The notes: a model not told the origin generated them from the sequence alone. A DNA stretch of 64,000 nt from Nitrososphaeraceae archaeon (GCA_035252175.1 DATFDI010000052.1:5193-69192), one strand, 5' to 3'; counted from the first letter of the stretch, positions 1 to 64,000 are shown. Numbers and translations are program-made.

Positions 1-464
1 AAGAAAATCCATTTAAATCTAAACAATTTCTGATTGTTGAGTCCCAATCGTTTGAAAATGAAATGCCAGCAATAATTTTAGCTCCATCTTCAATGTTAAC
101 TAGTGGTCCATCTGTAGGTTACCTTGAGCAAATATGTAATGATCCCAAAAATAGATTGATTCTATCATCATTTCAGGCACAGGGAACCCCCGGCAGGCTT
201 ATTCAAGATGGAAGCCGTCAAATAACTATTGATGGCAAAAACATTAGAATAGATTGTCAAGTTAAAAGCATTGAGGGATTTAATACCCATAGTGACTACA
301 ACCAATCTATAGCCTATATTACAAGACTCCAATCGAAACTCAGACGAGTATTAATTAACCATGGAGAACGAAGTAAAGTACAGAACCTTGCAACTTCGAT
401 TAATAAAATGTTCAAAATACCAACCCAGCATCCATTAGTACAAGAGGCGATAAAATTATATTAA
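1..464 (+). CDS. beta-CASP / metallo-beta-lactamase-fold ribonuclease, C-terminal part (5' end outside window)
   Basis: Frame 3 has no stop from nt 3 to the ATG at 63, so the ORF enters from the window edge. The tail carries a beta-CASP motif B-like 'GFNTHSDY' and a motif C-like 'INHGE'. Confidence 0.55.
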   Translation, partial: ENPFKSKQFLIVESQSFENEMPAIILAPSSMLTSGPSVGYLEQICNDPKNRLILSSFQAQGTPGRLIQDGSRQITIDGKNIRIDCQVKSIEGFNTHSDYNQSIAYITRLQSKLRRVLINHGERSKVQNLATSINKMFKIPTQHPLVQEAIKLY

Positions 465-748
465 ATCCCTTGTAAATTCGATCGTGTAAAAAATGTAGCT
501 TTTGATATTATTGCAATGCATATCTTCAATACATTTAATCATTGTACCAGAACCATTTAACATCCGCAAAATATTAGTATTGAATTTGCTAACTTATACA
601 ATTTGACATGATGATTCCATTGCATACTTCGAATGTTCTGGAAGTCATGCCGAATTATGCCCAAGTTAGCATTAAGGGGATTTAAAATTTACATTGACGT
701 GATCAACGTTATTATGATATCGTGATAAATTGTAAATGTATGTGAAAA

Positions 749-1024
749 TTATTTTAAACCATAAGATCCACCACGCCAGATCTTTACACTTGGTGGCATC
801 ACTACCACACGTTCCTCCCCTAATCGGGCAATATCGCCTCCTGTGGATTGAACATAAGTATAAAGTTCATCAATTGTCTTCCGAAGCTCTTCAATATCTT
901 TTTGTGCTAATGGGGTGACCCTTAAGATCAGAATCATACCTTTTTTGGCTTCATCTTTAATAGCACATATATCACTATTTTTACGCAAAGTTATTGCTTT
1001 CAAATAAATTGGTGATTTTTGCAT
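749..1024 (-). CDS. SepF/DUF552-like small protein
   Basis: 91 aa. Its pattern matches the SepF C-terminal domain as I recall it: 'KKGMILILRV..L....IEELRKTIDELYTYVQSTGGDIARLGEERVVVMPPSVKI'. Confidence 0.5.
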   Translation of the reverse strand: MQKSPIYLKAITLRKNSDICAIKDEAKKGMILILRVTPLAQKDIEELRKTIDELYTYVQSTGGDIARLGEERVVVMPPSVKIWRGGSYGLK

Positions 1025-1525
1025 TTATATTCATTCACATCTTTTTATTACTGAAGATAAAACAAATCTGACAGATAGTCAAATAGTCATACTGGTCAAA
1101 AGTCATTTACTGAGTAGTTGAATTTTTATATTTTCTGGGTTTGTCATAATACAAGTTCTTGCTAATCTATAGAAAATCACGTTATCACCCTTAAACTCAT
1201 ATTGCCAGATAATGTATTACATAACTAAACTACTTATTATCAACAATGGATATTGCAATTTACCAACGTCAATTGCTAATGTACAGCTAAAACATGGTTA
1301 TTATCTATCACAAGAAAAAGTTTTGCCATTTAGTTGTTATCATCCATTTAGTACAACAGGCAAATCTATTGTAGCAGATATATTCGATGAGTTAATTATT
1401 AAAACGAACGTATTTATCGATGAATATCGTCATATATGAGATGATATTAATGATTGTAAATTTCGATTCTTATGCTTTGATTGCAGCAGGACTATTTGTC
1501 ATCGGCCTCTTTTTGGTGATACTTT

Positions 1526-4357
1526 ATGAAAAGTCAAGTTCAAAAGCAAAACAGCGTGCTAGAGAACAGCAAACAGGAACCTCTTCTAACGTTGAATAAC
1601 ATATCAACTGCAATCACTGATTATTGCCGGTTAACTGTTGATAAATTTGGAAGAGAAGGTTTTAATTCTCTAACTGTAATTCAACAAAAAGCATTACCTG
1701 TAATCACAAGAAAAGTTAATTGCCTACTAGTCGCACCGACTGGATCCGGTAAAACTGAGGCAGCAGTTTTACCTATATTTGCAATGTTATCTAGTGATCA
1801 GAGAAATTATAAAAGCAAAATTCGAGCAATATATATTACTCCTTTGAGAGCATTGAATAACGATGTACTTAGGCGAATTATCAAATATGCAGAATCTGAA
1901 AATTTAAGAATACAAATTAGACACGGGGACACAACCACTCTAGCTAAAAAGAAAATAGTAGAAGACCCTCCTGACATTTTAATCACTACACCAGAGTCTC
2001 TTGCTGTAATATTAACAATTGAGAAAATGCTTGATGCATTACGTAGCCTGGAATGGATCGTAGTTGATGAGATCCACGAGCTAATCTCAAATGAACGTGG
2101 TGCACATCTGTCCATTGGTCTTGAGAGATTACAAGCAGCAAGTTTACAGCAAGTTACTAGAATTGGCTTGTCTGCAACTTTGGGTAACTTAAATGAGGCT
2201 GCCAGATTTATTTCTGGAACCAACAGAAAACATGCAGTAATTGTGGACAATTCTGTAAGAAAATATGATGTCGATGTTAAATTCATAAAGGGTTCGATTA
2301 ACGATGTGGCTCATTTTGTAGTTGAATATGTAAAAACAAATAGAATAGCTGGTTCAGTATTACTATTTACAAATACACGGGATGAGGCTGAATACATAGG
2401 TACTATATTAAAAAACCAAAATGATATTAGAGTAGATGTCCATCATGGGTCACTATCCAAGGATGTACGCGAAGACACAGAAGTAAGATTAAGAGAAGGT
2501 CTGGTAGATATAGTAGTTTGTACTTCCTCGTTAGAGCTGGGTTTAGATATTGGATCTGTAGAACTTGTAATTCACTATGGATCACCAAGACAGGTTTCAA
2601 AATTAATGCAGAGGATTGGTCGGAGCAGACATGCGCAAGGAAATTCAGCAAAAGGTTTGATTGTAACAAACAATCCAGATGATGAAATAGAAGCACTAGC
2701 AATTATCAGAAGAATGAGAAGACGATCAATAGAGGAACAGGTAATGCATAATCAGGCCCTTGATGTAGTAGCTCATCATTTGGTTGGTCTAGCACTACAA
2801 ACTAGAAGCCAGATTAGACTAGAAGACGCTTTTGACCTTATAACCAAGGCATATCCATTTTCTAAAATTAGTTTTTACGATATTGAAGGATGTATCGATC
2901 TCCTTGATGCTAACCGTATTATTAAATATGAACGGGAAGATGGATCATATAAGCGACGACTAAAGGCATATAAATTTTATTTTGAGAATCTGTCTATGAT
3001 TCCTTATGTTCTAAAATTTGAAGTTATAGATTCTATTAGTAATAGAAGAATAGGAACACTAGATCAGCAGTTTGTAGGAGACTATGGCGAAAAAGGGAAT
3101 GTATTTGTATTGAAGGGCTCGCAGTGGAGGGTTATTTCTGTCGATGAACGTAGAATGCAAGTCAATGTTGAACCATTACATGGAATTGCAATAAACGTTC
3201 CATACTGGGTTGGAGAGACGATCCCTGTAGACTGTGAAACTGCCGAGGAAGTAGGTCTTTTACGTAATCAGGCAGCGAAGAAAGTAATAAAACTTTATAC
3301 ATCTTCTACTATAGAAGATACTTTTAATTCTATAAAGATAATTCCAGATTCAAAAAATGTTGTAATTGAAAGTTCAATTGCAAAAAATACAGTTATAATT
3401 CACTCAACATTTGGCACAAAAGTAAACAATACACTGGCATCAATGCTATCGGCAATACTGTCATCCCAGCTTGGTTATGAAGTAGAAACAAAATCTGATC
3501 CATATAGAATTATGTTATCTTCAAGTGCAAAAATAGGAAAGGGACATATTGAATCTATTTTTAATGACACCTATGACTTTGAACCGGTTATCATTGCCTC
3601 CTTGACAGGAACACATCACATTAACTGGAAAGTGTGGATGGTCGCAAAAAGATTTGGTATGATTAGTAGAGAAGCCGTATATGATAGAAAAGTGGCCCGA
3701 TTGATTTATGATAGATATGCAAAGACCCCGATAAGTAAAGAGTCTATTAGAGAATTGCTGCATGATAAATATGATATTCCGCAAACGAAGAAAGTACTGA
3801 CTGATGTAAAAAATGGAATTATAAAACTTCACTGGTCTGATATTATAGAATTTTCTAGCTTGGGCGAACCAATTCTTGAACACTCAGGAAAAAAATTCTC
3901 TGCTAGTCCACTAAGTATTGAAAAAGGTGTCATAGAACTTATAAAGGAAAGGTTAGAAAAAACAAAACATAGATTAATTTGTATTAGATGTGGAAAGTGG
4001 GAACGAACTATGGAGACAAAAGAAACACCTGAAACTATCTCTTGTCCAACTTGTAAGTCTAAATTAATTACAGCAACATTCTGGTCTGATAATGATATGG
4101 CAAAGATCATAATAAAAAGACTTACAGGAGACAAACTATCAAAGGATGAAAATCACAAATTTAATCGTGCTTGGAAAGTCGCATCTCTTATTAACAATTT
4201 TGGCAGAAAAGCCTTGATTGTATTGGCTGGTTATGGGATAGGCGCGGACACTGCTGCACGGATTTTGCGTAATTATATTGATGATGAGGAGATATACAGG
4301 AGTATATATGAAGCTGAGAAACAGTATGTGATGACACATCGATTTTGGAACGACTGA
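1526..4357 (+). CDS. lhr: Lhr-type SF2 DEAD/DEAH-box helicase
   Basis: 943 aa. Walker A 'APTGSGKTEAA', DExH box 'VDEIHEL', motif VI 'QRIGRSRH', and a C-terminal CxxC...CxxC zinc ribbon ('CIRCGKW...CPTCKSK'). Confidence 0.85.
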   Translation: MKSQVQKQNSVLENSKQEPLLTLNNISTAITDYCRLTVDKFGREGFNSLTVIQQKALPVITRKVNCLLVAPTGSGKTEAAVLPIFAMLSSDQRNYKSKIRAIYITPLRALNNDVLRRIIKYAESENLRIQIRHGDTTTLAKKKIVEDPPDILITTPESLAVILTIEKMLDALRSLEWIVVDEIHELISNERGAHLSIGLERLQAASLQQVTRIGLSATLGNLNEAARFISGTNRKHAVIVDNSVRKYDVDVKFIKGSINDVAHFVVEYVKTNRIAGSVLLFTNTRDEAEYIGTILKNQNDIRVDVHHGSLSKDVREDTEVRLREGLVDIVVCTSSLELGLDIGSVELVIHYGSPRQVSKLMQRIGRSRHAQGNSAKGLIVTNNPDDEIEALAIIRRMRRRSIEEQVMHNQALDVVAHHLVGLALQTRSQIRLEDAFDLITKAYPFSKISFYDIEGCIDLLDANRIIKYEREDGSYKRRLKAYKFYFENLSMIPYVLKFEVIDSISNRRIGTLDQQFVGDYGEKGNVFVLKGSQWRVISVDERRMQVNVEPLHGIAINVPYWVGETIPVDCETAEEVGLLRNQAAKKVIKLYTSSTIEDTFNSIKIIPDSKNVVIESSIAKNTVIIHSTFGTKVNNTLASMLSAILSSQLGYEVETKSDPYRIMLSSSAKIGKGHIESIFNDTYDFEPVIIASLTGTHHINWKVWMVAKRFGMISREAVYDRKVARLIYDRYAKTPISKESIRELLHDKYDIPQTKKVLTDVKNGIIKLHWSDIIEFSSLGEPILEHSGKKFSASPLSIEKGVIELIKERLEKTKHRLICIRCGKWERTMETKETPETISCPTCKSKLITATFWSDNDMAKIIIKRLTGDKLSKDENHKFNRAWKVASLINNFGRKALIVLAGYGIGADTAARILRNYIDDEEIYRSIYEAEKQYVMTHRFWND

Positions 4358-4870
4358 CTGACTGACAATGAAATGGTGACAATGTTAATATCGTCATCGT
4401 AATTATACAAATCAGGTGTACTACAAAAATAACTATAATTATCCGCCTTTCCTAAATATATATCCATTATAGGCCACTTATATCAATCGACATACGTGTT
4501 ACTGTTTTTATTGACAAAAATTCATTTTCTGTACTAATTGGTAGTGGATCATTTTTAAACTTTCCAAAAGGGCCCAAAAAAATCTTTTTAATGACTCGCT
4601 ATTAATAGCTGAGTTGAAATCAATTTAAGAAATACTGCCAGCAAGAGATATCCATGACCATATATGATGATGCTATATACATAAGAAATATCACTAGTGA
4701 TAAAGATATCATTTTATTTTCAATTTTTCTAACTTTAATCCGACAACACTCCTACTTGCTCGACCATCCATATTTGATGGAATTTATTGTAGTAGTAAAA
4801 TAATAATAATGTCAAAACACCATCCTAAGTATCAAAATATGGATGTACAATATCATTTCCATTGTGATGT

Positions 4871-4894
4871 GACTAACTTTTGCAAAAGTTAGTC
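4871..4894. promoter_or_regulatory. perfect 24-bp palindrome GACTAACTTTTG/CAAAAGTTAGTC
   Basis: Read directly; the two halves are exact reverse complements. It lies about 190 nt upstream of the wHTH gene at 5085. Confidence 0.35.
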
Positions 4895-5084
4895 TTCTTA
4901 TTAAAGCTATGCAATAAAATATGCATGCAGCAACATAATCATCCTGTAACTTGTCACTTATTACTGTCATGTAGAGAAGAAAATGATCATGTTATGATCT
5001 TTGCACTAGTTGCTTTGAGTTTGCTTATTTACAGTACTGGCTTTATAGTTTATATGTTATAATATCAATAAATGTGATATATAA

Positions 5085-5888
5085 TTGGAGAAGACTGTAT
5101 CAATAGAATCTGATGCATCACAAAATGAAAGTGTTTCCTCTGAAACAAAAGGAACAGGATATTGCACAGATACAGACAGTCCCAAAGCTATCGAAAAACA
5201 GATTGTATCCACTGATAACGCTACACAGGTATTAATCGAGAAAAAAAATCACAGTGACGATGAACATTCATTATTTGTTAGTGATTTTCGTATGAATGAT
5301 AGCAAAATCCTTTCGTTACTAAATCATGAAGCAGGATCAAATTATTATTCATTCACAGGCTTAATGCGTAAATTGAATCTTCATCAGCAAAGTCTTGCAA
5401 GATCTTTGAATAGATTACAAGATTTGGATCTAATTGAGAGATCTGATATAGGTTACAAATTAACGAAAAATGGTATACTCGTACTATCAAAAGGTAATGT
5501 CAGCTCTCTACATAATGTAAAAAAAGGAAAAGAATTCATTCAATTACTTCAAACATATGTTCCTGTGAATGTAAAACCTAAAGATATAGTTCGCACTTTA
5601 ATGGGAAAATGGTTCAACAACCTTCGATGGACAGGACTAATTGAAAGTGAAACTGGATGTATGCTCCAATGGCTAAGTGATGATGGTTCGTTTGAGATCA
5701 ATTTGAGAATAATATATGACTATATTGTAATAGAAACTAATGCCGCTTCGTACAAGGAAAAGATTGAAGCGATGATAGGTTCCTATAGAATATTCGAGCA
5801 GATTGCCAAGACATCGCAAAAGAAATTGGGAGATATAAACGCATATTTAATGAATATTAATTATAATATGCAAAATCAAAATAATTGA
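5085..5888 (+). CDS. winged-helix DNA-binding protein (ArsR/MarR-like wHTH), otherwise uncharacterised
   Basis: The segment 'YSFTGLMRKLNLHQQSLARSLNRLQDLDLIERSDIGYKLTKNG' looks like an HTH plus wing. TTG start, so the true start is uncertain. Confidence 0.45.
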   Translation: MEKTVSIESDASQNESVSSETKGTGYCTDTDSPKAIEKQIVSTDNATQVLIEKKNHSDDEHSLFVSDFRMNDSKILSLLNHEAGSNYYSFTGLMRKLNLHQQSLARSLNRLQDLDLIERSDIGYKLTKNGILVLSKGNVSSLHNVKKGKEFIQLLQTYVPVNVKPKDIVRTLMGKWFNNLRWTGLIESETGCMLQWLSDDGSFEINLRIIYDYIVIETNAASYKEKIEAMIGSYRIFEQIAKTSQKKLGDINAYLMNINYNMQNQNN

Positions 5889-6360
5889 TATAACCACACA
5901 TTACCTTGTAATATTGCCAACCATGTAAATCACAGTTTTGACTCGTACTGTTGATCATGAGTATTGTGATACAGTGACAAAAGTATTCGGTACCATGCTT
6001 CCTTAAGTGAAGCAGGATTTGTAAAGCAATTCTAATCCAAATCTACTCTAGTAATATTAGGCTGACAAGGGAAGGATCTATAGTGCATTTTGCCGCTAAC
6101 TAAACAATGAAGGTCAATGGATAAACACAAAACCATCATGTGCTCAAAATTAACTTGACAATGTTTCTAGTCAGTATATCAGGTATTTTCTAGAAATTAG
6201 AATTCCAAGTGCAGATGAGCGAAATAATAAGAGCTCCTTAGTTTTAGTTTTATATGATAGAATTTTCTCTAAGAATATTTCTATAATAATGAGCAGTTTT
6301 ATTAAAAAGAGATGTTCTAGAATCAATTGGTATTAAAGAAAAATAACCTGATGAAATACT

Positions 6361-7776
6361 ATGATCGATACTATCTTATTTGTTGTAATTTCTACTTTCT
6401 GGTTTTCTTCTATTCCTGTAGCTTTTCTGACCCTAATACGGTTTTTGAGAAATAGAGATATTTTTGTTGAGAAAGATCTTAAAAGAATACATAATGATCC
6501 AATAATAATATTCCAGATAACCACACGTTCTGCAACAAAAACACCAGTTGTAAATAGAGGAATTAACTCAATAATTTCTTCTTCACACAAAATAAAATAT
6601 TCTAACTATTTTATCTCAGTTGTAAGTGACGACTTGGATGATGTTACAACATTAAGTTGCTTTGGCGGTAATGATAATTTTGAAGTTATTATAGTAGACA
6701 AGAAGTTCACTTCAAATGCGATTAAAAAGGGACGAGCTTTACAATATGCTGTAGAGCATCGACGCAAACTTGGATTGAATTCTTCAAAATATTGGGTATT
6801 TCATATGGATGATGAAAGTTATGTAACAAATCAAACTATTCTTTCACTTCTTAGATTTATTAGAGAAGATAATGCAATTGCATCTGAAGGTCCAATCTTC
6901 TATCCTTTGAAGTTTGAGTCAGCAAACTTTTTGACAGCAATTGCTGAGTCGGTAAGACCATTCACATGTTATGATTGTGTATCACAAATGACAAATCCTC
7001 CCCCATTGCATATGCATGGAAGCAACCTTCTAGTACGATCTGACATAGAAGATTCCATTGGATGGAACTTCGGGCCAACTCTCGCAGAGGATCAACTTTT
7101 TGGGTATAAAGTTTATGAAAAATATGGCCCAAAATCCTTAGGGTGGCATGGAGGTATACTTCTTGAGCAACCTCCACTCAATATGAAGGACCATTTCATG
7201 CAAAGACGGAGGTGGGTTGTAGGTAGTATGCAAAATATAAACAACTTCCCGTTAATACATCGGTTTAAGATGGTTTTCAAATTAGCAACATATTTTCTAG
7301 GTTTTATATCAGGTGTTGTCTCAATTATCCTTTACGCATATTTTCAGGTTCCAAAAATAATACCATTACTGCTATCCTCGTCTACATCAACAATCCATGA
7401 TATTAATCAAACAGTTGGTGCTGATATGTCAACTTGGTTCAACAAATTGTTTGATATCTTATCATCACAATCAGTAGTGCATACATTAACAAACGGTAGC
7501 CCAATAGAAGTAGGTATTGGTCTAATGTTATTATTCACTTCTGTCATGTGGCTATTGTCATACCAAGTAGGACTATTCCTGAATTTACGCTATTCAAAGA
7601 TTGGTTGGCCAAAAAGAATATTGTTCCACCTACAAACACTTGTATTGTGTTTAGTCATTGGTTTAATTGAAACATTTCCGGCATTCTGGGCAATGATTGA
7701 ATACTGTATTCGGAATAAAGTCATTAACAATAAAATAAAAACACAAGTCTATGACTTTTATGTAATTAACAAATAA
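6361..7776 (+). CDS. membrane-bound family 2 glycosyltransferase (processive type)
   Basis: DxD-like 'HMDDES' and the QxxRW motif 'QRRRW'. One N-terminal and several C-terminal hydrophobic helices. Confidence 0.7.
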   Translation: MIDTILFVVISTFWFSSIPVAFLTLIRFLRNRDIFVEKDLKRIHNDPIIIFQITTRSATKTPVVNRGINSIISSSHKIKYSNYFISVVSDDLDDVTTLSCFGGNDNFEVIIVDKKFTSNAIKKGRALQYAVEHRRKLGLNSSKYWVFHMDDESYVTNQTILSLLRFIREDNAIASEGPIFYPLKFESANFLTAIAESVRPFTCYDCVSQMTNPPPLHMHGSNLLVRSDIEDSIGWNFGPTLAEDQLFGYKVYEKYGPKSLGWHGGILLEQPPLNMKDHFMQRRRWVVGSMQNINNFPLIHRFKMVFKLATYFLGFISGVVSIILYAYFQVPKIIPLLLSSSTSTIHDINQTVGADMSTWFNKLFDILSSQSVVHTLTNGSPIEVGIGLMLLFTSVMWLLSYQVGLFLNLRYSKIGWPKRILFHLQTLVLCLVIGLIETFPAFWAMIEYCIRNKVINNKIKTQVYDFYVINK

Positions 7777-7890
7777 TTGAAGTCATTGAATTATCTTTCA
7801 TTTTCTCACCATAAAGTGCACTTGATGGCACTATAATAAGGCATATTACTTATCACGTGTTTTCTATGATAAAAGTAGTATAACTATAAA

Positions 7891-8049
7891 ATGGCATTAT
7901 GGTTAGTAAGAGCAGGGCCTCATGGTGAAGAGGAGCACGGTGCCCTACAGCATAACGTCGCAACAATAGGCTGGAATGAAATGCCTAACGTTTCAAAAAT
8001 AGATAGTAAAGATGCACTTAAAGAGCTTTACCTCAAGTTTCAACGATAG
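7891..8049 (+). pseudogene. N-terminal fragment of an Mrr-like restriction endonuclease family protein
   Basis: A 52-codon ORF below the track threshold: 'MALWLVRAGPHGEEEHGALQHNVATIGWNEMPNVSKIDSKDALKELYLKFQR*'. This matches the conserved N-terminus I recall for Mrr-type restriction proteins ('WLVRAG.HGE.E...IGW..L.DLS'). No nuclease domain follows. Confidence 0.4.
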
Positions 8050-8258
8050 AGAAAAGTACAAAGAAATGACACTCGATGCTGCAGAAACAGTTCTAGGGCA
8101 TTTTGGATTTGATAGGACAGTTTACAGCAATATTAAGAAGATAAGAAGAAAGAATTGGTATGAAGAATTAAGAGAACAAAGAGTAAGGGACATAGAAACT
8201 GAGATGATTTAAGGTCAATACAATAGATTTACTATGTGATACGACGTCGGAATTAATA

Positions 8259-8289
8259 AGCGGCGGTACCCAAAGACCAGCCCGCCGCT
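8259..8289. other. GC-rich hairpin (8-bp stem AGCGGCGG/CCGCCGCT, 15-nt loop)
   Basis: Read directly. It stands out in AT-rich surroundings. Confidence 0.4.
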
Positions 8290-8796
8290 AGTATAATCCC
8301 TCAACCGTATGAAGAAGTTGGCTAAGTACAAAGCATTTTCGTGATATTAACCATTTTCGGAGACTTGTACTAGTATACAAGCGAGATTTTGTATATACTA
8401 CTAATATTACTAAAACAACTAAAATAAAATAATCTATGCAAAAAGTTCACTGAACTAAACTCCCAAATAGGAATGTCTATGCATGTGGAAAACTCAACAA
8501 AATGAAGTGCTGATATTTTATCCATATTTTTTATGTGAACATCCACTGCACTAGCTTCCTGACTGAATGACCTCCTTATAACCTCTGTACATTCCTTCAA
8601 GAAGTTCAACGATAAATTAGATTAATTCCTAAGAGAAGACCAAAAACATAGCCAAAAGGCTGCTAAAATACAAGGAGTATTCTATTAAGATGCCTGTCTC
8701 TAGAAGTGAAAGATAATACGAAAGGTCGTAGGTGGACGAAAATGAAGACTACTGATATGCTAAATAATGATGTGATGGATATAAGATATAACACGT

Positions 8797-9009
8797 ATGA
8801 ATGAGCAAAACGATAAGACTCCAGAGCAAGTATCAGATGAAGATTACAAAGTAGCACCAACAAGTGCAGACAAAGAGAGATTGTATAAACAGCGTACTCC
8901 AGTTGATAAAAAAGAACAAGAACAGCAAGAACAAGCAACGGGCGAAAATTATCAGCAGCTTCCCACAGAAGCAGACGTGAAAGAGGAGCTAAGGGAAGGG
9001 GTAGAGTAG
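8797..9009 (+). CDS. hypothetical acidic, low-complexity protein
   Basis: ORF only; the composition looks disordered (E/Q/K-rich). Confidence 0.25.
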   Translation: MNEQNDKTPEQVSDEDYKVAPTSADKERLYKQRTPVDKKEQEQQEQATGENYQQLPTEADVKEELREGVE

Positions 9010-9067
9010 AAACATGAGGGTATTATCTTGCCGTAACAAGTTATGATATATCTATCTACTGTTCTTC

Positions 9068-9694
9068 CTATTGTCTAAACTGTCCTTCCATTACAATTTC
9101 TGTTAGAGGTTTTCTATCATTTGGATGTTCTTTCTCATGTAGCTGTGGCGGGAGGTTCTCCTTTGGCCCTCTTCTACCAATTGCAATCATTGCCATAACA
9201 TCAAAATTATTAGGAATTTCTAAATCTGTTCTAGCTTGTTCATAATCAAATCCTTGCATTGCATGTACTGCTAGTCCTCTTGATGAGGCTTCTAAAGCTA
9301 AGTTCTCCCATGCAGCTCCAGCATCAAATTGATGTGTTATGGAATATTTTTCATTATGTTCGAAATTCCTTCTGGCTATTACTACAACTAGTACAGCCGC
9401 ATTTTTTGTCCAAACTTTGTTGGGTTCTGCTAACAAATTGAAAAGTTTGTCCCAATGTACTGTGTTTCTCTTGGCATAAATGAATCTCCATGGTTGATTA
9501 TTATAAGAAGAAGGAGCCCATCTTGCTGCTTCAAAGAGGCTCATTATCGTTTCTTCATCTAATTCTTCTCCTGTCATAGACCTTGGGGACCATCTGTTTA
9601 GAATTAGTGGGTTTATCTTATATGTTGATTGCCTTCTTGTAGATACAGTATCATTTTGTTCCTGCTCTATTGATTTATCAATTGAGATTGTCAT
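9068..9694 (-). CDS. nitroreductase family protein
   Basis: 'NRWSPRSM...AARWAPSSYNNQPWRFIY' is the typical nitroreductase N-terminal signature. Confidence 0.8.
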   Translation of the reverse strand: MTISIDKSIEQEQNDTVSTRRQSTYKINPLILNRWSPRSMTGEELDEETIMSLFEAARWAPSSYNNQPWRFIYAKRNTVHWDKLFNLLAEPNKVWTKNAAVLVVVIARRNFEHNEKYSITHQFDAGAAWENLALEASSRGLAVHAMQGFDYEQARTDLEIPNNFDVMAMIAIGRRGPKENLPPQLHEKEHPNDRKPLTEIVMEGQFRQ

Positions 9695-9726
9695 TACTTA
9701 CCACCATTGCGACATCCATGGATCTT

Positions 9727-10608
9727 TTATGCAGGTATGGAACCAAATAGGCCGGCTCTATAATCTGCAAAAGCTTCTGCAATCTGACTTTCAGTATTCA
9801 TAACAAATGGGCCTCGGGCTATTACTGGTTGGCGTAAAGGATTTCCTGTCCATAACAAGAAGCGCATTGGTTCTTTGGCTGACGCATTCAGTATAGTAGG
9901 TCTATCAGTTCTCGCACTAGTGTGAGCAAGATGACCCACTTGACCTGCACTTACGAATGTATCATTAGAGTCAAAATACCCACGGCCTGAAAGCACATAA
10001 ACAAAACCTTCTTCTCCTGCAGGAATTTCTTGAGTAAAGGAGGCACCCTTATTACCATCCAACCTGACATCTAGCATAGTAACTGGTACATATTTTGACA
10101 CTTTTGATGTTGCTTCGATATTTCCTGAACGCCCAGAGAACACTCTTGCTTCTACACCAGGTTCTCGTCTGACAGGTACCTTGTCGCCCCGAAGGTCTTG
10201 ATAAGTGGGCTCAACCATCTTATTTTCAGCTGGTAAGTTAAGCCAAAGCTGCAATGTATGTACTTGTTGTTTATTATGGGCCATCTCACTATGCAAAATA
10301 CCTTGTCCGGCTGTCATCCACTGTACATCTCCAGGTTTTAATACTCCATGACCCCCACGGTTATCATGATGTTCCAACTCCCCTTCTAGAACTACTGTGA
10401 TAGTTTCTATTCCTCGATGAGGATGCCAATCAAAACCATTAGTACTAAACCAATCTTCTGCCATTAACAGAAACGGGTCAGTTTCAGCCCAATTTGCTGG
10501 ATTCAGTATTATATACTTGTCATCAGCCTGTACGTTCTTTCCATAATGGATTCTATTTGAAACTTTGGCTATATGCCTCTCTTTATCGCTATTACTGTTT
10601 TGTGTCAT
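9727..10608 (-). CDS. pirin family protein
   Basis: 'HPHRGIETITVVLEGELEHHD' cupin motif and a bicupin-sized protein. The ORF extends to 10656, but its first 16 codons (MQLLLYLIIIIIILPS) look spurious, so the start is taken at the Met at 10608. Confidence 0.85.
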   Translation of the reverse strand: MTQNSNSDKERHIAKVSNRIHYGKNVQADDKYIILNPANWAETDPFLLMAEDWFSTNGFDWHPHRGIETITVVLEGELEHHDNRGGHGVLKPGDVQWMTAGQGILHSEMAHNKQQVHTLQLWLNLPAENKMVEPTYQDLRGDKVPVRREPGVEARVFSGRSGNIEATSKVSKYVPVTMLDVRLDGNKGASFTQEIPAGEEGFVYVLSGRGYFDSNDTFVSAGQVGHLAHTSARTDRPTILNASAKEPMRFLLWTGNPLRQPVIARGPFVMNTESQIAEAFADYRAGLFGSIPA

Positions 10609-10822
10609 ACTAGGTAATATGATAATAATGATAATTAAGTATAGTAGTAGTTGCATACTAAGTAAATAATACCAAAGTGAAACATACTAAGTAATACCTT
10701 ACTGAAACGACGTTTGGTAGTTAGTAGATCAATTAAATAAGGGTTACAATGTTATAAAGTGACTTCTTAAGAATACAATTATTAGAGTGGATTCAATGAA
10801 GAATACAGGATTTAATTCTAAA

Positions 10823-10878
10823 TAACGTAACAACAGATTGGCCATTCTATGATAACGATAAGTAATTAACGTAACAAC
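10823..10878. promoter_or_regulatory. two exact copies of TAACGTAACAAC, 44 nt apart
   Basis: Copies at 10823..10834 and 10867..10878, in the divergent pirin / NmrA-like intergenic region. Confidence 0.3.
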
Positions 10879-11100
10879 GAATTTACTTTTATAGCGTTAT
10901 TAGATTGATTGTTTTCTTTCAATCTCCTGCATTCTAGCTGTTTAAGCCATTATTTGGTCTGATAGCTGTACTATAGAATCGTCCTTCATTTTATCACGAT
11001 TTCGTTATGCTTGATTTACTTCCTCTAGCTCTTCCACCAAATGGCTGACTGTTGGAAATAAATAGTCTGTGAAATTATATTTAAAAAAGATAACAAAATA

Positions 11101-11955
11101 ATGCCAGAAACTATTTTGGTTACAGGTGCTACTGGAACTGTAGGTAGTGAAGTGGTAAAGCAGCTTGTATCTTCATCGTCATCTTCTCCAGATAAGAATG
11201 ACATCATTATCAAAGCAGCAATTCATTCACAAAATAAAGATGATAATTTCAAACAGTATAACAAATCAATCCAAGTCGTCAACCTAGACTATAACAAACC
11301 AGAAACTATTGCTGATGCGCTAAACCAAGTAGATAGACTGTTCCTACTAACTTTGCCATCTCCTGACATGACAGTTTATTCTAATTTGGTGAAAGAAATT
11401 AGCAAATACAGTGATAGTATCAATCACATAGTGAAATTATCTTCCATGGCAGCTGATGATGATGAAGAAGATATAGGACTTGCAACCACAATTGGACGAA
11501 TACATAGAGAAGAAGAAAAAATCATTCAAGAATCTGGCATACCATGTACATTCATTCGTCATCCTGCATTTATGCAGAATTTCATAACTCAATATGGTTA
11601 TACAATAAGAACCCAAGATGCATTTTATATTCCTGGGGAAGATGCAAAAATAAGTTTTATAGATGCTAGAGACGTTGCAGCTTTAGCTGTAAAATCACTT
11701 ACAAGTAACAATCAACAGCACACAGGAAAGTCATATACAATTACTGCAGAAGAAGCAATATCATATAGACAAGTTGCTGAAATCCTGTCTAAAGAAGCTG
11801 GTAGAAGAATATCGTACGTGGACATATCAGAGCAAGATGCACGAAAAAGACTGAAAGAGAGCGGTATGTATGATTGGCTTGTTGACGCTATAATGGAGTT
11901 CTATAGCATTATCAAAACAGGGCATGCATCAAAAACTACTAATATGTTTGAATAG
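11101..11955 (+). CDS. NmrA-like NAD(P)-binding protein (ends at a TAG that looks premature)
   Basis: Rossmann motif 'ILVTGATGTVGSEVV'. A family-typical C-terminal tail continues in frame after the TAG (see findings). Confidence 0.8.
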   Translation: MPETILVTGATGTVGSEVVKQLVSSSSSSPDKNDIIIKAAIHSQNKDDNFKQYNKSIQVVNLDYNKPETIADALNQVDRLFLLTLPSPDMTVYSNLVKEISKYSDSINHIVKLSSMAADDDEEDIGLATTIGRIHREEEKIIQESGIPCTFIRHPAFMQNFITQYGYTIRTQDAFYIPGEDAKISFIDARDVAALAVKSLTSNNQQHTGKSYTITAEEAISYRQVAEILSKEAGRRISYVDISEQDARKRLKESGMYDWLVDAIMEFYSIIKTGHASKTTNMFE

Positions 11956-12145
11956 ATAATGGGAAGAAAACCTATATCCTTTAGTCAATTTGCAAGAGAT
12001 TATGCACAAGCTTTTAGGTAGATTTTTCCGCATTGGAGACTCTATTGAAGAGCTATCAACATATTATAGATAAAAGAAACCCCTATCAATTGAAAGCTGC
12101 AATCCCTCAACTGTAAGAAGAAATCGACCTATGATGGTTCACGGT

Positions 12146-12756
12146 TCATGTATGCATAGTTCGAAAAGTTAAGTTTATTCTGGGTTGAGTGACGTTCTTA
12201 GATTTGGGTAAGCTATGTAACCAATTGCTTTGTGTAGCACCTTTCATTATAAGCAAACTGCCATGTTCTAGTACTAGCGATACAATTTGTTTAGTTCGCT
12301 TATGTCTAAATGAGAACTTTCGTTCCGCTCCAAAACTCAACGAAGCAATAGTATTATTCTTTCCTAGTGGCTTTCATCATCACTATGCCATCCCATACCT
12401 TCATTTCCATTATGATACAAGTTTAGCAAACAGGAATTGAATTTTGTTACTGTATGTTTTTCAACTATTTGCTTAAGTTCAGAAAGTTCCTTAGTCCATG
12501 TTAATGCTCGCTTTGTTGTGTTAGAATAAGTATACAAGTATTCAGAATCACCATACCATGCTACTTTTCTTTTAGTAGTAACGTGTTTACCAAAGAAGAC
12601 AAGGTCGTCATTTTCCCATTGGATATTTTGCATTAACAAATCAAAGTACTGATTTGCTTCTTCAGCAGATAAAATCTTCCCATAATAGTTTACTATACCG
12701 TCTTTATTCAGGATATTATTATTTGCCATGGATTTATTCAATATGATAGAAGTCAT
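12146..12756 (-). pseudogene. alkB: AlkB-type 2OG-Fe(II) dioxygenase, split by one frameshift
   Basis: ORF 12364..12756 ends '...GWHSDDESH*'. ORF 12146..12340 carries 'SFGAERKFSFRH...HGSLLIMKGATQSNWLHSLPK...RINLTFR'. In a shifted frame the junction reads 'PLGKNNTIASLSFGAERKF', so a single-nucleotide indel near 12362..12366 is implied. Confidence 0.8.
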
Positions 12757-13655
12757 TTGTTTCAGTGACTTAATTAATTTAGATTATGACGAATATGATT
12801 GCTGCTTTCTTTCAAATTCCTGCATTTTAGCAGTTAAAGCTATGACTTGAGGGATTCGTTTAAGCTATTATGAAGCAAATATGTTGTATTAGATACCAAC
12901 CACAACCGCATTGAATGCAAAAAAATTGAGAATTAAACTAGTTAATAAATCCTTGTTCAAAAAGAAACGCAATAGGTGTAGTAAAAGAAGCAGCATAATA
13001 GAAATAAAGCACAAAAATATACAATTTTTATTTTATAAGCAAGGTTAACTTAATAGCATTTGAAATCAGAACACACGATGACGTGGAATCTCATTTTAAT
13101 TAATACAATAAGTGTAGCAATAGAAATGATTTTTTAAGATTCTAGATTCATTATAAAATATGATGTGTAATGACATTACATCACCAAGATATACAATATA
13201 AGTACTATAATAGGCAAACATAAAATGCAGTATTTGTAAGAACGTGACTGAGACTATTTGTAGGTCATGCGGTTCAGAAAAATTGCATGTCAAGTTTATG
13301 TGAATTATGTACCCAACCAATAAACTTTGAATGTATTCATTGTGGATATCTTACTGATGATAAAGTGCAGTGGATTGTAAAAATACAGATTTTTTTGTCA
13401 GCAAGTCTATAAAATAATAACAAATGTGAGTGGCATGCTTTCTGAAAAAGGAAATGACAGTATACATGTGGGCGGTAGTAAAAATATGAATATGGATATG
13501 AGTAAGAATATGAATCGAAGAAGCCCTCAATAACAATGCCAGACATGAAGATGCGATATCATAAAAATACACTGGATATATTAAAAATCTGGTTTAACAT
13601 GGTTATTCAAAATTAATAATCAAATAATCGTATTGTCTAACAAGAACATTAGGTC

Positions 13656-13913
13656 TTGTCATCAGAAGAGGAACAACAAATGAAGAGAATATATAATAAT
13701 ATTTTGTTGTCTAGAGATTCTACTGAGAAGAAAAAAGGTGTCAAGGCATTATCTAGTTATGGAAGGAAAGCAATACCACTCATACAAGAGCTTCGTAATA
13801 TAGAAACAAATGAAGAAGTGAAAAACTATATGTTTGATATTATAACTCGAATAGAAAAAGCAATTCTGTATGTTTTTTCTAAGTTAGGTTTCATAAATTA
13901 TTATCTTGACTGA
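13656..13913 (+). CDS. small HEAT-repeat-like protein (hypothetical)
   Basis: 'KKGVKALSSYGRKAIPLIQELRN' resembles a HEAT/PBS-lyase repeat. TTG start. Confidence 0.3.
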   Translation: MSSEEEQQMKRIYNNILLSRDSTEKKKGVKALSSYGRKAIPLIQELRNIETNEEVKNYMFDIITRIEKAILYVFSKLGFINYYLD

Positions 13914-13982
13914 ATATATAATAAGTTTAATAGAATGCAATATAAGAAATAAAACCTATTTCATGAAGGAACAGTCTTAGTA

Positions 13983-15419
13983 GTGCAACATCAATATGGT
14001 CAGCCCAGTATCATTATTGCAATAGCCATTTTTGCAATAGTCTATTTTCTCATTATGTTTGGAAGAAGAAGACTTGGAATTCCGATTTGGACTTCAATGC
14101 TTATTGGTGCTGCACTTATGATTGCTTTTCAAATTATAGATACACAATCAGCTTTCAAATCGATTAATTTAGATGTCATATGTTTTCTTTTCGGGATGTT
14201 AAGCATCGTCTCAGCACTTGATAACTCTGGAGTGCTTAGGCTAGTATCAATAAAGATGTTAGAGAAAGCCAAACATAACCCCTCTTTAATATTAATGGCA
14301 TTTGTTGTTGGTTTAGGATTACTTTCAGCATTTTTAGTAAATGATACCATAGCAGTAATTGGAATTCCACTTGTTATCTATATTTCAAGACACGTGGGTA
14401 TTAGGTCACAAGTTCTTCTTATTGCTCTAGCATTTGGAATTACAGTCGGAAGCACTATGACTCCAATAGGAAATCCTCAAAACCTCTTGATTGCCATTCA
14501 AAGTGGAATTCCGCTACCTTTTCTAACTTTCATTAGATACCTTGGCATTCCAACTATAGTCAATTTATTTCTAACATACTTTATTTTGATGGCATATTAC
14601 AGAAAGGAATTATTTTTGCTCCCAAGCAATACTATGATACCAACAATGACAAATGGGCATCAACAAAGCTATCATGATGCTAAAAAAAGGCTGGAGTACT
14701 CCAAAGATTGTCTTACTGGTAAAACAGCCACTTTATCTAATGGTCAAGGAGCAATAATTACAAACCCACGTCTTGCAAAGATTTCTATTATAATATTATT
14801 GACAACCATTGCAGGCTTCATGATTTCAGACCTCTTACAGTTTGCATATCATACTAAAGCAAATTTGTCTTTGAGTACAATCGCATTGCTTGGAGCTACT
14901 GCTCTTTATGCTTTGGCTAAGGAGCGCATGGAAATATTGGTAACAGTAGACTATTCTGTTTTAGTATTTTTTGCTGCAATGTTTGTATTTACTTATGGTT
15001 TATGGTCCTCTGGTATTGTTCATTTAGTTCTGTCCTATTTTCCTACTCCTGATAAAAATGATACTGTTCAAAGCAATGCCATAATTTCTGCTATTAGTAT
15101 AACATTAAGCCAATTATTAAGCAATGTACCGTTTGTTGCTATATACAACATGGTAATGATAAACAATGGTTTTGCAAATGGAGTTCATGGCAGTGGCAGT
15201 GGAAGCAATGACAATACCAGTCAATGGATGATGTTAGCCGCTGCATGTACCATTGCAGGGAACCTTACAGTTTTAGCAGCCGCAAGCAACATAATTATTG
15301 TTGAATCAGCTGAATCTAGAGGCATCAAAGCATTTACTTTTTTTGAATATTTTAAAATTGGTGTAATAGTAACGTTAGCAAACATCGTGGTATATTATTT
15401 CTTTATTCTTTTACTATAA
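13983..15419 (+). CDS. ArsB/NhaD (CitMHS/SLC13-like) superfamily anion permease
   Basis: 478 aa with many TM helices in two halves separated by a hydrophilic loop. 'GSTMTPIGNPQNLLI' and 'LSNVPFVA' resemble motifs of this superfamily. Confidence 0.7.
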   Translation: MQHQYGQPSIIIAIAIFAIVYFLIMFGRRRLGIPIWTSMLIGAALMIAFQIIDTQSAFKSINLDVICFLFGMLSIVSALDNSGVLRLVSIKMLEKAKHNPSLILMAFVVGLGLLSAFLVNDTIAVIGIPLVIYISRHVGIRSQVLLIALAFGITVGSTMTPIGNPQNLLIAIQSGIPLPFLTFIRYLGIPTIVNLFLTYFILMAYYRKELFLLPSNTMIPTMTNGHQQSYHDAKKRLEYSKDCLTGKTATLSNGQGAIITNPRLAKISIIILLTTIAGFMISDLLQFAYHTKANLSLSTIALLGATALYALAKERMEILVTVDYSVLVFFAAMFVFTYGLWSSGIVHLVLSYFPTPDKNDTVQSNAIISAISITLSQLLSNVPFVAIYNMVMINNGFANGVHGSGSGSNDNTSQWMMLAAACTIAGNLTVLAAASNIIIVESAESRGIKAFTFFEYFKIGVIVTLANIVVYYFFILLL

Positions 15420-15515
15420 GTTGATAAATATTGTATGCATCTATGTATGTTTAAAGTATTCATTTATCATCACGTTGTTTTATTTCTTAAAGTCTTACTA
15501 CAGCCTGTATGACAT

Positions 15516-15911
15516 TTAGTAGTTCATTTCACACGTGATTATCGTATTTCTTAGTGCATTAGGTGTAAATGGCTTTGTAATAAAAGCATCTATTGTTACG
15601 TCTGGTAATACGTTTGAGAATTCATTCTGCGACATTTCAAAAGAAGTCATAAGTGCTACTTTTACTTTTGAATTAATGCGCTTAATTCGCTTCACAAATT
15701 CATAACCATTGATTTGCGACATTGAAATATCAGAAATGACCATAGAATGATTTTTTGGATTTGATTTAAAATGCTCTAATGCTATTGATGGACTAGTAAA
15801 AGTACATACATTGTAGCCATACATTCGTAGACAGAACCTAATCAAGTCAATAACCCACTGTTCATCATCAATTACCAAAATGTGCTTAATATCAGTGTGA
15901 ATTTGTTGCAA
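15516..15911 (-). CDS. stand-alone response-regulator receiver domain
   Basis: 'ILVIDDEQ', the phospho-acceptor context 'VISDISMSQINGYEF', and 'FITKPF'. Confidence 0.8.
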   Translation of the reverse strand: MQQIHTDIKHILVIDDEQWVIDLIRFCLRMYGYNVCTFTSPSIALEHFKSNPKNHSMVISDISMSQINGYEFVKRIKRINSKVKVALMTSFEMSQNEFSNVLPDVTIDAFITKPFTPNALRNTIITCEMNY

Positions 15912-16430
15912 TCGATTCTTGAATGTGAATGCAAAGCTTTTAATATAAACTGTTGATTAACAATGTTAATTGAAAGCGATTATATGACTTAAAATCTCAT
16001 TAGAACAAAAAGACAATTCAAATCTATGGTAAAAGTAATGCAATTATTTAATACTATGTAGTCCATATCTTAATGCTACTCTGTACTTTGTACTCTGTAG
16101 ATTATAGGAAAAGGCTATAACTATAGTAAGTGAGATAATCTCCCCCTACGTCACGACCTTTTGTCTCAAACTGTGGCATGGCCTTTAATTTGTCTGCAAT
16201 TGTGCGACTAATTCAGACGCTATCCTATGTGGATTAGATTTGTTATTATGTATCATATGGTATATAGTAGTTATTACATAAATAATATCAATAATCATAT
16301 ATCTCTATAAAATGGTGGATTACGGTATTGATATTGGGCATTTATACTCTTATTTGTGACATAATAGAAAATTGATTCATTAACTAAGTTATGTAATCGT
16401 TAAAAACGATATATCTCATATTCTGAGTGT

Positions 16431-16802
16431 ATGAAAAAAACTATTGTTAAAACGACAAGCAAATCAGAGAGGTCTATAACAATTGCCGTCTACATTATTG
16501 CTGCTGCAATCCTTGTACTTGGTCTTTCGCATATTGGTACTTCATATGCTCAAACAAATTCAAATAATAATTTAGCAGGTGTTATGAAGAATATTGATGC
16601 AGGTATTTCTGCAATTAAGAGTGGAGACAGTAATGGTGCGAAGAAGTCATTACTACAAGCAGAATCAGCCTTAGAAGGTAACCCTAAGTTATCTACTGCT
16701 GAAAAACATGTCGAATCATCACTTCAGGCCCTGAAAGATGGAGATACTAATGGAGCAATCAACCATGCTCAAGAAGCAAAGGGTGGCCTAAGTTCGGTTT
16801 AA
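16431..16802 (+). CDS. signal-anchored small helical-repeat protein
   Basis: N-terminal anchor 'SITIAVYIIAAAILV'. Internal repeat 'AIKSGDSNGAKKSLLQAESAL' / 'ALKDGDTNGAINHAQEAKGGL'. Confidence 0.45.
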   Translation: MKKTIVKTTSKSERSITIAVYIIAAAILVLGLSHIGTSYAQTNSNNNLAGVMKNIDAGISAIKSGDSNGAKKSLLQAESALEGNPKLSTAEKHVESSLQALKDGDTNGAINHAQEAKGGLSSV

Positions 16803-16858
16803 TGCAATCTCTCACGCTTTTTATTTTGTAGTTTTATACTAATGGTGAATAATAATAA

Positions 16859-17362
16859 ATGAAAAAAATTGAGCAGCAAAAATATAAGAATATAAATAAA
16901 AGAATTACAATAATAGTTTACTCTCTTGCTGCAGTACTTGTTGCTTCTGGAATAGCATACATAATGGTTGCTAATAGTGAATATAGCGACTATAAGGATT
17001 TAGCTAGTGTAGGTGTAAAGGGCGGCGAAGTTGCAGAGAAGCAATTTGAAATATCATTCTTCATAGTTGCGGCTGCTATATACTTTGGGCTGTGCGTATG
17101 GGTATTAAAATCAAAAGAGAAGAGAACAAAAGCACCTTATGTTATCTCAATAGCAGTATCAGTATTCTTGATAGTAGCTTACGTTGCATCCAGAACAGTA
17201 GGGGTACCAATTGTTGGAGTAGAATACTATGTTGGACGTCTTGACATTCTCGCTAAAGCGCTTCAAGCTATAGTAATCGGGTTATCATTTGTTGCTATCC
17301 TCAACATGAAAAAGCAAAAGAGCATAGCTGAAAGTAGATTCCGCTATGAAAAATCAATATAA
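16859..17362 (+). CDS. membrane protein (about 4 TM)
   Basis: Hydrophobic helices. Its N-terminus 'RITIIVYSLAAV' is paralogous to that of 16431..16802. Confidence 0.45.
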   Translation: MKKIEQQKYKNINKRITIIVYSLAAVLVASGIAYIMVANSEYSDYKDLASVGVKGGEVAEKQFEISFFIVAAAIYFGLCVWVLKSKEKRTKAPYVISIAVSVFLIVAYVASRTVGVPIVGVEYYVGRLDILAKALQAIVIGLSFVAILNMKKQKSIAESRFRYEKSI

Positions 17363-18138
17363 CTAGATCTTCTTCAGCCCTAGGTGAAAAAGTAAAATAT
17401 GTTAACTCAGACAAGATTACCCTAATTAAAACGTGCTAAGTAGCTAATAAGTTCTCTAGTCAAGAGACTTCGGAGTTAGAATTAATAGAATGCATAATTA
17501 TTGTCTGTTATAAACTAAAAAGAGAAGTATAGGATGTTTTATGAAAAAACCAATTACGATAATTGTTTAGTCAAAAGACTTAGCGCAGAGCTAGAATAGA
17601 TAGTAATGGCAATGGCGACAGCATATTCTCTTTCTTACCAACCAATAATGTAGTCATTGTGGCTCAGCAACTAGGTTAATTGCCTTTATAGCTACTGACA
17701 TTCTTATTATTATTGGTGTTGGCTTTGTAGGAAGAAATGTAAGGATTTTAAAGCATCAGTATAAGGAGAGAAAAGCTAGCTAATTCGAACAGATAATGCT
17801 ATTGCTATCCCCGAAGAGCAAAAACTACTTTCTGATTATTTGTAGGTGTGTTTATGCAAGGTTTAGGGTCTTAATCTTATAACACAATAGTAATTGTAGC
17901 TGTCTTAATAGTTACTTTATACCTCAAATAGAGTTAGTAATACTTTGTACGGCTTAGTATTATTTGGCAATAAGAATTAATGTTAGCTAGATATACTTTC
18001 ACTAATCTACTTGTAGATACTGCCTGTGGTTATTGGCCAGACCAAAAGACAGGAGATCATACTCTAATTATACAGTACATCGGAACCACTTATCAAGGGC
18101 TTTATCCAAGTTATCAAAAATGGCCTGGAATAATGTGT

Positions 18139-18163
18139 ATATTTGATATTTGATATTTGATAT
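18139..18163. repeat. (ATATTTG) tandem repeat, about 3.5 copies
   Basis: Read directly. Confidence 0.8.
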
Positions 18164-18436
18164 ATCTACAGGAATTGCCTATTAAGAATCTAATATAAAT
18201 CTACATACAAATTCTATACGACTGTAAATAGGATCACTGATTCATTATATCCAAGATAAATCCCATACAAATATTATTAACCTCTAAATATGTGTATTGG
18301 AACAATCAAAATTAAGAATCAGGATTGTAAAGATGTGTATAGAAATATATCGCACCGTTCTGTTGATATCTGTATCAAAAGACCTTCCTTAATGAGAATT
18401 GTTATGAGACATTAAAACTATAATGGGCCACATACA

Positions 18437-20029
18437 ATGACTTCAGTCTTAAAGAATATGATAAACTCAAATCTATTCTTTCTGGTCATACCAATGATAT
18501 TATGCGCATATACCCATTTTTGGAATCCACTTGGATTTCCTGTTGGTCCATCCTATGATGAAAACATTTACCTACGTCGAACTATGAACGTTCTGATTAA
18601 TCTGGGACCACAAGAATCACAGTTATATGACCATCCGTATTTTTTGCAGGTATTTCTTGGAGGAATACTTAAGATTATAGGTTATCCTCATTCATTAAAT
18701 CCTATTGCAGGTGATATCCATTCTATTGAGATGCTATATCTTGTACCAAAGTTGATAATGGGGGCACTTTCGATAATTGATACTTTCCTTATATATAAGA
18801 TAGCAGAATGCTATTACAATAAGAACAACAATAATGACAACAAAACTAAATATAATATAAAAATCGCATTTATTGCATCTGTTATTTTCGCAGTTATGCC
18901 ACTGACATTGATGACTAGAATAGTATGGCTAGAGTCCATACAACTTCCTTTCCTTTTATCTTCGATATTGTTTGCAACATATACAAAAAAAGCATCGGTA
19001 AAAGAAGGCAGTAGCACAGATAAAGTCGATAAAAATAAGAGAAATATTTTAATTTTAAGTATGTCGTCAGGTATTTTTCTTGGGTTGACTATATTTACAA
19101 AAATGCCTGCCTTTACGTTCATACCTTTAGTAGGATATCTTGTCTTCACTACCATTAGTCACATGAATAAGATAAAGTTCAAGGCAATTGTATCTTGGTT
19201 GAGTCCGGTACTCTCAATACCTTTAATTTGGCCAGTGTATTCGTTGTATTCTGGCCACTTTAGTCTATGGTCTAAAGGAATATTTTTTCAGACTCATAGA
19301 ACTGTGCAATCATTTTTTTCTTCTATAAAATATGATTTTTTTAATATAGATCCAGTCTTCATAAGTATTGGTTTCGCAGGTTTTATATTTTCAGGGGTAA
19401 TTAAAAGAGACCTGTTAATCTTATTATGGATAATTCCTTTTATGGTTTTCCTTTATATTATAGGCTTTGTATCCTATTGGCATTTTATTCCTGTATTTCC
19501 GGCATTATGTATTGCTGCTGCTAAAATGATAGTTGATTTACCAAATATTACTATCAAGAAGAAAAATGAAAATGAGAAGAACATTCATCAAACACTTCAG
19601 ATCATCGTAATCTTGGCAATAGCAATTTTTGGGGTAGTAAGTACCACACAGCTAATATCTGAAAAGACAGATACAAATATCCCATACTTTAAAGCATCTG
19701 CGTTTATAGTTAAATATCTGCAAGATAATGAGAATAAAAAATTAGATAACAATAATGGTAAATTTACTCTTATCTCCAATCCATTTTATTCTTGGATACC
19801 CTTCTACGTATTTAATCTGCATTATGATAGTATTGACTATTATGATAGTCCGGTCTCAGTTAAAACTAAAAAAGTTCTTCTGGTGTCTGATCCAGTTCTG
19901 ATAAGTAGACTAAGCCACAATATGGTAGACAAATCAATTAAGAAATACTTGTATGGTGCAGATAAAGTCTTAACTATCGATGCTAATTCCTATACTACTA
20001 ATAAAGTGGTTATTTACATACATCAATAG
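18437..20029 (+). CDS. GT-C fold glycosyltransferase (PMT/ArnT, GT39/83-like)
   Basis: 530 aa with many TM helices. The first extracytoplasmic loop has 'YDENIYLRR' (DExxY-type motif of ArnT/PMT_2 proteins). Confidence 0.6.
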   Translation: MTSVLKNMINSNLFFLVIPMILCAYTHFWNPLGFPVGPSYDENIYLRRTMNVLINLGPQESQLYDHPYFLQVFLGGILKIIGYPHSLNPIAGDIHSIEMLYLVPKLIMGALSIIDTFLIYKIAECYYNKNNNNDNKTKYNIKIAFIASVIFAVMPLTLMTRIVWLESIQLPFLLSSILFATYTKKASVKEGSSTDKVDKNKRNILILSMSSGIFLGLTIFTKMPAFTFIPLVGYLVFTTISHMNKIKFKAIVSWLSPVLSIPLIWPVYSLYSGHFSLWSKGIFFQTHRTVQSFFSSIKYDFFNIDPVFISIGFAGFIFSGVIKRDLLILLWIIPFMVFLYIIGFVSYWHFIPVFPALCIAAAKMIVDLPNITIKKKNENEKNIHQTLQIIVILAIAIFGVVSTTQLISEKTDTNIPYFKASAFIVKYLQDNENKKLDNNNGKFTLISNPFYSWIPFYVFNLHYDSIDYYDSPVSVKTKKVLLVSDPVLISRLSHNMVDKSIKKYLYGADKVLTIDANSYTTNKVVIYIHQ

Positions 20030-20246
20030 GGTATTCGGAATAAGACAAGACAATAACAATACTCATTTCATTCCACATGGGCATTTCGATAAACTTGTGC
20101 CATACGTAGCAATCAGATGAGATTATTGTTGTATTCAATATATATTTGATCATTAAAAGCGCTGATTGATCATATCACACTAGCACAATCGGCCGGCTAT
20201 TATAATAACAAGAGTAATATAATGATTATAATGTTAATTTAAGTGC

Positions 20247-21176
20247 TTATGTTTGTTTATGTAAAATAACATGTTTTTCTCCACTGTCGTATGTATGTTC
20301 AAATTCTACTTTGAAATTATGTTTCTCCAATAGATCCATGATTGGTTCGTACAGATTTTTGCCGTTTTCTATATTGTGAACTTCTAAAAGAATTGCAATA
20401 TTCTTGCTTTTTGATAGTATCTTAGAGGCTCCCTTGAGTACTTCAAGTTCAGCTCCTTCCACATCTATTTTCATCCAATTAACTTCATGGCCAATTCCGT
20501 TTTGTTCGAGTAGATTATCTAATGTGTTGGCATTTACTTCTACGAATTTATCTTCTCTAGCGTTTTGCCTACTACTCATTACAGTATTATATATAGTATA
20601 ATGTGACTCTTCGCCAGGTAAATAAAGTTTAATCTTTGTTTCTTTTGAATATACAGCATAGTTTAACGCGATAACGTTAGTTAATCCATTCAGTTTGATA
20701 TTACGATTTAACACTTCAAGATTTCCCGGATGAGCTTCAATAGCTATGACTTTTCCACTTTGACCAACGTATTTTGAAGCTATTATGGAGTATTTGCCTA
20801 TATGTGCTCCAACATCTACCACTGTATCCCCTTGTCTTGGGCGAAAAAGGTCTATTATGTTATTTTCGCGCATTGTTATACCCTTAAAATCATCTTTATT
20901 ATTATGAAAATAAAATTCCAAATTATGTTTTGGAATTTTGAATCTTAAAAATGTTTTTTTATTATTACGTTTCAGAATATTGTAACATTGATACCAGAAC
21001 ATTCCATAATCAAGATCACGTTTGTTATACAGCTGAGCCCTCCTTTCCTTTCCTAAAGTTATTCCGAGAGTAATTCTTAAACTTAAATAAATAATCTTTG
21101 CAATAAACAGTATGCATTTATCGGGTATTGTTACTGCTTCTGATCCCCTTAGTAACCAGAGAACTGTTTCCTTCAT
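20247..21176 (-). CDS. FkbM-family SAM-dependent methyltransferase
   Basis: 'VVDVGAHIGKYS' SAM motif and 'WMKIDVEGAELEVLKG', typical of FkbM. Confidence 0.75.
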   Translation of the reverse strand: MKETVLWLLRGSEAVTIPDKCILFIAKIIYLSLRITLGITLGKERRAQLYNKRDLDYGMFWYQCYNILKRNNKKTFLRFKIPKHNLEFYFHNNKDDFKGITMRENNIIDLFRPRQGDTVVDVGAHIGKYSIIASKYVGQSGKVIAIEAHPGNLEVLNRNIKLNGLTNVIALNYAVYSKETKIKLYLPGEESHYTIYNTVMSSRQNAREDKFVEVNANTLDNLLEQNGIGHEVNWMKIDVEGAELEVLKGASKILSKSKNIAILLEVHNIENGKNLYEPIMDLLEKHNFKVEFEHTYDSGEKHVILHKQT

Positions 21177-21423
21177 TTATCTCCTAAATACTTCTTAATG
21201 GGTAATTAATATGATCGTTTAGAAACGAAATGACTGTGATCGGGTTTTATGATATCCAAATCAGTAAATAGTTTCACTAACTCTTGTTGTTGTGACATAT
21301 TATCTTATAATTCTTAACGTTTCTTCAAAATACAAAGTACAATGTATGGGGTAGTTGAGTAATAACATGCATGAAAATAGCAATTTACCAAAGTTTCATA
21401 TTTTTTCGTGGAGTTTGATAGTA

Positions 21424-22689
21424 TCAACAGGAAGATTTCAATAGCTTTAAATAAAATTCAATATGGTCGTTTGCAATATTGCTCCATCGCAATTTTGGAT
21501 TGAATCGCAGTACATTTTCTTTGTATCTGTTATAGTCACCTGCTAGATTTGCTATCGAATCTGAAAACGATTTCGCATTTCTATTGCAGGTTAGACCAAG
21601 CTGCATTTCTTCAAATTCTCTGAAGAATTCTAAATTACTTGCTACAAATGGAAGACCATGTGCAAGTGCATCAAATAATACTCCCGACACTGAAACAATT
21701 CTGTATGGAAATATGATGGCATCACATGCAAAAAAGAGCTTTGAAAGTGTTATATCGTCAATATGACCAAGGCTTAAATTTATTGCATTGTTGATCCGTA
21801 ACGGTTGCTCTAATCCTCGCTCATGTTTGTTTTGCTTAACTACAAGAGACCAATCCTTTGGCAGACTTAAATTATCCAATATGTCAAATCCCTTATAGGA
21901 ACCTACGTATCCAAACGCTAACAGGAGTCTTTTGTCACTAGGCAGCCCAAAATCTTTTCTGAATTGTTGTTTATTTGTAGCAGATAGCGATTGTACTGGC
22001 TCAGCGCCATGATATATAACAGTCCCCCGTTTGACAATTTTATGAATAGTATTAGCAGGACTTATTATGTCAGACGACAACTTAACTACTTCTTGTAATA
22101 GGCCATATCGCTGATTCATAACCCATTTTCTTATTGCAGCTCGAAGCGGCAATGGAAGAAAACCAAATCTTCCTTCTTTTCTCATAGCTCTTTCTTTTAT
22201 GTATTCTTTATATTCGCGATATGGAAATAGTGTGTGCAGGGTAGATACTGTCGGAACTGGACATTCCTTGTAAAACTTATCAAGAGTTGATCCATGTAAT
22301 ATTCTCCTAAACATGTGACCTATGGTTGTGTCAATTTCATATAATCCCCTTTCATATTGTATGTTAACGATATCTGGCTTTAGTTGCTGTACCAAAGCTA
22401 ATAGGCGGTCGGAATTTTTCATATCTCCTTTCTTGGTAATACCATGAAAAATGCCATTATTGTTATCACCACTATTGTCAATATTGTCACTAACGATAGT
22501 GGTGTTTTTACCATCTACCATAGTGGAGGATATATCTGCATTTGCTTTTTCTTTATGACTATTGGTTACTACATAAACATCGATATTCTTATTGTTATTT
22601 TTCTTGAGCGCGTTTACCAGATGATAACTATATCTCCCAACGCCCCCTTTCATAGGAGGATATTCACCAGAAATTACTAGAATTTTCAA
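21424..22689 (-). CDS. glycosyltransferase, GT-B fold (GT4-like)
   Basis: 'MKILVISGEYPPMKGGVGRY' N-terminus and a C-terminal 'VSGVLFDALAHGLPFVAS' segment. Confidence 0.75.
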   Translation of the reverse strand: MKILVISGEYPPMKGGVGRYSYHLVNALKKNNNKNIDVYVVTNSHKEKANADISSTMVDGKNTTIVSDNIDNSGDNNNGIFHGITKKGDMKNSDRLLALVQQLKPDIVNIQYERGLYEIDTTIGHMFRRILHGSTLDKFYKECPVPTVSTLHTLFPYREYKEYIKERAMRKEGRFGFLPLPLRAAIRKWVMNQRYGLLQEVVKLSSDIISPANTIHKIVKRGTVIYHGAEPVQSLSATNKQQFRKDFGLPSDKRLLLAFGYVGSYKGFDILDNLSLPKDWSLVVKQNKHERGLEQPLRINNAINLSLGHIDDITLSKLFFACDAIIFPYRIVSVSGVLFDALAHGLPFVASNLEFFREFEEMQLGLTCNRNAKSFSDSIANLAGDYNRYKENVLRFNPKLRWSNIANDHIEFYLKLLKSSC

Positions 22690-22727
22690 TTTAATATTGT
22701 GAGATCATATATGGATCGTTATTATAT

Positions 22728-23915
22728 TTATGCCGCCATTAATTGTATATCACGTGCTTTTTTTATATACTGTTGTAGGTTTTTTCTAAATAATGACGAC
22801 GAAAATTGTCTGGCAATATCATAAATCATCGTCATCTTTTCCTCGTCATATTCATCAATATTCTTAGATATGCATTTAGCAGCCTCTTCTACTGTGCTAT
22901 ATTGATTTGCTGATGGGATTATCTCACTGCATCCACCATAAGAAGGAACAATAGGAACAAGACCTGCAGCCATTGCCTCAACAATAGAGATTCCAAAGTG
23001 CTCGCCATACATAGTATGTAGATAAAGCATACTTTCAGACATTGCATTGATCATCTCTTCATTGGTTGCATTTGGAATCAGACTTACTCTATTTTCTAAT
23101 TTGTAATTCTTAATCTTTTTCTGAAGTAAATTAAAATAAGGTCTATTTGTAGGTGTTAGCAATCCGATTAATTTGAACTTTACATCTTGAACCAGTTGAG
23201 CTATAATTATAGCCTTCTCAATTTGCTTTTCAGCAGAGAAGCGAGAGATCACCAAAACCTGACGTTTTCTGGAATTTGATCTATAGGCAGACGAAAATCG
23301 CTCAATATCTACAGGCGGATATAAAACGTGAGAGTTCAGTTGGGGATATGTTTCTTTCAATACATTCTTAGTGAATTTCGAATTAGCCAGTATTATATTT
23401 GATCTGAATAATGCCCTTTCCGTAAGTCTACTCGCTATAGCCGCATACGGTTTGAAATAAACATTCCAAAGAAGTGATTTTTGATACTTTTTACTACTAT
23501 GATCAGAATTAGAAGTATTGAGAGCACTTATTGGAAAATGAAGATATGTTATACATGGTACATTATTTGGAATCATATAAGGCATAATACTGCCATGTGT
23601 ATTTATGATAATATCTGACTCTTGAAGACCTAAACGCGGTGTGGCCATTAACATTCTCTGATATAAGCTGAAATAATTCATTTTAAATGGGATTAGGAAC
23701 CTTGTCTTTGTAATGTGTATTGTTTTTCCGTATATTTTAGCCAAATATTCCAGATTTGGCTTTTGAACGGTAATTAACTCGATGTCATATCCAAGTTCAT
23801 ATAACGATTCTATTGTCTCTATTGCAACCGTTGACTCACCACCAGGAGAGTTCAAAGTATGATGAATTACAACAGCTTTCACAGTACAAGCTATAAGCCT
23901 TCTTGTTATTATCAA
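22728..23915 (-). CDS. glycosyltransferase, GT-B fold (GT4, ALG11-like)
   Basis: 'GEHFGISIVEAMAAGLVPIV' EX7E-type motif. A GTG at 23882 ('VKAVVIHH') is a plausible alternative start. Confidence 0.75.
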   Translation of the reverse strand: MIITRRLIACTVKAVVIHHTLNSPGGESTVAIETIESLYELGYDIELITVQKPNLEYLAKIYGKTIHITKTRFLIPFKMNYFSLYQRMLMATPRLGLQESDIIINTHGSIMPYMIPNNVPCITYLHFPISALNTSNSDHSSKKYQKSLLWNVYFKPYAAIASRLTERALFRSNIILANSKFTKNVLKETYPQLNSHVLYPPVDIERFSSAYRSNSRKRQVLVISRFSAEKQIEKAIIIAQLVQDVKFKLIGLLTPTNRPYFNLLQKKIKNYKLENRVSLIPNATNEEMINAMSESMLYLHTMYGEHFGISIVEAMAAGLVPIVPSYGGCSEIIPSANQYSTVEEAAKCISKNIDEYDEEKMTMIYDIARQFSSSLFRKNLQQYIKKARDIQLMAA

Positions 23916-24179
23916 TATCCATGTAATCGAGCTATACTCGTCTTCATAAGTCTAGTAATAGAAAAAAGAATATGAAATCCAGGCAAGATATATCGTCAAG
24001 CCTCGTTATCAGCCCTTTACATATGTAGGTGGACTGTCATTTAGTTGTATCACGATTAATCTAACAAAAGAATATGTGTATATATAAATATAAGCACTAA
24101 TTTAAACGATAATCTATAGAATAGAATATACACAATTATATTTATCAACAAGATAAGTTAATTGTACTACTGACGCATC

Positions 24180-25016
24180 GTGTCAACAGGAATGATGTCT
24201 ATCCGTGAACATATTGACGAGTTACGCTCGAGAATGCTTCATATCATAATCTCAGTTATGATTATTACTATTTTTTCTATGAGTTTTGGCATAAAAGTGT
24301 TTACAATCTATTATCCTATTGTTGATATTAATAATAATAATGGTATACAATTGTTTTATCCATATCCGGATCCATTCAATAATGTTGCCATCCAAGTTAC
24401 TTCTTTTATGGAAAAGACTTTACTTCCGCAAGAAGTAAAACTAATCCAAACTGCACCTGGACAGGCATTTTTTGCTCAGGTTTATGTCTCGTTATTGATT
24501 GGTATCATCTGCTCAATACCGATAATTATTAAGGAAATATTTGGCTTCATTTCTCCTGCTATTGGCAATCAGACAAAAAAAATTGGAATAATTAATGTAT
24601 TTCTACCCGTTGTTTCTCTATGTATCGCTGGCATAGTATTTTCATATATAGTAGTAATTCCGTTTACCCTTAATTTTCTATATAAGTATGGTCAAGCCAT
24701 TGGTGTTGCAACATTCCTCAACATAAATGACTTTATATCATTTGTACTACAATTTTTTCTGGGATTTGGAATTGCTTTTGAGCTTCCTATCATCATGTAT
24801 GCAATTGCGTTGACTGATATAATCGATACTAGATTTTGGAGAAAAAACTTTAGATATGCTGCTTTGGTTCTGGTAATCTTTGGTGCTATAATAACCCCGG
24901 ACGGTAGTGGCATTACTATGTGGTTTGTTGCAGGGCCAATGATTACACTATATCTTTTAGGGATGATGGCAATTGAAAGAAGAGACAAGATGAGAAAAAG
25001 GATGCTAGTATCCTAG
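24180..25016 (+). CDS. tatC: twin-arginine translocase subunit TatC
   Basis: Six TM helices; 'HIDELRSRMLHIIISV' and 'FFLGFGIAFELPIIMY'. Confidence 0.85.
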   Translation: MSTGMMSIREHIDELRSRMLHIIISVMIITIFSMSFGIKVFTIYYPIVDINNNNGIQLFYPYPDPFNNVAIQVTSFMEKTLLPQEVKLIQTAPGQAFFAQVYVSLLIGIICSIPIIIKEIFGFISPAIGNQTKKIGIINVFLPVVSLCIAGIVFSYIVVIPFTLNFLYKYGQAIGVATFLNINDFISFVLQFFLGFGIAFELPIIMYAIALTDIIDTRFWRKNFRYAALVLVIFGAIITPDGSGITMWFVAGPMITLYLLGMMAIERRDKMRKRMLVS

Positions 25017-25088
25017 GACTTGCAAATTCTTCTATTAAAATATAAAATCAACACTTAAATTATTAATCCTACCTAAATATATGTACAA

Positions 25089-25418
25089 ATGCTAGGACTA
25101 ACTAGCTTCATAATGGGAATTGTTAATGGAGCCGAAATAATAATTATCGTGGTAGTAATTGCAGCACTCTTTTTTGGTGTAAAAAAAATCCCTGAACTAG
25201 CCAGATCATTTGGTAAGGCATCTACAGAATTCGAAAAAGCTAGAATTGAAGCACGAAGAGAGATTCGACAACTTAAGCAAAATAATACTACAAATATCGA
25301 CAGAGAAAAGCTTGAATCGATAGCTGATACATTAGGAATTGATTATTCCAGTAAGAACGACGAAGATCTTAGGTCTTCTATTGAAACAGAAATTAACAGA
25401 AGCAAAGGTCAAGCTTAA
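25089..25418 (+). CDS. tatA: twin-arginine translocase subunit TatA/E
   Basis: Single TM helix followed by the amphipathic 'FGVKKIPELARSFGKA'. Confidence 0.7.
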   Translation: MLGLTSFIMGIVNGAEIIIIVVVIAALFFGVKKIPELARSFGKASTEFEKARIEARREIRQLKQNNTTNIDREKLESIADTLGIDYSSKNDEDLRSSIETEINRSKGQA

Positions 25419-25504
25419 CAATGCGAAATTTTTTTCCTTGAATATTCCTTGTGTTGTATAACTCCTCTATATATTATTAAGATCTAGTCTGACAAGAAGT
25501 AATA

Positions 25505-26614
25505 ATGATCTCTAGATATCATGTTTCAAATATTGTCAAAAATCAATATGACCTAAAGAAAATTACAATAGGTACTTTGGGGAGCCATTCTGCCTTAGAA
25601 ATTATGGATGGCGCCAAAGATGAAAATATGAATACTGTTTGTATATGTCAAAGGGGAAGAGAACTTCCTTATAAGCGATTTAAACGGCTTGCAGATGAAA
25701 TCATTTTGCTTGATAAGTTCTCAGATATTGTAGATAGAGAAAATCAAGATAAATTGCATCACTTAAATACGATAATGATTACCCACCGCGCTCTTACTGC
25801 TTATCTGGGTTATGATAATATTGAAAATAACTTTGAAATTCCCATATTTGGAAATAGGCGGTTATTGCGAGCAGAAGAGCGCACTACAAGTAGAAACCAG
25901 TATTATTTACTTGAGAAAGCAAAGGTCAAATATCCAAGGATCTACAAAAATCCATCTGATATTGACGGACCAGCACTAGTCAAGGTTCAAGAAGCAAAAC
26001 GAAAATTGGAAAGGGCATTTTTCATTGTATCCTCGTATGAAGATTATAAAAGGAAAGCAAAATTAAGGGTTGAAGATGGACTCATTAATGAAGAAGATCT
26101 CAATTCTGCAGTTATCGAGGAATATATAATTGGAACTTACTTTAATTTTAACTTTTTTCATTCTCCGTTAACTAGTGAAACAGAATTTTTAGGAATTGAA
26201 AGAAGATTGCAAACTAACCTACACGATTTCACTACATCATTACCTGCTAGAGAGCAGCTTGAAATTAGTGATAATATTGATCTGCAGAATATTGAAGTAG
26301 GGCATATGCCAGCAAGCATACGCGAATCGCTGCTTGAGAAAGTGTTTGAAATAGGTGATAAATTCACTATGGCAGTAAAAAGAGAATACCCTCCTGGAAT
26401 CATAGGCCCGATTTCATTACAGAGTATTGTTACACCGGACTTGGATTTAGTAGTATATGATGTATCGCTTAGAGTTCCAGGTAATCCAATCATGGCAACT
26501 ACTAGTCCGTATACAAAATATTACTACGGTCATACCATGGGCGTTGGCAGAAGAATTGCAATTGAAGTTAAAAATGCAATAGCACAAAAGAGACTTACGG
26601 AAATAGTAACTTAA
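25505..26614 (+). CDS. purP: 5-formaminoimidazole-4-carboxamide ribonucleotide (FAICAR) synthetase PurP
   Basis: 'IGTLGSHSALEIMDGAKDE' N-terminus, ATP-grasp size, archaea-specific purine-synthesis enzyme. Confidence 0.85.
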   Translation: MISRYHVSNIVKNQYDLKKITIGTLGSHSALEIMDGAKDENMNTVCICQRGRELPYKRFKRLADEIILLDKFSDIVDRENQDKLHHLNTIMITHRALTAYLGYDNIENNFEIPIFGNRRLLRAEERTTSRNQYYLLEKAKVKYPRIYKNPSDIDGPALVKVQEAKRKLERAFFIVSSYEDYKRKAKLRVEDGLINEEDLNSAVIEEYIIGTYFNFNFFHSPLTSETEFLGIERRLQTNLHDFTTSLPAREQLEISDNIDLQNIEVGHMPASIRESLLEKVFEIGDKFTMAVKREYPPGIIGPISLQSIVTPDLDLVVYDVSLRVPGNPIMATTSPYTKYYYGHTMGVGRRIAIEVKNAIAQKRLTEIVT

Positions 26615-26640
26615 TTTGCTGCCATGATATATTATTATTA

Positions 26641-27072
26641 TTATTGTTCGATTGTTTCTTCAAATAAACTCTTCCTTACTTTGATTGGTACGTCATAATA
26701 GGCCGCTAGCGCAATTGAATCTGATGCGCGATAATTTCTTAATATCAATGGCTCTTTCCTACCCTTAAAATACAAATTAGCACGTAAAACAGAACCGCTT
26801 TGATACACTCTAACTTCCATGAGTAATAAATCTTGCATAACTGCTATTTCTTCAACTAAATTATAGATGGTCGGTATGGTATTTTTGTCACCTTCTTTGA
26901 ATCGTGAAATATGTCTGGCAACTTCACCAGAAAATGCACGCATTGGAAATTCTTTTCCATCAAACGTCTTTAATATGACTATGCCTTCTAATCCTAGCTG
27001 ATCAGCAAAACCCACATAACTTATTTTCACAAGTATATACTCTCCATCTTCTTCTGGAAAAGCATTAGTCAT
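26641..27072 (-). CDS. bifunctional nuclease (BFN/DUF151) family protein
   Basis: 'ILKTFDGKEFPMRAFSGEVARHI' ... 'LRANLYF' ... 'RASDSIALAAYYDVPIKV' follows the DUF151 pattern. Confidence 0.7.
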   Translation of the reverse strand: MTNAFPEEDGEYILVKISYVGFADQLGLEGIVILKTFDGKEFPMRAFSGEVARHISRFKEGDKNTIPTIYNLVEEIAVMQDLLLMEVRVYQSGSVLRANLYFKGRKEPLILRNYRASDSIALAAYYDVPIKVRKSLFEETIEQ

Positions 27073-27183
27073 GATAAGTGACTATACATTTCTAAGAATT
27101 AAGGTTTGTCGTCCATTTCTATTACAGCGCTATGGATATACGCTGAGCAGACAAATAGTTGATTTAAAAGATAAGATTAATGA

Positions 27184-28881
27184 TTAATGTATTCTTTCTC
27201 CTTTTTTATGTGACTTCGCAAGCACATTTTGTTCGAAAATAGGCAATGTCTTTGAAATGCTATCTAGATACATCTGTACATGTGGTTCTGCAATCCACAT
27301 CCTTTCGTTTTCAAATAGGTGTCCATATCTCTGTGAGCTCCCAATTCTTTCACGCAATCTAAGGTTATCTAAATATCCCATAGGAATAGTATATTCATCA
27401 AATCCATGATTCCTTGCTATTGTATCAAATACTGAATGCATACCTGAACCATGCTGTGCCGCTTCCTTGATACGGTAGGCTATATTCTTTGGAATACCCA
27501 ACTTTTGGGCAACCCTTCTATGCACATGTTTTCCAAACATGTCATCTCCTGATTTTACGTTTAATTTCGGATCCATATGCATGGAAACTCTAATAATTTC
27601 CATATCAAGAAAGGGTTCTCGCATCTCTATACTGTGTGCCATTGCAATTTTATCCTCTCTTTCAAGAGTCTCTTTGTAAAGCAAAAGCAAATCTTCAGTC
27701 ATATGTTCCCGTAATTTTTGATATCCTTCTTTTTCAACTACTCTTGTATACCATGAATATCCTCCAAAAAGTTCATCAGCACCCTGTCCCGTGAACATTA
27801 CTTTCATTCCATCTTCATGTGCAAGCTTTATTGCAGCATATACTGGAACTGCAACTTCCACTTGGCCGGCATTTGTATTCTCGATAACATTGATAATCTC
27901 AGGAATCATTTGCTCTACCTCACTTCTAGTAAGTTCATTAACTCTTAGCTTTAGTTTGAGTTTCTTTGCTATACTACGTGCAAATGCGATGTCTGTAGAA
28001 CCTTCAATACCAGCAGTATAGCAAATAACTTCAGGTACCATCTTCTTTGCAAGCCATGCAACGATTACACTGTCAATACCACCAGAGAAAATTATTCCAA
28101 CTCTCTTGAAGTCCTGCGTACGTTTTTTCATGGACATAAGTAATGCCTTTTGGTACGCGCTAACGGCTGAAGCCATTGTTTTATAAATTATTTTAGTTGA
28201 TTGTACAGGAGCTTGTGCTACCTCGAATTCTTGCAAAAGGCAATTTGATTTGATGAGTATTGCATGTCCAGGCAATACACATTGTGTAGGCTCTTTTATT
28301 CCTACTTTCCATAATGCCTTTCGCTCGGATGCAAAGGCTACAAAGCTATTATTTTCGCCATAATAAATCTGCCTTACACCAATTTTATCTCTAACTAGAG
28401 CTATGGTTCCTGTTACTTCGTCCTTGATAACAATGGCATATACACCATCAAGTTCAGCAACTGTTTTTCTAATTGCAGAAACTAAATCATTACTTTTAGT
28501 GAAATGATCTTCTAATAAGTGAACTATAACTTCACTATCGGTTAGAGTATCAAATTTATGGCGTTTTAATAATTTCCTTCGAATTTGCTTATAGTTGTAA
28601 ATCTCGCCGTTATGTTCAACAGTTAATCTGTTATCGCAGCTATGAAAAGGCTGCTGCCCGCAAGTACCGCCTACTATTGCAAGCCTTAGATGGCCCAACG
28701 CACTGCTTCCATAAAGCTTATGGTATTCCACATTGTTAGGTGAGTCTGACTGTACAACAAAATTGTCAGCCGCTATTCCTGCCCCGTCAGGGCCCCGGCT
28801 TGCAATGCAAGAGAGCATAGGCCCAATGAGCGGTGCAACATTCTCATTCTTTTTGCTTAAAATACCTACTATTCCACACAT
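27184..28881 (-). CDS. asnB: asparagine synthase (glutamine-hydrolysing)
   Basis: Ntn nucleophile 'MCGIVGI' and PP-loop 'FSGGIDS'. Start placed at the Met directly preceding the Cys; the ORF extends to 28896. Confidence 0.9.
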   Translation of the reverse strand: MCGIVGILSKKNENVAPLIGPMLSCIASRGPDGAGIAADNFVVQSDSPNNVEYHKLYGSSALGHLRLAIVGGTCGQQPFHSCDNRLTVEHNGEIYNYKQIRRKLLKRHKFDTLTDSEVIVHLLEDHFTKSNDLVSAIRKTVAELDGVYAIVIKDEVTGTIALVRDKIGVRQIYYGENNSFVAFASERKALWKVGIKEPTQCVLPGHAILIKSNCLLQEFEVAQAPVQSTKIIYKTMASAVSAYQKALLMSMKKRTQDFKRVGIIFSGGIDSVIVAWLAKKMVPEVICYTAGIEGSTDIAFARSIAKKLKLKLRVNELTRSEVEQMIPEIINVIENTNAGQVEVAVPVYAAIKLAHEDGMKVMFTGQGADELFGGYSWYTRVVEKEGYQKLREHMTEDLLLLYKETLEREDKIAMAHSIEMREPFLDMEIIRVSMHMDPKLNVKSGDDMFGKHVHRRVAQKLGIPKNIAYRIKEAAQHGSGMHSVFDTIARNHGFDEYTIPMGYLDNLRLRERIGSSQRYGHLFENERMWIAEPHVQMYLDSISKTLPIFEQNVLAKSHKKGERIH

Positions 28882-29216
28882 TTTATTATAACCCAAATTC
28901 CATGAAGAGCATAGTTCTCATCGCGAACGATAGTATACTTGCTCAACCACAGATACACTATATAGTTCATAATACTTTAAAAGTGTTATGTAAGGAGCTT
29001 TTACAATAAATCGAGAATATCAATATTGATACCATTGTCGCAAATTAACTCCAGGTGATCATCACTTAAATTATCGTACTATTAGACATACAATATAGAA
29101 TATGTATTGTCTAATTTCTCTGCTTTTAGGCCTTCGTACCGACTCCAATATAATATATTAAAAAAGAATTTTATTACATAGAAAATACTTATTAAAAAAT
29201 AAAATTAGTTGTTTGC

Positions 29217-30401
29217 CTATGCAGAATGAATGAAACTCGGTGCTCTATTATGAAGTATGTTTGCAAATCGATGAGTGTCTATATCTTTGAATGGTGCGAT
29301 TTTTTGTAATTCAGATGGTTGATGTCCTTCATTTAATATATCCCTTCCGCGTAGTTCCTCAAGTATTTTTTCTCTTAGCTTCGGAGGGCAAATCTTGCTA
29401 TGATAGATGCAACCTAGAGATCCATTAAACATTTCCTTCAAATGGATATCCCCTTTTTCTTCGTGAAAATGTGGATTGCGTGTTTCGACCTGCATGACCT
29501 CTACCCCTTTATCCATTGCTTCCTGATTTTCAGTGGGCACAATTCCTCCAAATTCCTCTAATATACCTACAATTTCATAAGTCTCTACAGAAAAACCTGG
29601 TGAGTAAGTCAGAAGCTCTGCTAGTTTCATCGACATGCAGTGCTCACCTGAATTTCCTGTACGCATGACTTCAGTCTCAAAACCAGTGTAATAAGATATT
29701 AATGAGTTAAGGTGTTGATTTGTTACTTCTGATACTCTTCCCCACTTAGAAAAATATACACCACTTTCTGATACTTTGGGTTTGTAAATCCATGATATGC
29801 GAACCATTGTAAAAGGTGTATTAGACATTGCAATTCCTGATGCGAATATTTTCACATATTCATTTACTGCACCAGGTACGTAATTATCTGCATCGATAAA
29901 TCCCACATATTCCTTTCCTGCCATTTTGGCAAGTAGCATTCCAATCATCATTCCTTCTGCCTTGCCATTTCTAACTGCACCATCAGGGCCAAATATACTA
30001 GTGTAGCCAACCTCTTTTAGTGCATCAGATAGCCCAGGATCCTTTTGATGTAATATTAGAGCATTTTTTCCTACAAATCTATTAAATTGTTCAAGTGCAT
30101 CTTTTTCCAACTTATATCTGTCAACAGGTTGTCTTGGACTATTAGACACAATAATTGTTAAGCAGTCATGGGGTATTCCACTCAACACACCTTCAAGCAA
30201 CTTTAGACGCTCCCCTTTAATAGGTATGACAATAGCTATTTTTCTTTCAATTTCGGAGATCTCCTCATTTCCAACACTTCTAATGGTTTCAGACGTTATC
30301 CTACCATCATTAAAGCCTGAATCCAATTCATATACTCGCTGTACTCCATGTAGGCTTATAGCTCCAAACCTTTCAGTGTATCTTGGCAGGTCGAGTTTCA
30401 T
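29217..30401 (-). CDS. mpgS: mannosyl-3-phosphoglycerate synthase
   Basis: Collinear with the Pyrococcus MPGS as I remember it: 'IVIPIKGERLKLLEGVLSGIPH', 'IIVSNS', 'HQKDPGLSDALKEVGYT', 'GKAEGMMIGMLLAK', 'GFIDADNYVPGAVNEYVK', 'NPHFHEEKG'. Confidence 0.85.
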   Translation of the reverse strand: MKLDLPRYTERFGAISLHGVQRVYELDSGFNDGRITSETIRSVGNEEISEIERKIAIVIPIKGERLKLLEGVLSGIPHDCLTIIVSNSPRQPVDRYKLEKDALEQFNRFVGKNALILHQKDPGLSDALKEVGYTSIFGPDGAVRNGKAEGMMIGMLLAKMAGKEYVGFIDADNYVPGAVNEYVKIFASGIAMSNTPFTMVRISWIYKPKVSESGVYFSKWGRVSEVTNQHLNSLISYYTGFETEVMRTGNSGEHCMSMKLAELLTYSPGFSVETYEIVGILEEFGGIVPTENQEAMDKGVEVMQVETRNPHFHEEKGDIHLKEMFNGSLGCIYHSKICPPKLREKILEELRGRDILNEGHQPSELQKIAPFKDIDTHRFANILHNRAPSFIHSA

Positions 30402-30530
30402 ATATGTTAGAAGGACTAACTGTTTATAATGCTTTTACTCTTGATTCTATAGCATAACTAAAAACTATCAAAATGATATAAAAATTCTCTTACAAATGTG
30501 GAACAAATTAAAAAGTAAAAATTTTGTTTT

Positions 30531-32747
30531 TTATTCTTTATCTATGAACTCATCATAATGTGGTGGTTCAGGATTTAGACCCTTTCGCTTTCTTATTTCA
30601 GCAACAAGATTTCTGAATATTGACTGGGGGACAGCCTGCCATGTCTTAAAATAGGTGTTCCACATAGCCTTACCTGCTGTTCCTCCACGCATAATTTCTG
30701 AAAGATCAAATGTCTCTGAAGCTGGCAATTCACCTTGTATAATTGAGATCAAGCCTTTCTGTTCTACATTCAGTAATTTGCCCCTTTTGCCAGACAATAT
30801 CCCAGCTACAGTACCTATTTGTTCCTGTGGACATTTAATTTCTATACCTAATATAGGCTCAAGTAAAACTGCATCTGCGATCAGCATAGAACCTAGCATA
30901 GATCTCCTTGTTGCAGGCATTAGCTGTGCTAGACCTCTGTGCGCTGGATCTTCGTGTGGAACAAAGTGATGTAAAATAAACTTGACACCTCTTACAGATT
31001 CATGAGCAATCGGACCGGAATGTACTACATCATCAAAACCTGATCTAATGGAGTCTAGTGATTCTTGTATGAATTGAACTCCTTTTGTCTCATCAATTAG
31101 TACATTACCTCCAACGTCTATTGCAGCAACACTTTTTGCTTCATCTGCATTCCAGCCTTTTCCTCTGAGAATCTTTGCCATTTCCTTCTTGTCCATGTCT
31201 TCTCTAATATGACCAGTTTTTATAATGTCAATTATATCGTCTGTAAGAGGTTCTACTCGCATGAAGATTTTGTTATGCTTATTAGGTGATTTACTCATGA
31301 TTGGACCAGCTTTAGTACGAATAGTTTCTCTGTAATTGATTAGAGGCTGACTGGTAACGATATTAAGACCTGCTTCCTGTAGTAGCGATGAGGCAATTTC
31401 GAGATGAAGTACGCCCATTCCTGCCATAAGTGTTTCGCCTGTTTCCTCGTTGATCTTAACGATTAGATTAGGATCTTCTACCGTAATTCTACGTAATGCC
31501 TCTACAAGTTTAGGCAAATCTTTAGGATGCTTTGGTTCTACTGCAATTGTAACTACTGGTTCTGAAACATATTTGATTGATTCAAAAGGTAGAATACTTT
31601 TTACAGTTGAAATTGTTTCGCCTGCAACAGCATAGTCTAGTCCAAGCAGTGCAGGAATGTTACCTGTAGGTAACATACTTACCACTTCCCTTGTATTGCC
31701 CATGTAAATATTTACTGATTGAACCTTTCCTGGTCTCTTTGCATCAATTAAGTAAACTTCATCACCATCTTTAATAGTTCCAGAGAAAAGCCTACCAGTT
31801 GCAACTCTGCCTGCCTGAGGATCAACATTGATTGTAGTAACCATCATCACTCCAGGGCCATTCTCATCGCACGCCAAAAGTGATCTTCCAATATCAGATT
31901 CTAAATCACCAGGCCAGATCTTGGGAATCCTGTATTTTTGGGCGACATGCGGTGGAGGATGGTGTTGTACAACCATGCCTAATACTGCTTCATGTAACGG
32001 AGCTTTCTCTGCAAGTGATTCTATATGCTTAGGATCATCAGAAGTATAAGCGTCATAAACATCCTTGAAACTGACACCTCGTTTCTGAGCAACTTTGAAG
32101 TTAAAACCCCATCTATCTTTTGCAGAGCCGAACGCAACACTGTTTCCCTGTATGCTAACTTTCCATTTTTCTTTGAGTTCTGGTTCAGCATAAATGTCGA
32201 TAAGTCGATTGAATTCTGCAATTATGTTCGAAAGCCACTTTTGCATAGCTTGCGGATCTAATCTCAGCTCTTTTACTAACCTGTCAATTTTATTAATATA
32301 TAGAACGGGTCTAACCCGCTCTTCTAAAGCTTGTCTTGTTACCGTCTCAGTCTGAGTCATGATTCCTTCGACAGAATCAGAAACAACTACTACACCGTCA
32401 ATTGCTCTAAGAGCGCGAGTGACTCTACCTGTAAAGTCAATATGACCAGGTGTATCAATCATATTAATTACGTATTCCTTACCTTCATTTTCATAAAAGA
32501 GCGTAACATTAGCCCCACGAATAGTCATTTGTCTGTTTTGCTCAAGCTTCATTGAATCAAGTGCTAGAGCTTGACCTGCAACTGAGGGTGAGATAATTCC
32601 AGACGCAGCTAAAAGACTATCACTCATGGTAGTCTTGCCATGATCGACGTGGGCAATAACGCCGAAATTACGTATTTGGTCCTTATTACCTATAATTCTT
32701 AAAATATCTTGAGTTGATTTGAATTTTGGCATGTACTCAAACGACAA
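30531..32747 (-). CDS. fusA: translation elongation factor aEF-2
   Basis: G motifs 'AHVDHGKTT', 'DTPGHIDF', 'NKIDR'. Diphthamide loop 'HEDPAHRG'. Confidence 0.95.
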   Translation of the reverse strand: MSFEYMPKFKSTQDILRIIGNKDQIRNFGVIAHVDHGKTTMSDSLLAASGIISPSVAGQALALDSMKLEQNRQMTIRGANVTLFYENEGKEYVINMIDTPGHIDFTGRVTRALRAIDGVVVVSDSVEGIMTQTETVTRQALEERVRPVLYINKIDRLVKELRLDPQAMQKWLSNIIAEFNRLIDIYAEPELKEKWKVSIQGNSVAFGSAKDRWGFNFKVAQKRGVSFKDVYDAYTSDDPKHIESLAEKAPLHEAVLGMVVQHHPPPHVAQKYRIPKIWPGDLESDIGRSLLACDENGPGVMMVTTINVDPQAGRVATGRLFSGTIKDGDEVYLIDAKRPGKVQSVNIYMGNTREVVSMLPTGNIPALLGLDYAVAGETISTVKSILPFESIKYVSEPVVTIAVEPKHPKDLPKLVEALRRITVEDPNLIVKINEETGETLMAGMGVLHLEIASSLLQEAGLNIVTSQPLINYRETIRTKAGPIMSKSPNKHNKIFMRVEPLTDDIIDIIKTGHIREDMDKKEMAKILRGKGWNADEAKSVAAIDVGGNVLIDETKGVQFIQESLDSIRSGFDDVVHSGPIAHESVRGVKFILHHFVPHEDPAHRGLAQLMPATRRSMLGSMLIADAVLLEPILGIEIKCPQEQIGTVAGILSGKRGKLLNVEQKGLISIIQGELPASETFDLSEIMRGGTAGKAMWNTYFKTWQAVPQSIFRNLVAEIRKRKGLNPEPPHYDEFIDKE

Positions 32748-32891
32748 AAATTCGGTGCAGGACTATTAAATGTTCCTTACATCATAATTAAGCAAGAATT
32801 CCGTTATTATGCGATTTGAGTTTGAGTGTATCAATTGATTGTATTCAAAACACAGTAGATTCGAAGTTGCAACATATAAAGTATTAAGATG

Positions 32892-32923
32892 GACAGATAA
32901 ATAGACAGATAGACAGATAGACT
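32892..32923. repeat. (GACAGATA)-type short tandem repeat
   Basis: Read directly: gacagataaatagacagatagacagatagac. Confidence 0.8.
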
Positions 32924-33089
32924 TCGAATGGTATCTATATACACTAATAAAAGGAATCTTCGATTAGGGTTGGAGATACCTTGTTATTGGTCATAAAAAA
33001 TTTGTCGTCTTAATAAAACTATTTGAAAATCTTTATCAGATTTGATTTCATCTCTATTATATGGGTTTGTCATGTTAAATTCATAACAT

Positions 33090-33725
33090 TCAAATCTCAT
33101 GAATTAAACCGAGCAGACTTCTTTTCGGCTTAGGTTGAAGTATTTTCTGTGGATATCCTAGACATAGAATCGATGAAGGTGTATATTTTGTGCCTAATAT
33201 TGACATAATTTTTTCTTCGTCTATCATTCCTATCCATACTGAACTTAAACCCAAAGCGTGTGCAGCAAGTTGAGAATACGCTGCAGCAAGGGTAGCATCT
33301 TGTAAAGAAAATTTTTTAAGAATATCTGTTGGAAAGTTCATTTTTACTCTTGCAGGATTCATGCAAAAAACGAGTACAACAGGAGCATTAACGTATGGCT
33401 GCTTATTAGCAGCATCAACAAGTTTTAATTTGATCTCTGGATTCTTAACATGATATACCTCAAATCCTTGAAAGCCACCTGCTGTTGGAGCAGTATCAGC
33501 AGCGGCTAATATCATCTCGACTTTTGAATCTTCAACTTCCTTGTTTTCAAATTTTCTTTGGGATCTCCTACTCAGCATAATGTTAAAGATATTGGACTGG
33601 AACGCATCATCTATATCCTGTAGGCTTATATCCTCTTTCTCTTCGACCTTTGGGTAAAGCAAACCCTTATCAGATTTACTTATTCCACCAAACATCCTAG
33701 AGAAAACGTCTTTTGGATAAGACAT
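33090..33725 (-). CDS. nitroreductase family protein
   Basis: 'LSRRSQRKF' ... 'ILAAADTAPTAGGFQGFEV' pattern. Confidence 0.75.
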   Translation of the reverse strand: MSYPKDVFSRMFGGISKSDKGLLYPKVEEKEDISLQDIDDAFQSNIFNIMLSRRSQRKFENKEVEDSKVEMILAAADTAPTAGGFQGFEVYHVKNPEIKLKLVDAANKQPYVNAPVVLVFCMNPARVKMNFPTDILKKFSLQDATLAAAYSQLAAHALGLSSVWIGMIDEEKIMSILGTKYTPSSILCLGYPQKILQPKPKRSLLGLIHEI

Positions 33726-34043
33726 GGATTATTACTTACCATAGTCCAAGAGAATTCTTTAAAAGTTTTTCAATTTTCAGTTTTAATCTTTAATATCCTA
33801 ATCTATGCATGAACATCATTTTTCTGTACTATAAATCCAATTATCGCAGTCATTACAGAATTGCCAACGGACCGATCAGCTCCACTTTCCTGAAAACATC
33901 TCTACGAGCTTTCTACGCTCATGTTTGTAAATTCATACGATATTATTTAGCAATGATAGGTATGAATTTCCAAGCATAAAGAAATCTCGAGTTAAATTGT
34001 TAACATTAAAAAACCATGTAATCTATGAATTAATACAACAAAA

Positions 34044-34532
34044 ATGCATTTTGCAAGGAAAATATCTCCATGTGTCTTGACAATATCTATGCTAGTATTC
34101 ATCTTGCTTACATCATCCTTTATATCTACAATGTCTGTGCATAAAGCAGTATATGCTCAAAGCTCTAACACTGGATTTGGAAATACAACCAACCTATCCC
34201 TTCCGAATGGTAAATCTATCGCTATAAACTATCTATTAAATACAGGCAAGGTATTAGGTGTAGTATTAGACAAAAGTAGGGCAACATTTAGTGTGAATAT
34301 TTCATCGCCATCTGCTGGCGATAATGGAAATTTAACAATTCAAATACCAAGAGATGTAGTTGATAATAAAAAGGAAGGTAATACAGATGCACCATTTAGA
34401 GTACATGTAGATGGTAAAGATGCAACATTTAGAGAAACAGACAATAATAAAACAGCAAGAACTTTATCAATTCAGTTTGGAAAGGATGCCAAAGTTATAG
34501 ATATAATCGGTAGTAAGAGTACGGTACAATAG
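34044..34532 (+). CDS. secreted hypothetical protein
   Basis: N-terminal signal/anchor 'ISPCVLTISMLVFILLTSSFISTMSVHKAVYA'. Confidence 0.5.
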   Translation: MHFARKISPCVLTISMLVFILLTSSFISTMSVHKAVYAQSSNTGFGNTTNLSLPNGKSIAINYLLNTGKVLGVVLDKSRATFSVNISSPSAGDNGNLTIQIPRDVVDNKKEGNTDAPFRVHVDGKDATFRETDNNKTARTLSIQFGKDAKVIDIIGSKSTVQ

Positions 34533-34799
34533 CAATAACAAAGCCGCTATTTTATTTGGCATACACCATTATAAAGATTCATGCCTGTCACTATAGAACT
34601 GTAGTTATAATTAAAAAGTATTGATTGTTCTTTAGACTGAGTCTCAGTTATATTTCAAAACTATTGCAGAAGATCATGGTGGCAAAGAAGCGACATTTTC
34701 ATTCAGTTTGCCAAGTTAATGATGTTAAACTGCGATCGACTGAAATACTGATGTTAAGCTCCTGCACAGAAGCTGAAAATGTTGAAGTATAGTTGAAAT

Positions 34800-35039
34800 T
34801 TATGATGATGATGATGCAGACGCAGTAATGCTATGTATGTTTTCTTCTATTTTATACAATGCTATATCTATGTAATCATTGGCAATTAACGATGGTATTT
34901 TAATACGGTGCATCTCAGGGAGTATTGAATTTATTTTATATAAAATTTGAACCCTTTTATTCGTGTCTTCTTCTTCATAGCAATCTGAAATCAACTTTGC
35001 AATCGTATTATAATTTATCGTCGTATCAGTCGTAGTCAA
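34800..35039 (-). CDS. hypothetical protein
   Basis: ORF only. Confidence 0.3.
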   Translation of the reverse strand: MTTTDTTINYNTIAKLISDCYEEEDTNKRVQILYKINSILPEMHRIKIPSLIANDYIDIALYKIEENIHSITASASSSS

Positions 35040-35067
35040 TTGTTGTACTATCGCCCCTTTAGTATAT

Positions 35068-35286
35068 CTAAGGACTGTATACTGTATATAGTCCGAAATT
35101 TTTGCAGGTATTGCATTTATCGACCATGAACTTGTTATCCCACGAAAATTCCCCTATGGTAGAAGCAGCAGCCTTTCCTACCCGTTCAAAGAGCAAGCCA
35201 CATTGTTTGCATTGATGAAGATATGATATAATATTAGATCTCTTAATTCTGCTGATATTTTTAGGATCAGATAATCTTATGTTCAT
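35068..35286 (-). CDS. small zinc-ribbon protein
   Basis: 'CKQC' ... 'CNTC' Cys4 arrangement. Confidence 0.4.
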   Translation of the reverse strand: MNIRLSDPKNISRIKRSNIISYLHQCKQCGLLFERVGKAAASTIGEFSWDNKFMVDKCNTCKNFGLYTVYSP

Positions 35287-35402
35287 ACATATGTATATGC
35301 TATAAAGTATATAAGAATATTATACTAATGTATAGTTATAAAAATACCTTATGTACATACTTATATGTATCCATACCTTAATGATGTTTATCGCTATCCA
35401 AC

Positions 35403-35597
35403 ATGGCCTCACAGACCAAAACAAAATTGTATAAGGTTGAATCTAAATCGGCAAAAACAGGGGTAAAAACTTACAGACATTCAATATTTCTTGAGAAGGC
35501 CTTTGTAGAAGATAGCCTGTTTCCTTTCAAAGCTGGTGAAAATCTAACTGTTAAAATAGATAAAGATAGGCTAATTATTACCAAGTTCAAACCATAG
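35403..35597 (+). CDS. AbrB/SpoVT-like small DNA-binding protein (tentative)
   Basis: 'FKAGENLTVKIDKDRLIITKFK' resembles the swapped-hairpin C-terminal strands. Confidence 0.35.
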   Translation: MASQTKTKLYKVESKSAKTGVKTYRHSIFLEKAFVEDSLFPFKAGENLTVKIDKDRLIITKFKP

Positions 35598-35611
35598 CAC
35601 GTAAAAAATAT

Positions 35612-35764
35612 TTAATGGCTGTGACCACAGCCGCAACCACCAGCTCCCTCATGACCTCCTTGACCATGACCTAATTCCGAACATGAAGGACATGTGTTAG
35701 TGGGAGTTTCAGACATAAACATTGTACCACAGTTGGAACATTTTATTTTTTGTACTCCTTGCAT
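35612..35764 (-). CDS. 50-aa zinc-ribbon protein with a Gly/His/Cys-rich tail (below the ORF-track threshold)
   Basis: My own translation: MQGVQKIKCSNCGTMFMSETPTNTCPSCSELGHGQGGHEGAGGCGCGHSH*. It has an ATG start, a TAA stop and CxxC...CxxC. Confidence 0.45.
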   Translation of the reverse strand: MQGVQKIKCSNCGTMFMSETPTNTCPSCSELGHGQGGHEGAGGCGCGHSH

Positions 35765-36029
35765 GGTGACTCAACTAACATTACCCTAATTAAAACTTAG
35801 ACACTTAACTACTACCAATAGCATGACAAAACCTTATCTACATCTGATATGATATTGAATATATAAGGGGCCATATAATACGGATTTACAGCTACAAAAA
35901 TACTCATCTTTAGCGTGTGCTTCGTTTGTTATTATTTTTATATTATTATCATCATCATCATCATTACTATTTATCTCCTGTTCTCTTTTTCATAAAACTT
36001 TTGCTGAATCGCCTGCGTTTGATCAAGTT

Positions 36030-37106
36030 TTGATAACTGATGCGCCAATGAGCAATCAGAAAAGTGATTGGGTTCAAACTTATGGTAATGATAGTAGTCA
36101 TCTAAAGTCTGATTATGCAAACATACTGGCAGTAGATTATACTAGTGATGGGAAGACTCTAGATGCCACATTCTGGTTAGCATCAAATTCAGAAAATGCT
36201 TCTATATATAATCAACCTCTTAAACATATCAGGTATGGTATGCTTATTGCTATTGTATCACTTCCTGAAAATTCAGGATATAATGGAGCTAATTACAATT
36301 TTTATATTGAAGAAAATAATGGAAAATGGAGTCAATATCTATACCAATTATCATCTACGGGTACTCGCTCGCTAGTATACTCTAAAACAAACTATACTGA
36401 ATCTTTTGGTGGTCCTACAGTAGGGCCAGGATATGTTAAACTGCGATTAGATCTAACTTCTATACATTCTCCTAGCAGTTATGGCTTGTCATTTTACACA
36501 GCAGAATCCTTCAAATCAAATGAGGATAGGGATTTCACAAGTTGGGTAGGTATTCCTCCTGCTACTATATCTACTATAACACGTCCAAAGGATGTAGTCA
36601 TAAGACAAGGAGAAGAGAGCCTAATTCCAACTGAGGTAGAAACGCCCCTTTCTAATAATGTTACTAGTTTAAAGTTCGATAATGGTACTTATTACAGTGC
36701 TAACGGCTTGAGTGTATATACCGAGAAAATTCAACCTCCACTATTTAAGATAAAAATCTCTCCGCAAACACCAGTAGGCGTATACACGGTACCGTTTGTG
36801 GCTTCATTATTAATACAAACAACATCATCAAAATTACCTATGTTCAATGATACAGTAACTGGACCTGGAGATCCAGAGTTTCAAGTAGCCAAAAAATATC
36901 CAACAATAGGCTATATAACTGGCAAGGCTAATTTAACAATAAGCGTAATACCACCATTAAGTGTCAATGAAACGTTCATGGCATTTTGGAATACGTATGG
37001 AACCCCCATAGTGATTCTCGCTGGTGGCGCAGTAGGTGCGTTTAGTTCATTATTTATCGATTATCTTAAAGACAGAAAGCAGCAGAAAAAAGCTAAACAT
37101 GCGTAA
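36030..37106 (+). CDS. cell-surface protein with a C-terminal TM anchor
   Basis: Ser/Thr/Asn-rich ectodomain. C-terminal 'IVILAGGAVGAFSSLFIDYL' followed by the basic tail 'KDRKQQKKAKHA'. The start is problematic (see findings). Confidence 0.6.
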   Translation: MITDAPMSNQKSDWVQTYGNDSSHLKSDYANILAVDYTSDGKTLDATFWLASNSENASIYNQPLKHIRYGMLIAIVSLPENSGYNGANYNFYIEENNGKWSQYLYQLSSTGTRSLVYSKTNYTESFGGPTVGPGYVKLRLDLTSIHSPSSYGLSFYTAESFKSNEDRDFTSWVGIPPATISTITRPKDVVIRQGEESLIPTEVETPLSNNVTSLKFDNGTYYSANGLSVYTEKIQPPLFKIKISPQTPVGVYTVPFVASLLIQTTSSKLPMFNDTVTGPGDPEFQVAKKYPTIGYITGKANLTISVIPPLSVNETFMAFWNTYGTPIVILAGGAVGAFSSLFIDYLKDRKQQKKAKHA

Positions 37107-37413
37107 CAGTAACACAAACAAAAGAATGTTATCCATTACATGGCAGGTGTCTATAGAGTTAAGATTCGTAACTGAAGCACTTACACTTGTAGTAACCATA
37201 TTTATTGATGCTTGCTTGTCTGTTTTGGTAATTGCATCATATCCAATAGTCATTGTAGCTGCTTTGGTAGCTAGTTGTTAACAGCATGAATAACTATAGA
37301 AGTAAATAATAATACTTTGCATGCCTAGATATTATTATAGTTATAATCTTTTGTTAATTTGTTTCAACGTGCTAAAATAAAATAAAATTCTAGTTCTAAT
37401 TAGATTAAAGAAT

Positions 37414-38244
37414 ATGGCTGCTCGTAGTATGTGGAAAGGTAGCATATCTTTTGGACTTGTCAATATTCCTGTAAAGCTCTATACAACATCTGATAATAAC
37501 AGCGATTTTTCATTTAATCAATTGGACGACAAGGGTCACAGGATCAAATACAAAAAGTGGTGTCCTGTAGAAGAAAGAGAAGTTCCATATTCAGAACTCA
37601 AGAAGGGCTATCAGATTTCAAAAGATAACTATGCCATAATTGAAAAAGAAGACTTGGATAAGATAAAATTGAAAACAACCCAAAGTATTGATGTTAAAGA
37701 GTTTATCGATTCAAAGGATTTTGACCCTTTGTTAATAGAGAAAAGTTACTATGTAGCACCAGAGAAGAATAAAAAAACTGGCGCTATTGACAAGGCATAT
37801 ACATTATTTGCTAGAGTAATAAACGAAACGAACAAAATCGCAATTGGCAAAGTTGTATTAAAAGACAGAGAACATCTTGTTGCATTACGTGCATATCAAA
37901 GAGGGATAGTGATGCATCAACTACGGTATATAGACGAGATAAAGCCAGTAGACGAAGTTGAAGGCATGGATGGCTCTGTTTCTTCGCAACAACCTTCAAT
38001 TGACAATAAAGAATTATCACTTGGGAAAACATTAGTGGAAAATCTCTCAAGCAAAGAATTCGATATCAGTCAATATTCTGATGAGTATACCAAGCAGTTA
38101 GAACAGCTAATAAATGCAAAGATAGCTGGAAAGCAAACCTTCAACGTAACAGAATCTGGCAATGCAAAGGAAGATGACGTTAGCAAAAACCTACTCGAAG
38201 CGCTAAAGGCAAGTGTTAAGCAAAAGAACAAATCAAAACGTTAG
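37414..38244 (+). CDS. ku: Ku (non-homologous end-joining DNA-end-binding protein)
   Basis: 'WKGSISFGLVNIPVKLY' and 'SYYVAP' are prokaryotic Ku core signatures. Lys-rich C-terminal tail. Confidence 0.9.
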   Translation: MAARSMWKGSISFGLVNIPVKLYTTSDNNSDFSFNQLDDKGHRIKYKKWCPVEEREVPYSELKKGYQISKDNYAIIEKEDLDKIKLKTTQSIDVKEFIDSKDFDPLLIEKSYYVAPEKNKKTGAIDKAYTLFARVINETNKIAIGKVVLKDREHLVALRAYQRGIVMHQLRYIDEIKPVDEVEGMDGSVSSQQPSIDNKELSLGKTLVENLSSKEFDISQYSDEYTKQLEQLINAKIAGKQTFNVTESGNAKEDDVSKNLLEALKASVKQKNKSKR

Positions 38245-38546
38245 TAATATCTATCTAAAACTCATTTGTAAAAGAAATTTGCATATTTTCAGACATCAAA
38301 TCTAAATTATAGTAATAAGTTTACTTTTTAAAAAATGGCAAAAAATATACAATAATTACGTGCTTACAATAGTAATCTGGTTGTTCTCAGATATTGTAAT
38401 TGCACACATGGACAAGATACCACCTATTGCATCACCTTGACATTTTTAGAATTCATTGTTGCATTAGATTATATACCATATTGATTTTTCCAATTTTGGT
38501 GATCAAATAAACGAAGTATAATAAAAATGGGGCAGATATTGAACAT

Positions 38547-38927
38547 TTGCTTATGAATCTTCATGAATCCTATCTTAAAGATAATAAGTATGATGAGGGT
38601 AATCTAATCTATTATCGAATTAATTACAAGCTTATGGATGCATTTGAAATTACAAAGGAGGAAGCAGAGGAACTTCATGTAGACTATCATGAAAACAACC
38701 CCCGCAGAATATCTGAAGGTTATTGTCATAATTGTAAAAAAGTCGTTGAAATTATACCAATAATCTATGGGATTGCTAAAAAAGATAAGGAAGCCTTAAC
38801 TGCAGCAGAAAATGAAGGAAGGTTGATTATAGGAAGTTTAAATGAAATTAGGGAAGGAGTTGAAATACCTATGTTTGGTTGCAAAATATGCAAAGGTAGC
38901 CTTCCAGAATACGGGAAATTGCTATAG
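38547..38927 (+). CDS. hypothetical zinc-binding protein
   Basis: 'CHNCKK' ... 'CKICKG'. Confidence 0.4.
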   Translation: MLMNLHESYLKDNKYDEGNLIYYRINYKLMDAFEITKEEAEELHVDYHENNPRRISEGYCHNCKKVVEIIPIIYGIAKKDKEALTAAENEGRLIIGSLNEIREGVEIPMFGCKICKGSLPEYGKLL

Positions 38928-39130
38928 GATCCTTTGAATACATTGATTTTAATTTCATTTTGAATTATCGTGTATGCTTATAACTTTACTAACATAATCT
39001 TGATTAGTTGCAAACTCTTAGTAGTATCTCCCATATCGTTACATCCTAACCAATCATCAGACGTGTCCTAAAAATAAGTTCTTTAGAGTAAAATAATAGA
39101 TATTTGAATGTAAAATTCAAATGGTTGTAA

Positions 39131-39334
39131 ATGCAGGATCACTTTGAATTGGTGGAAGAAGTATGTCCTGCATGTTACAAGTTTCTGCAGTCAATATATG
39201 ATAAGAAGAGAATGAAAAATGTTAGACAAATTGTTGTGCAAAATGGTATACAAAACAATAATAATGGTAATAATAAACAGTGTAAAAGTCTATACCATCA
39301 AAAATTGACAGATGCCTTCAAATCTAATTTTTGA
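39131..39334 (+). CDS. hypothetical small protein
   Basis: ORF with a single 'CPAC'. Confidence 0.25.
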   Translation: MQDHFELVEEVCPACYKFLQSIYDKKRMKNVRQIVVQNGIQNNNNGNNKQCKSLYHQKLTDAFKSNF

Positions 39335-39535
39335 TCAGATAGCATTATTATTTGTCATTATAAGCAAAAGCAATAAAATCAGTTGGAGAGAAGCTTATAA
39401 CCCCAATCCACGCGTACTGTTATCATCAGAAATATAGCTACAACAACAGAATCTTTAGACTACTCGTAGTTTTAATTAATTCACAAATAATCTCTTGCTT
39501 CTGCAATATCGATGATATTTTTTAGTAAAATGCTT

Positions 39536-40630
39536 CTATTTATCGATAACCATGTTAGCTTGTTGTTGACGGGTCCTAATGAAGGATAGAACTAATGCAG
39601 AAGCTAGTATTCCAAATATTACCATTAGAGATATGACAAGTGGTATCTCAAAATATTCTGACACTAACATTTTGCTGCCTACAAATAATAGTATCATTGC
39701 CAGCCCTGGTTTAAGATAATAGAATTTCGTCATCATGCCAGCAAGTAAAAAGTATAAACTTCTCAAGCCAAGAATAGCAAAGATATTTGAAGTTATTACT
39801 ATAAATGAATCGGTAGTTATTGCTAGTATTGCAGGTATCGAATCTAATGCAAAGACCAGATCTGTCATTTCAACTATCACAAGTGCGACAAGCATAGGTG
39901 TGGCATACAAAAATTTATGACCATTGTTATTACCCTCGTATAACAAAAACTTATCATTATCCAACTTAAATGTAATAGGAACAAATTTCTTCATAATCCT
40001 AACAGCAATATTTTTTTCTATCGTCATCTCCTTCTTTTCTCCATGTTCGTTTTTCTTTTGTATAAGCATGCGAATTGCTGTAAACAATAGTAAACCACCA
40101 AAGATGTAAATCATCCAGTGAAAGCTTTCAAGAAGTGATACCCCTGCAAGGATTAAACCAACCCTCATAATAATGGCACTAAGAATTCCAGCCATCAGGA
40201 CTTTGTGTTGATAGATATGAGGTATTGCAAGGGAAGAAAATATGAGCAAAAATACAAACATGTTATCTATGCTTAAAGATTTTTCAATTGCATATCCTGT
40301 TACAAAAAGTAATGTTTTTTCATACCCAAGAGCAAAATATATTATTGCAGCAAATATCATGGCAAGCGATATCCATATAATCGTCCATATGAGGGATCTT
40401 TTGAAAACATGTTGTCGAAACTTTGGTTCTACAGAAAGAACTGAAGAAGTTGCTCTTTGTTGATATGTATTATTAGCGCTACTTCTACTTCCATTTCTCA
40501 TCCTAAAAATATACTGAATCTTACAGATTATCCCAAAATCTATTGCCAAAGCAATACCAACAAAAAGAATGAAAGATAGCCAAATTATCTGGTAATTTTC
40601 ATTACTACCTCCAACAATAATAGAATCCAA
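39536..40630 (-). CDS. TerC family integral membrane protein
   Basis: 'EKSLSIDNMFVFLLIF' and 'FALDSIPAILAIT' paired TerC motifs. Confidence 0.85.
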   Translation of the reverse strand: MDSIIVGGSNENYQIIWLSFILFVGIALAIDFGIICKIQYIFRMRNGSRSSANNTYQQRATSSVLSVEPKFRQHVFKRSLIWTIIWISLAMIFAAIIYFALGYEKTLLFVTGYAIEKSLSIDNMFVFLLIFSSLAIPHIYQHKVLMAGILSAIIMRVGLILAGVSLLESFHWMIYIFGGLLLFTAIRMLIQKKNEHGEKKEMTIEKNIAVRIMKKFVPITFKLDNDKFLLYEGNNNGHKFLYATPMLVALVIVEMTDLVFALDSIPAILAITTDSFIVITSNIFAILGLRSLYFLLAGMMTKFYYLKPGLAMILLFVGSKMLVSEYFEIPLVISLMVIFGILASALVLSFIRTRQQQANMVIDK

Positions 40631-40811
40631 TGCTCTATTCTGTCTAGAGCTAAATCATATGTGATATATTGATAGTATGTTTGTAATGTATTGCAATGTG
40701 GTACTCAATTTTTATTATCATAAATGAGGTTTAATTACAAAGTTTGCTTTGTATTGCAACGTAAACGTATTGACTAAATACTCTAAATCATACTTATCAC
40801 TAATACCAAAT

Positions 40812-40961
40812 ATGGATATCACAAAAGAAGTAAAGGAAGAAGAAATTCTAACATGCGCCTATTGTCAGTCTAAATTCAAAAATAAGTCAGAACTATCGAA
40901 GCATATAGATAGAATACATACTGGTTTAGGATTGCTAGAAGGAAACAGAGGTCAGTGGTAA
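40812..40961 (+). CDS. C2H2 zinc-finger protein
   Basis: 'CAYCQSKFKNKSELSKHIDRIH'. ATG at 40812 is preferred over the TTG at 40749. Confidence 0.5.
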   Translation: MDITKEVKEEEILTCAYCQSKFKNKSELSKHIDRIHTGLGLLEGNRGQW

Positions 40962-41195
40962 AACTGAGCACATTAGTATCTGCATCAAACAATAGATCAC
41001 TATCCTATGTCTATGGATACTAATGAGTATAGTTTTGCATACGCATAACCTCGCGCATAAGAAATGCTATAGATCAGAGTATAGAGATACACCATTGCAT
41101 TAGCCAAGCGACTACATGGCAAAAAACAGGATCAGATCTAATGCTGTCTACTGTGGTAACAACGTCATTATTTCAATAATCCAAAAATTCACAAT

Positions 41196-41492
41196 TTATA
41201 AATCTTCAAACCTAGTCCTGCATCTAGTACAATATATTGAGTCATCATTTGCTGCCAAGCCGCATTTTGTACATGCTTTCATGATTGTGGACGGCGGTAC
41301 ATCGAGTCTACTTCCACATTTTGAACATACGTCTTGTCCTTGCGAGTTCGCTGTACCACAAAATCTGCAATAAATCCTTTCAGATGTGTTATTTGTTTTT
41401 GAGCTACTATCTAATTGTACTTCTCGTTCTACTTCCATTTCTCTCCCTTTGGGTTTGGTAATTTTGTTGGCTATTTTACGGAACAGTTCCAT
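41196..41492 (-). CDS. double zinc-ribbon protein
   Basis: 'CRFCG...CSKCG' and 'CTKCG...CTRC'. Confidence 0.6.
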   Translation of the reverse strand: MELFRKIANKITKPKGREMEVEREVQLDSSSKTNNTSERIYCRFCGTANSQGQDVCSKCGSRLDVPPSTIMKACTKCGLAANDDSIYCTRCRTRFEDL

Positions 41493-41609
41493 ACATTCAT
41501 CAATATGCTTTCATACTAGTTAAAGAAAATCTTTACCAAATGTTTAATCAAATATATTCCAGGTTAGGAAAAATAGTTACCTTATGAACCAAAAAATACA
41601 ATTTTTCAT

Positions 41610-41828
41610 CTATCTTTCTGTGGCGGCAGCGGCTGATGGTGCTACTGCTGCTGATGTTGATGCCGATGCCGCTGCTACTGCATTTTTGACAGCAAGTTGG
41701 TATGTGACTGCTGCTATTTGATGATTATCAAATTTACCGGTAAAATATCCTCCTATATCGATGGTGTAGTTAAAGTAATCTCCTGGCTTCAGTGGCATTG
41801 TATTAGGTGCAGATTGTGTTCTGTTCAT
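41610..41828 (-). CDS. hypothetical protein with an Ala/Ser-rich tail
   Basis: ORF only. Confidence 0.3.
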   Translation of the reverse strand: MNRTQSAPNTMPLKPGDYFNYTIDIGGYFTGKFDNHQIAAVTYQLAVKNAVAAASASTSAAVAPSAAAATER

Positions 41829-41975
41829 AATGTGATGGCAATATTACTATATCAATGCTGATAAAATATGTATAGGATATTTATGCTCCAACAACATTGC
41901 AGTTATGCTCACCGTGTCGTAGGATTCAGACAATTCTTATATAGCATCCCTAGGTCAATATTTTTGAAATAAAAT

Positions 41976-42233
41976 ATGGCAGAGTCAGTATCAAACTGGG
42001 AGTCAACTATTCAAAAAACAGTCAGATCAAGTGAAGGAAATTTAATAGGAAACGTTGATGCAATAGATGAAAATTCCATATTGGTATCCACAGAAGGTGG
42101 AAGGACAAGGTACAAGATACCAAAACATATTGTGCAGGGTTTTGATGGTCATCAAGTGTCACTTAATGTACAGAAATCAGAACTTGAAAGATTCAAGGGA
42201 GCTGAAGCTGAAGGTTTTAGAGAGGTAAAATAA
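41976..42233 (+). CDS. hypothetical small beta-barrel-like protein
   Basis: Shows the pattern 'G..iG.V..id.n.ilV' ... 'Y.IP...V'. ORF 44863..45117 has a similar architecture. Confidence 0.4.
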   Translation: MAESVSNWESTIQKTVRSSEGNLIGNVDAIDENSILVSTEGGRTRYKIPKHIVQGFDGHQVSLNVQKSELERFKGAEAEGFREVK

Positions 42234-42520
42234 TATTAATGATAATAGTGACGTTCATATAGTTAGTGATTGGGATTATATCATTATTCCTTGATTGATG
42301 CTCAATTACAGACTTATGTACTTTTAGAGGACATTTTTTAGAGGACACCAATACCATTAGTATCGCTTTTGTACAATTGACAAGCATTTTTACATATGTA
42401 ATAGCGGAGTATCTCTATAGAGAATGTGATATGAAGTCAGACAAAACTGAATAAATAATGTCATCATTCATTAGTTGATTGACCCTAAAATTAACATACT
42501 TGTGATATATTTACCTAGAT

Positions 42521-43321
42521 ATGAATCTGAATTGGATTAGCCACATAATAAATTATCATGGGCCCAAGCTAAACATCATAATGAAACACTGTGTCAAAAT
42601 ATGTCTTGTTGCATGCATGTTAACACTACCGTTGATGATGACTAGCCTCAATGCAATCGTTGTCTCAAAAGCTAATGGTGAAATGTATCATTTCCATTAC
42701 TATTATCCGTATTATCAGTCAAATGAAAACCCAATCTCAAAAGTTGGTATTGCAGAGAATAATACAAGTAATATCAATAGTGATGGAAATAGAGGTGGTA
42801 ATACTAGTAATATTGGCACTAATGGCACTGGCAGTAATACTAATGGCGGTAGGTCCATATGTAATATTCCTGCCCCATCAAACGCTAATAGGAGTAGGCT
42901 AAATGTCAATGTACTTCCACCAAAGATACTGATGAATTATGCTGGCATAGTGTATTCTGGAGATTTGTCTGAGGCAAAATATAGAGCAGGAATAAACTTT
43001 CCCGAACTTCATATTCGACCACAAAACGTATCTGCTAATCTTCCTTCAAACATTGTACACATCAAAAATGATTCTTGTATCCAATTTGTAATCGTAGGCA
43101 CTCCTAAGCTACTTCCACCAAGCAGTCTAGCAGTAACAGCATATTATGCTATCAATGGAACTGCAGCAGCAGTGCTTGATGCTACAGATTATGACAATAC
43201 AATATTTAGAATGAACCTAAGCAAAGGAAATTACATATTGATAGCGGTAGCAACTTGGCTACCTGGAAGTGAAGATGTTACTGGATATGTCATATACAAA
43301 TTTGTTGTAAGTATTGAATGA
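42521..43321 (+). CDS. secreted hypothetical protein
   Basis: Signal/anchor 'CVKICLVACMLTLPLMMTSLNA' and an Asn/Gly/Thr-rich linker. Confidence 0.5.
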   Translation: MNLNWISHIINYHGPKLNIIMKHCVKICLVACMLTLPLMMTSLNAIVVSKANGEMYHFHYYYPYYQSNENPISKVGIAENNTSNINSDGNRGGNTSNIGTNGTGSNTNGGRSICNIPAPSNANRSRLNVNVLPPKILMNYAGIVYSGDLSEAKYRAGINFPELHIRPQNVSANLPSNIVHIKNDSCIQFVIVGTPKLLPPSSLAVTAYYAINGTAAAVLDATDYDNTIFRMNLSKGNYILIAVATWLPGSEDVTGYVIYKFVVSIE

Positions 43322-43615
43322 CAATGTATAACAACAAAGAATTAAACGAGTCTGACCACCACAACGAAGCTTATCTAAAAGAAAAAATGCATACACGAAC
43401 TTACAGTATGGTTATTCATTATTCTAAAATGTAGCAGAATTGGCTGTTACAGATTTGTATATAGGGCATGTTGCTTGAATCACAAGCAGTCTAATTCTAG
43501 AATAACTTGACGTATGGGTCAGAAATTCTTTCTTATTTTTAGTATTAACCATATGTAGAGAAAATCCAAAGATTCATTTTTATAGTATCTTCAATGAGTC
43601 ATACAACAGTAGAAA

Positions 43616-44071
43616 TTGTCTTCATCAACAGCAGAATCACATCCAAAATTTTCTAAAATAATGGTAGCAATTGACGGTTCAGAGCATTCATTGAAGGCAG
43701 CAGAATATGCTTTAGACTTTGCAAAATCTTTCAATGCTAAGATCTTTGCAATTACTGTCACTTCTGTTCCAGAGTCGTATCATCTTAGGCAAGAGGATGT
43801 ATTAGAAGAATCAAGTAAAATGGATGATAGCAAAGCGTGGCTTGACGAATTTGATCGTGCAGCGAAAACAGGCAATATCGAATTAAAAACAGAACTAATT
43901 AACAGTCACAGACCAGTAGATTACGTTATATTAGAATATGCAGAAGAAAAGAATATTGATCTTATAGTAGTTGGAACAAAAGGAAGATCTGGTTTTAAGA
44001 AATTATTACTTGGAAGTGTCGCATCTTCGATTGTGAGTTATGCTCATTGCCCTGTGATGGTCGTAAAGTAA
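43616..44071 (+). CDS. universal stress protein (UspA family)
   Basis: 'ILVAIDGSEHS' ... 'VVGTKGRSGFKKLLLGSVASSIVSYAHCPVMVV'. Confidence 0.85.
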   Translation: MSSSTAESHPKFSKIMVAIDGSEHSLKAAEYALDFAKSFNAKIFAITVTSVPESYHLRQEDVLEESSKMDDSKAWLDEFDRAAKTGNIELKTELINSHRPVDYVILEYAEEKNIDLIVVGTKGRSGFKKLLLGSVASSIVSYAHCPVMVVK

Positions 44072-44214
44072 CGATTTATAATTTTGCTATTGGATTTTGG
44101 GATATTGCCATGCTTATAGGGAGAACTTGCTTATGTCAATGCCTAATTTTTTCATTAGTTATATAGCCACAGGACTAATTTCTTCAGCTTCCAGACTTAT
44201 TTCAATAACCTACG

Positions 44215-44239
44215 GGAGCATTTTTAGAAAAAATGCTCC
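44215..44239. terminator. 11-bp perfect hairpin GGAGCATTTTT-aga-AAAAATGCTCC between convergent genes
   Basis: Read directly. The T5/A5 arms would supply an oligo-U tract in either orientation. Confidence 0.4.
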
Positions 44240-44328
44240 ATCTTTAATGTAACAAGACAATATTCAAGAGCTTGTCTTAGGGATGGAGAATTATCTGATG
44301 CGATGTTATTGTAGTCATTGCTATCTTG

Positions 44329-44526
44329 CTAACCGTATATCTCTATTGGGATTATTACAGGAGAAATTCTCTCCATCTCCTCTTTAATCCAGTGGCAAGT
44401 CCAGCAAAACCCGCATCTAAAGCAAGAGAATTGTGTTCTATTCTTGCAGGAGTTACAGTAAGTGTATTTTGTATCTCTTAAATACTCATGTATCTTAGGT
44501 TTACTGACTTGTGAGTACTTTTTCAC
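44329..44526 (-). CDS. small Cys-rich protein
   Basis: 'CNSCKNRTQFSCFRCGFCWTCHW'. Confidence 0.4.
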   Translation of the reverse strand: MKKYSQVSKPKIHEYLRDTKYTYCNSCKNRTQFSCFRCGFCWTCHWIKEEMERISPVIIPIEIYG

Positions 44527-44862
44527 ATCATCCTAGCATCCACAGGGCACAACAAAAACCTACCCTATAGAAATATCATATCTCTACATAGTAAATTATA
44601 TCTAAGGTTTTCACATTGATCTAATTTATCAGCTATACTTGTGAGAACAAATACATTAGCAGAATTAAAAGTCAATACTTTTCTGGCTAATGATTTTGAT
44701 TTGACTCATCTTTATATCTATGTAAACCACATATACGTATTAGACTACTATATAGTGAATCGTGTTTTACGTGATCTATATTGAGATCATAACATCTTGA
44801 TGTTTCATATATGATTACATTATAAAGTTAAACTGTGGAGGTATTGGAAAGGAGTACTGTCT

Positions 44863-45117
44863 ATGAATTTTAATCTGTCAAAGAGGGAAGCAAGAGATGT
44901 CAATGATCAAGAGTTAGGCAAAGTACTGGAAGTGGATCACAATTATGTTTTGATAGAAAACGGAACATCATATAATGATGGAAGATTCTATATCCCCCTA
45001 TATTTATTAGAAAAATATGATGAGAATACTTTATGGTTTAGAATAGACCAAGAAGAGGCTAGGAATAACTTTACAATATATTCGCAACCAATATCAAATT
45101 TGATCAATGCCTCCTAA
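44863..45117 (+). CDS. hypothetical small protein
   Basis: ORF; similar architecture to 41976..42233. Confidence 0.4.
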   Translation: MNFNLSKREARDVNDQELGKVLEVDHNYVLIENGTSYNDGRFYIPLYLLEKYDENTLWFRIDQEEARNNFTIYSQPISNLINAS

Positions 45118-45275
45118 ATCAGGACTGGAAAAGAAGTAACATTCATTTACATATGTGATTACTGGGTACGCATATATTTGTATACACAGTCTGCATTGAT
45201 CCTCGTATGTGTACAATTAAGAAATCAGCTATGTTTTCATAAAGCGGATTGTATAAATTTGTGGTGTTACGTTGA

Positions 45276-46070
45276 GTGAACAATATAGAACAAAAGCAGA
45301 AGTCTAATTCGCAGAGAAGAATAAAGAGACGAAAAGTTACTACTCCACTTGTACCTTCAATGGATGCCAGACCAATAGAGTATTATGCTCATATTATCCC
45401 TTATTTACAGAAAATTGAAATTAAAGGTAGATTTATTGTGATAGAAGGACCTGATGCTTCAGGTAGAAGTACACAGATTACAATGATAACTTCTAAGCTT
45501 GAATCAGATGGCCATGCTGTTTTGAATACAGGCTTGAGACGTTCAGAATTGATCAGTGAGGGAATACTAGAGGCAAAGAGAAACTTTGCTCTTGGAAAGA
45601 GAACATTAAGTTTGTTTTATGCTGCCGATTTTGCAGATCAGCTTGAGAATAGAATAATACCTGCTTTACGTGCAGGCTACATTGTACTTGCTGATAGGTA
45701 CATATATACGCTTATGGCTCGAGATGCTGTTAGAGGAATAGGAAGAGTCTGGTCACACAATCTATTTGGATTTGCTATAAAACCAGATCTGGTATTCTAT
45801 CTTGATGTTAGCCCAAACGAGCTGATTCACAGAGTATTTCAGAAAAACTCTTCACTAGATTATTATGAATCAGGTGCTGATCTCAGATTATCAGATGATA
45901 TGTTAAATTCGTTCTTGATTTATCAAAAACTCCTTGCAAAAGAATTTCGCAGAATGCAAAAACACTATAGCATAGAGTATATAAACGGAAATCGATCTAT
46001 AGTAGAAATTAATAACGACTTACAAGGACGAATTGATAAATTTCTTGGTACCAATCAGTTAGCAGCATAA
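45276..46070 (+). CDS. thymidylate-kinase-like protein A (degenerate P-loop)
   Basis: 'IVIEGPDASGRSTQI' P-loop with Arg in place of Lys, plus 'VLADRYIYT' (DRY motif). GTG start; an alternative ATG lies at 45360. Confidence 0.8.
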   Translation: MNNIEQKQKSNSQRRIKRRKVTTPLVPSMDARPIEYYAHIIPYLQKIEIKGRFIVIEGPDASGRSTQITMITSKLESDGHAVLNTGLRRSELISEGILEAKRNFALGKRTLSLFYAADFADQLENRIIPALRAGYIVLADRYIYTLMARDAVRGIGRVWSHNLFGFAIKPDLVFYLDVSPNELIHRVFQKNSSLDYYESGADLRLSDDMLNSFLIYQKLLAKEFRRMQKHYSIEYINGNRSIVEINNDLQGRIDKFLGTNQLAA

Positions 46071-46306
46071 CACCGTGGATCTTCCATATCTAATTCAATA
46101 ATAGATCGCCATTATATAATGATGTAATTATTGGAAGATCATTATTGAAGTAAATTTAAAACTAATCTGATTGTAAGATAAATAGCTGTCTACGACATTC
46201 GCCTGTTCCATATATATGAAATAGTACTGAAAATGATGTAGTTAAATGGGTGCAGATATGAGCACAATAATAACATAACGGCAAGACAAAGACATCAATT
46301 TATACT

Positions 46307-46549
46307 TCATCTGGTAATGTTGATTGGCTTAATAATATCTTTATTATTCTCCAGCTCCGTAAGATCATTGGCATTTGCAGCTTTTTTTGCAGCATTAAAG
46401 ATGATCTTTGCAACATATAGATCTATTCCCATTGTTGAAGCAATCCGACTCGGTCCACTCTTGATTATGGAGTCGACAGTGAAATCTGCATGGACAAGTG
46501 CATCTTTGAGGCCATTCGCAATTTCAAGCCTATGAATATCGAGATACAT
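46307..46549 (-). CDS. small helix-hairpin-helix protein
   Basis: 'IASTMGIDLYVAKIIFNAA' is HhH-like. Confidence 0.45.
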   Translation of the reverse strand: MYLDIHRLEIANGLKDALVHADFTVDSIIKSGPSRIASTMGIDLYVAKIIFNAAKKAANANDLTELENNKDIIKPINITR

Positions 46550-46829
46550 CCTATAATCAAAATAGTTACTTATGGAACAAAAATCTATTCAATATGAAAT
46601 AAGATTATCACACGATGATAATATAGATCTATGTGATCTATAAATCACTAAACGACAATAATACACTATGTTATAGGATTTCAAGTTAGACGTATTTGAT
46701 ATTTAATAGTCTATGTTTACTTGTATTCATGCTATCTAATAACTTTAATTGCATCAACAGCGAAAAGACGAAACGAAAATTTTTTAGATGGTGTTGTATG
46801 TACGGTTAAGATAATATAACTATTACCAT

Positions 46830-47363
46830 ATGTTTTTTGTTATGGACATGTTCATTTTGCGACATGGTGAAGCAGGCAAAAAAATCACTGGGGGAAATAA
46901 TAAAGATTCTGAAAGAGCTCTCACTGTTACCGGTCAAAAAGAGATGGCTGATATAGCAAATTCCCTCAAAGATTTGGGAATTAAGTTTGATCTTATAATT
47001 AGCAGTCCTTTAAAGAGAGCACATCAAACCGCGGCAATTGTTGCAAAGACACTTAAGAATGAAAAGAAAATAGAAGATTGGAATGAACTCAAGCCTGAAG
47101 GTAACAGACAAGATCTTTACCGTAAATTATCTTCGTCAACACGATTCAAACAATATTCATCTGTTCTTATCGTAGGACATGAACCATATCTTACAGAAAT
47201 GATAAGTGACATAATATCTGATGGAAAGGGCGGAGATGGACATATTGTCCTCAAGAAGGCAGGACTCGCAAAACTGACAATAACTTCTTTTACACCTCCA
47301 AACTTACATGGCGAATTAAAATGGCTACTTACTCCAAGGCATATAAGAAAAATGGGAAAATAA
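46830..47363 (+). CDS. sixA: SixA-like phosphohistidine phosphatase (histidine phosphatase superfamily)
   Basis: 'ILRHGEAG' catalytic RHG and a second 'VGHEP'. The start may be one of the downstream Met codons (46842 or 46848). Confidence 0.8.
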   Translation: MFFVMDMFILRHGEAGKKITGGNNKDSERALTVTGQKEMADIANSLKDLGIKFDLIISSPLKRAHQTAAIVAKTLKNEKKIEDWNELKPEGNRQDLYRKLSSSTRFKQYSSVLIVGHEPYLTEMISDIISDGKGGDGHIVLKKAGLAKLTITSFTPPNLHGELKWLLTPRHIRKMGK

Positions 47364-47630
47364 ATTTTCTTTGATATGTGTAGGTAAGTATTACGTACAA
47401 GATCAATTTTTATTATCCCATGTTTAATCATCGTCCGCGCAGAACAACTAATAAAATGCGATTCAGGTCTGTGGTTAGCGATTTCAACACAAAATAGTTG
47501 ATATATACTCACGAAATGAACTATATCATCTATATGGCAGTCAATTAGAATCTAGCAAGAAAATTATATAAATTTACATCAGAAGTGAAATAAAGAACAT
47601 AATGCTTACTCATCAGGACGAAAACTAGCT

Positions 47631-49187
47631 TTGAAAATATCGGTAATAGATGTTGGCTTTAATTCTGCCAAATTAGTCAATTATTATATAGAGAAAGATC
47701 ATTCATACGCGCCATATAGTCAGGAAGGAGTGACAGTCAGACTTGGAGAAGGAGTTGATGAATCTAGATTTCTGAATGAATCATCAATTCGCCGCACTAT
47801 TGATGCTTTAAAACTATTCCGCGATATTGTCAAATTTGAATCAGTAGATCATGTGCTTGCAGTCACAACAAGTGCTGTAAGAGAGGCAAATAACAAGGAT
47901 GATTTTCTTGCAGAGGTTTATCAAAAGACTGGTTTTCGGTTAAGAGTACTATCAGGCAAAGAGGAATCTCTATACTCATTTGGTGGAGCGTTGAGGAGTA
48001 TCTGTCTTCCTACTACACTTTTCTTTGATTTAGGCGGTGGTAGTCTGGAAATGGTGTATTCAGAAAACTTCAAAATTAAGAAAATTATCTCGCTACCTCT
48101 TGGTGCATTAAGGCTGTCGAATCTTTATAATGATGATAATAACTCTAAATCATTTACCAAGAAAAATTATGGCAGACTTGAACGACATATACTGCAAGAG
48201 CTTCCAGAAAGAAAAGAGCTTGAATTAAGTCCAGATACTATTCTAGTTGGTGTGGGTGGTACATTGCGAGCTATAACAAGATATGATCAAGATTTGAATA
48301 ATTATATCCTTGACAAAATTCACAATTATAGATTAGACTACGAATCTGTTAACTTAATTAGCAGAAAATTTTTTAAAATGACTGTAGATGAAATTGCTGA
48401 AATTGATGCAGTTGGAAACAACAGGGCAGAAACGATTACTGCTGGTTCTTGTATAATTAAGATACTCATGAAAAAACTTGGGTTCAACGGGGTTGTTGTA
48501 AGTGCTCAAGGACTTAGGGAAGGTATTCTTTTATCATTTTTGGAATCACCACAACAATATGATAAAGAAAGTATAACCCAGAATAAAATTCAAAATCACA
48601 TTCGAGTTAATTGTGAACTAGCAATAACTTCGAAGCATAGTGGAGACCTAATATCGCCACTAATTTCTAATAGGATACTCAAAGAGAAAGAATATCTAAT
48701 TCTCAACTTGGCTATAAAGCAAATGTCAAAGATACCCGCTACCACTAGTCTATACAATCTCTTTTATACACTCATTGATGAAGATCTTGCATATCTAACT
48801 CACAGTGAGCAATTGATCTTGGCATTGTCTATAATACATACAAAGAAACCGAAGATCGCAAACTGGTTATTCAAAAGATATGACTCAATTCTACGATCCC
48901 AAAATAAAAGATCCATTGAAAAAATTTCGGCATGTATTGTAATACTAGCTATTCTTGAAAGAACCAAATGTCATGTCAATTTGACATTTTATAATGAAAA
49001 GAAAATTGTTGTTGCAGTTGTGCTTGATGATAATATTAAATTTCCCGAAATGTTATTTAGAAACGCACTAAAAAAATTTGAAACCACTTTTAACGTTGTC
49101 GTAGATTTTTCAATTTCCATAAAGTCGAACAGGGGGACAACAACTACTAGTACAACAGCAATGAGAAAAGAGATACTGCTGAGATAG
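47631..49187 (+). CDS. ppx: Ppx/GppA family exopolyphosphatase
   Basis: 'VIDVGFNSAKL', 'DLGGGSLE' and 'VGVGGTLR' are ASKHA-fold Ppx/GppA motifs. There is a long helical C-terminal domain. Confidence 0.85.
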   Translation: MKISVIDVGFNSAKLVNYYIEKDHSYAPYSQEGVTVRLGEGVDESRFLNESSIRRTIDALKLFRDIVKFESVDHVLAVTTSAVREANNKDDFLAEVYQKTGFRLRVLSGKEESLYSFGGALRSICLPTTLFFDLGGGSLEMVYSENFKIKKIISLPLGALRLSNLYNDDNNSKSFTKKNYGRLERHILQELPERKELELSPDTILVGVGGTLRAITRYDQDLNNYILDKIHNYRLDYESVNLISRKFFKMTVDEIAEIDAVGNNRAETITAGSCIIKILMKKLGFNGVVVSAQGLREGILLSFLESPQQYDKESITQNKIQNHIRVNCELAITSKHSGDLISPLISNRILKEKEYLILNLAIKQMSKIPATTSLYNLFYTLIDEDLAYLTHSEQLILALSIIHTKKPKIANWLFKRYDSILRSQNKRSIEKISACIVILAILERTKCHVNLTFYNEKKIVVAVVLDDNIKFPEMLFRNALKKFETTFNVVVDFSISIKSNRGTTTTSTTAMRKEILLR

Positions 49188-49249
49188 AGATCATGTATCA
49201 AATTGTGAGTATAAATAAGTGGACATAAATAAGAGGAATAGACATTCAC

Positions 49250-50029
49250 TTGAAAAAAAATAACGATACCGATCATTCATCATCATCACTATCACAACAA
49301 CTACAACTACAACAACAACAAGATTATGCAAGCAAGTTAGAAGTAAAAGGCAAGCTTGTTGTAGTAGAGGGAATTGATGGTTCAGGCAAATCAACTCAAA
49401 TCAGACTAGTTGGCAAGTGGTTAAAGTCCAGATTGATTCCAGTTTTTATGACTGAATGGAATTCATCAGAATTGGTCAAAGAAATAACATCCAAAGGCAA
49501 GAAAAAAAATAGACTTACTCCTACAACTTTTAGTCTTTTACATGCAACTGATTTTGCAGATAGATATGAGCGCAATATATTCCCCCTATTGCGCGCTGGA
49601 TACATTGTATTAGCAGATAGATATGTGTATACTGCATATGCAAGAGACATAGTCAGAGGTTGCAGTCCAAAGTGGATTCGCAAAGTTTACGACTTTGCAG
49701 TAAAACCTGATGCCGTTTTTTACTTTAGAGTACCTATTGATGTTGCTATTGAAAGAATATCTGTAGGTAGGCCTAAACTGAAGTATTATGAAGCAGGAAT
49801 GGATCTGAATTTAAGTAATGACCCATATGATAGTTATAGGATTTTCCAAAGCAGAATCATTGAACAATATGAATCTATGATTAAACCTGAGCAATTTATA
49901 GTCATAGATGGAACATCAGGTATTGAAGAACAACAGCAATTAGTGAGAAAGACCATTATTAAGATACTTCCACATAAAGAAGGACAAATTACAAGAATCC
50001 ATACCCAACAGCAACAACCTAGGCTATAG
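49250..50029 (+). CDS. thymidylate-kinase-like protein B (canonical P-loop)
   Basis: 'VVVEGIDGSGKSTQI' and 'VLADRYVYT'. TTG start. The S/Q-rich N-terminus is encoded by imperfect trinucleotide repeats. Confidence 0.8.
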   Translation: MKKNNDTDHSSSSLSQQLQLQQQQDYASKLEVKGKLVVVEGIDGSGKSTQIRLVGKWLKSRLIPVFMTEWNSSELVKEITSKGKKKNRLTPTTFSLLHATDFADRYERNIFPLLRAGYIVLADRYVYTAYARDIVRGCSPKWIRKVYDFAVKPDAVFYFRVPIDVAIERISVGRPKLKYYEAGMDLNLSNDPYDSYRIFQSRIIEQYESMIKPEQFIVIDGTSGIEEQQQLVRKTIIKILPHKEGQITRIHTQQQQPRL

Positions 50030-50079
50030 AGAGGATAAGTCACGCAAGTTTGTAAAAGAACATAAATAAACGTTTACAT

Positions 50080-50099
50080 ACACGAAGGTCGCTTCGTGT
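50080..50099. terminator. hairpin ACACGAAG-gtcg-CTTCGTGT between convergent genes
   Basis: Read directly. Confidence 0.35.
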
Positions 50100-50169
50100 T
50101 GCTACTATGCAAATTTATACTATCACGAATTTCTTCTTGATAATAAATCATATTCTACGTGGGAACTGT

Positions 50170-50708
50170 TTACTTAAGTTCGTTCTTTTCTTTATATTTT
50201 TCTATAGCGTATAAGATCGTCTTCTTAGCTGCTTCTTTATCTTGAAACCCCTTTATCTTGACATGTTTTCCTTCCTCTAATTCCTTATGGTGTTCAATAA
50301 AGTGTTTAAGCTGATTTAATGTATATTCTTCAATGTCACTTAGATTGATGATCTTAGGAAAATCTGGATCATTCTTGAAATTGGAATTGCAATAATTTTG
50401 GAGTCTTGGCCGTCTTGATCTTCGGTTAACAACACCCCAATGGGGGTAGAGTGAATGATGGACATTGGTAATAGCGGATCATTACCAAGTACAAAAACGT
50501 CAATCAGATCTCCGTCTTCTTCAGTCTTAGGAATAAAGCCATAATTGCATGGATAGATCATCGATGTAGACAACATTCTATCTACAAATAATGCGCCACT
50601 GTCACTATCTATCTCATATTTAATTGCACTACCTTTAGGAATTTCTATTACCACAGTAATTTCGTCTGGAGGATTTTTGCCAGGGCTTAATGCATTTAGA
50701 CATATCAT
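50170..50708 (-). pseudogene. ppa: inorganic pyrophosphatase (family I) interrupted by one frameshift
   Basis: ORF 50340..50708 carries 'YPCNYGFIP...[10 protein letters not shown]...[20 protein letters not shown]'. In a shifted frame downstream it continues '[68 protein letters not shown]' to a TAA at 50170. The lesion is consistent with one A missing from an AAA run near 50374..50377. Confidence 0.85.
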
Positions 50709-51208
50709 TATTATCCTTTGGCTTTTTTATCTATTTATAAATGTCATAACACACATATAATACACTTATCGGCGTTCTTCACTCGATTTACTGCCTACGA
50801 TTTTTTTGAACACACTAATGTATATGATGTGTCTTTTTCAGAATACCACGAACTATAAAATGCTGCTACCAGAATACAGGATAATTATTTGTTGATCAAG
50901 CTTATGTTAAGAGAACAGTACTATAATACGTTCCTTCATTAGAGACACAACAATAATGCATCTCGGCATTGTTCTAGATGGTATGGCTTCTTTGCAACTA
51001 AGATTATTAAGAGTGAAAAAATTGATATATTAATATTTGATTTTTGACTTGATTTAAATTTAAATCATTATAATAAACATAGGGAAAGTGGAACAAGCCT
51101 TTAAGAAAAGAGTAGTTTTTGTATTATCTGAGAAAGATTTTGCTAGTCATTATAGCAATAAGTCTGTATACATATATTTAGGCTAAGTATCAATACGTCA
51201 GGCTGGCT

Positions 51209-51685
51209 TTGGCTGATGGCAAAGAACATGATAACGAAAATAACGACATAAATGACGATATTATTAGAGATTATAATTCCATAATAAGAGAAAGCGCTCT
51301 CCTAACTACCGTGTCTGGCTTCTTATTTGGTTTCCTTCTTAACACTTCTATAAATACGCCAAGAGGTTTTGGTCCTCTAGACAGTATAGTTCTAATGATC
51401 TCACTTTTTGCCATTACTCTCGCAGTATCACTCTTTGCAATGCCCGTAGTTTATCATCACTTACAATATCCATACAGAGATCTGGAGAAGTTTAAACTAA
51501 GAAGTCACAGATTCATCAAATTTGGCATAGTGCCTGCTGCTATCACCTTGTATCTGGGTTTAGATCTTGGATTAGATCTGGGTCTGAAACTTGGATTTCC
51601 ATCAATGAATTTCGATTATCTGGGATTTATTATCGCTGTAATACCGTTCGGATTCATTTACATTTTATTTAGAGAAAGAAAATAA
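51209..51685 (+). CDS. membrane protein (3-4 TM) with a GLDLGLDLGLKLG repeat
   Basis: Hydrophobic helices; no family recognised with confidence. Confidence 0.45.
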   Translation: MADGKEHDNENNDINDDIIRDYNSIIRESALLTTVSGFLFGFLLNTSINTPRGFGPLDSIVLMISLFAITLAVSLFAMPVVYHHLQYPYRDLEKFKLRSHRFIKFGIVPAAITLYLGLDLGLDLGLKLGFPSMNFDYLGFIIAVIPFGFIYILFRERK

Positions 51686-51909
51686 TAATAACATCAATTT
51701 CGAAGTAGAGTATAATAAAGATTAAATGCATAACTGTTAGCGATCAACATTCTGATATTGATATCTATTTCTCTACGATTTAAAATCGAATCCAAAAATA
51801 TATGCTTGTAATATCGGAAAATACAGTGATACTGTCTATCTGCATGTCATGCTTTGAAGTGATGTGCAAGCGCAGATCAATTTATAGAATAGCAAATGTC
51901 ATTTTCTGA

Positions 51910-52773
51910 TTATGTAAGAGCCCATATTTGGCTAAAGAAATTCTCCTTGGAATTCGATAGATTATCTTTGCAAAATCCAATAAACTCATTATATCTACGA
52001 GCTCTTTCTGCAATCACATCATCTAAAATATGACGAATTTCTTTAGAGTTTCTACTTCTTCTTAGATAAGTTATCATAATGTCATCGTCATGTATTGATC
52101 CCAGCATCTCTTGTATTTTCTCTAGTTCCGTTATAGTTCTCTCTACTTCCTTGTTGTTCTGATAACTAAGTAACTCCAATAAATAACGCAATTTCTTACA
52201 ATCTTTTCTCATTTCATGTAATTGTATTGTTCTGTCAGCATTTGTAAGTACAATTGGGAAATTAAGCTCTATTTTATCGCTAGACCTAGATATGATTTTG
52301 TTAAATCTTCGATTTAATTTTTCCTTAGAGATGTCTTTATCATATATTTTAGGTGGTTTGATTTTCCTTAGAGATAATGCCGTGTCCCTTCCTTTCCTTA
52401 GCTCTGCGTCTCTTCTCGTTTTTAATAATTCTGTTAGTTCAGTGTATATTGGTTGTGAAGAATAATTTCTGAGTTTTTCATAAATTATGTCATAATCTCT
52501 TATCTTACTATTTATTTTGAATAGTTGTTTGCACAGTTTAAGGTAATTGGATACTTTATTCCTTTTACGTACTTTCTTTGGTAATGATCTAAAGGAAGCA
52601 TCGGCCCTTCTGATGGATGTTCTTATATTGTGTATATTTTCCTCATTTGAGTCTGCTATATAGTCATTAACTCTCTTATCCACTCTTTGAAGGTTTTCTT
52701 GAAGTTTTGTTATAAAAGGTTTAGAAGAAATCGACAAAGAGTTCATTGTTATGTATATGTGTGATGTTATCAT
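51910..52773 (-). CDS. CHAD domain protein (polyphosphate-associated)
   Basis: All-helical. 'IHNIRTSIRRADASFRSL' and 'LHEMRKDCKKLRYLLELL' fit the CHAD conserved basic helices. The start may be the Met at 52746. Confidence 0.75.
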   Translation of the reverse strand: MITSHIYITMNSLSISSKPFITKLQENLQRVDKRVNDYIADSNEENIHNIRTSIRRADASFRSLPKKVRKRNKVSNYLKLCKQLFKINSKIRDYDIIYEKLRNYSSQPIYTELTELLKTRRDAELRKGRDTALSLRKIKPPKIYDKDISKEKLNRRFNKIISRSSDKIELNFPIVLTNADRTIQLHEMRKDCKKLRYLLELLSYQNNKEVERTITELEKIQEMLGSIHDDDIMITYLRRSRNSKEIRHILDDVIAERARRYNEFIGFCKDNLSNSKENFFSQIWALT

Positions 52774-53007
52774 ATGTATGTCTATTGGAGTATTGAGTTA
52801 GGATCATGTATTACTCTTATTCACTTAGTATTATATCTTGAAAGCAAATCAAATGTTCTTAAGTAGAGACCGATATCAAATTAATAGCTGTATATATTAC
52901 CAGAGTACAATTGATCCCAAATCAAAACTCAAAGCAGAAGATATAAATGAATTAAACATTGATTTCTTTGGGAGGAACAAGTGTGATCCACATAAAGCAT
53001 AGAGTGC

Positions 53008-53838
53008 TCAATCAATCGACAATTTCGAAATATCTATTTTGGGCTGCGGATATTTTAACTTCATATTGTCCAATGTTTTGATAAGAATCTGAGCCACTAC
53101 CCAATTACGAAACCATTTTGAATTTGCAGGGACAATGTACCAAGGCGCATAGTCGGTACTACAAACAGCCAAAGCTTTTTCATAGGATACCATGTATTTG
53201 TCCCAATACTTCCTGTTATGGAGATCACTTTCAGATATTTTCCAATGTTTTGTTGGATCATGCAACCTTTTTATGAGTCTCTTTTTCTGTTCGTCCTTGC
53301 TAATATGTAAAAAGAATTTTAGTACCATTATATGGTTATCTGATAAGTATTTCTCAAACTCATTGATTTGTCTAAATCTTGTAGTCAACTCATTTTTCGG
53401 AATCAAATTATGAACCTGAGGTTCAATCACATCTTCATAATGAGACCGATTAAAAACTGCTATTTGACCTTTTGCAGGAATTGCATTATGGACACGCCAA
53501 AGATAATCATGAGAAAGCTCCTCTGTAGTTGGAGCCTTAAATGCCTTTACATAGCAACTTTGAGGATTTAGCGCTCCCATTACATGTCGGATTGTGCCAT
53601 CTTTCCCCGAAGCATCAACTCCTTGAAGTATGATCACAAGAGCATGTCTATTGTCTGCGTAGAGCTTGTACTGCAATTCAGAAAGTTGGCTGGAAAAGGC
53701 TGTCAGCTCCGTCTCTACACTTTCTTTGCTTTTATTTGCGCGATAATCAGCATCCCAATTCCTTAGATTAAGTTTTTTTTTCACTTTTTCTGGCCTTACA
53801 AGAAATTTCCAACTAAACGCCATCGGTAATTTTAGCAA
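53008..53838 (-). CDS. ppk2: polyphosphate kinase 2 (single-domain PPK2)
   Basis: 'ILQGVDASGKDGTIRHV' is the PPK2 Walker A. 'YLWR' ... 'FNRSHYEDV' lid region. Confidence 0.9.
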   Translation of the reverse strand: MLKLPMAFSWKFLVRPEKVKKKLNLRNWDADYRANKSKESVETELTAFSSQLSELQYKLYADNRHALVIILQGVDASGKDGTIRHVMGALNPQSCYVKAFKAPTTEELSHDYLWRVHNAIPAKGQIAVFNRSHYEDVIEPQVHNLIPKNELTTRFRQINEFEKYLSDNHIMVLKFFLHISKDEQKKRLIKRLHDPTKHWKISESDLHNRKYWDKYMVSYEKALAVCSTDYAPWYIVPANSKWFRNWVVAQILIKTLDNMKLKYPQPKIDISKLSID

Positions 53839-53931
53839 TCAATGATTGCTGTATATATTATACTCGGATTTATTTTTAAATAAAAGGATGATGAGCAGAA
53901 GACGTAGAAAGTGTACGTAGAATGGCAAGTT

Positions 53932-54370
53932 ATGGTAAAATTCCTTGATAGAATCCATTACATAATATGTGTTGATGGCTCTCAGCCTGCAACGAAAGCT
54001 CTGGAATATGCAGCAAATCTTGCAACTAAAAATGAATCTCACTTATACATAGTGCATGTAATTAAAGAATTCGGTGAATTGATACAACGATTGGAGCAAC
54101 ACGATAGTTATGTAGAAGAAGTAAAAAGGCTTAGTAAAGACTTACTCCATGAATGTGAATCCAGAGCAAGAGAACTAGGAGTTACAAAATAGATACAATC
54201 GAAGAGTAATGCAATGCAGCAGAAAAGATTTTGCAGATAGCAAAAGATAAAGAAGTAGATACAATAGTTGTTGGAAACAAGAGTTTGAATACTGCCGAGG
54301 AATTATTGGAGGGAAGTGTGTCGCATAAAATAAGTCATCATGCAAGTGTTCAGTAGTTATTGTTAGATAG
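53932..54370 (+). pseudogene. universal stress protein, decayed (at least 3 lesions)
   Basis: The intact N-terminal half is 'HYIICVDGSQPATKALEYAANLA...LYIVHV'. The rest is recoverable only by switching frames: 'KIDTIEE*CNAAEKILQIAKDKEVDTIVVGNKSLNTAEELLEGSVSHKISHHA', then 'KCSVVIVR*'. Confidence 0.75.
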
Positions 54371-54476
54371 AGATGAAGTATGCAAACGATTCTTTGCTGT
54401 TAGGAAAGACTTTTTCTACAAATGGAAGGTACACATAGTTCTTGACATAGAGAGATCTTATGAATCCAGAAACTTC

Positions 54477-54567
54477 ATCATACCATGCTTACGATCCTTA
54501 CCGCGCATTATTGGAAAACAAATCTATCCTTAAGTAAGGATCGTAAGGGTAGTAAGTATGGTATGAT
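54477..54567. repeat. long imperfect inverted repeat
   Basis: The left arm atcataccatgcttacgatccttac (54477..54501) pairs with the right arm gtaaggatcgtaag[ggtagtaagt]atggtatgat (54534..54567). The right arm has a 10-nt segment where the exact complement would have one base. Confidence 0.6.
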
Positions 54568-54643
54568 TAAAAATACCTAAAAACAGCTGAAGTTCTTCTG
54601 TAACCCACAGGGAATTTTGTACTAGTTATAAGTTGACATATTT

Positions 54644-54690
54644 GTTAGTGTAGCCCCATAGCATTGGGCGATGCTACTGGGGTTTCTAAC
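54644..54690. other. GC-rich extended hairpin (possible small structured RNA)
   Basis: GTTAG-tg-TAGCCCCA-TAGCAT-tgggcg-ATGCTA-c-TGGGGTT-t-CTAAC, in an ORF-free region. Confidence 0.3.
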
Positions 54691-55120
54691 AAATGGGAGA
54701 ACAGAGTATCTTTAGTTTTCACTTGAGCAAATAAAGGCTTATCCAATATGAAATATCGATCTCACTATAGAATAACATTATCTAAAGATCACATTTCGGC
54801 AATGTCTATATCCACATTTTGGAATAATATAGCCAAGGCATATTCCCTCATTCCATAGGTAACAAAAATCCTTGTGTTTACAAGGTCACCATGCCAACTA
54901 TGGAGTTATGTATCACCTGAACATTCAGACCAACATTCAAACAGCGGTAGCATCAAGGTCATTGGAGTTTCCCCCAACAATCTTGAAAGAGAACTGCCTT
55001 AATTAGATATCCTCTAAGAGAAAAGGACATCCTATATAGAATACTGATCTGACAATAGAACATGAAGATCTATAATATCATATTCGATAATATCTAAATC
55101 TTCAATTTGTAACAAAAAAG

Positions 55121-55309
55121 ATGACTATGTACTTACAAGCTAAGAGATGTAGTTATGAGGATATTGACTGCCACTTTGTTGTTTGTCAAAAATGCTTTTG
55201 GACGGCAACCATATTTAGTTCAGCTAAAAAGAGTAAGAGCATAAAGATCTGTCCAATTTGCTCAGCCAATAATATATCCGTATATTCTATATTTAGGGAT
55301 GATGCATAG
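55121..55309 (+). CDS. small zinc-ribbon protein
   Basis: 'CHFVVCQKC' ... 'CPIC'. Confidence 0.35.
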   Translation: MTMYLQAKRCSYEDIDCHFVVCQKCFWTATIFSSAKKSKSIKICPICSANNISVYSIFRDDA

Positions 55310-55450
55310 CCATATTCTCTGATACATATAGACATAGAATAATATGATCAACTTCGAAATTAGAAATTCGGGACAACGTCTCTCGATCTACATTATTGAA
55401 TATCCACTCAATAATGCTTGATTACGGATCGCAATCACATGAATAAAAGA

Positions 55451-56545
55451 TCATACTTGACCTGGCGATCTTCTCTGTACTGTGATTACTTCCCCAATGG
55501 TCTGATTCATTGCTGCTTCTGCTATATCGCTTGCATATTCCGCAGTTCTCCTAATGTCTTCCAAAATTAGCTTAATGTTAATATTGCTCATCTTACTGTG
55601 AACAGTATCTTTGTTGTTGTAATTATTAATGAATGAAATTATGTCATTTTCGAGCGAAAGTATACCTTTTGCTTTGTCTACAACATTATCTGCCATAGCA
55701 TAGTCCCTGCGTAGTAATGCCTCTACTGCATCGCTAAGGGCTGCCAATGATAGATTACTCATCTTTTGAATTTTTTCAAAGAGACTTTCTGATATTTGTT
55801 GTTGCTGTCCTTCCTCTCTTATCTTTAAACATTTATCAGCAATTCCAGTTGAATGATCTGCTATTCGTTCTATGCTCTTTACTGCAACACGATAACTCAA
55901 ACAATCAGCAGGATTCTTTAGTCCTATTTCTCGAAGTACTCGTTCATTTTGTGTAGCTATTGCAAGATTTCTCAATATGTAGAGACTGAATCTATCTACC
56001 TCATCATCCGATTTTATTACTCCATTTGCTAATTCGTAGTTTCCTTCACCCAATGCCAAGATGGCATCTCTATGCATAGAAGACGCAATCAAAAACATTC
56101 TTCTGATTGCTGTATTAACTGAGAGTTCTGGAAGCGTAAGCAAGACTTGAATCGTGATTGTTTCTAAAGAATCAGCTATTATCTCTGTCCCAACCAAATT
56201 CTTACGTACGATTTCTCTAACTGCATCTCGCTGAGTAGAACTAATCCTTCCAGACTTTGATTTTAAATGTATAATATTGTATCCTGATAAATATATGGAT
56301 ATTACCTTACGTTGTAGAGAATTTACACTTTCCTTTTCTAATACAATTGCAGTTGCCTCGTTAGTTATACTAGAGTTTCTTTCTGCATTAGGTATTATCA
56401 GTAATGAGTTATTTGCTTCACGGGTAAGATTTACGGGATCCCCTGGTTTTAGGTGCATTTCCTGCATCCATTTTTTAGGTAATGATAAAATGTATGTTGA
56501 TCTACCTGTAAACTGTATTTTACGTACCTCACCATTTCCTGACAT
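55451..56545 (-). CDS. phosphate uptake regulator, AbrB/SpoVT N-domain plus two PhoU repeats
   Basis: 'RKIQFTGRSTYILSLPKKWMQEMHLKPGDPV' followed by PhoU-like helices ('ERIADHS', 'RRTAEYASDIAE'). Confidence 0.85.
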   Translation of the reverse strand: MSGNGEVRKIQFTGRSTYILSLPKKWMQEMHLKPGDPVNLTREANNSLLIIPNAERNSSITNEATAIVLEKESVNSLQRKVISIYLSGYNIIHLKSKSGRISSTQRDAVREIVRKNLVGTEIIADSLETITIQVLLTLPELSVNTAIRRMFLIASSMHRDAILALGEGNYELANGVIKSDDEVDRFSLYILRNLAIATQNERVLREIGLKNPADCLSYRVAVKSIERIADHSTGIADKCLKIREEGQQQQISESLFEKIQKMSNLSLAALSDAVEALLRRDYAMADNVVDKAKGILSLENDIISFINNYNNKDTVHSKMSNINIKLILEDIRRTAEYASDIAEAAMNQTIGEVITVQRRSPGQV

Positions 56546-56636
56546 GTAACTCTGGTTTTTTGGAGGTTTACACTAGGTATTATATATTTTTGAAGTGTGA
56601 TCATATAATTTATATAGTTCTATATAGATCACGTAG

Positions 56637-57314
56637 TTAGCGTCTAGGACTTGAGACGCCAGTTACTATATAATGCACAGAATCACCGATATAACATGCA
56701 TGATCCGAAATACGTTCTAGATAACGTAATATCAATAAAGCTGAGATATAGCAGTGGGGGCTAGTGTTATATTCAGGAGGAAGAGTATTTTGTTGTTGCT
56801 TGTGCGAGGATGATGATACAATTATATCCCGAAGATACTTTCTGTACAATGCATCTACAACATTATCCATCTGGTAGAGTTTTTCAACTGCATTCTTATC
56901 GCGTGACTGTAAAGCTTGTAAGCTAATATCTATCATCTCCATTACGATTTTTGACATTTCAGCTACTGCGGATTTATCACAGTCAGCTATGGAGCCCATC
57001 GTTTCAAGGACGTCTACTATATCATACGAATAACGTCCAAATCTGGAAAATCCATATGAAATCTCCATACATGACTTGATAAATCTAAGATCACTGGCCA
57101 CAGGCTGATAACGCGCAATTAGCTCTACTGCAAGATCAGATACCTCTTCTTGCAATACTCTTAATTTTTCTGACCAATCAAAAATTTGTTTCTTTATCTG
57201 AAGCCCGCTCTGATAGGAGTCTATCGCAGTAAATACAGAATTCTCAGATAATTTAGACATATCCATAATAATGTTACGTATACGGTCAAGGCCAAGATCT
57301 AATAGACGAGTCAT
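56637..57314 (-). CDS. phoU: PhoU phosphate signalling protein
   Basis: Two PhoU repeats ('FGRYSYDI', 'LERISDHACYIGD'). Confidence 0.85.
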   Translation of the reverse strand: MTRLLDLGLDRIRNIIMDMSKLSENSVFTAIDSYQSGLQIKKQIFDWSEKLRVLQEEVSDLAVELIARYQPVASDLRFIKSCMEISYGFSRFGRYSYDIVDVLETMGSIADCDKSAVAEMSKIVMEMIDISLQALQSRDKNAVEKLYQMDNVVDALYRKYLRDIIVSSSSHKQQQNTLPPEYNTSPHCYISALLILRYLERISDHACYIGDSVHYIVTGVSSPRR

Positions 57315-57415
57315 ATAATTGATAACAAACCATTAGAAGAAAAGAATTCTTTTAGGTTAGAATGAGAATTCAATTTTCATTTTCATTTTTATGGAAACTC
57401 ATTCAAATTCAGTGC

Positions 57416-58270
57416 CTATCCAAATTTTCCTGAGATATATCGTTCTGTTAGCTCTTTCTGAGGATTCTTAAATATCTGATCTGTTGGTCCATACTCAATT
57501 AATTCTCCCAGGTACATAAAAGCTGTGAAGTCTGATACTCTTGCAGCCTGTGTCATATTATGCGTAACAGTAATTATAGCCAGCTCCTTTTTCAATTCAT
57601 GTACAAGCTCTTCAATTTTGGAAGATGCTATAGGATCTAGTGCAGAAGTCGGTTCATCCATAAGCAATACCTCAGGCTGCATTGCAAGTGCCCTTGCAAT
57701 GCATAGACGTTGTTGCTGACCCCCTGACAACCCAATTCCTGGTTTATCAAGTTCGTTCTTTACTTCATCCCAAAGCGCAGCACCTTTAAGACTTTCCTCA
57801 ACTATATCATTGATCAATCTCTTATCTTTGATACCATTTAGTTTTAATCCTGCTGCCACGTTATCATAAACACTCATCGTAGGAAATGGGTTTGGTTTTT
57901 GAAAAACCATTCCAACGCGTCTTTTTATAATTACTGGATCAACAGCTTTATCATAAATATCGATATCGTCGATCATTACACGGCCTTTTGCGGTTGCACC
58001 TGGAGTCATCTCATGCATACGATTTAAACAACGGATAAGTGTTGTCTTACCGCATCCTGAGGGTCCTATAATGGCTGTTGCAACATTTGATCTTATATCC
58101 AAATTAATATTTTTTAATACCTGCTTGGTTCCAAACCACGCATCAAGATTCCTAATGGATACTTTATACAATACCTGATCGTCGTAATCCATGTCTTTTT
58201 TTGATGGTTCTACTTTTGGTAAACGATCATGTATAGCTTCATCAATTGTCAAGCCACATATCTTCCTCAT
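57416..58270 (-). CDS. pstB: phosphate ABC transporter ATPase PstB
   Basis: 'GPSGCGKTT', 'LSGGQQQRL', '[11 protein letters not shown]'. Confidence 0.95.
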
Positions 58271-58321
58271 TAACTATACATATGCCTTGTCTATATGTAT
58301 GACATAGATCTATATAGATAC

Positions 58322-59257
58322 CTATACATGCAATGTTTTAACTCTAAAGCCTTTACGCTGAACTATCATTCTTAGAACTACGCTTGCGATTAGCACTATA
58401 ATTATTAGTAGCAAAGCTGCACCCCATCCTTGAGAATGAGCTGTGTCGTACGGCTGAGAAGCTAATCTCCATATCCTAAGGGGTAAGGCATCAATTGGTT
58501 TATTAAAGCTTGTAAAGAACAAACTTGTACCCAGAATAGTCATAATTAAAGGTGCAGTTTCACCTGCAATTCTCGATATCGCTAGTACAATGCCTGTGAG
58601 AACTCCACTTTTGGCACTCTTTAGAACCACGAATAATGTTATTTTCCACCGTGAAATTCCAAGTGAGTAGCCAGCCTCACGAATAGAATTTGGTACAACC
58701 TTAAGTGTCTCTTCGGTGATTCTTACCACTATGGGTATCATAATTATCGATAAAGAGAAGGCTCCAGCTAAGACTGAAAAGGAGCCAATTGTGAGTACTA
58801 TTGTTATATATCCAACTATTCCAATTACTACTGAGGGCAAACCCGTAAGAACATCATTAAATAGTCTGACTGCAGATGGAAATAATCCATTACCAGGGGC
58901 AAATTCTGATAGATAAATGCCAGCAAGGATTCCTATAGGAACTCCTATTGCTGATGCTAATCCTACAACAATCAATGTTCCTTGAATTGCAGGAGCAATA
59001 CCTCCGCTATCCTCTAATGTAGCCCCAATTGCACCTGGAGGTTGAGTTAATAATTGTATGCTAATTGCTGAAGCACCATTTTTTATCACTTCTAGTAATA
59101 TGCTTCCCAATGGAATTATGGCAGCTAACACACAAGCTATAGAGAAAATACTTACCAGCTTGTCGATCAATTTGCGCCTATGGGAATACCTCGACATTAT
59201 ATCATGAATTTTCTGCTTATTATTGACAGGATTCTGCTCAGTTGTGTTTTTGTGCAT
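58322..59257 (-). CDS. pstA: phosphate ABC transporter permease PstA
   Basis: Six-TM permease with the EAA-like loop 'REAGYSLGISRWK'. Its position follows pstC. Confidence 0.9.
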   Translation of the reverse strand: MHKNTTEQNPVNNKQKIHDIMSRYSHRRKLIDKLVSIFSIACVLAAIIPLGSILLEVIKNGASAISIQLLTQPPGAIGATLEDSGGIAPAIQGTLIVVGLASAIGVPIGILAGIYLSEFAPGNGLFPSAVRLFNDVLTGLPSVVIGIVGYITIVLTIGSFSVLAGAFSLSIIMIPIVVRITEETLKVVPNSIREAGYSLGISRWKITLFVVLKSAKSGVLTGIVLAISRIAGETAPLIMTILGTSLFFTSFNKPIDALPLRIWRLASQPYDTAHSQGWGAALLLIIIVLIASVVLRMIVQRKGFRVKTLHV

Positions 59258-59261
59258 ATGT

Positions 59262-60284
59262 TTATTCCCTTACTCCTGCACTGACCTTTACCATTCTTGA
59301 TACCAGTAGGCGTGCGCCTATGTTAATCCCAATTGTTAAAATAAGCAAAACTGCTCCAAGTCCAATTAGAGCTGAGAGTTGTAAACTTGACGAAGCTTCA
59401 TTAAATTCGTTAGCAATTAAACTTGCTAACGTTTGACTTTGGGAAAATAGGGACGTTGGAATAGCCGCTGCACCAATTGTATTTCCAATGATCATTGTAA
59501 CTAGTATAGTTTCACCTATTGCTCTGCCCAGCCCAAGAATCGCCGCTCCTAGTAATCCTGATTTTGCATAGGGAAAAATAGCAATTCTCACAGTTTCCCA
59601 CCGAGTTGCCCCTAGACTATACGCCGCTTCTCTTTGGGAATTTGGTACTGCTTTTATTATCTCCCGAGAAATTGACGAGACAATAGGTATAATCATTACA
59701 GCAAGAACTATTCCAGCCGTGAAAACATCTAAACCAAACGGTGTTTGGGCAAAGAAAGGAATCGATCCACCAAAGGCGTTATACAAGGGCTGCTCAATTA
59801 AGTCTCTGACCCAAAATCTAAAAACAAACAAAGCCCATAATCCATAAATAATGCTTGGAACTGCAGCTAACAGTTCTACGATAAATGACAGTGGTACACT
59901 AATTTTTGCTGGTGCCATTTCTGACAAGAAAACGGCAATACCAAGGCTTATAGGAACTCCAATTACCATGGCTAAAGCTGAGCTAATTAATGTTCCAACA
60001 ATATATGGCAAAGCTCCAAATGATTCGCGACCCTCTACTGAATTCCAATTAGTACCAGTTATGAAACCAAAAAAGCCTTCTTTTAAAAATATATCTTTGG
60101 ATCCATCACCAACCGAAAAGACTACAAGCACAATCATAAGTAAAGTGTAACATGCAGCAGCAATCACCAGGCCATGAAATATCTTATCTCCTCTTCGTTT
60201 ACCCGTCAGGAAAAACGAAGATAAATTCTTCTTTCTAGCTTGTTTATTGATTTCAGTAATAGTAATAGTCAAAACACCATCCAT
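59262..60284 (-). CDS. pstC: phosphate ABC transporter permease PstC
   Basis: Permease with 'REAAYSLGATRWE'. Its position follows pstS. Confidence 0.9.
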   Translation of the reverse strand: MDGVLTITITEINKQARKKNLSSFFLTGKRRGDKIFHGLVIAAACYTLLMIVLVVFSVGDGSKDIFLKEGFFGFITGTNWNSVEGRESFGALPYIVGTLISSALAMVIGVPISLGIAVFLSEMAPAKISVPLSFIVELLAAVPSIIYGLWALFVFRFWVRDLIEQPLYNAFGGSIPFFAQTPFGLDVFTAGIVLAVMIIPIVSSISREIIKAVPNSQREAAYSLGATRWETVRIAIFPYAKSGLLGAAILGLGRAIGETILVTMIIGNTIGAAAIPTSLFSQSQTLASLIANEFNEASSSLQLSALIGLGAVLLILTIGINIGARLLVSRMVKVSAGVRE

Positions 60285-60468
60285 TCATATTATAAGATGT
60301 ATGAAAGCCAGGTATCTGCATTATGCTTTTTAGCTTTTACATGGTTAATTAAATGATATGTAAAAACAACTAACGTGTGAGCATCATTTGCAGTTAATTT
60401 AATTGATGTCATATTATAGTTGGTTATATTGTCCAAGAGAAAATAAAAAATTTGGTCCTTAGGCAGCA

Positions 60469-61572
60469 TCAGATTATTGGCTTCCCATGTAAGGTTAAAG
60501 ATTTCAAAGTGTCTTGGTCAAGTTTAACGACCTGATCAGGCAACGGAACATATCCTAGCTTATCTGCAAACTTTTGGCCATCAGTTATTGCCCAGGAGAT
60601 AAAGTCAACTAATGCTTTTGCCTTTGCATCGTCAATGCTCGGGTTAGTACTCAACTCTTTGTATAGAAGAAGATATGAGAAGCTAGCAATAGGGTATGAT
60701 TCTGCTCCCTGAGCATTGACTACTGAAACTGAGTCCCATGACTGATCTCCTTTTGGAAGGTTTGGTGCTGAGGCACTAACCGCAGCTTCAGTTGAGCTCA
60801 TCGATGGTTCAATAAATTTGCCTGCTTGATTTTGTAAAAATGCATATGGCATTTTTGTTGTTAGTGCATAAGCCAACTCAACATAGCCTATAGTATTTTG
60901 GGTGCCCTTTACTGCGTTAGCAACACCTTCATTGCCTGGAGCACCTATTCCTGTTGGCCATGGCACAGATTTTGAGGTACCAACCTTGTTATTCCATTCA
61001 GAGCTTACTTTGGAAAGATAATCCGTCCAGACAAAAGTCGTACCCGAACCATCTGATCTATGGACAACTACGATGTTGTTAGAAGGTAGAGATACACCAG
61101 GATTCAGAGATTGTATTTTTGCATCATTCCACTTTTTAATATTACCTAAAAATATATCTGCGACAACCGGGCCTGAAAGTTTCAGTCCTTTATTTTTAAA
61201 GTTGGGAAGATTGTAAGCTACTACTACAGAACCAATTGTTTCAGGTATATGTACAGCACCTGGAGCAGCTTTCTGTTCTGACTTTGATAAAGGAGCATCT
61301 GAAGCACCAAAGTCAACCGTTTTTTCAGTAAATTGTTTAACTCCTCCTCCACTACCTATGGATTGGTAGTTTATATTTACAGTTGGCTTCACTTTCTGAT
61401 ATTGTACCCGCCACGAATCAATTAGCGGAAATGGAAAAGTCGCACCTGCGCCATTTATAGATATTTGACTTTGTGCATACGATGACTTAACGGACATACT
61501 TGCTGGCATAATAGCTATTATAAGAATAAGTATACCTGCCGTAAATCCCATCAGCAATGGTTTGATATTCAT
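60469..61572 (-). CDS. pstS: phosphate-binding protein PstS
   Basis: Signal anchor, 'GAGATFPFP', 'GSGGG', 'HRSDGSGTTFVWTDYL'. Confidence 0.9.
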   Translation of the reverse strand: MNIKPLLMGFTAGILILIIAIMPASMSVKSSYAQSQISINGAGATFPFPLIDSWRVQYQKVKPTVNINYQSIGSGGGVKQFTEKTVDFGASDAPLSKSEQKAAPGAVHIPETIGSVVVAYNLPNFKNKGLKLSGPVVADIFLGNIKKWNDAKIQSLNPGVSLPSNNIVVVHRSDGSGTTFVWTDYLSKVSSEWNNKVGTSKSVPWPTGIGAPGNEGVANAVKGTQNTIGYVELAYALTTKMPYAFLQNQAGKFIEPSMSSTEAAVSASAPNLPKGDQSWDSVSVVNAQGAESYPIASFSYLLLYKELSTNPSIDDAKAKALVDFISWAITDGQKFADKLGYVPLPDQVVKLDQDTLKSLTLHGKPII

Positions 61573-61866
61573 TAAAAATCAGAATAATACTCAAATTATT
61601 ATCTGTTAGGTATATGATTCGTATAGTGTATATGATGACTATATGAACTCATTTCAGAAGCAGTAAGAACATTGATGACAAGTATGCATTCCTTATTGTT
61701 CAATGGACAAGCAATGATAACATAATCTCTGATTTCTATCTCCTAGATGATGAATCTGAACTCTGGGAAATTGATTACGACTCAGGGCATGCTGCAAATG
61801 TGAAATTTCTTATGCAAACCATATGTCTGCTTTTATATTCTGCGGATCAGAAAGAACTAGCGGACT

Positions 61867-62280
61867 ATGATTATTAAAAGAAACTGGCGTGACATTCATC
61901 CTACTATAGCCTATCAAATCGGGATAGATCGGAGGTTGCTGTCATCAGTAGATAAGGCTCGCGAAGACATACAAGGATCTGCGCTAGATCCACAATATCG
62001 TTGCCTGAAAGCTATAACGTATGTTTCATTTGCCGAATTACAGCCTCGTCTTTCCCACGAACCGCTTGTCCATAATAACCATGAAGAAGTATTTTATATA
62101 ATAAATGGTACCGGCAAGATTAAGGTAGGAAATGAAGAGGCCAGACTAAGAGATGGTGACATTGTTTACATTCCAGAAAACACTACACATTCTATTATAA
62201 ATGATGGTGAAGAAATGCTCAAGTTTTTGGCATTTGGTGGCTATACCGGAAAACAAAAAAAGAAAAGAAGCAGGAAATAA
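61867..62280 (+). CDS. cupin domain protein
   Basis: 'HNNHEEVFYIINGTG' ... 'GDIVYIPENTTHSIIN'. Confidence 0.7.
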   Translation: MIIKRNWRDIHPTIAYQIGIDRRLLSSVDKAREDIQGSALDPQYRCLKAITYVSFAELQPRLSHEPLVHNNHEEVFYIINGTGKIKVGNEEARLRDGDIVYIPENTTHSIINDGEEMLKFLAFGGYTGKQKKKRSRK

Positions 62281-62493
62281 TATAGAACTTATCATTGTAT
62301 AATGACGTATGCAATAGTAGTATGATTTGTTATTCTACCAAGAGTAACAAATTTGGATGTAAATATTCTTCAGGAATCATCGTTTACATTCGGAATAAAA
62401 ATAAACACACTAATTCTTGTATGGTCATGATTCATAAGTCATAAAGCATATCCATATTGATAAAATTCTGTTACAAGATGGCCACCATTACTA

Positions 62494-62706
62494 TCATCGT
62501 AGGCCTAGAGCATCTTTCAGATCTATTTCGTGATCCTGTTCCTCTGCTATAATATCTCTTAATGTTTCAGAAAGAGCAAATTCACCAACACTGCACACTC
62601 TAGAGATTACTATAGCTAGAAGACATATTACACGTAAAAGCTGAATTAAGTCTCCCAAAGTTTCTAAATATGGCTTGTATTTTTCAACAATATTTGAAAG
62701 TGGCAT
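62494..62706 (-). CDS. ferritin-like last-helix fragment (hypothetical)
   Basis: 'LRDIIAEEQDHEIDLKDAL' resembles the final helix of bacterioferritin-like proteins. It is only 70 aa and overlaps the upstream gene by 43 nt. Confidence 0.3.
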   Translation of the reverse strand: MPLSNIVEKYKPYLETLGDLIQLLRVICLLAIVISRVCSVGEFALSETLRDIIAEEQDHEIDLKDALGLR

Positions 62707-63425
62707 TCTTTACCACCTACGATTTTCATATCGACGATTACTTTTCCATCATATATGTTCACGATATTATACGTATTTTCAAAAAAACCTCTATACCGTT
62801 CTGAAGATGTTGTACCTGCGTATGCGATTTGTAATGTGCCTAAATTCCATAACCATGGCCTATGTTTATGTCCGCAAATAACCAAATTTACACTGGATTG
62901 AAGACAAGCCCTTAACGTATCTCCTGCATCAACAATAATTATCTTATCATTACCAGTATCAGGAATGCCAATTAAATGGTGATGCATTGCAATAATCTTT
63001 ATCTTTTTCTTCTTCTTGTCATCGCTGTTGTCATTGTATTTTCTTAAAGCATTTTCCATCCAAAGGTTCTGTCTATAACCTACTTCACCTTCATCTCTGT
63101 CTGGTCTAGCAGTTCCAAGAGTCATTATCACTGCATCATCAAATTCATAGATTTGTTGTTTTGATGGAAAAAATTTCTTGAATACTAAGTATCCTGTATG
63201 ACGATAATCATGATTTCCTGCCAAAACAATCATGTTAGAACAAGTAAATTTCTTAATTTGTGCATGAATTTGTTCAAACTGAAATAACAGGCCCTCATCA
63301 GTAAGATCACCTGTAATTATGATTGCATCTGGATTTAGTTTATTTATCTCCTCTACAACAGTGTCAAAAACCTGCTGTTTAAAGAAACTTCCCACGTGAA
63401 TATCAGATAGCTGAACTAGTTGCAT
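62664..63425 (-). CDS. calcineurin-like metallophosphoesterase
   Basis: 'LSDIHVG', 'GDLTDEG', 'AGNHD', 'MHHH', 'CGHKH'. Confidence 0.85.
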   Translation of the reverse strand: MQLVQLSDIHVGSFFKQQVFDTVVEEINKLNPDAIIITGDLTDEGLLFQFEQIHAQIKKFTCSNMIVLAGNHDYRHTGYLVFKKFFPSKQQIYEFDDAVIMTLGTARPDRDEGEVGYRQNLWMENALRKYNDNSDDKKKKKIKIIAMHHHLIGIPDTGNDKIIIVDAGDTLRACLQSSVNLVICGHKHRPWLWNLGTLQIAYAGTTSSERYRGFFENTYNIVNIYDGKVIVDMKIVGGKECHFQILLKNTSHI

Positions 63426-63859
63426 TTTTTTCTCGTGCTTCCTATAGGTAACTTAACCCTTTGGTTCCTCTAATCTTATGATTTGATGTGACAGCATTAA
63501 CGTGTGGGTATGCTAGTGGGGTATGACAGCAATACGAGGATTGCTAGTTTTAGAATCTCAAGTATAAAGGATTTTTGAATATGAAATACTGATCTTAGTA
63601 TAGAACAATATGATCTACAGGACAACTATCTTAGGTGTACTAATTGAGTTCTTCACTGCTACCATTCCCGCTTGCTTCTTTCGAGGAAGCATGAACTTTC
63701 CAAAATAATTTAATTGAAAATCGTAAATCTACAAGGTAATCATATCAGCTATGATATGTTTATACTGAGATGCTTAGCTAATACTACTTGCTTTATGGTC
63801 CAAAAGTTGTTTGTGAATTAATTTGCTGTTGTTGTCTTCTTCACATCGTCTTTAATGTA

Positions 63860-64000
63860 TCACAATTTGGAAATACGAGGAACATGTTTCATATATATTG
63901 TAATGCCAACAGGCAAGATTAAAGCCCAGAAAAATTGGGTTAACTGGATATTGATAAATGAAATTCCAATTGAGATGAGGAAAATCGCAGGAGAAGCAAG
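63860..64000 (-). CDS. C-terminal end of a membrane protein (5' end outside window)
   Basis: My own translation of the minus strand from the window edge: LASPAIFLISIGISFINIQLTQFFWALILPVGITIYMKHVPRISKL*. It is hydrophobic and has no stop before 63860. Confidence 0.3.
   Translation of the reverse strand, partial: LASPAIFLISIGISFINIQLTQFFWALILPVGITIYMKHVPRISKL

Follow-up and report, generated by a model that had tools for sequence, protein, structure and literature searches.

The closest described system is the heteromeric family-3 polyphosphate kinase (PPK3) of Sulfolobus acidocaldarius, which is formed by the catalytic subunit Saci_2019 (cPPK3) and the regulatory subunit Saci_2020 (rPPK3) (Hofmann et al., J Biol Chem 2026, PMC12995831; bioRxiv 10.1101/2024.08.28.610084). 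The two subunits are encoded in a sixA-ppx-c-r-CHAD operon; within the alpha2beta2 tetramer the regulatory subunits make up a dimeric core, and their presence increases activity about 10-fold, while Saci_2019 alone displays weak homomeric PPK activity (PMC12995831). The measured preference of the enzyme (SaPPK3) is ADP + polyP -> ATP. dTMP kinase activity is present for Saci_0893 and was found for neither Saci_2019 nor Saci_2020 (PMC12995831). The inactivity of rPPK3 was ascribed to loss of the arginine in the DRX motif, and basic residues of the R105, R108, R174 and K178 kind were tied to the polyP cleft and lid (PMC12995831). The same study already named the Nitrososphaeraceae as a main PPK3-bearing family, with SixA, PPX, CHAD and Pst in the gene neighbourhoods (PMC12995831).

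The window that we analysed, a 64-kb stretch of DNA from a member of the Nitrososphaeraceae, a mesophilic soil ammonia-oxidising archaeon, contains two ORFs of the dTMP-kinase fold on the plus strand: ORF A (45276..46070; 264 aa, GTG start), the putative regulatory-type subunit, and ORF B (49250..50029; 259 aa, TTG start), the putative catalytic one. A sequence-only reading had described these ORFs as paralogs and candidate subunits of an unconventional polyphosphate kinase. They align with each other without gaps (42% identity over 215 aa, E 3e-54), all shared blocks that it quoted are present (DFAD, LRAGYIVLADRY[IV]YT, RD[AI]VRG, KPD.VFY and L.YYE[SA]G[AM]DL), and both match the Pfam family Thymidylate_kin (PF02223; A 2.6e-19, B 7.2e-23). 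The Sulfolobus PPK3 that it cited as a precedent is the Saci_2019/Saci_2020 enzyme (PMC12995831). We take the locus to encode a PPK3, with B as the catalytic subunit and A as its partner, accompanied by the usual partners SixA, PPX and CHAD, and we give this reading a probability of roughly 0.85. The locus is a further member of the known PPK3 system and not a new discovery. What we show directly are the fold, the orthology, the state of each motif and how far gene order is conserved. Enzymatic activity, heteromer formation and the reaction's direction we infer by homology: B would move phosphate in both directions between ATP/ADP and the terminus of polyP, with ADP + polyP -> ATP as the favoured direction, and A would be the partner subunit as in the Sulfolobus enzyme, supplying the dimeric core of the alpha2beta2 assembly and activating it about 10-fold. 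PPX, PPase, PPK2 and Pst/PhoU would complete an island for phosphate and polyP homeostasis. The alternative wording of the sequence-only reading, a polyP-dependent nucleotide kinase, fits the preference of SaPPK3; its argument that the synthase has to be the pair, since PPK2 merely uses up polyP, carries little weight.

We assign B as the ortholog of the catalytic subunit cPPK3. Its Walker A motif is intact (GIDGSGKST), it keeps the DRY motif and the lid and cleft basic residues R105, R174 and K178, and it shares 50% identity with Saci_2019 (215 bits). In the neighbor-joining (NJ) tree the B-type sequences group with Sulfolobales cPPK3 with 95% bootstrap support. The best match of B in the PDB is STK_15430 (E 4.6e-65), and the AF2 model of B (pLDDT 86.3) has 5h70_B as its top Foldseek match (TM 0.96, rmsd 1.2 Å). 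A, too, has STK_15430 (2plr/5h70) as its top PDB match (2.8e-36, canonical Tmk about 1e-13); for both proteins STK_15430 lies ahead of canonical Tmk by more than 20 orders of magnitude.

The placement of A in the regulatory lineage, rPPK3, has moderate tree support. Sulfolobales rPPK3 nests among the A-type sequences, the bipartition uniting the two receives only 43% bootstrap, and A scores about equally against Sulfolobales profile HMMs of the catalytic and regulatory subunits (mean 145 vs 141 bits); it is therefore chiefly the shared substitutions that argue for orthology of A and rPPK3. A contrast between A-type and B-type sequences yielded 16 columns with fixed, subunit-diagnostic differences. 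Sulfolobales rPPK3 has the A state in 11 of the 16 and the B state in none, and Sulfolobales cPPK3 has the B state in 11. Examples of B-to-A substitutions that are common to A and the regulatory subunit of SaPPK3 are E69G, W70L, H98Y, R105Q, A129L, G173K and K178D. A clade of c with r, or of A with B, appeared in 0 of 100 bootstraps. Fused B-A proteins occur (e.g., P0242, 460 aa), which speaks for a physical association between the two types.

The claim that both ORFs carry a P-loop plus DRY held for B, and the DRY motif is indeed found in both; however, the Walker A motif of A reads GPDASGRST, with arginine in place of the lysine. This replacement is found in 76 of 76 A-type orthologs, all of which keep D-R-[YF]. 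Among A-type representatives at 50% identity the Walker position is occupied by R (64 sequences), C (6), K (2) or another residue (5), the non-R states including C, I, V, F and T; the DxY position is Arg in all 53 representatives in which it could be determined. Loss of the Walker A lysine is the degeneracy that, judged from these alignments, is common across the regulatory family. The loss of arginine from DRX, a feature of rPPK3, is absent in A (D140-R141-Y142), and it looks like a trait specific to Sulfolobales and not one that defines the family: all five Sulfolobales rPPK3 sequences examined have D-G-Y and have lost R149 and KPD, whereas A keeps all three. The mechanism published for the inactivity of rPPK3 does not carry over to A, given that D-G-Y occurs in all five of those sequences and not in A. 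Since A keeps the DRY arginine, R149 and KPD, and rPPK3 inactivity is explained by the arginine loss, A may not be inert.

One may go further and suppose that the enzyme has two functional sites, with A binding nucleotide or polyP through its intact DRY, R149 and KPD and its Arg-substituted P-loop. A could then be a sensor of ATP/ADP (energy charge), or a second catalytic site of weak or different activity, and PPK3 of Nitrososphaerales and bacteria would work differently from SaPPK3. The uniform motif states of the 76 orthologs favor this idea, as does the very strong conservation of A: identity is 74-88% across Nitrososphaeraceae homologs, with long invariant stretches, and the protein is identical in three samples. 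Nevertheless, A lacks several basic residues that are invariant in cPPK3 (R105Q, R108N, K178D and R174N). In P-loop NTPases a Walker A K-to-R exchange usually cripples phosphotransfer, and the C, I, V, F or T found at this position in some representatives points to a relaxed catalytic need there. We regard a second functional site as possible but doubtful. The monomer model of A is poor (pLDDT 47.7); the protein has an N-terminal extension of about 49 aa that includes the basic stretch QRRIKRRK.

The gene order in the window is A-orf80-sixA-ppx-B-PPase, with A 3.2 kb upstream of B. As the sequence-only reading had it, A and B bracket sixA and ppx, and ppx ends at 49187, ahead of the start of B at 49250. 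Three sequencing runs, as assembled in Logan, show the same order (DNA identity 100%, 99.7% and 99.7%), which excludes an assembly artefact. The usual order is sixA-ppx-c-r: r follows c directly in 76 of 80 related loci (48/50 archaeal, 28/30 bacterial), and ppx lies directly upstream of cPPK3 in 28 of the 50 archaeal loci; both the pair and its linkage to ppx are conserved. The tmkL-sixA-ppx-tmkL order of the window recurs in L089 and L090 but is not that of the 76 loci. The window is a variant PPK3 arrangement, as had been suggested, though what was described as an insertion of sixA-ppx is better read as a relocation of the r gene. In a small subclade this gene has shifted from its place behind c to one in front of sixA, which gives a derived order. 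The window has lost c-r adjacency and retains linkage to sixA, ppx and CHAD.

The small ORF between A and sixA (orf80; 46307..46549, minus strand, 80 aa) parts A from the sixA-ppx-B block, and because it is antisense, Sulfolobus-type co-expression is not assumable in the window. TATA-like boxes precede A, sixA, ppx and B, a weak hint that A and B probably lack a common transcript in the window. Searches of orf80 against Pfam and NCBIfam gave zero matches. A homolog with 64% amino acid identity occupies the equivalent position in L002, gene calling also reports the ORF in L082-L084, a minus-strand gene of 78 aa matches it in position in L090, and L089 has no gene there. This arrangement raises the alternative that relocation decoupled the subunits, so that A works without B, perhaps with another partner, or B acts alone as a weak homomeric PPK. 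A is distant from B, behind the antisense ORF and with its own TATA-like box, and the contigs of L001 and L002, the nearest relatives in GTDB, have sixA-ppx-B but lack A. However, the r-sixA-ppx-c order is conserved in L089 and L090, whose A is 85% identical; the short gaps in L089 (138, 285 and 3 bp) are compatible with a single operon there; and A keeps every family-invariant residue and still resides inside the same polyP gene island. We consider decoupling improbable.

The SixA-type phosphohistidine phosphatase (46830..47363, plus strand) has the RHG motif and matches PF00300 (4.4e-13) and TIGR00249 (96.9 bits, cut-off 74.5); its translation probably begins at the ATG at 46842, and the ortholog in L002 begins MDIFILRHG. 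The exopolyphosphatase ppx (47631..49187, plus strand; 518 aa, Ppx/GppA family) matches PF02541 (1.4e-53) and scores 246 bits against TIGR03706, under that model's cut-off of 307; Sulfolobales PPX is about 100 aa shorter. The CHAD, PPK2, PPase and pst-phoU genes noted earlier downstream of B were confirmed by Pfam matches and ORF translations. The inorganic pyrophosphatase (50170..50708, minus strand, the end near 50170 being approximate; PF00719 1.6e-33) is convergent with B and frameshifted: the ORF (50340-50708) halts at 50340 after 122 aa, and the sequence continues in another frame after ...AIPISR; the L083 strain (99.7% identical) encodes an intact 179-aa protein. The CHAD-domain protein, of the polyP-granule-associated family, lies at 51910..52773 (minus strand; PF05235 7.6e-23); 31 of the 50 archaeal relatives include a CHAD gene in the locus, and its usual place is directly 3' of rPPK3. 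A single-domain PPK2-family polyphosphate kinase (53008..53838, minus strand; PF03976 6.3e-75; TIGR03709 360 bits, cut-off 247.2) is a second polyP:nucleotide phosphotransferase, not related to PPK3, and lies 3 kb from cPPK3; L052 alone of the 80 related loci has PPK2 within 10 kb. Two phoU genes and pstB-pstA-pstC-pstS form a high-affinity phosphate uptake cluster (55451..61572, minus strand), orthologs of which adjoin PPK3 in 22 of 50 archaeal loci. The 64-kb window holds no PPK1-sized gene, as the sequence-only reading had stated; its only ORFs above 600 aa encode an Lhr-type helicase and aEF-2.

Public records call both proteins dTMP kinases (A is 100% identical to the NCBI record 'thymidylate kinase [Nitrososphaeraceae archaeon]'), and B scores 90.3 bits against the dTMP-kinase equivalog TIGR00041, just over its cut-off of 83.25; NCBIfam release 20 contains no PPK3 model, and TIGR00041 does not separate PPK3 from Tmk. 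Residues F66 (the stacking Phe), R70, S97 and Q101 of S. aureus Tmk, which we take to be those that bind thymine/dTMP, align with H98, F102, A129 and D133 of B and with Y115, F119, L146 and D150 of A. That one or both genes encode ordinary dTMP kinases supplying dTDP for DNA synthesis, with an incidental linkage to ppx, would agree with the Pfam matches and with the lack of a third Tmk-like gene in the 64-kb window, but it is very improbable: the thymine-contacting residues are replaced in A, in B and throughout both subfamilies, A stays under the TIGR00041 cut-off (80.7 bits), PPK3 sequences separate from canonical Tmk (S. aureus, P. falciparum) with 89% bootstrap in the NJ tree, the linkage to sixA, ppx, CHAD and pst is kept across Nitrososphaerales and Sulfolobales, and Saci_2019 and Saci_2020 showed no such activity (PMC12995831).

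Among known proteins, canonical Tmk (TIGR00041; S. aureus, T. thermophilus) has the same fold, P-loop position and DRY (TM about 0.85, E about 1e-12); however, its identity to A and B is merely 25-29%, and it belongs to another clade. STK_15430 of Sulfurisphaera tokodaii (PDB 2plr, 4nzy, 4rzx, 5h70) was deposited as 'dTMP kinase' and is a catalytic subunit crystallised alone; we know of no structure of an r-type subunit or of a PPK3 complex. The two-domain class II PPK2 (e.g., P. aeruginosa PA3455), to which a likeness has been drawn (PMC12995831), resembles PPK3 in combining an active P-loop kinase module with a degenerate paralogous module for oligomerisation. However, its P-loop kinase family is another one, and a single chain holds both of its modules, as is also the case in the fused B-A PPK3s. 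Neither A nor B matches PF03976 (PPK2) at E <= 0.01.

To our knowledge, the biochemically characterised PPK3s are all from Sulfolobales. Like the window, SaPPK3 has two dTMPK-fold paralogs, one with an intact and one with a degenerate active site, linked to sixA, ppx and CHAD. It differs in its order of overlapping genes, sixA-ppx-c-r-CHAD as opposed to r-(orf80)-sixA-ppx-c, in the Walker residue of its regulatory subunit (Lys in Saci_2020, Arg in A and in three of five Sulfolobales rPPK3), in lacking the N-terminal extensions of A and B, and in its host, which contrasts with the mesophilic host of the window; Sulfolobales also have no counterpart of the nearby PPK2 gene. The canonical sixA-ppx-c-r(-CHAD) loci of Nitrososphaerales (e.g., L007, L009, L012 and L046) are closer: their B and A proteins share 67-91% and 58-78% identity, respectively, with those of the window, the P-loop and DRY states are the same, and pst/phoU is often close by. 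There r directly follows c, whereas in the window, L089 and L090 it precedes sixA; the window further differs in having CHAD inverted and PPase, a DUF6328-like gene and PPK2 interposed. The departures from the published PPK3 are the relocated r gene and A-type subunits that keep the DRY arginine and have lost the Walker A lysine.

The locus is, in fold, orthology, motif states and synteny, an uncharacterised new addition to the known PPK3 (family-3 polyphosphate kinase) system; the family itself is not novel, because the precedent is real and covers this lineage. The sequence-only reading had pointed to a heteromeric kinase of two Tmk-like proteins encoded near ppx in Sulfolobus acidocaldarius, and this enzyme exists. 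The founding paper on PPK3 (Hofmann et al., J Biol Chem 2026; PMC12995831; preprint 10.1101/2024.08.28.610084) describes an alpha2beta2 polyphosphate kinase, SaPPK3, formed by Saci_2019 (cPPK3, the catalytic subunit) and Saci_2020 (rPPK3), the latter being inactive by itself and raising the activity about 10-fold. The reaction is reversible with a strong preference for ADP + polyP -> ATP (PMC12995831), which fits the alternative raised in the same reading, a polyP-dependent nucleotide kinase. The paper also ascribes the inactivity of rPPK3 to a replaced DRX arginine, gives the operon order as sixA-ppx-c-r-CHAD, reports PPK1 and PPK2 to be missing from most PPK3 genomes, and mentions only one possible fusion (PMC12995831).

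The two genes in the window, A (45276-46070, plus strand, 264 aa) and B (49250-50029, plus strand, 259 aa), are paralogs, as had been proposed: their products align without gaps over 215 residues at 42% identity (E 3e-54), and all the sequence blocks quoted for the pair are present. The neighbourhood was also read correctly. A and B bracket genes for a SixA-type histidine phosphatase (46830-47363; TIGR00249, score above the cut-off) and a Ppx/GppA exopolyphosphatase (47631-49187), and B is followed by genes for a pyrophosphatase, a DUF6328-like membrane protein, CHAD, PPK2, two PhoU proteins and PstBACS; the 64-kb window contains no PPK1-sized gene. A tblastn search of the same 64 kb found neither a third Tmk-like gene nor a remnant of A downstream of B. 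The window has a G+C content of ~34% and carries archaeal chromosomal genes (aEF-2, Lhr-type helicase, TatC, Ku and mannosyl-3-phosphoglycerate synthase). An NCBI entry named 'thymidylate kinase [Nitrososphaeraceae archaeon]' matches protein A at 100% identity, and mis-assembly is excluded because the Logan assemblies of three sequencing runs carry the same gene arrangement at 99.7-100% DNA identity. Each of A, sixA, ppx and B is preceded by a TATA-like box (at 45253, 46812, 47563 and 49211, respectively). At a genomic G+C content of 34% such boxes are weak evidence of promoters, and sigma-70 promoter scanning is not applicable to archaea. The inorganic pyrophosphatase gene (50170-50708, minus strand) is frameshifted: the ORF is broken after ...AIPISR and ends at 122 aa, and the gene of a 99.7%-identical strain (assembly L083, 6274-6813) is intact at 179 aa. 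The frameshift is either an indel introduced in sequencing or assembly or the mark of a recent pseudogene.

B is the catalytic-subunit (cPPK3) ortholog. It shares 50% identity with Saci_2019 versus 26% with Saci_2020, and matches STK_15430, a crystallised cPPK3 homolog from Sulfurisphaera tokodaii (PDB 5h70), at 4.6e-65. The AlphaFold model of B (pLDDT 86.3) superposes on 5h70 with a TM-score of 0.96 and an rmsd of 1.2 Å, ahead of canonical Tmks (TM ~0.85, 25-29% identity), and a neighbor-joining tree of 62 sequences unites the B-type proteins with Sulfolobales cPPK3 at 95% bootstrap support.

The placement of A is less direct. Its identity to the two subunits is near equal (34% to Saci_2019, 33% to Saci_2020), and profile HMMs of the Sulfolobales c and r subunits do not discriminate (145 vs. 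141 bits), so that its orthology rests on diagnostic columns and tree topology. We compared A-type (n = 76), B-type (n = 80), Sulfolobales c (n = 5) and Sulfolobales r (n = 5) sequences column by column, and 16 columns are fixed differently in A-type and B-type proteins. Sulfolobales rPPK3 agrees with the A-type proteins at 11 of these (K47R, E69G, W70L, H98Y, R105Q, A129L, F159L, G173K, K178D, A182S and F199Y, in B numbering) and with the B-type proteins at 0, and Sulfolobales cPPK3 agrees with the B-type proteins at 11. In the tree, rPPK3 is nested within the A-type sequences; the bipartition uniting A and r has 43% bootstrap support, and the alternatives c+r and A+B have 0%. We conclude that A is a slowly evolving, less degenerate form within the rPPK3 lineage, and that this lineage stems from a single ancient duplication. 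An AlphaFold2 monomer model of A, based on a 17-sequence alignment of close homologs, reached a pLDDT of 47.7 and was set aside. The first 49 residues of A (45276-45420) form an N-terminal extension whose basic stretch, QRRIKRRK, is confined to close relatives; it is followed by a segment, RPIEYYG.GIPYL, conserved in Nitrososphaeraceae A-type proteins and absent in Sulfolobales rPPK3. The region may have a role in polyP binding or at an interface.

Both proteins had been credited with a P-loop and a DRY motif. This holds for the canonical P-loop of B (GIDGSGKST) and for the DRY of A, but the P-loop of A (GPDASGRST) has an arginine in place of the Walker-A lysine. The DRX motif reads D-G-Y in all five retrieved Sulfolobales rPPK3 sequences; the DRY arginine is kept in A and in 76 of 76 A-type orthologs from Nitrososphaerales and bacteria. 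We searched 1.84 billion 50%-identity representatives, which yielded 8867 relatives, and read the motifs in the best 150 of these 8867. Within this set the DRX arginine is kept in all A-type sequences with a determinable motif (n = 53), the A-type Walker-A position is occupied by R (64), C (6), another non-lysine residue (5) or K (2), and the B-type sequences have the Walker lysine and the DRX arginine without exception. The Walker arginine is also found in three of the five Sulfolobales rPPK3 sequences, and the column comparison shows that the basic residues R105, R108, R174 and K178, invariant in cPPK3, are lost in the partner subunit. In archaea and bacteria alike, what marks the partner subunit family-wide is therefore the loss of the Walker-A lysine together with these four basic residues, and loss of the DRX arginine looks like a later, Sulfolobales-specific step. 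The motif pattern of A qualifies the general statement of the founding paper (PMC12995831); the Walker-lysine hallmark adds to the published picture and offers a concrete mutagenesis target for the activation of c by r. Putative single-chain fusions, in which an A-type domain comes after a B-type one, were also found: P0242 (460 aa), P0253 (696 aa, with an extra C-terminal HD-like domain), P0273, P0296, P0374, P0309 and P0347. Their A-type P-loops are more degenerate still (e.g., GSDYSGHYQRS).

Since DRY, R149 and KPD are retained and A is very strongly conserved, we assign a probability of about 20% to the possibility that A outside the Sulfolobales is not a dead paralog and may represent a conserved second site, with an invariant arginine in place of the Walker lysine, one that would bind nucleotide or polyP and, depending on energy charge, determine how fast or in which direction the enzyme works. 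If this were the case, then the DRX-arginine explanation of rPPK3 inactivity would be a peculiarity of the Sulfolobales, and the PPK3 of the mesophilic Nitrososphaerales and Verrucomicrobiota, an enzyme abundant in soils, would use a different regulatory mechanism. We prefer to regard A as the regulatory partner of B. By analogy with SaPPK3, an A dimer would dock one B on each side and stabilise the active conformation; B would hold ATP or ADP at its canonical P-loop site and polyP in a basic cleft standing in for the dTMP site. A physical partnership in PPK3 outside the Sulfolobales is supported by the putative fused B-linker-A proteins P0242 and P0253. PPK3 activity, complex formation and reaction direction are what we infer for this organism: the net role would probably be to regenerate ATP from polyP when energy charge is low and to make polyP when the ATP/ADP ratio is high, and PPK3 would act alongside PPX, PPase, CHAD, PPK2 and Pst/PhoU.

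The sequence-only reading described sixA-ppx as inserted between the subunit genes. The variant order is real; however, the rearrangement is best described as r having moved ahead of the rest of the cluster. In GTDB species genomes, 80 loci (50 archaeal, 30 bacterial) of 578 confirmed relatives were listed. Among the matches listed, A directly follows B on the same strand in 48 of the 50 archaeal and 28 of the 30 bacterial loci (76/80), 28 archaeal loci have ppx immediately upstream, and sixA-ppx is divergent in 7 loci, all titled Nitrosotalea, Nitrosopumilaceae, Nitrosopumilales or with phylum-level names only. The only archaeal exceptions listed are L001 and L002, the closest relatives of the window, where sixA-ppx-B is present and A is absent from the contig. 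Two metagenomic contigs with A homologs of 85% identity (L089 and L090) share the bracket order of the window, r-sixA-ppx-c-PPase(-), whereas in a third (L091, 81%) the order is the classical CHAD-c-r; the bracket order is therefore a derived yet stable trait of a small subclade. That A was functionally decoupled from B after its relocation is improbable, given that this order is conserved and that A keeps all invariant residues. A simple inversion of the A-CHAD segment was rejected as the origin, as L002 has B and then CHAD(-) with no inverted A beyond. L001 and L002 were binned together (GS_HAYS_MAG_00077) and represent two different sixA-ppx-cPPK3 loci, with B 83% and 91% identical to that of the window; the bin could be mixed, or the locus truly duplicated. 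Between A and sixA the window has an 80-aa minus-strand ORF (46307-46549) with no Pfam or NCBIfam match; the small ORFs at this position are 78-82 aa long. The homolog in L002 (681-929) has 64% amino acid identity at the same position, a 78-aa minus-strand gene in L090 (2532-2768) is matched by position only, and L089 (gaps of 138, 285 and 3 bp) has no antisense ORF.

The single-domain PPK2 gene (53008-53838, minus strand; TIGR03709, 360 bits) and cPPK3 are 3 kb apart, and a single gene island thus encodes two unrelated polyP:nucleotide phosphotransferases. Among the 80 loci listed, PPK2 is near cPPK3 in one Lindowbacteria MAG only, and none of the 50 archaeal relatives listed has it within 10 kb. 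In the bacterial loci (L052-L080, 54-65% identity to B), c-r pairs are common in Verrucomicrobiota MAGs (Pedosphaerales/Limisphaerales) and occur also in Planctomycetota, Lindowbacteria, Bacillota and Acidobacteriota MAGs, with sixA and CHAD mostly not within 10 kb. The wording 'a few bacteria' may understate this distribution, since the 80 loci are those listed out of 578 confirmed relatives. PPK3 pairs are not restricted to Nitrososphaeraceae among ammonia-oxidising archaea: loci titled Nitrosotalea, Nitrosotenuis, Nitrosopumilus and Cenarchaeum also have them (L008, L013-L016, L018, L020-L023, L025, L031, L036, L041-L043, L047), and in the Nitrosotalea group sixA-ppx is divergent relative to c-r.

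Public names are misleading for both subunits. The named records among the 120 closest homologs of A all read dTMP/thymidylate kinase or hypothetical protein, and the 120 listed homologs of STK_15430 (B/cPPK3 type) are named dTMP or thymidylate kinase too. NCBIfam has no PPK3 model, and these names arise because the scores straddle the cut-off of its dTMP-kinase model (B just above, A just below). At the S. aureus Tmk positions F66, R70, S97 and Q101, which contact thymine, B has H, F, A and D and A has Y, F, L and D. The HMM search and phylogeny suggested in the sequence-only reading return a Pfam Thymidylate_kin match for both proteins and set all PPK3 proteins apart from the two canonical Tmks in the tree (89% bootstrap). 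Saci_2019 and Saci_2020 have no dTMP kinase activity, the genuine Tmk being Saci_0893 (PMC12995831). That A and B are canonical dTMP kinases, as their Pfam matches and names would have it, is thus very improbable: the phylogeny, the replaced dTMP-binding residues and the biochemistry reported for the Sulfolobus orthologs all contradict it. The analysis of the locus corrects this recurring annotation and places a full polyP toolkit (PPK3, PPX, SixA, CHAD, PPase, PPK2 and Pst/PhoU) in a soil ammonia oxidiser, which is relevant to how a nitrifier group of global importance buffers phosphate and energy.

The locus departs from the published description in gene order, in motifs and in having a PPK2 gene nearby. 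The c and r genes are adjacent in the sixA-ppx-c-r-CHAD operon of S. acidocaldarius, whereas in the window r lies ahead of sixA; and where Sulfolobales rPPK3 has D-G-Y, A instead keeps DRY, together with an arginine at the Walker-A position.
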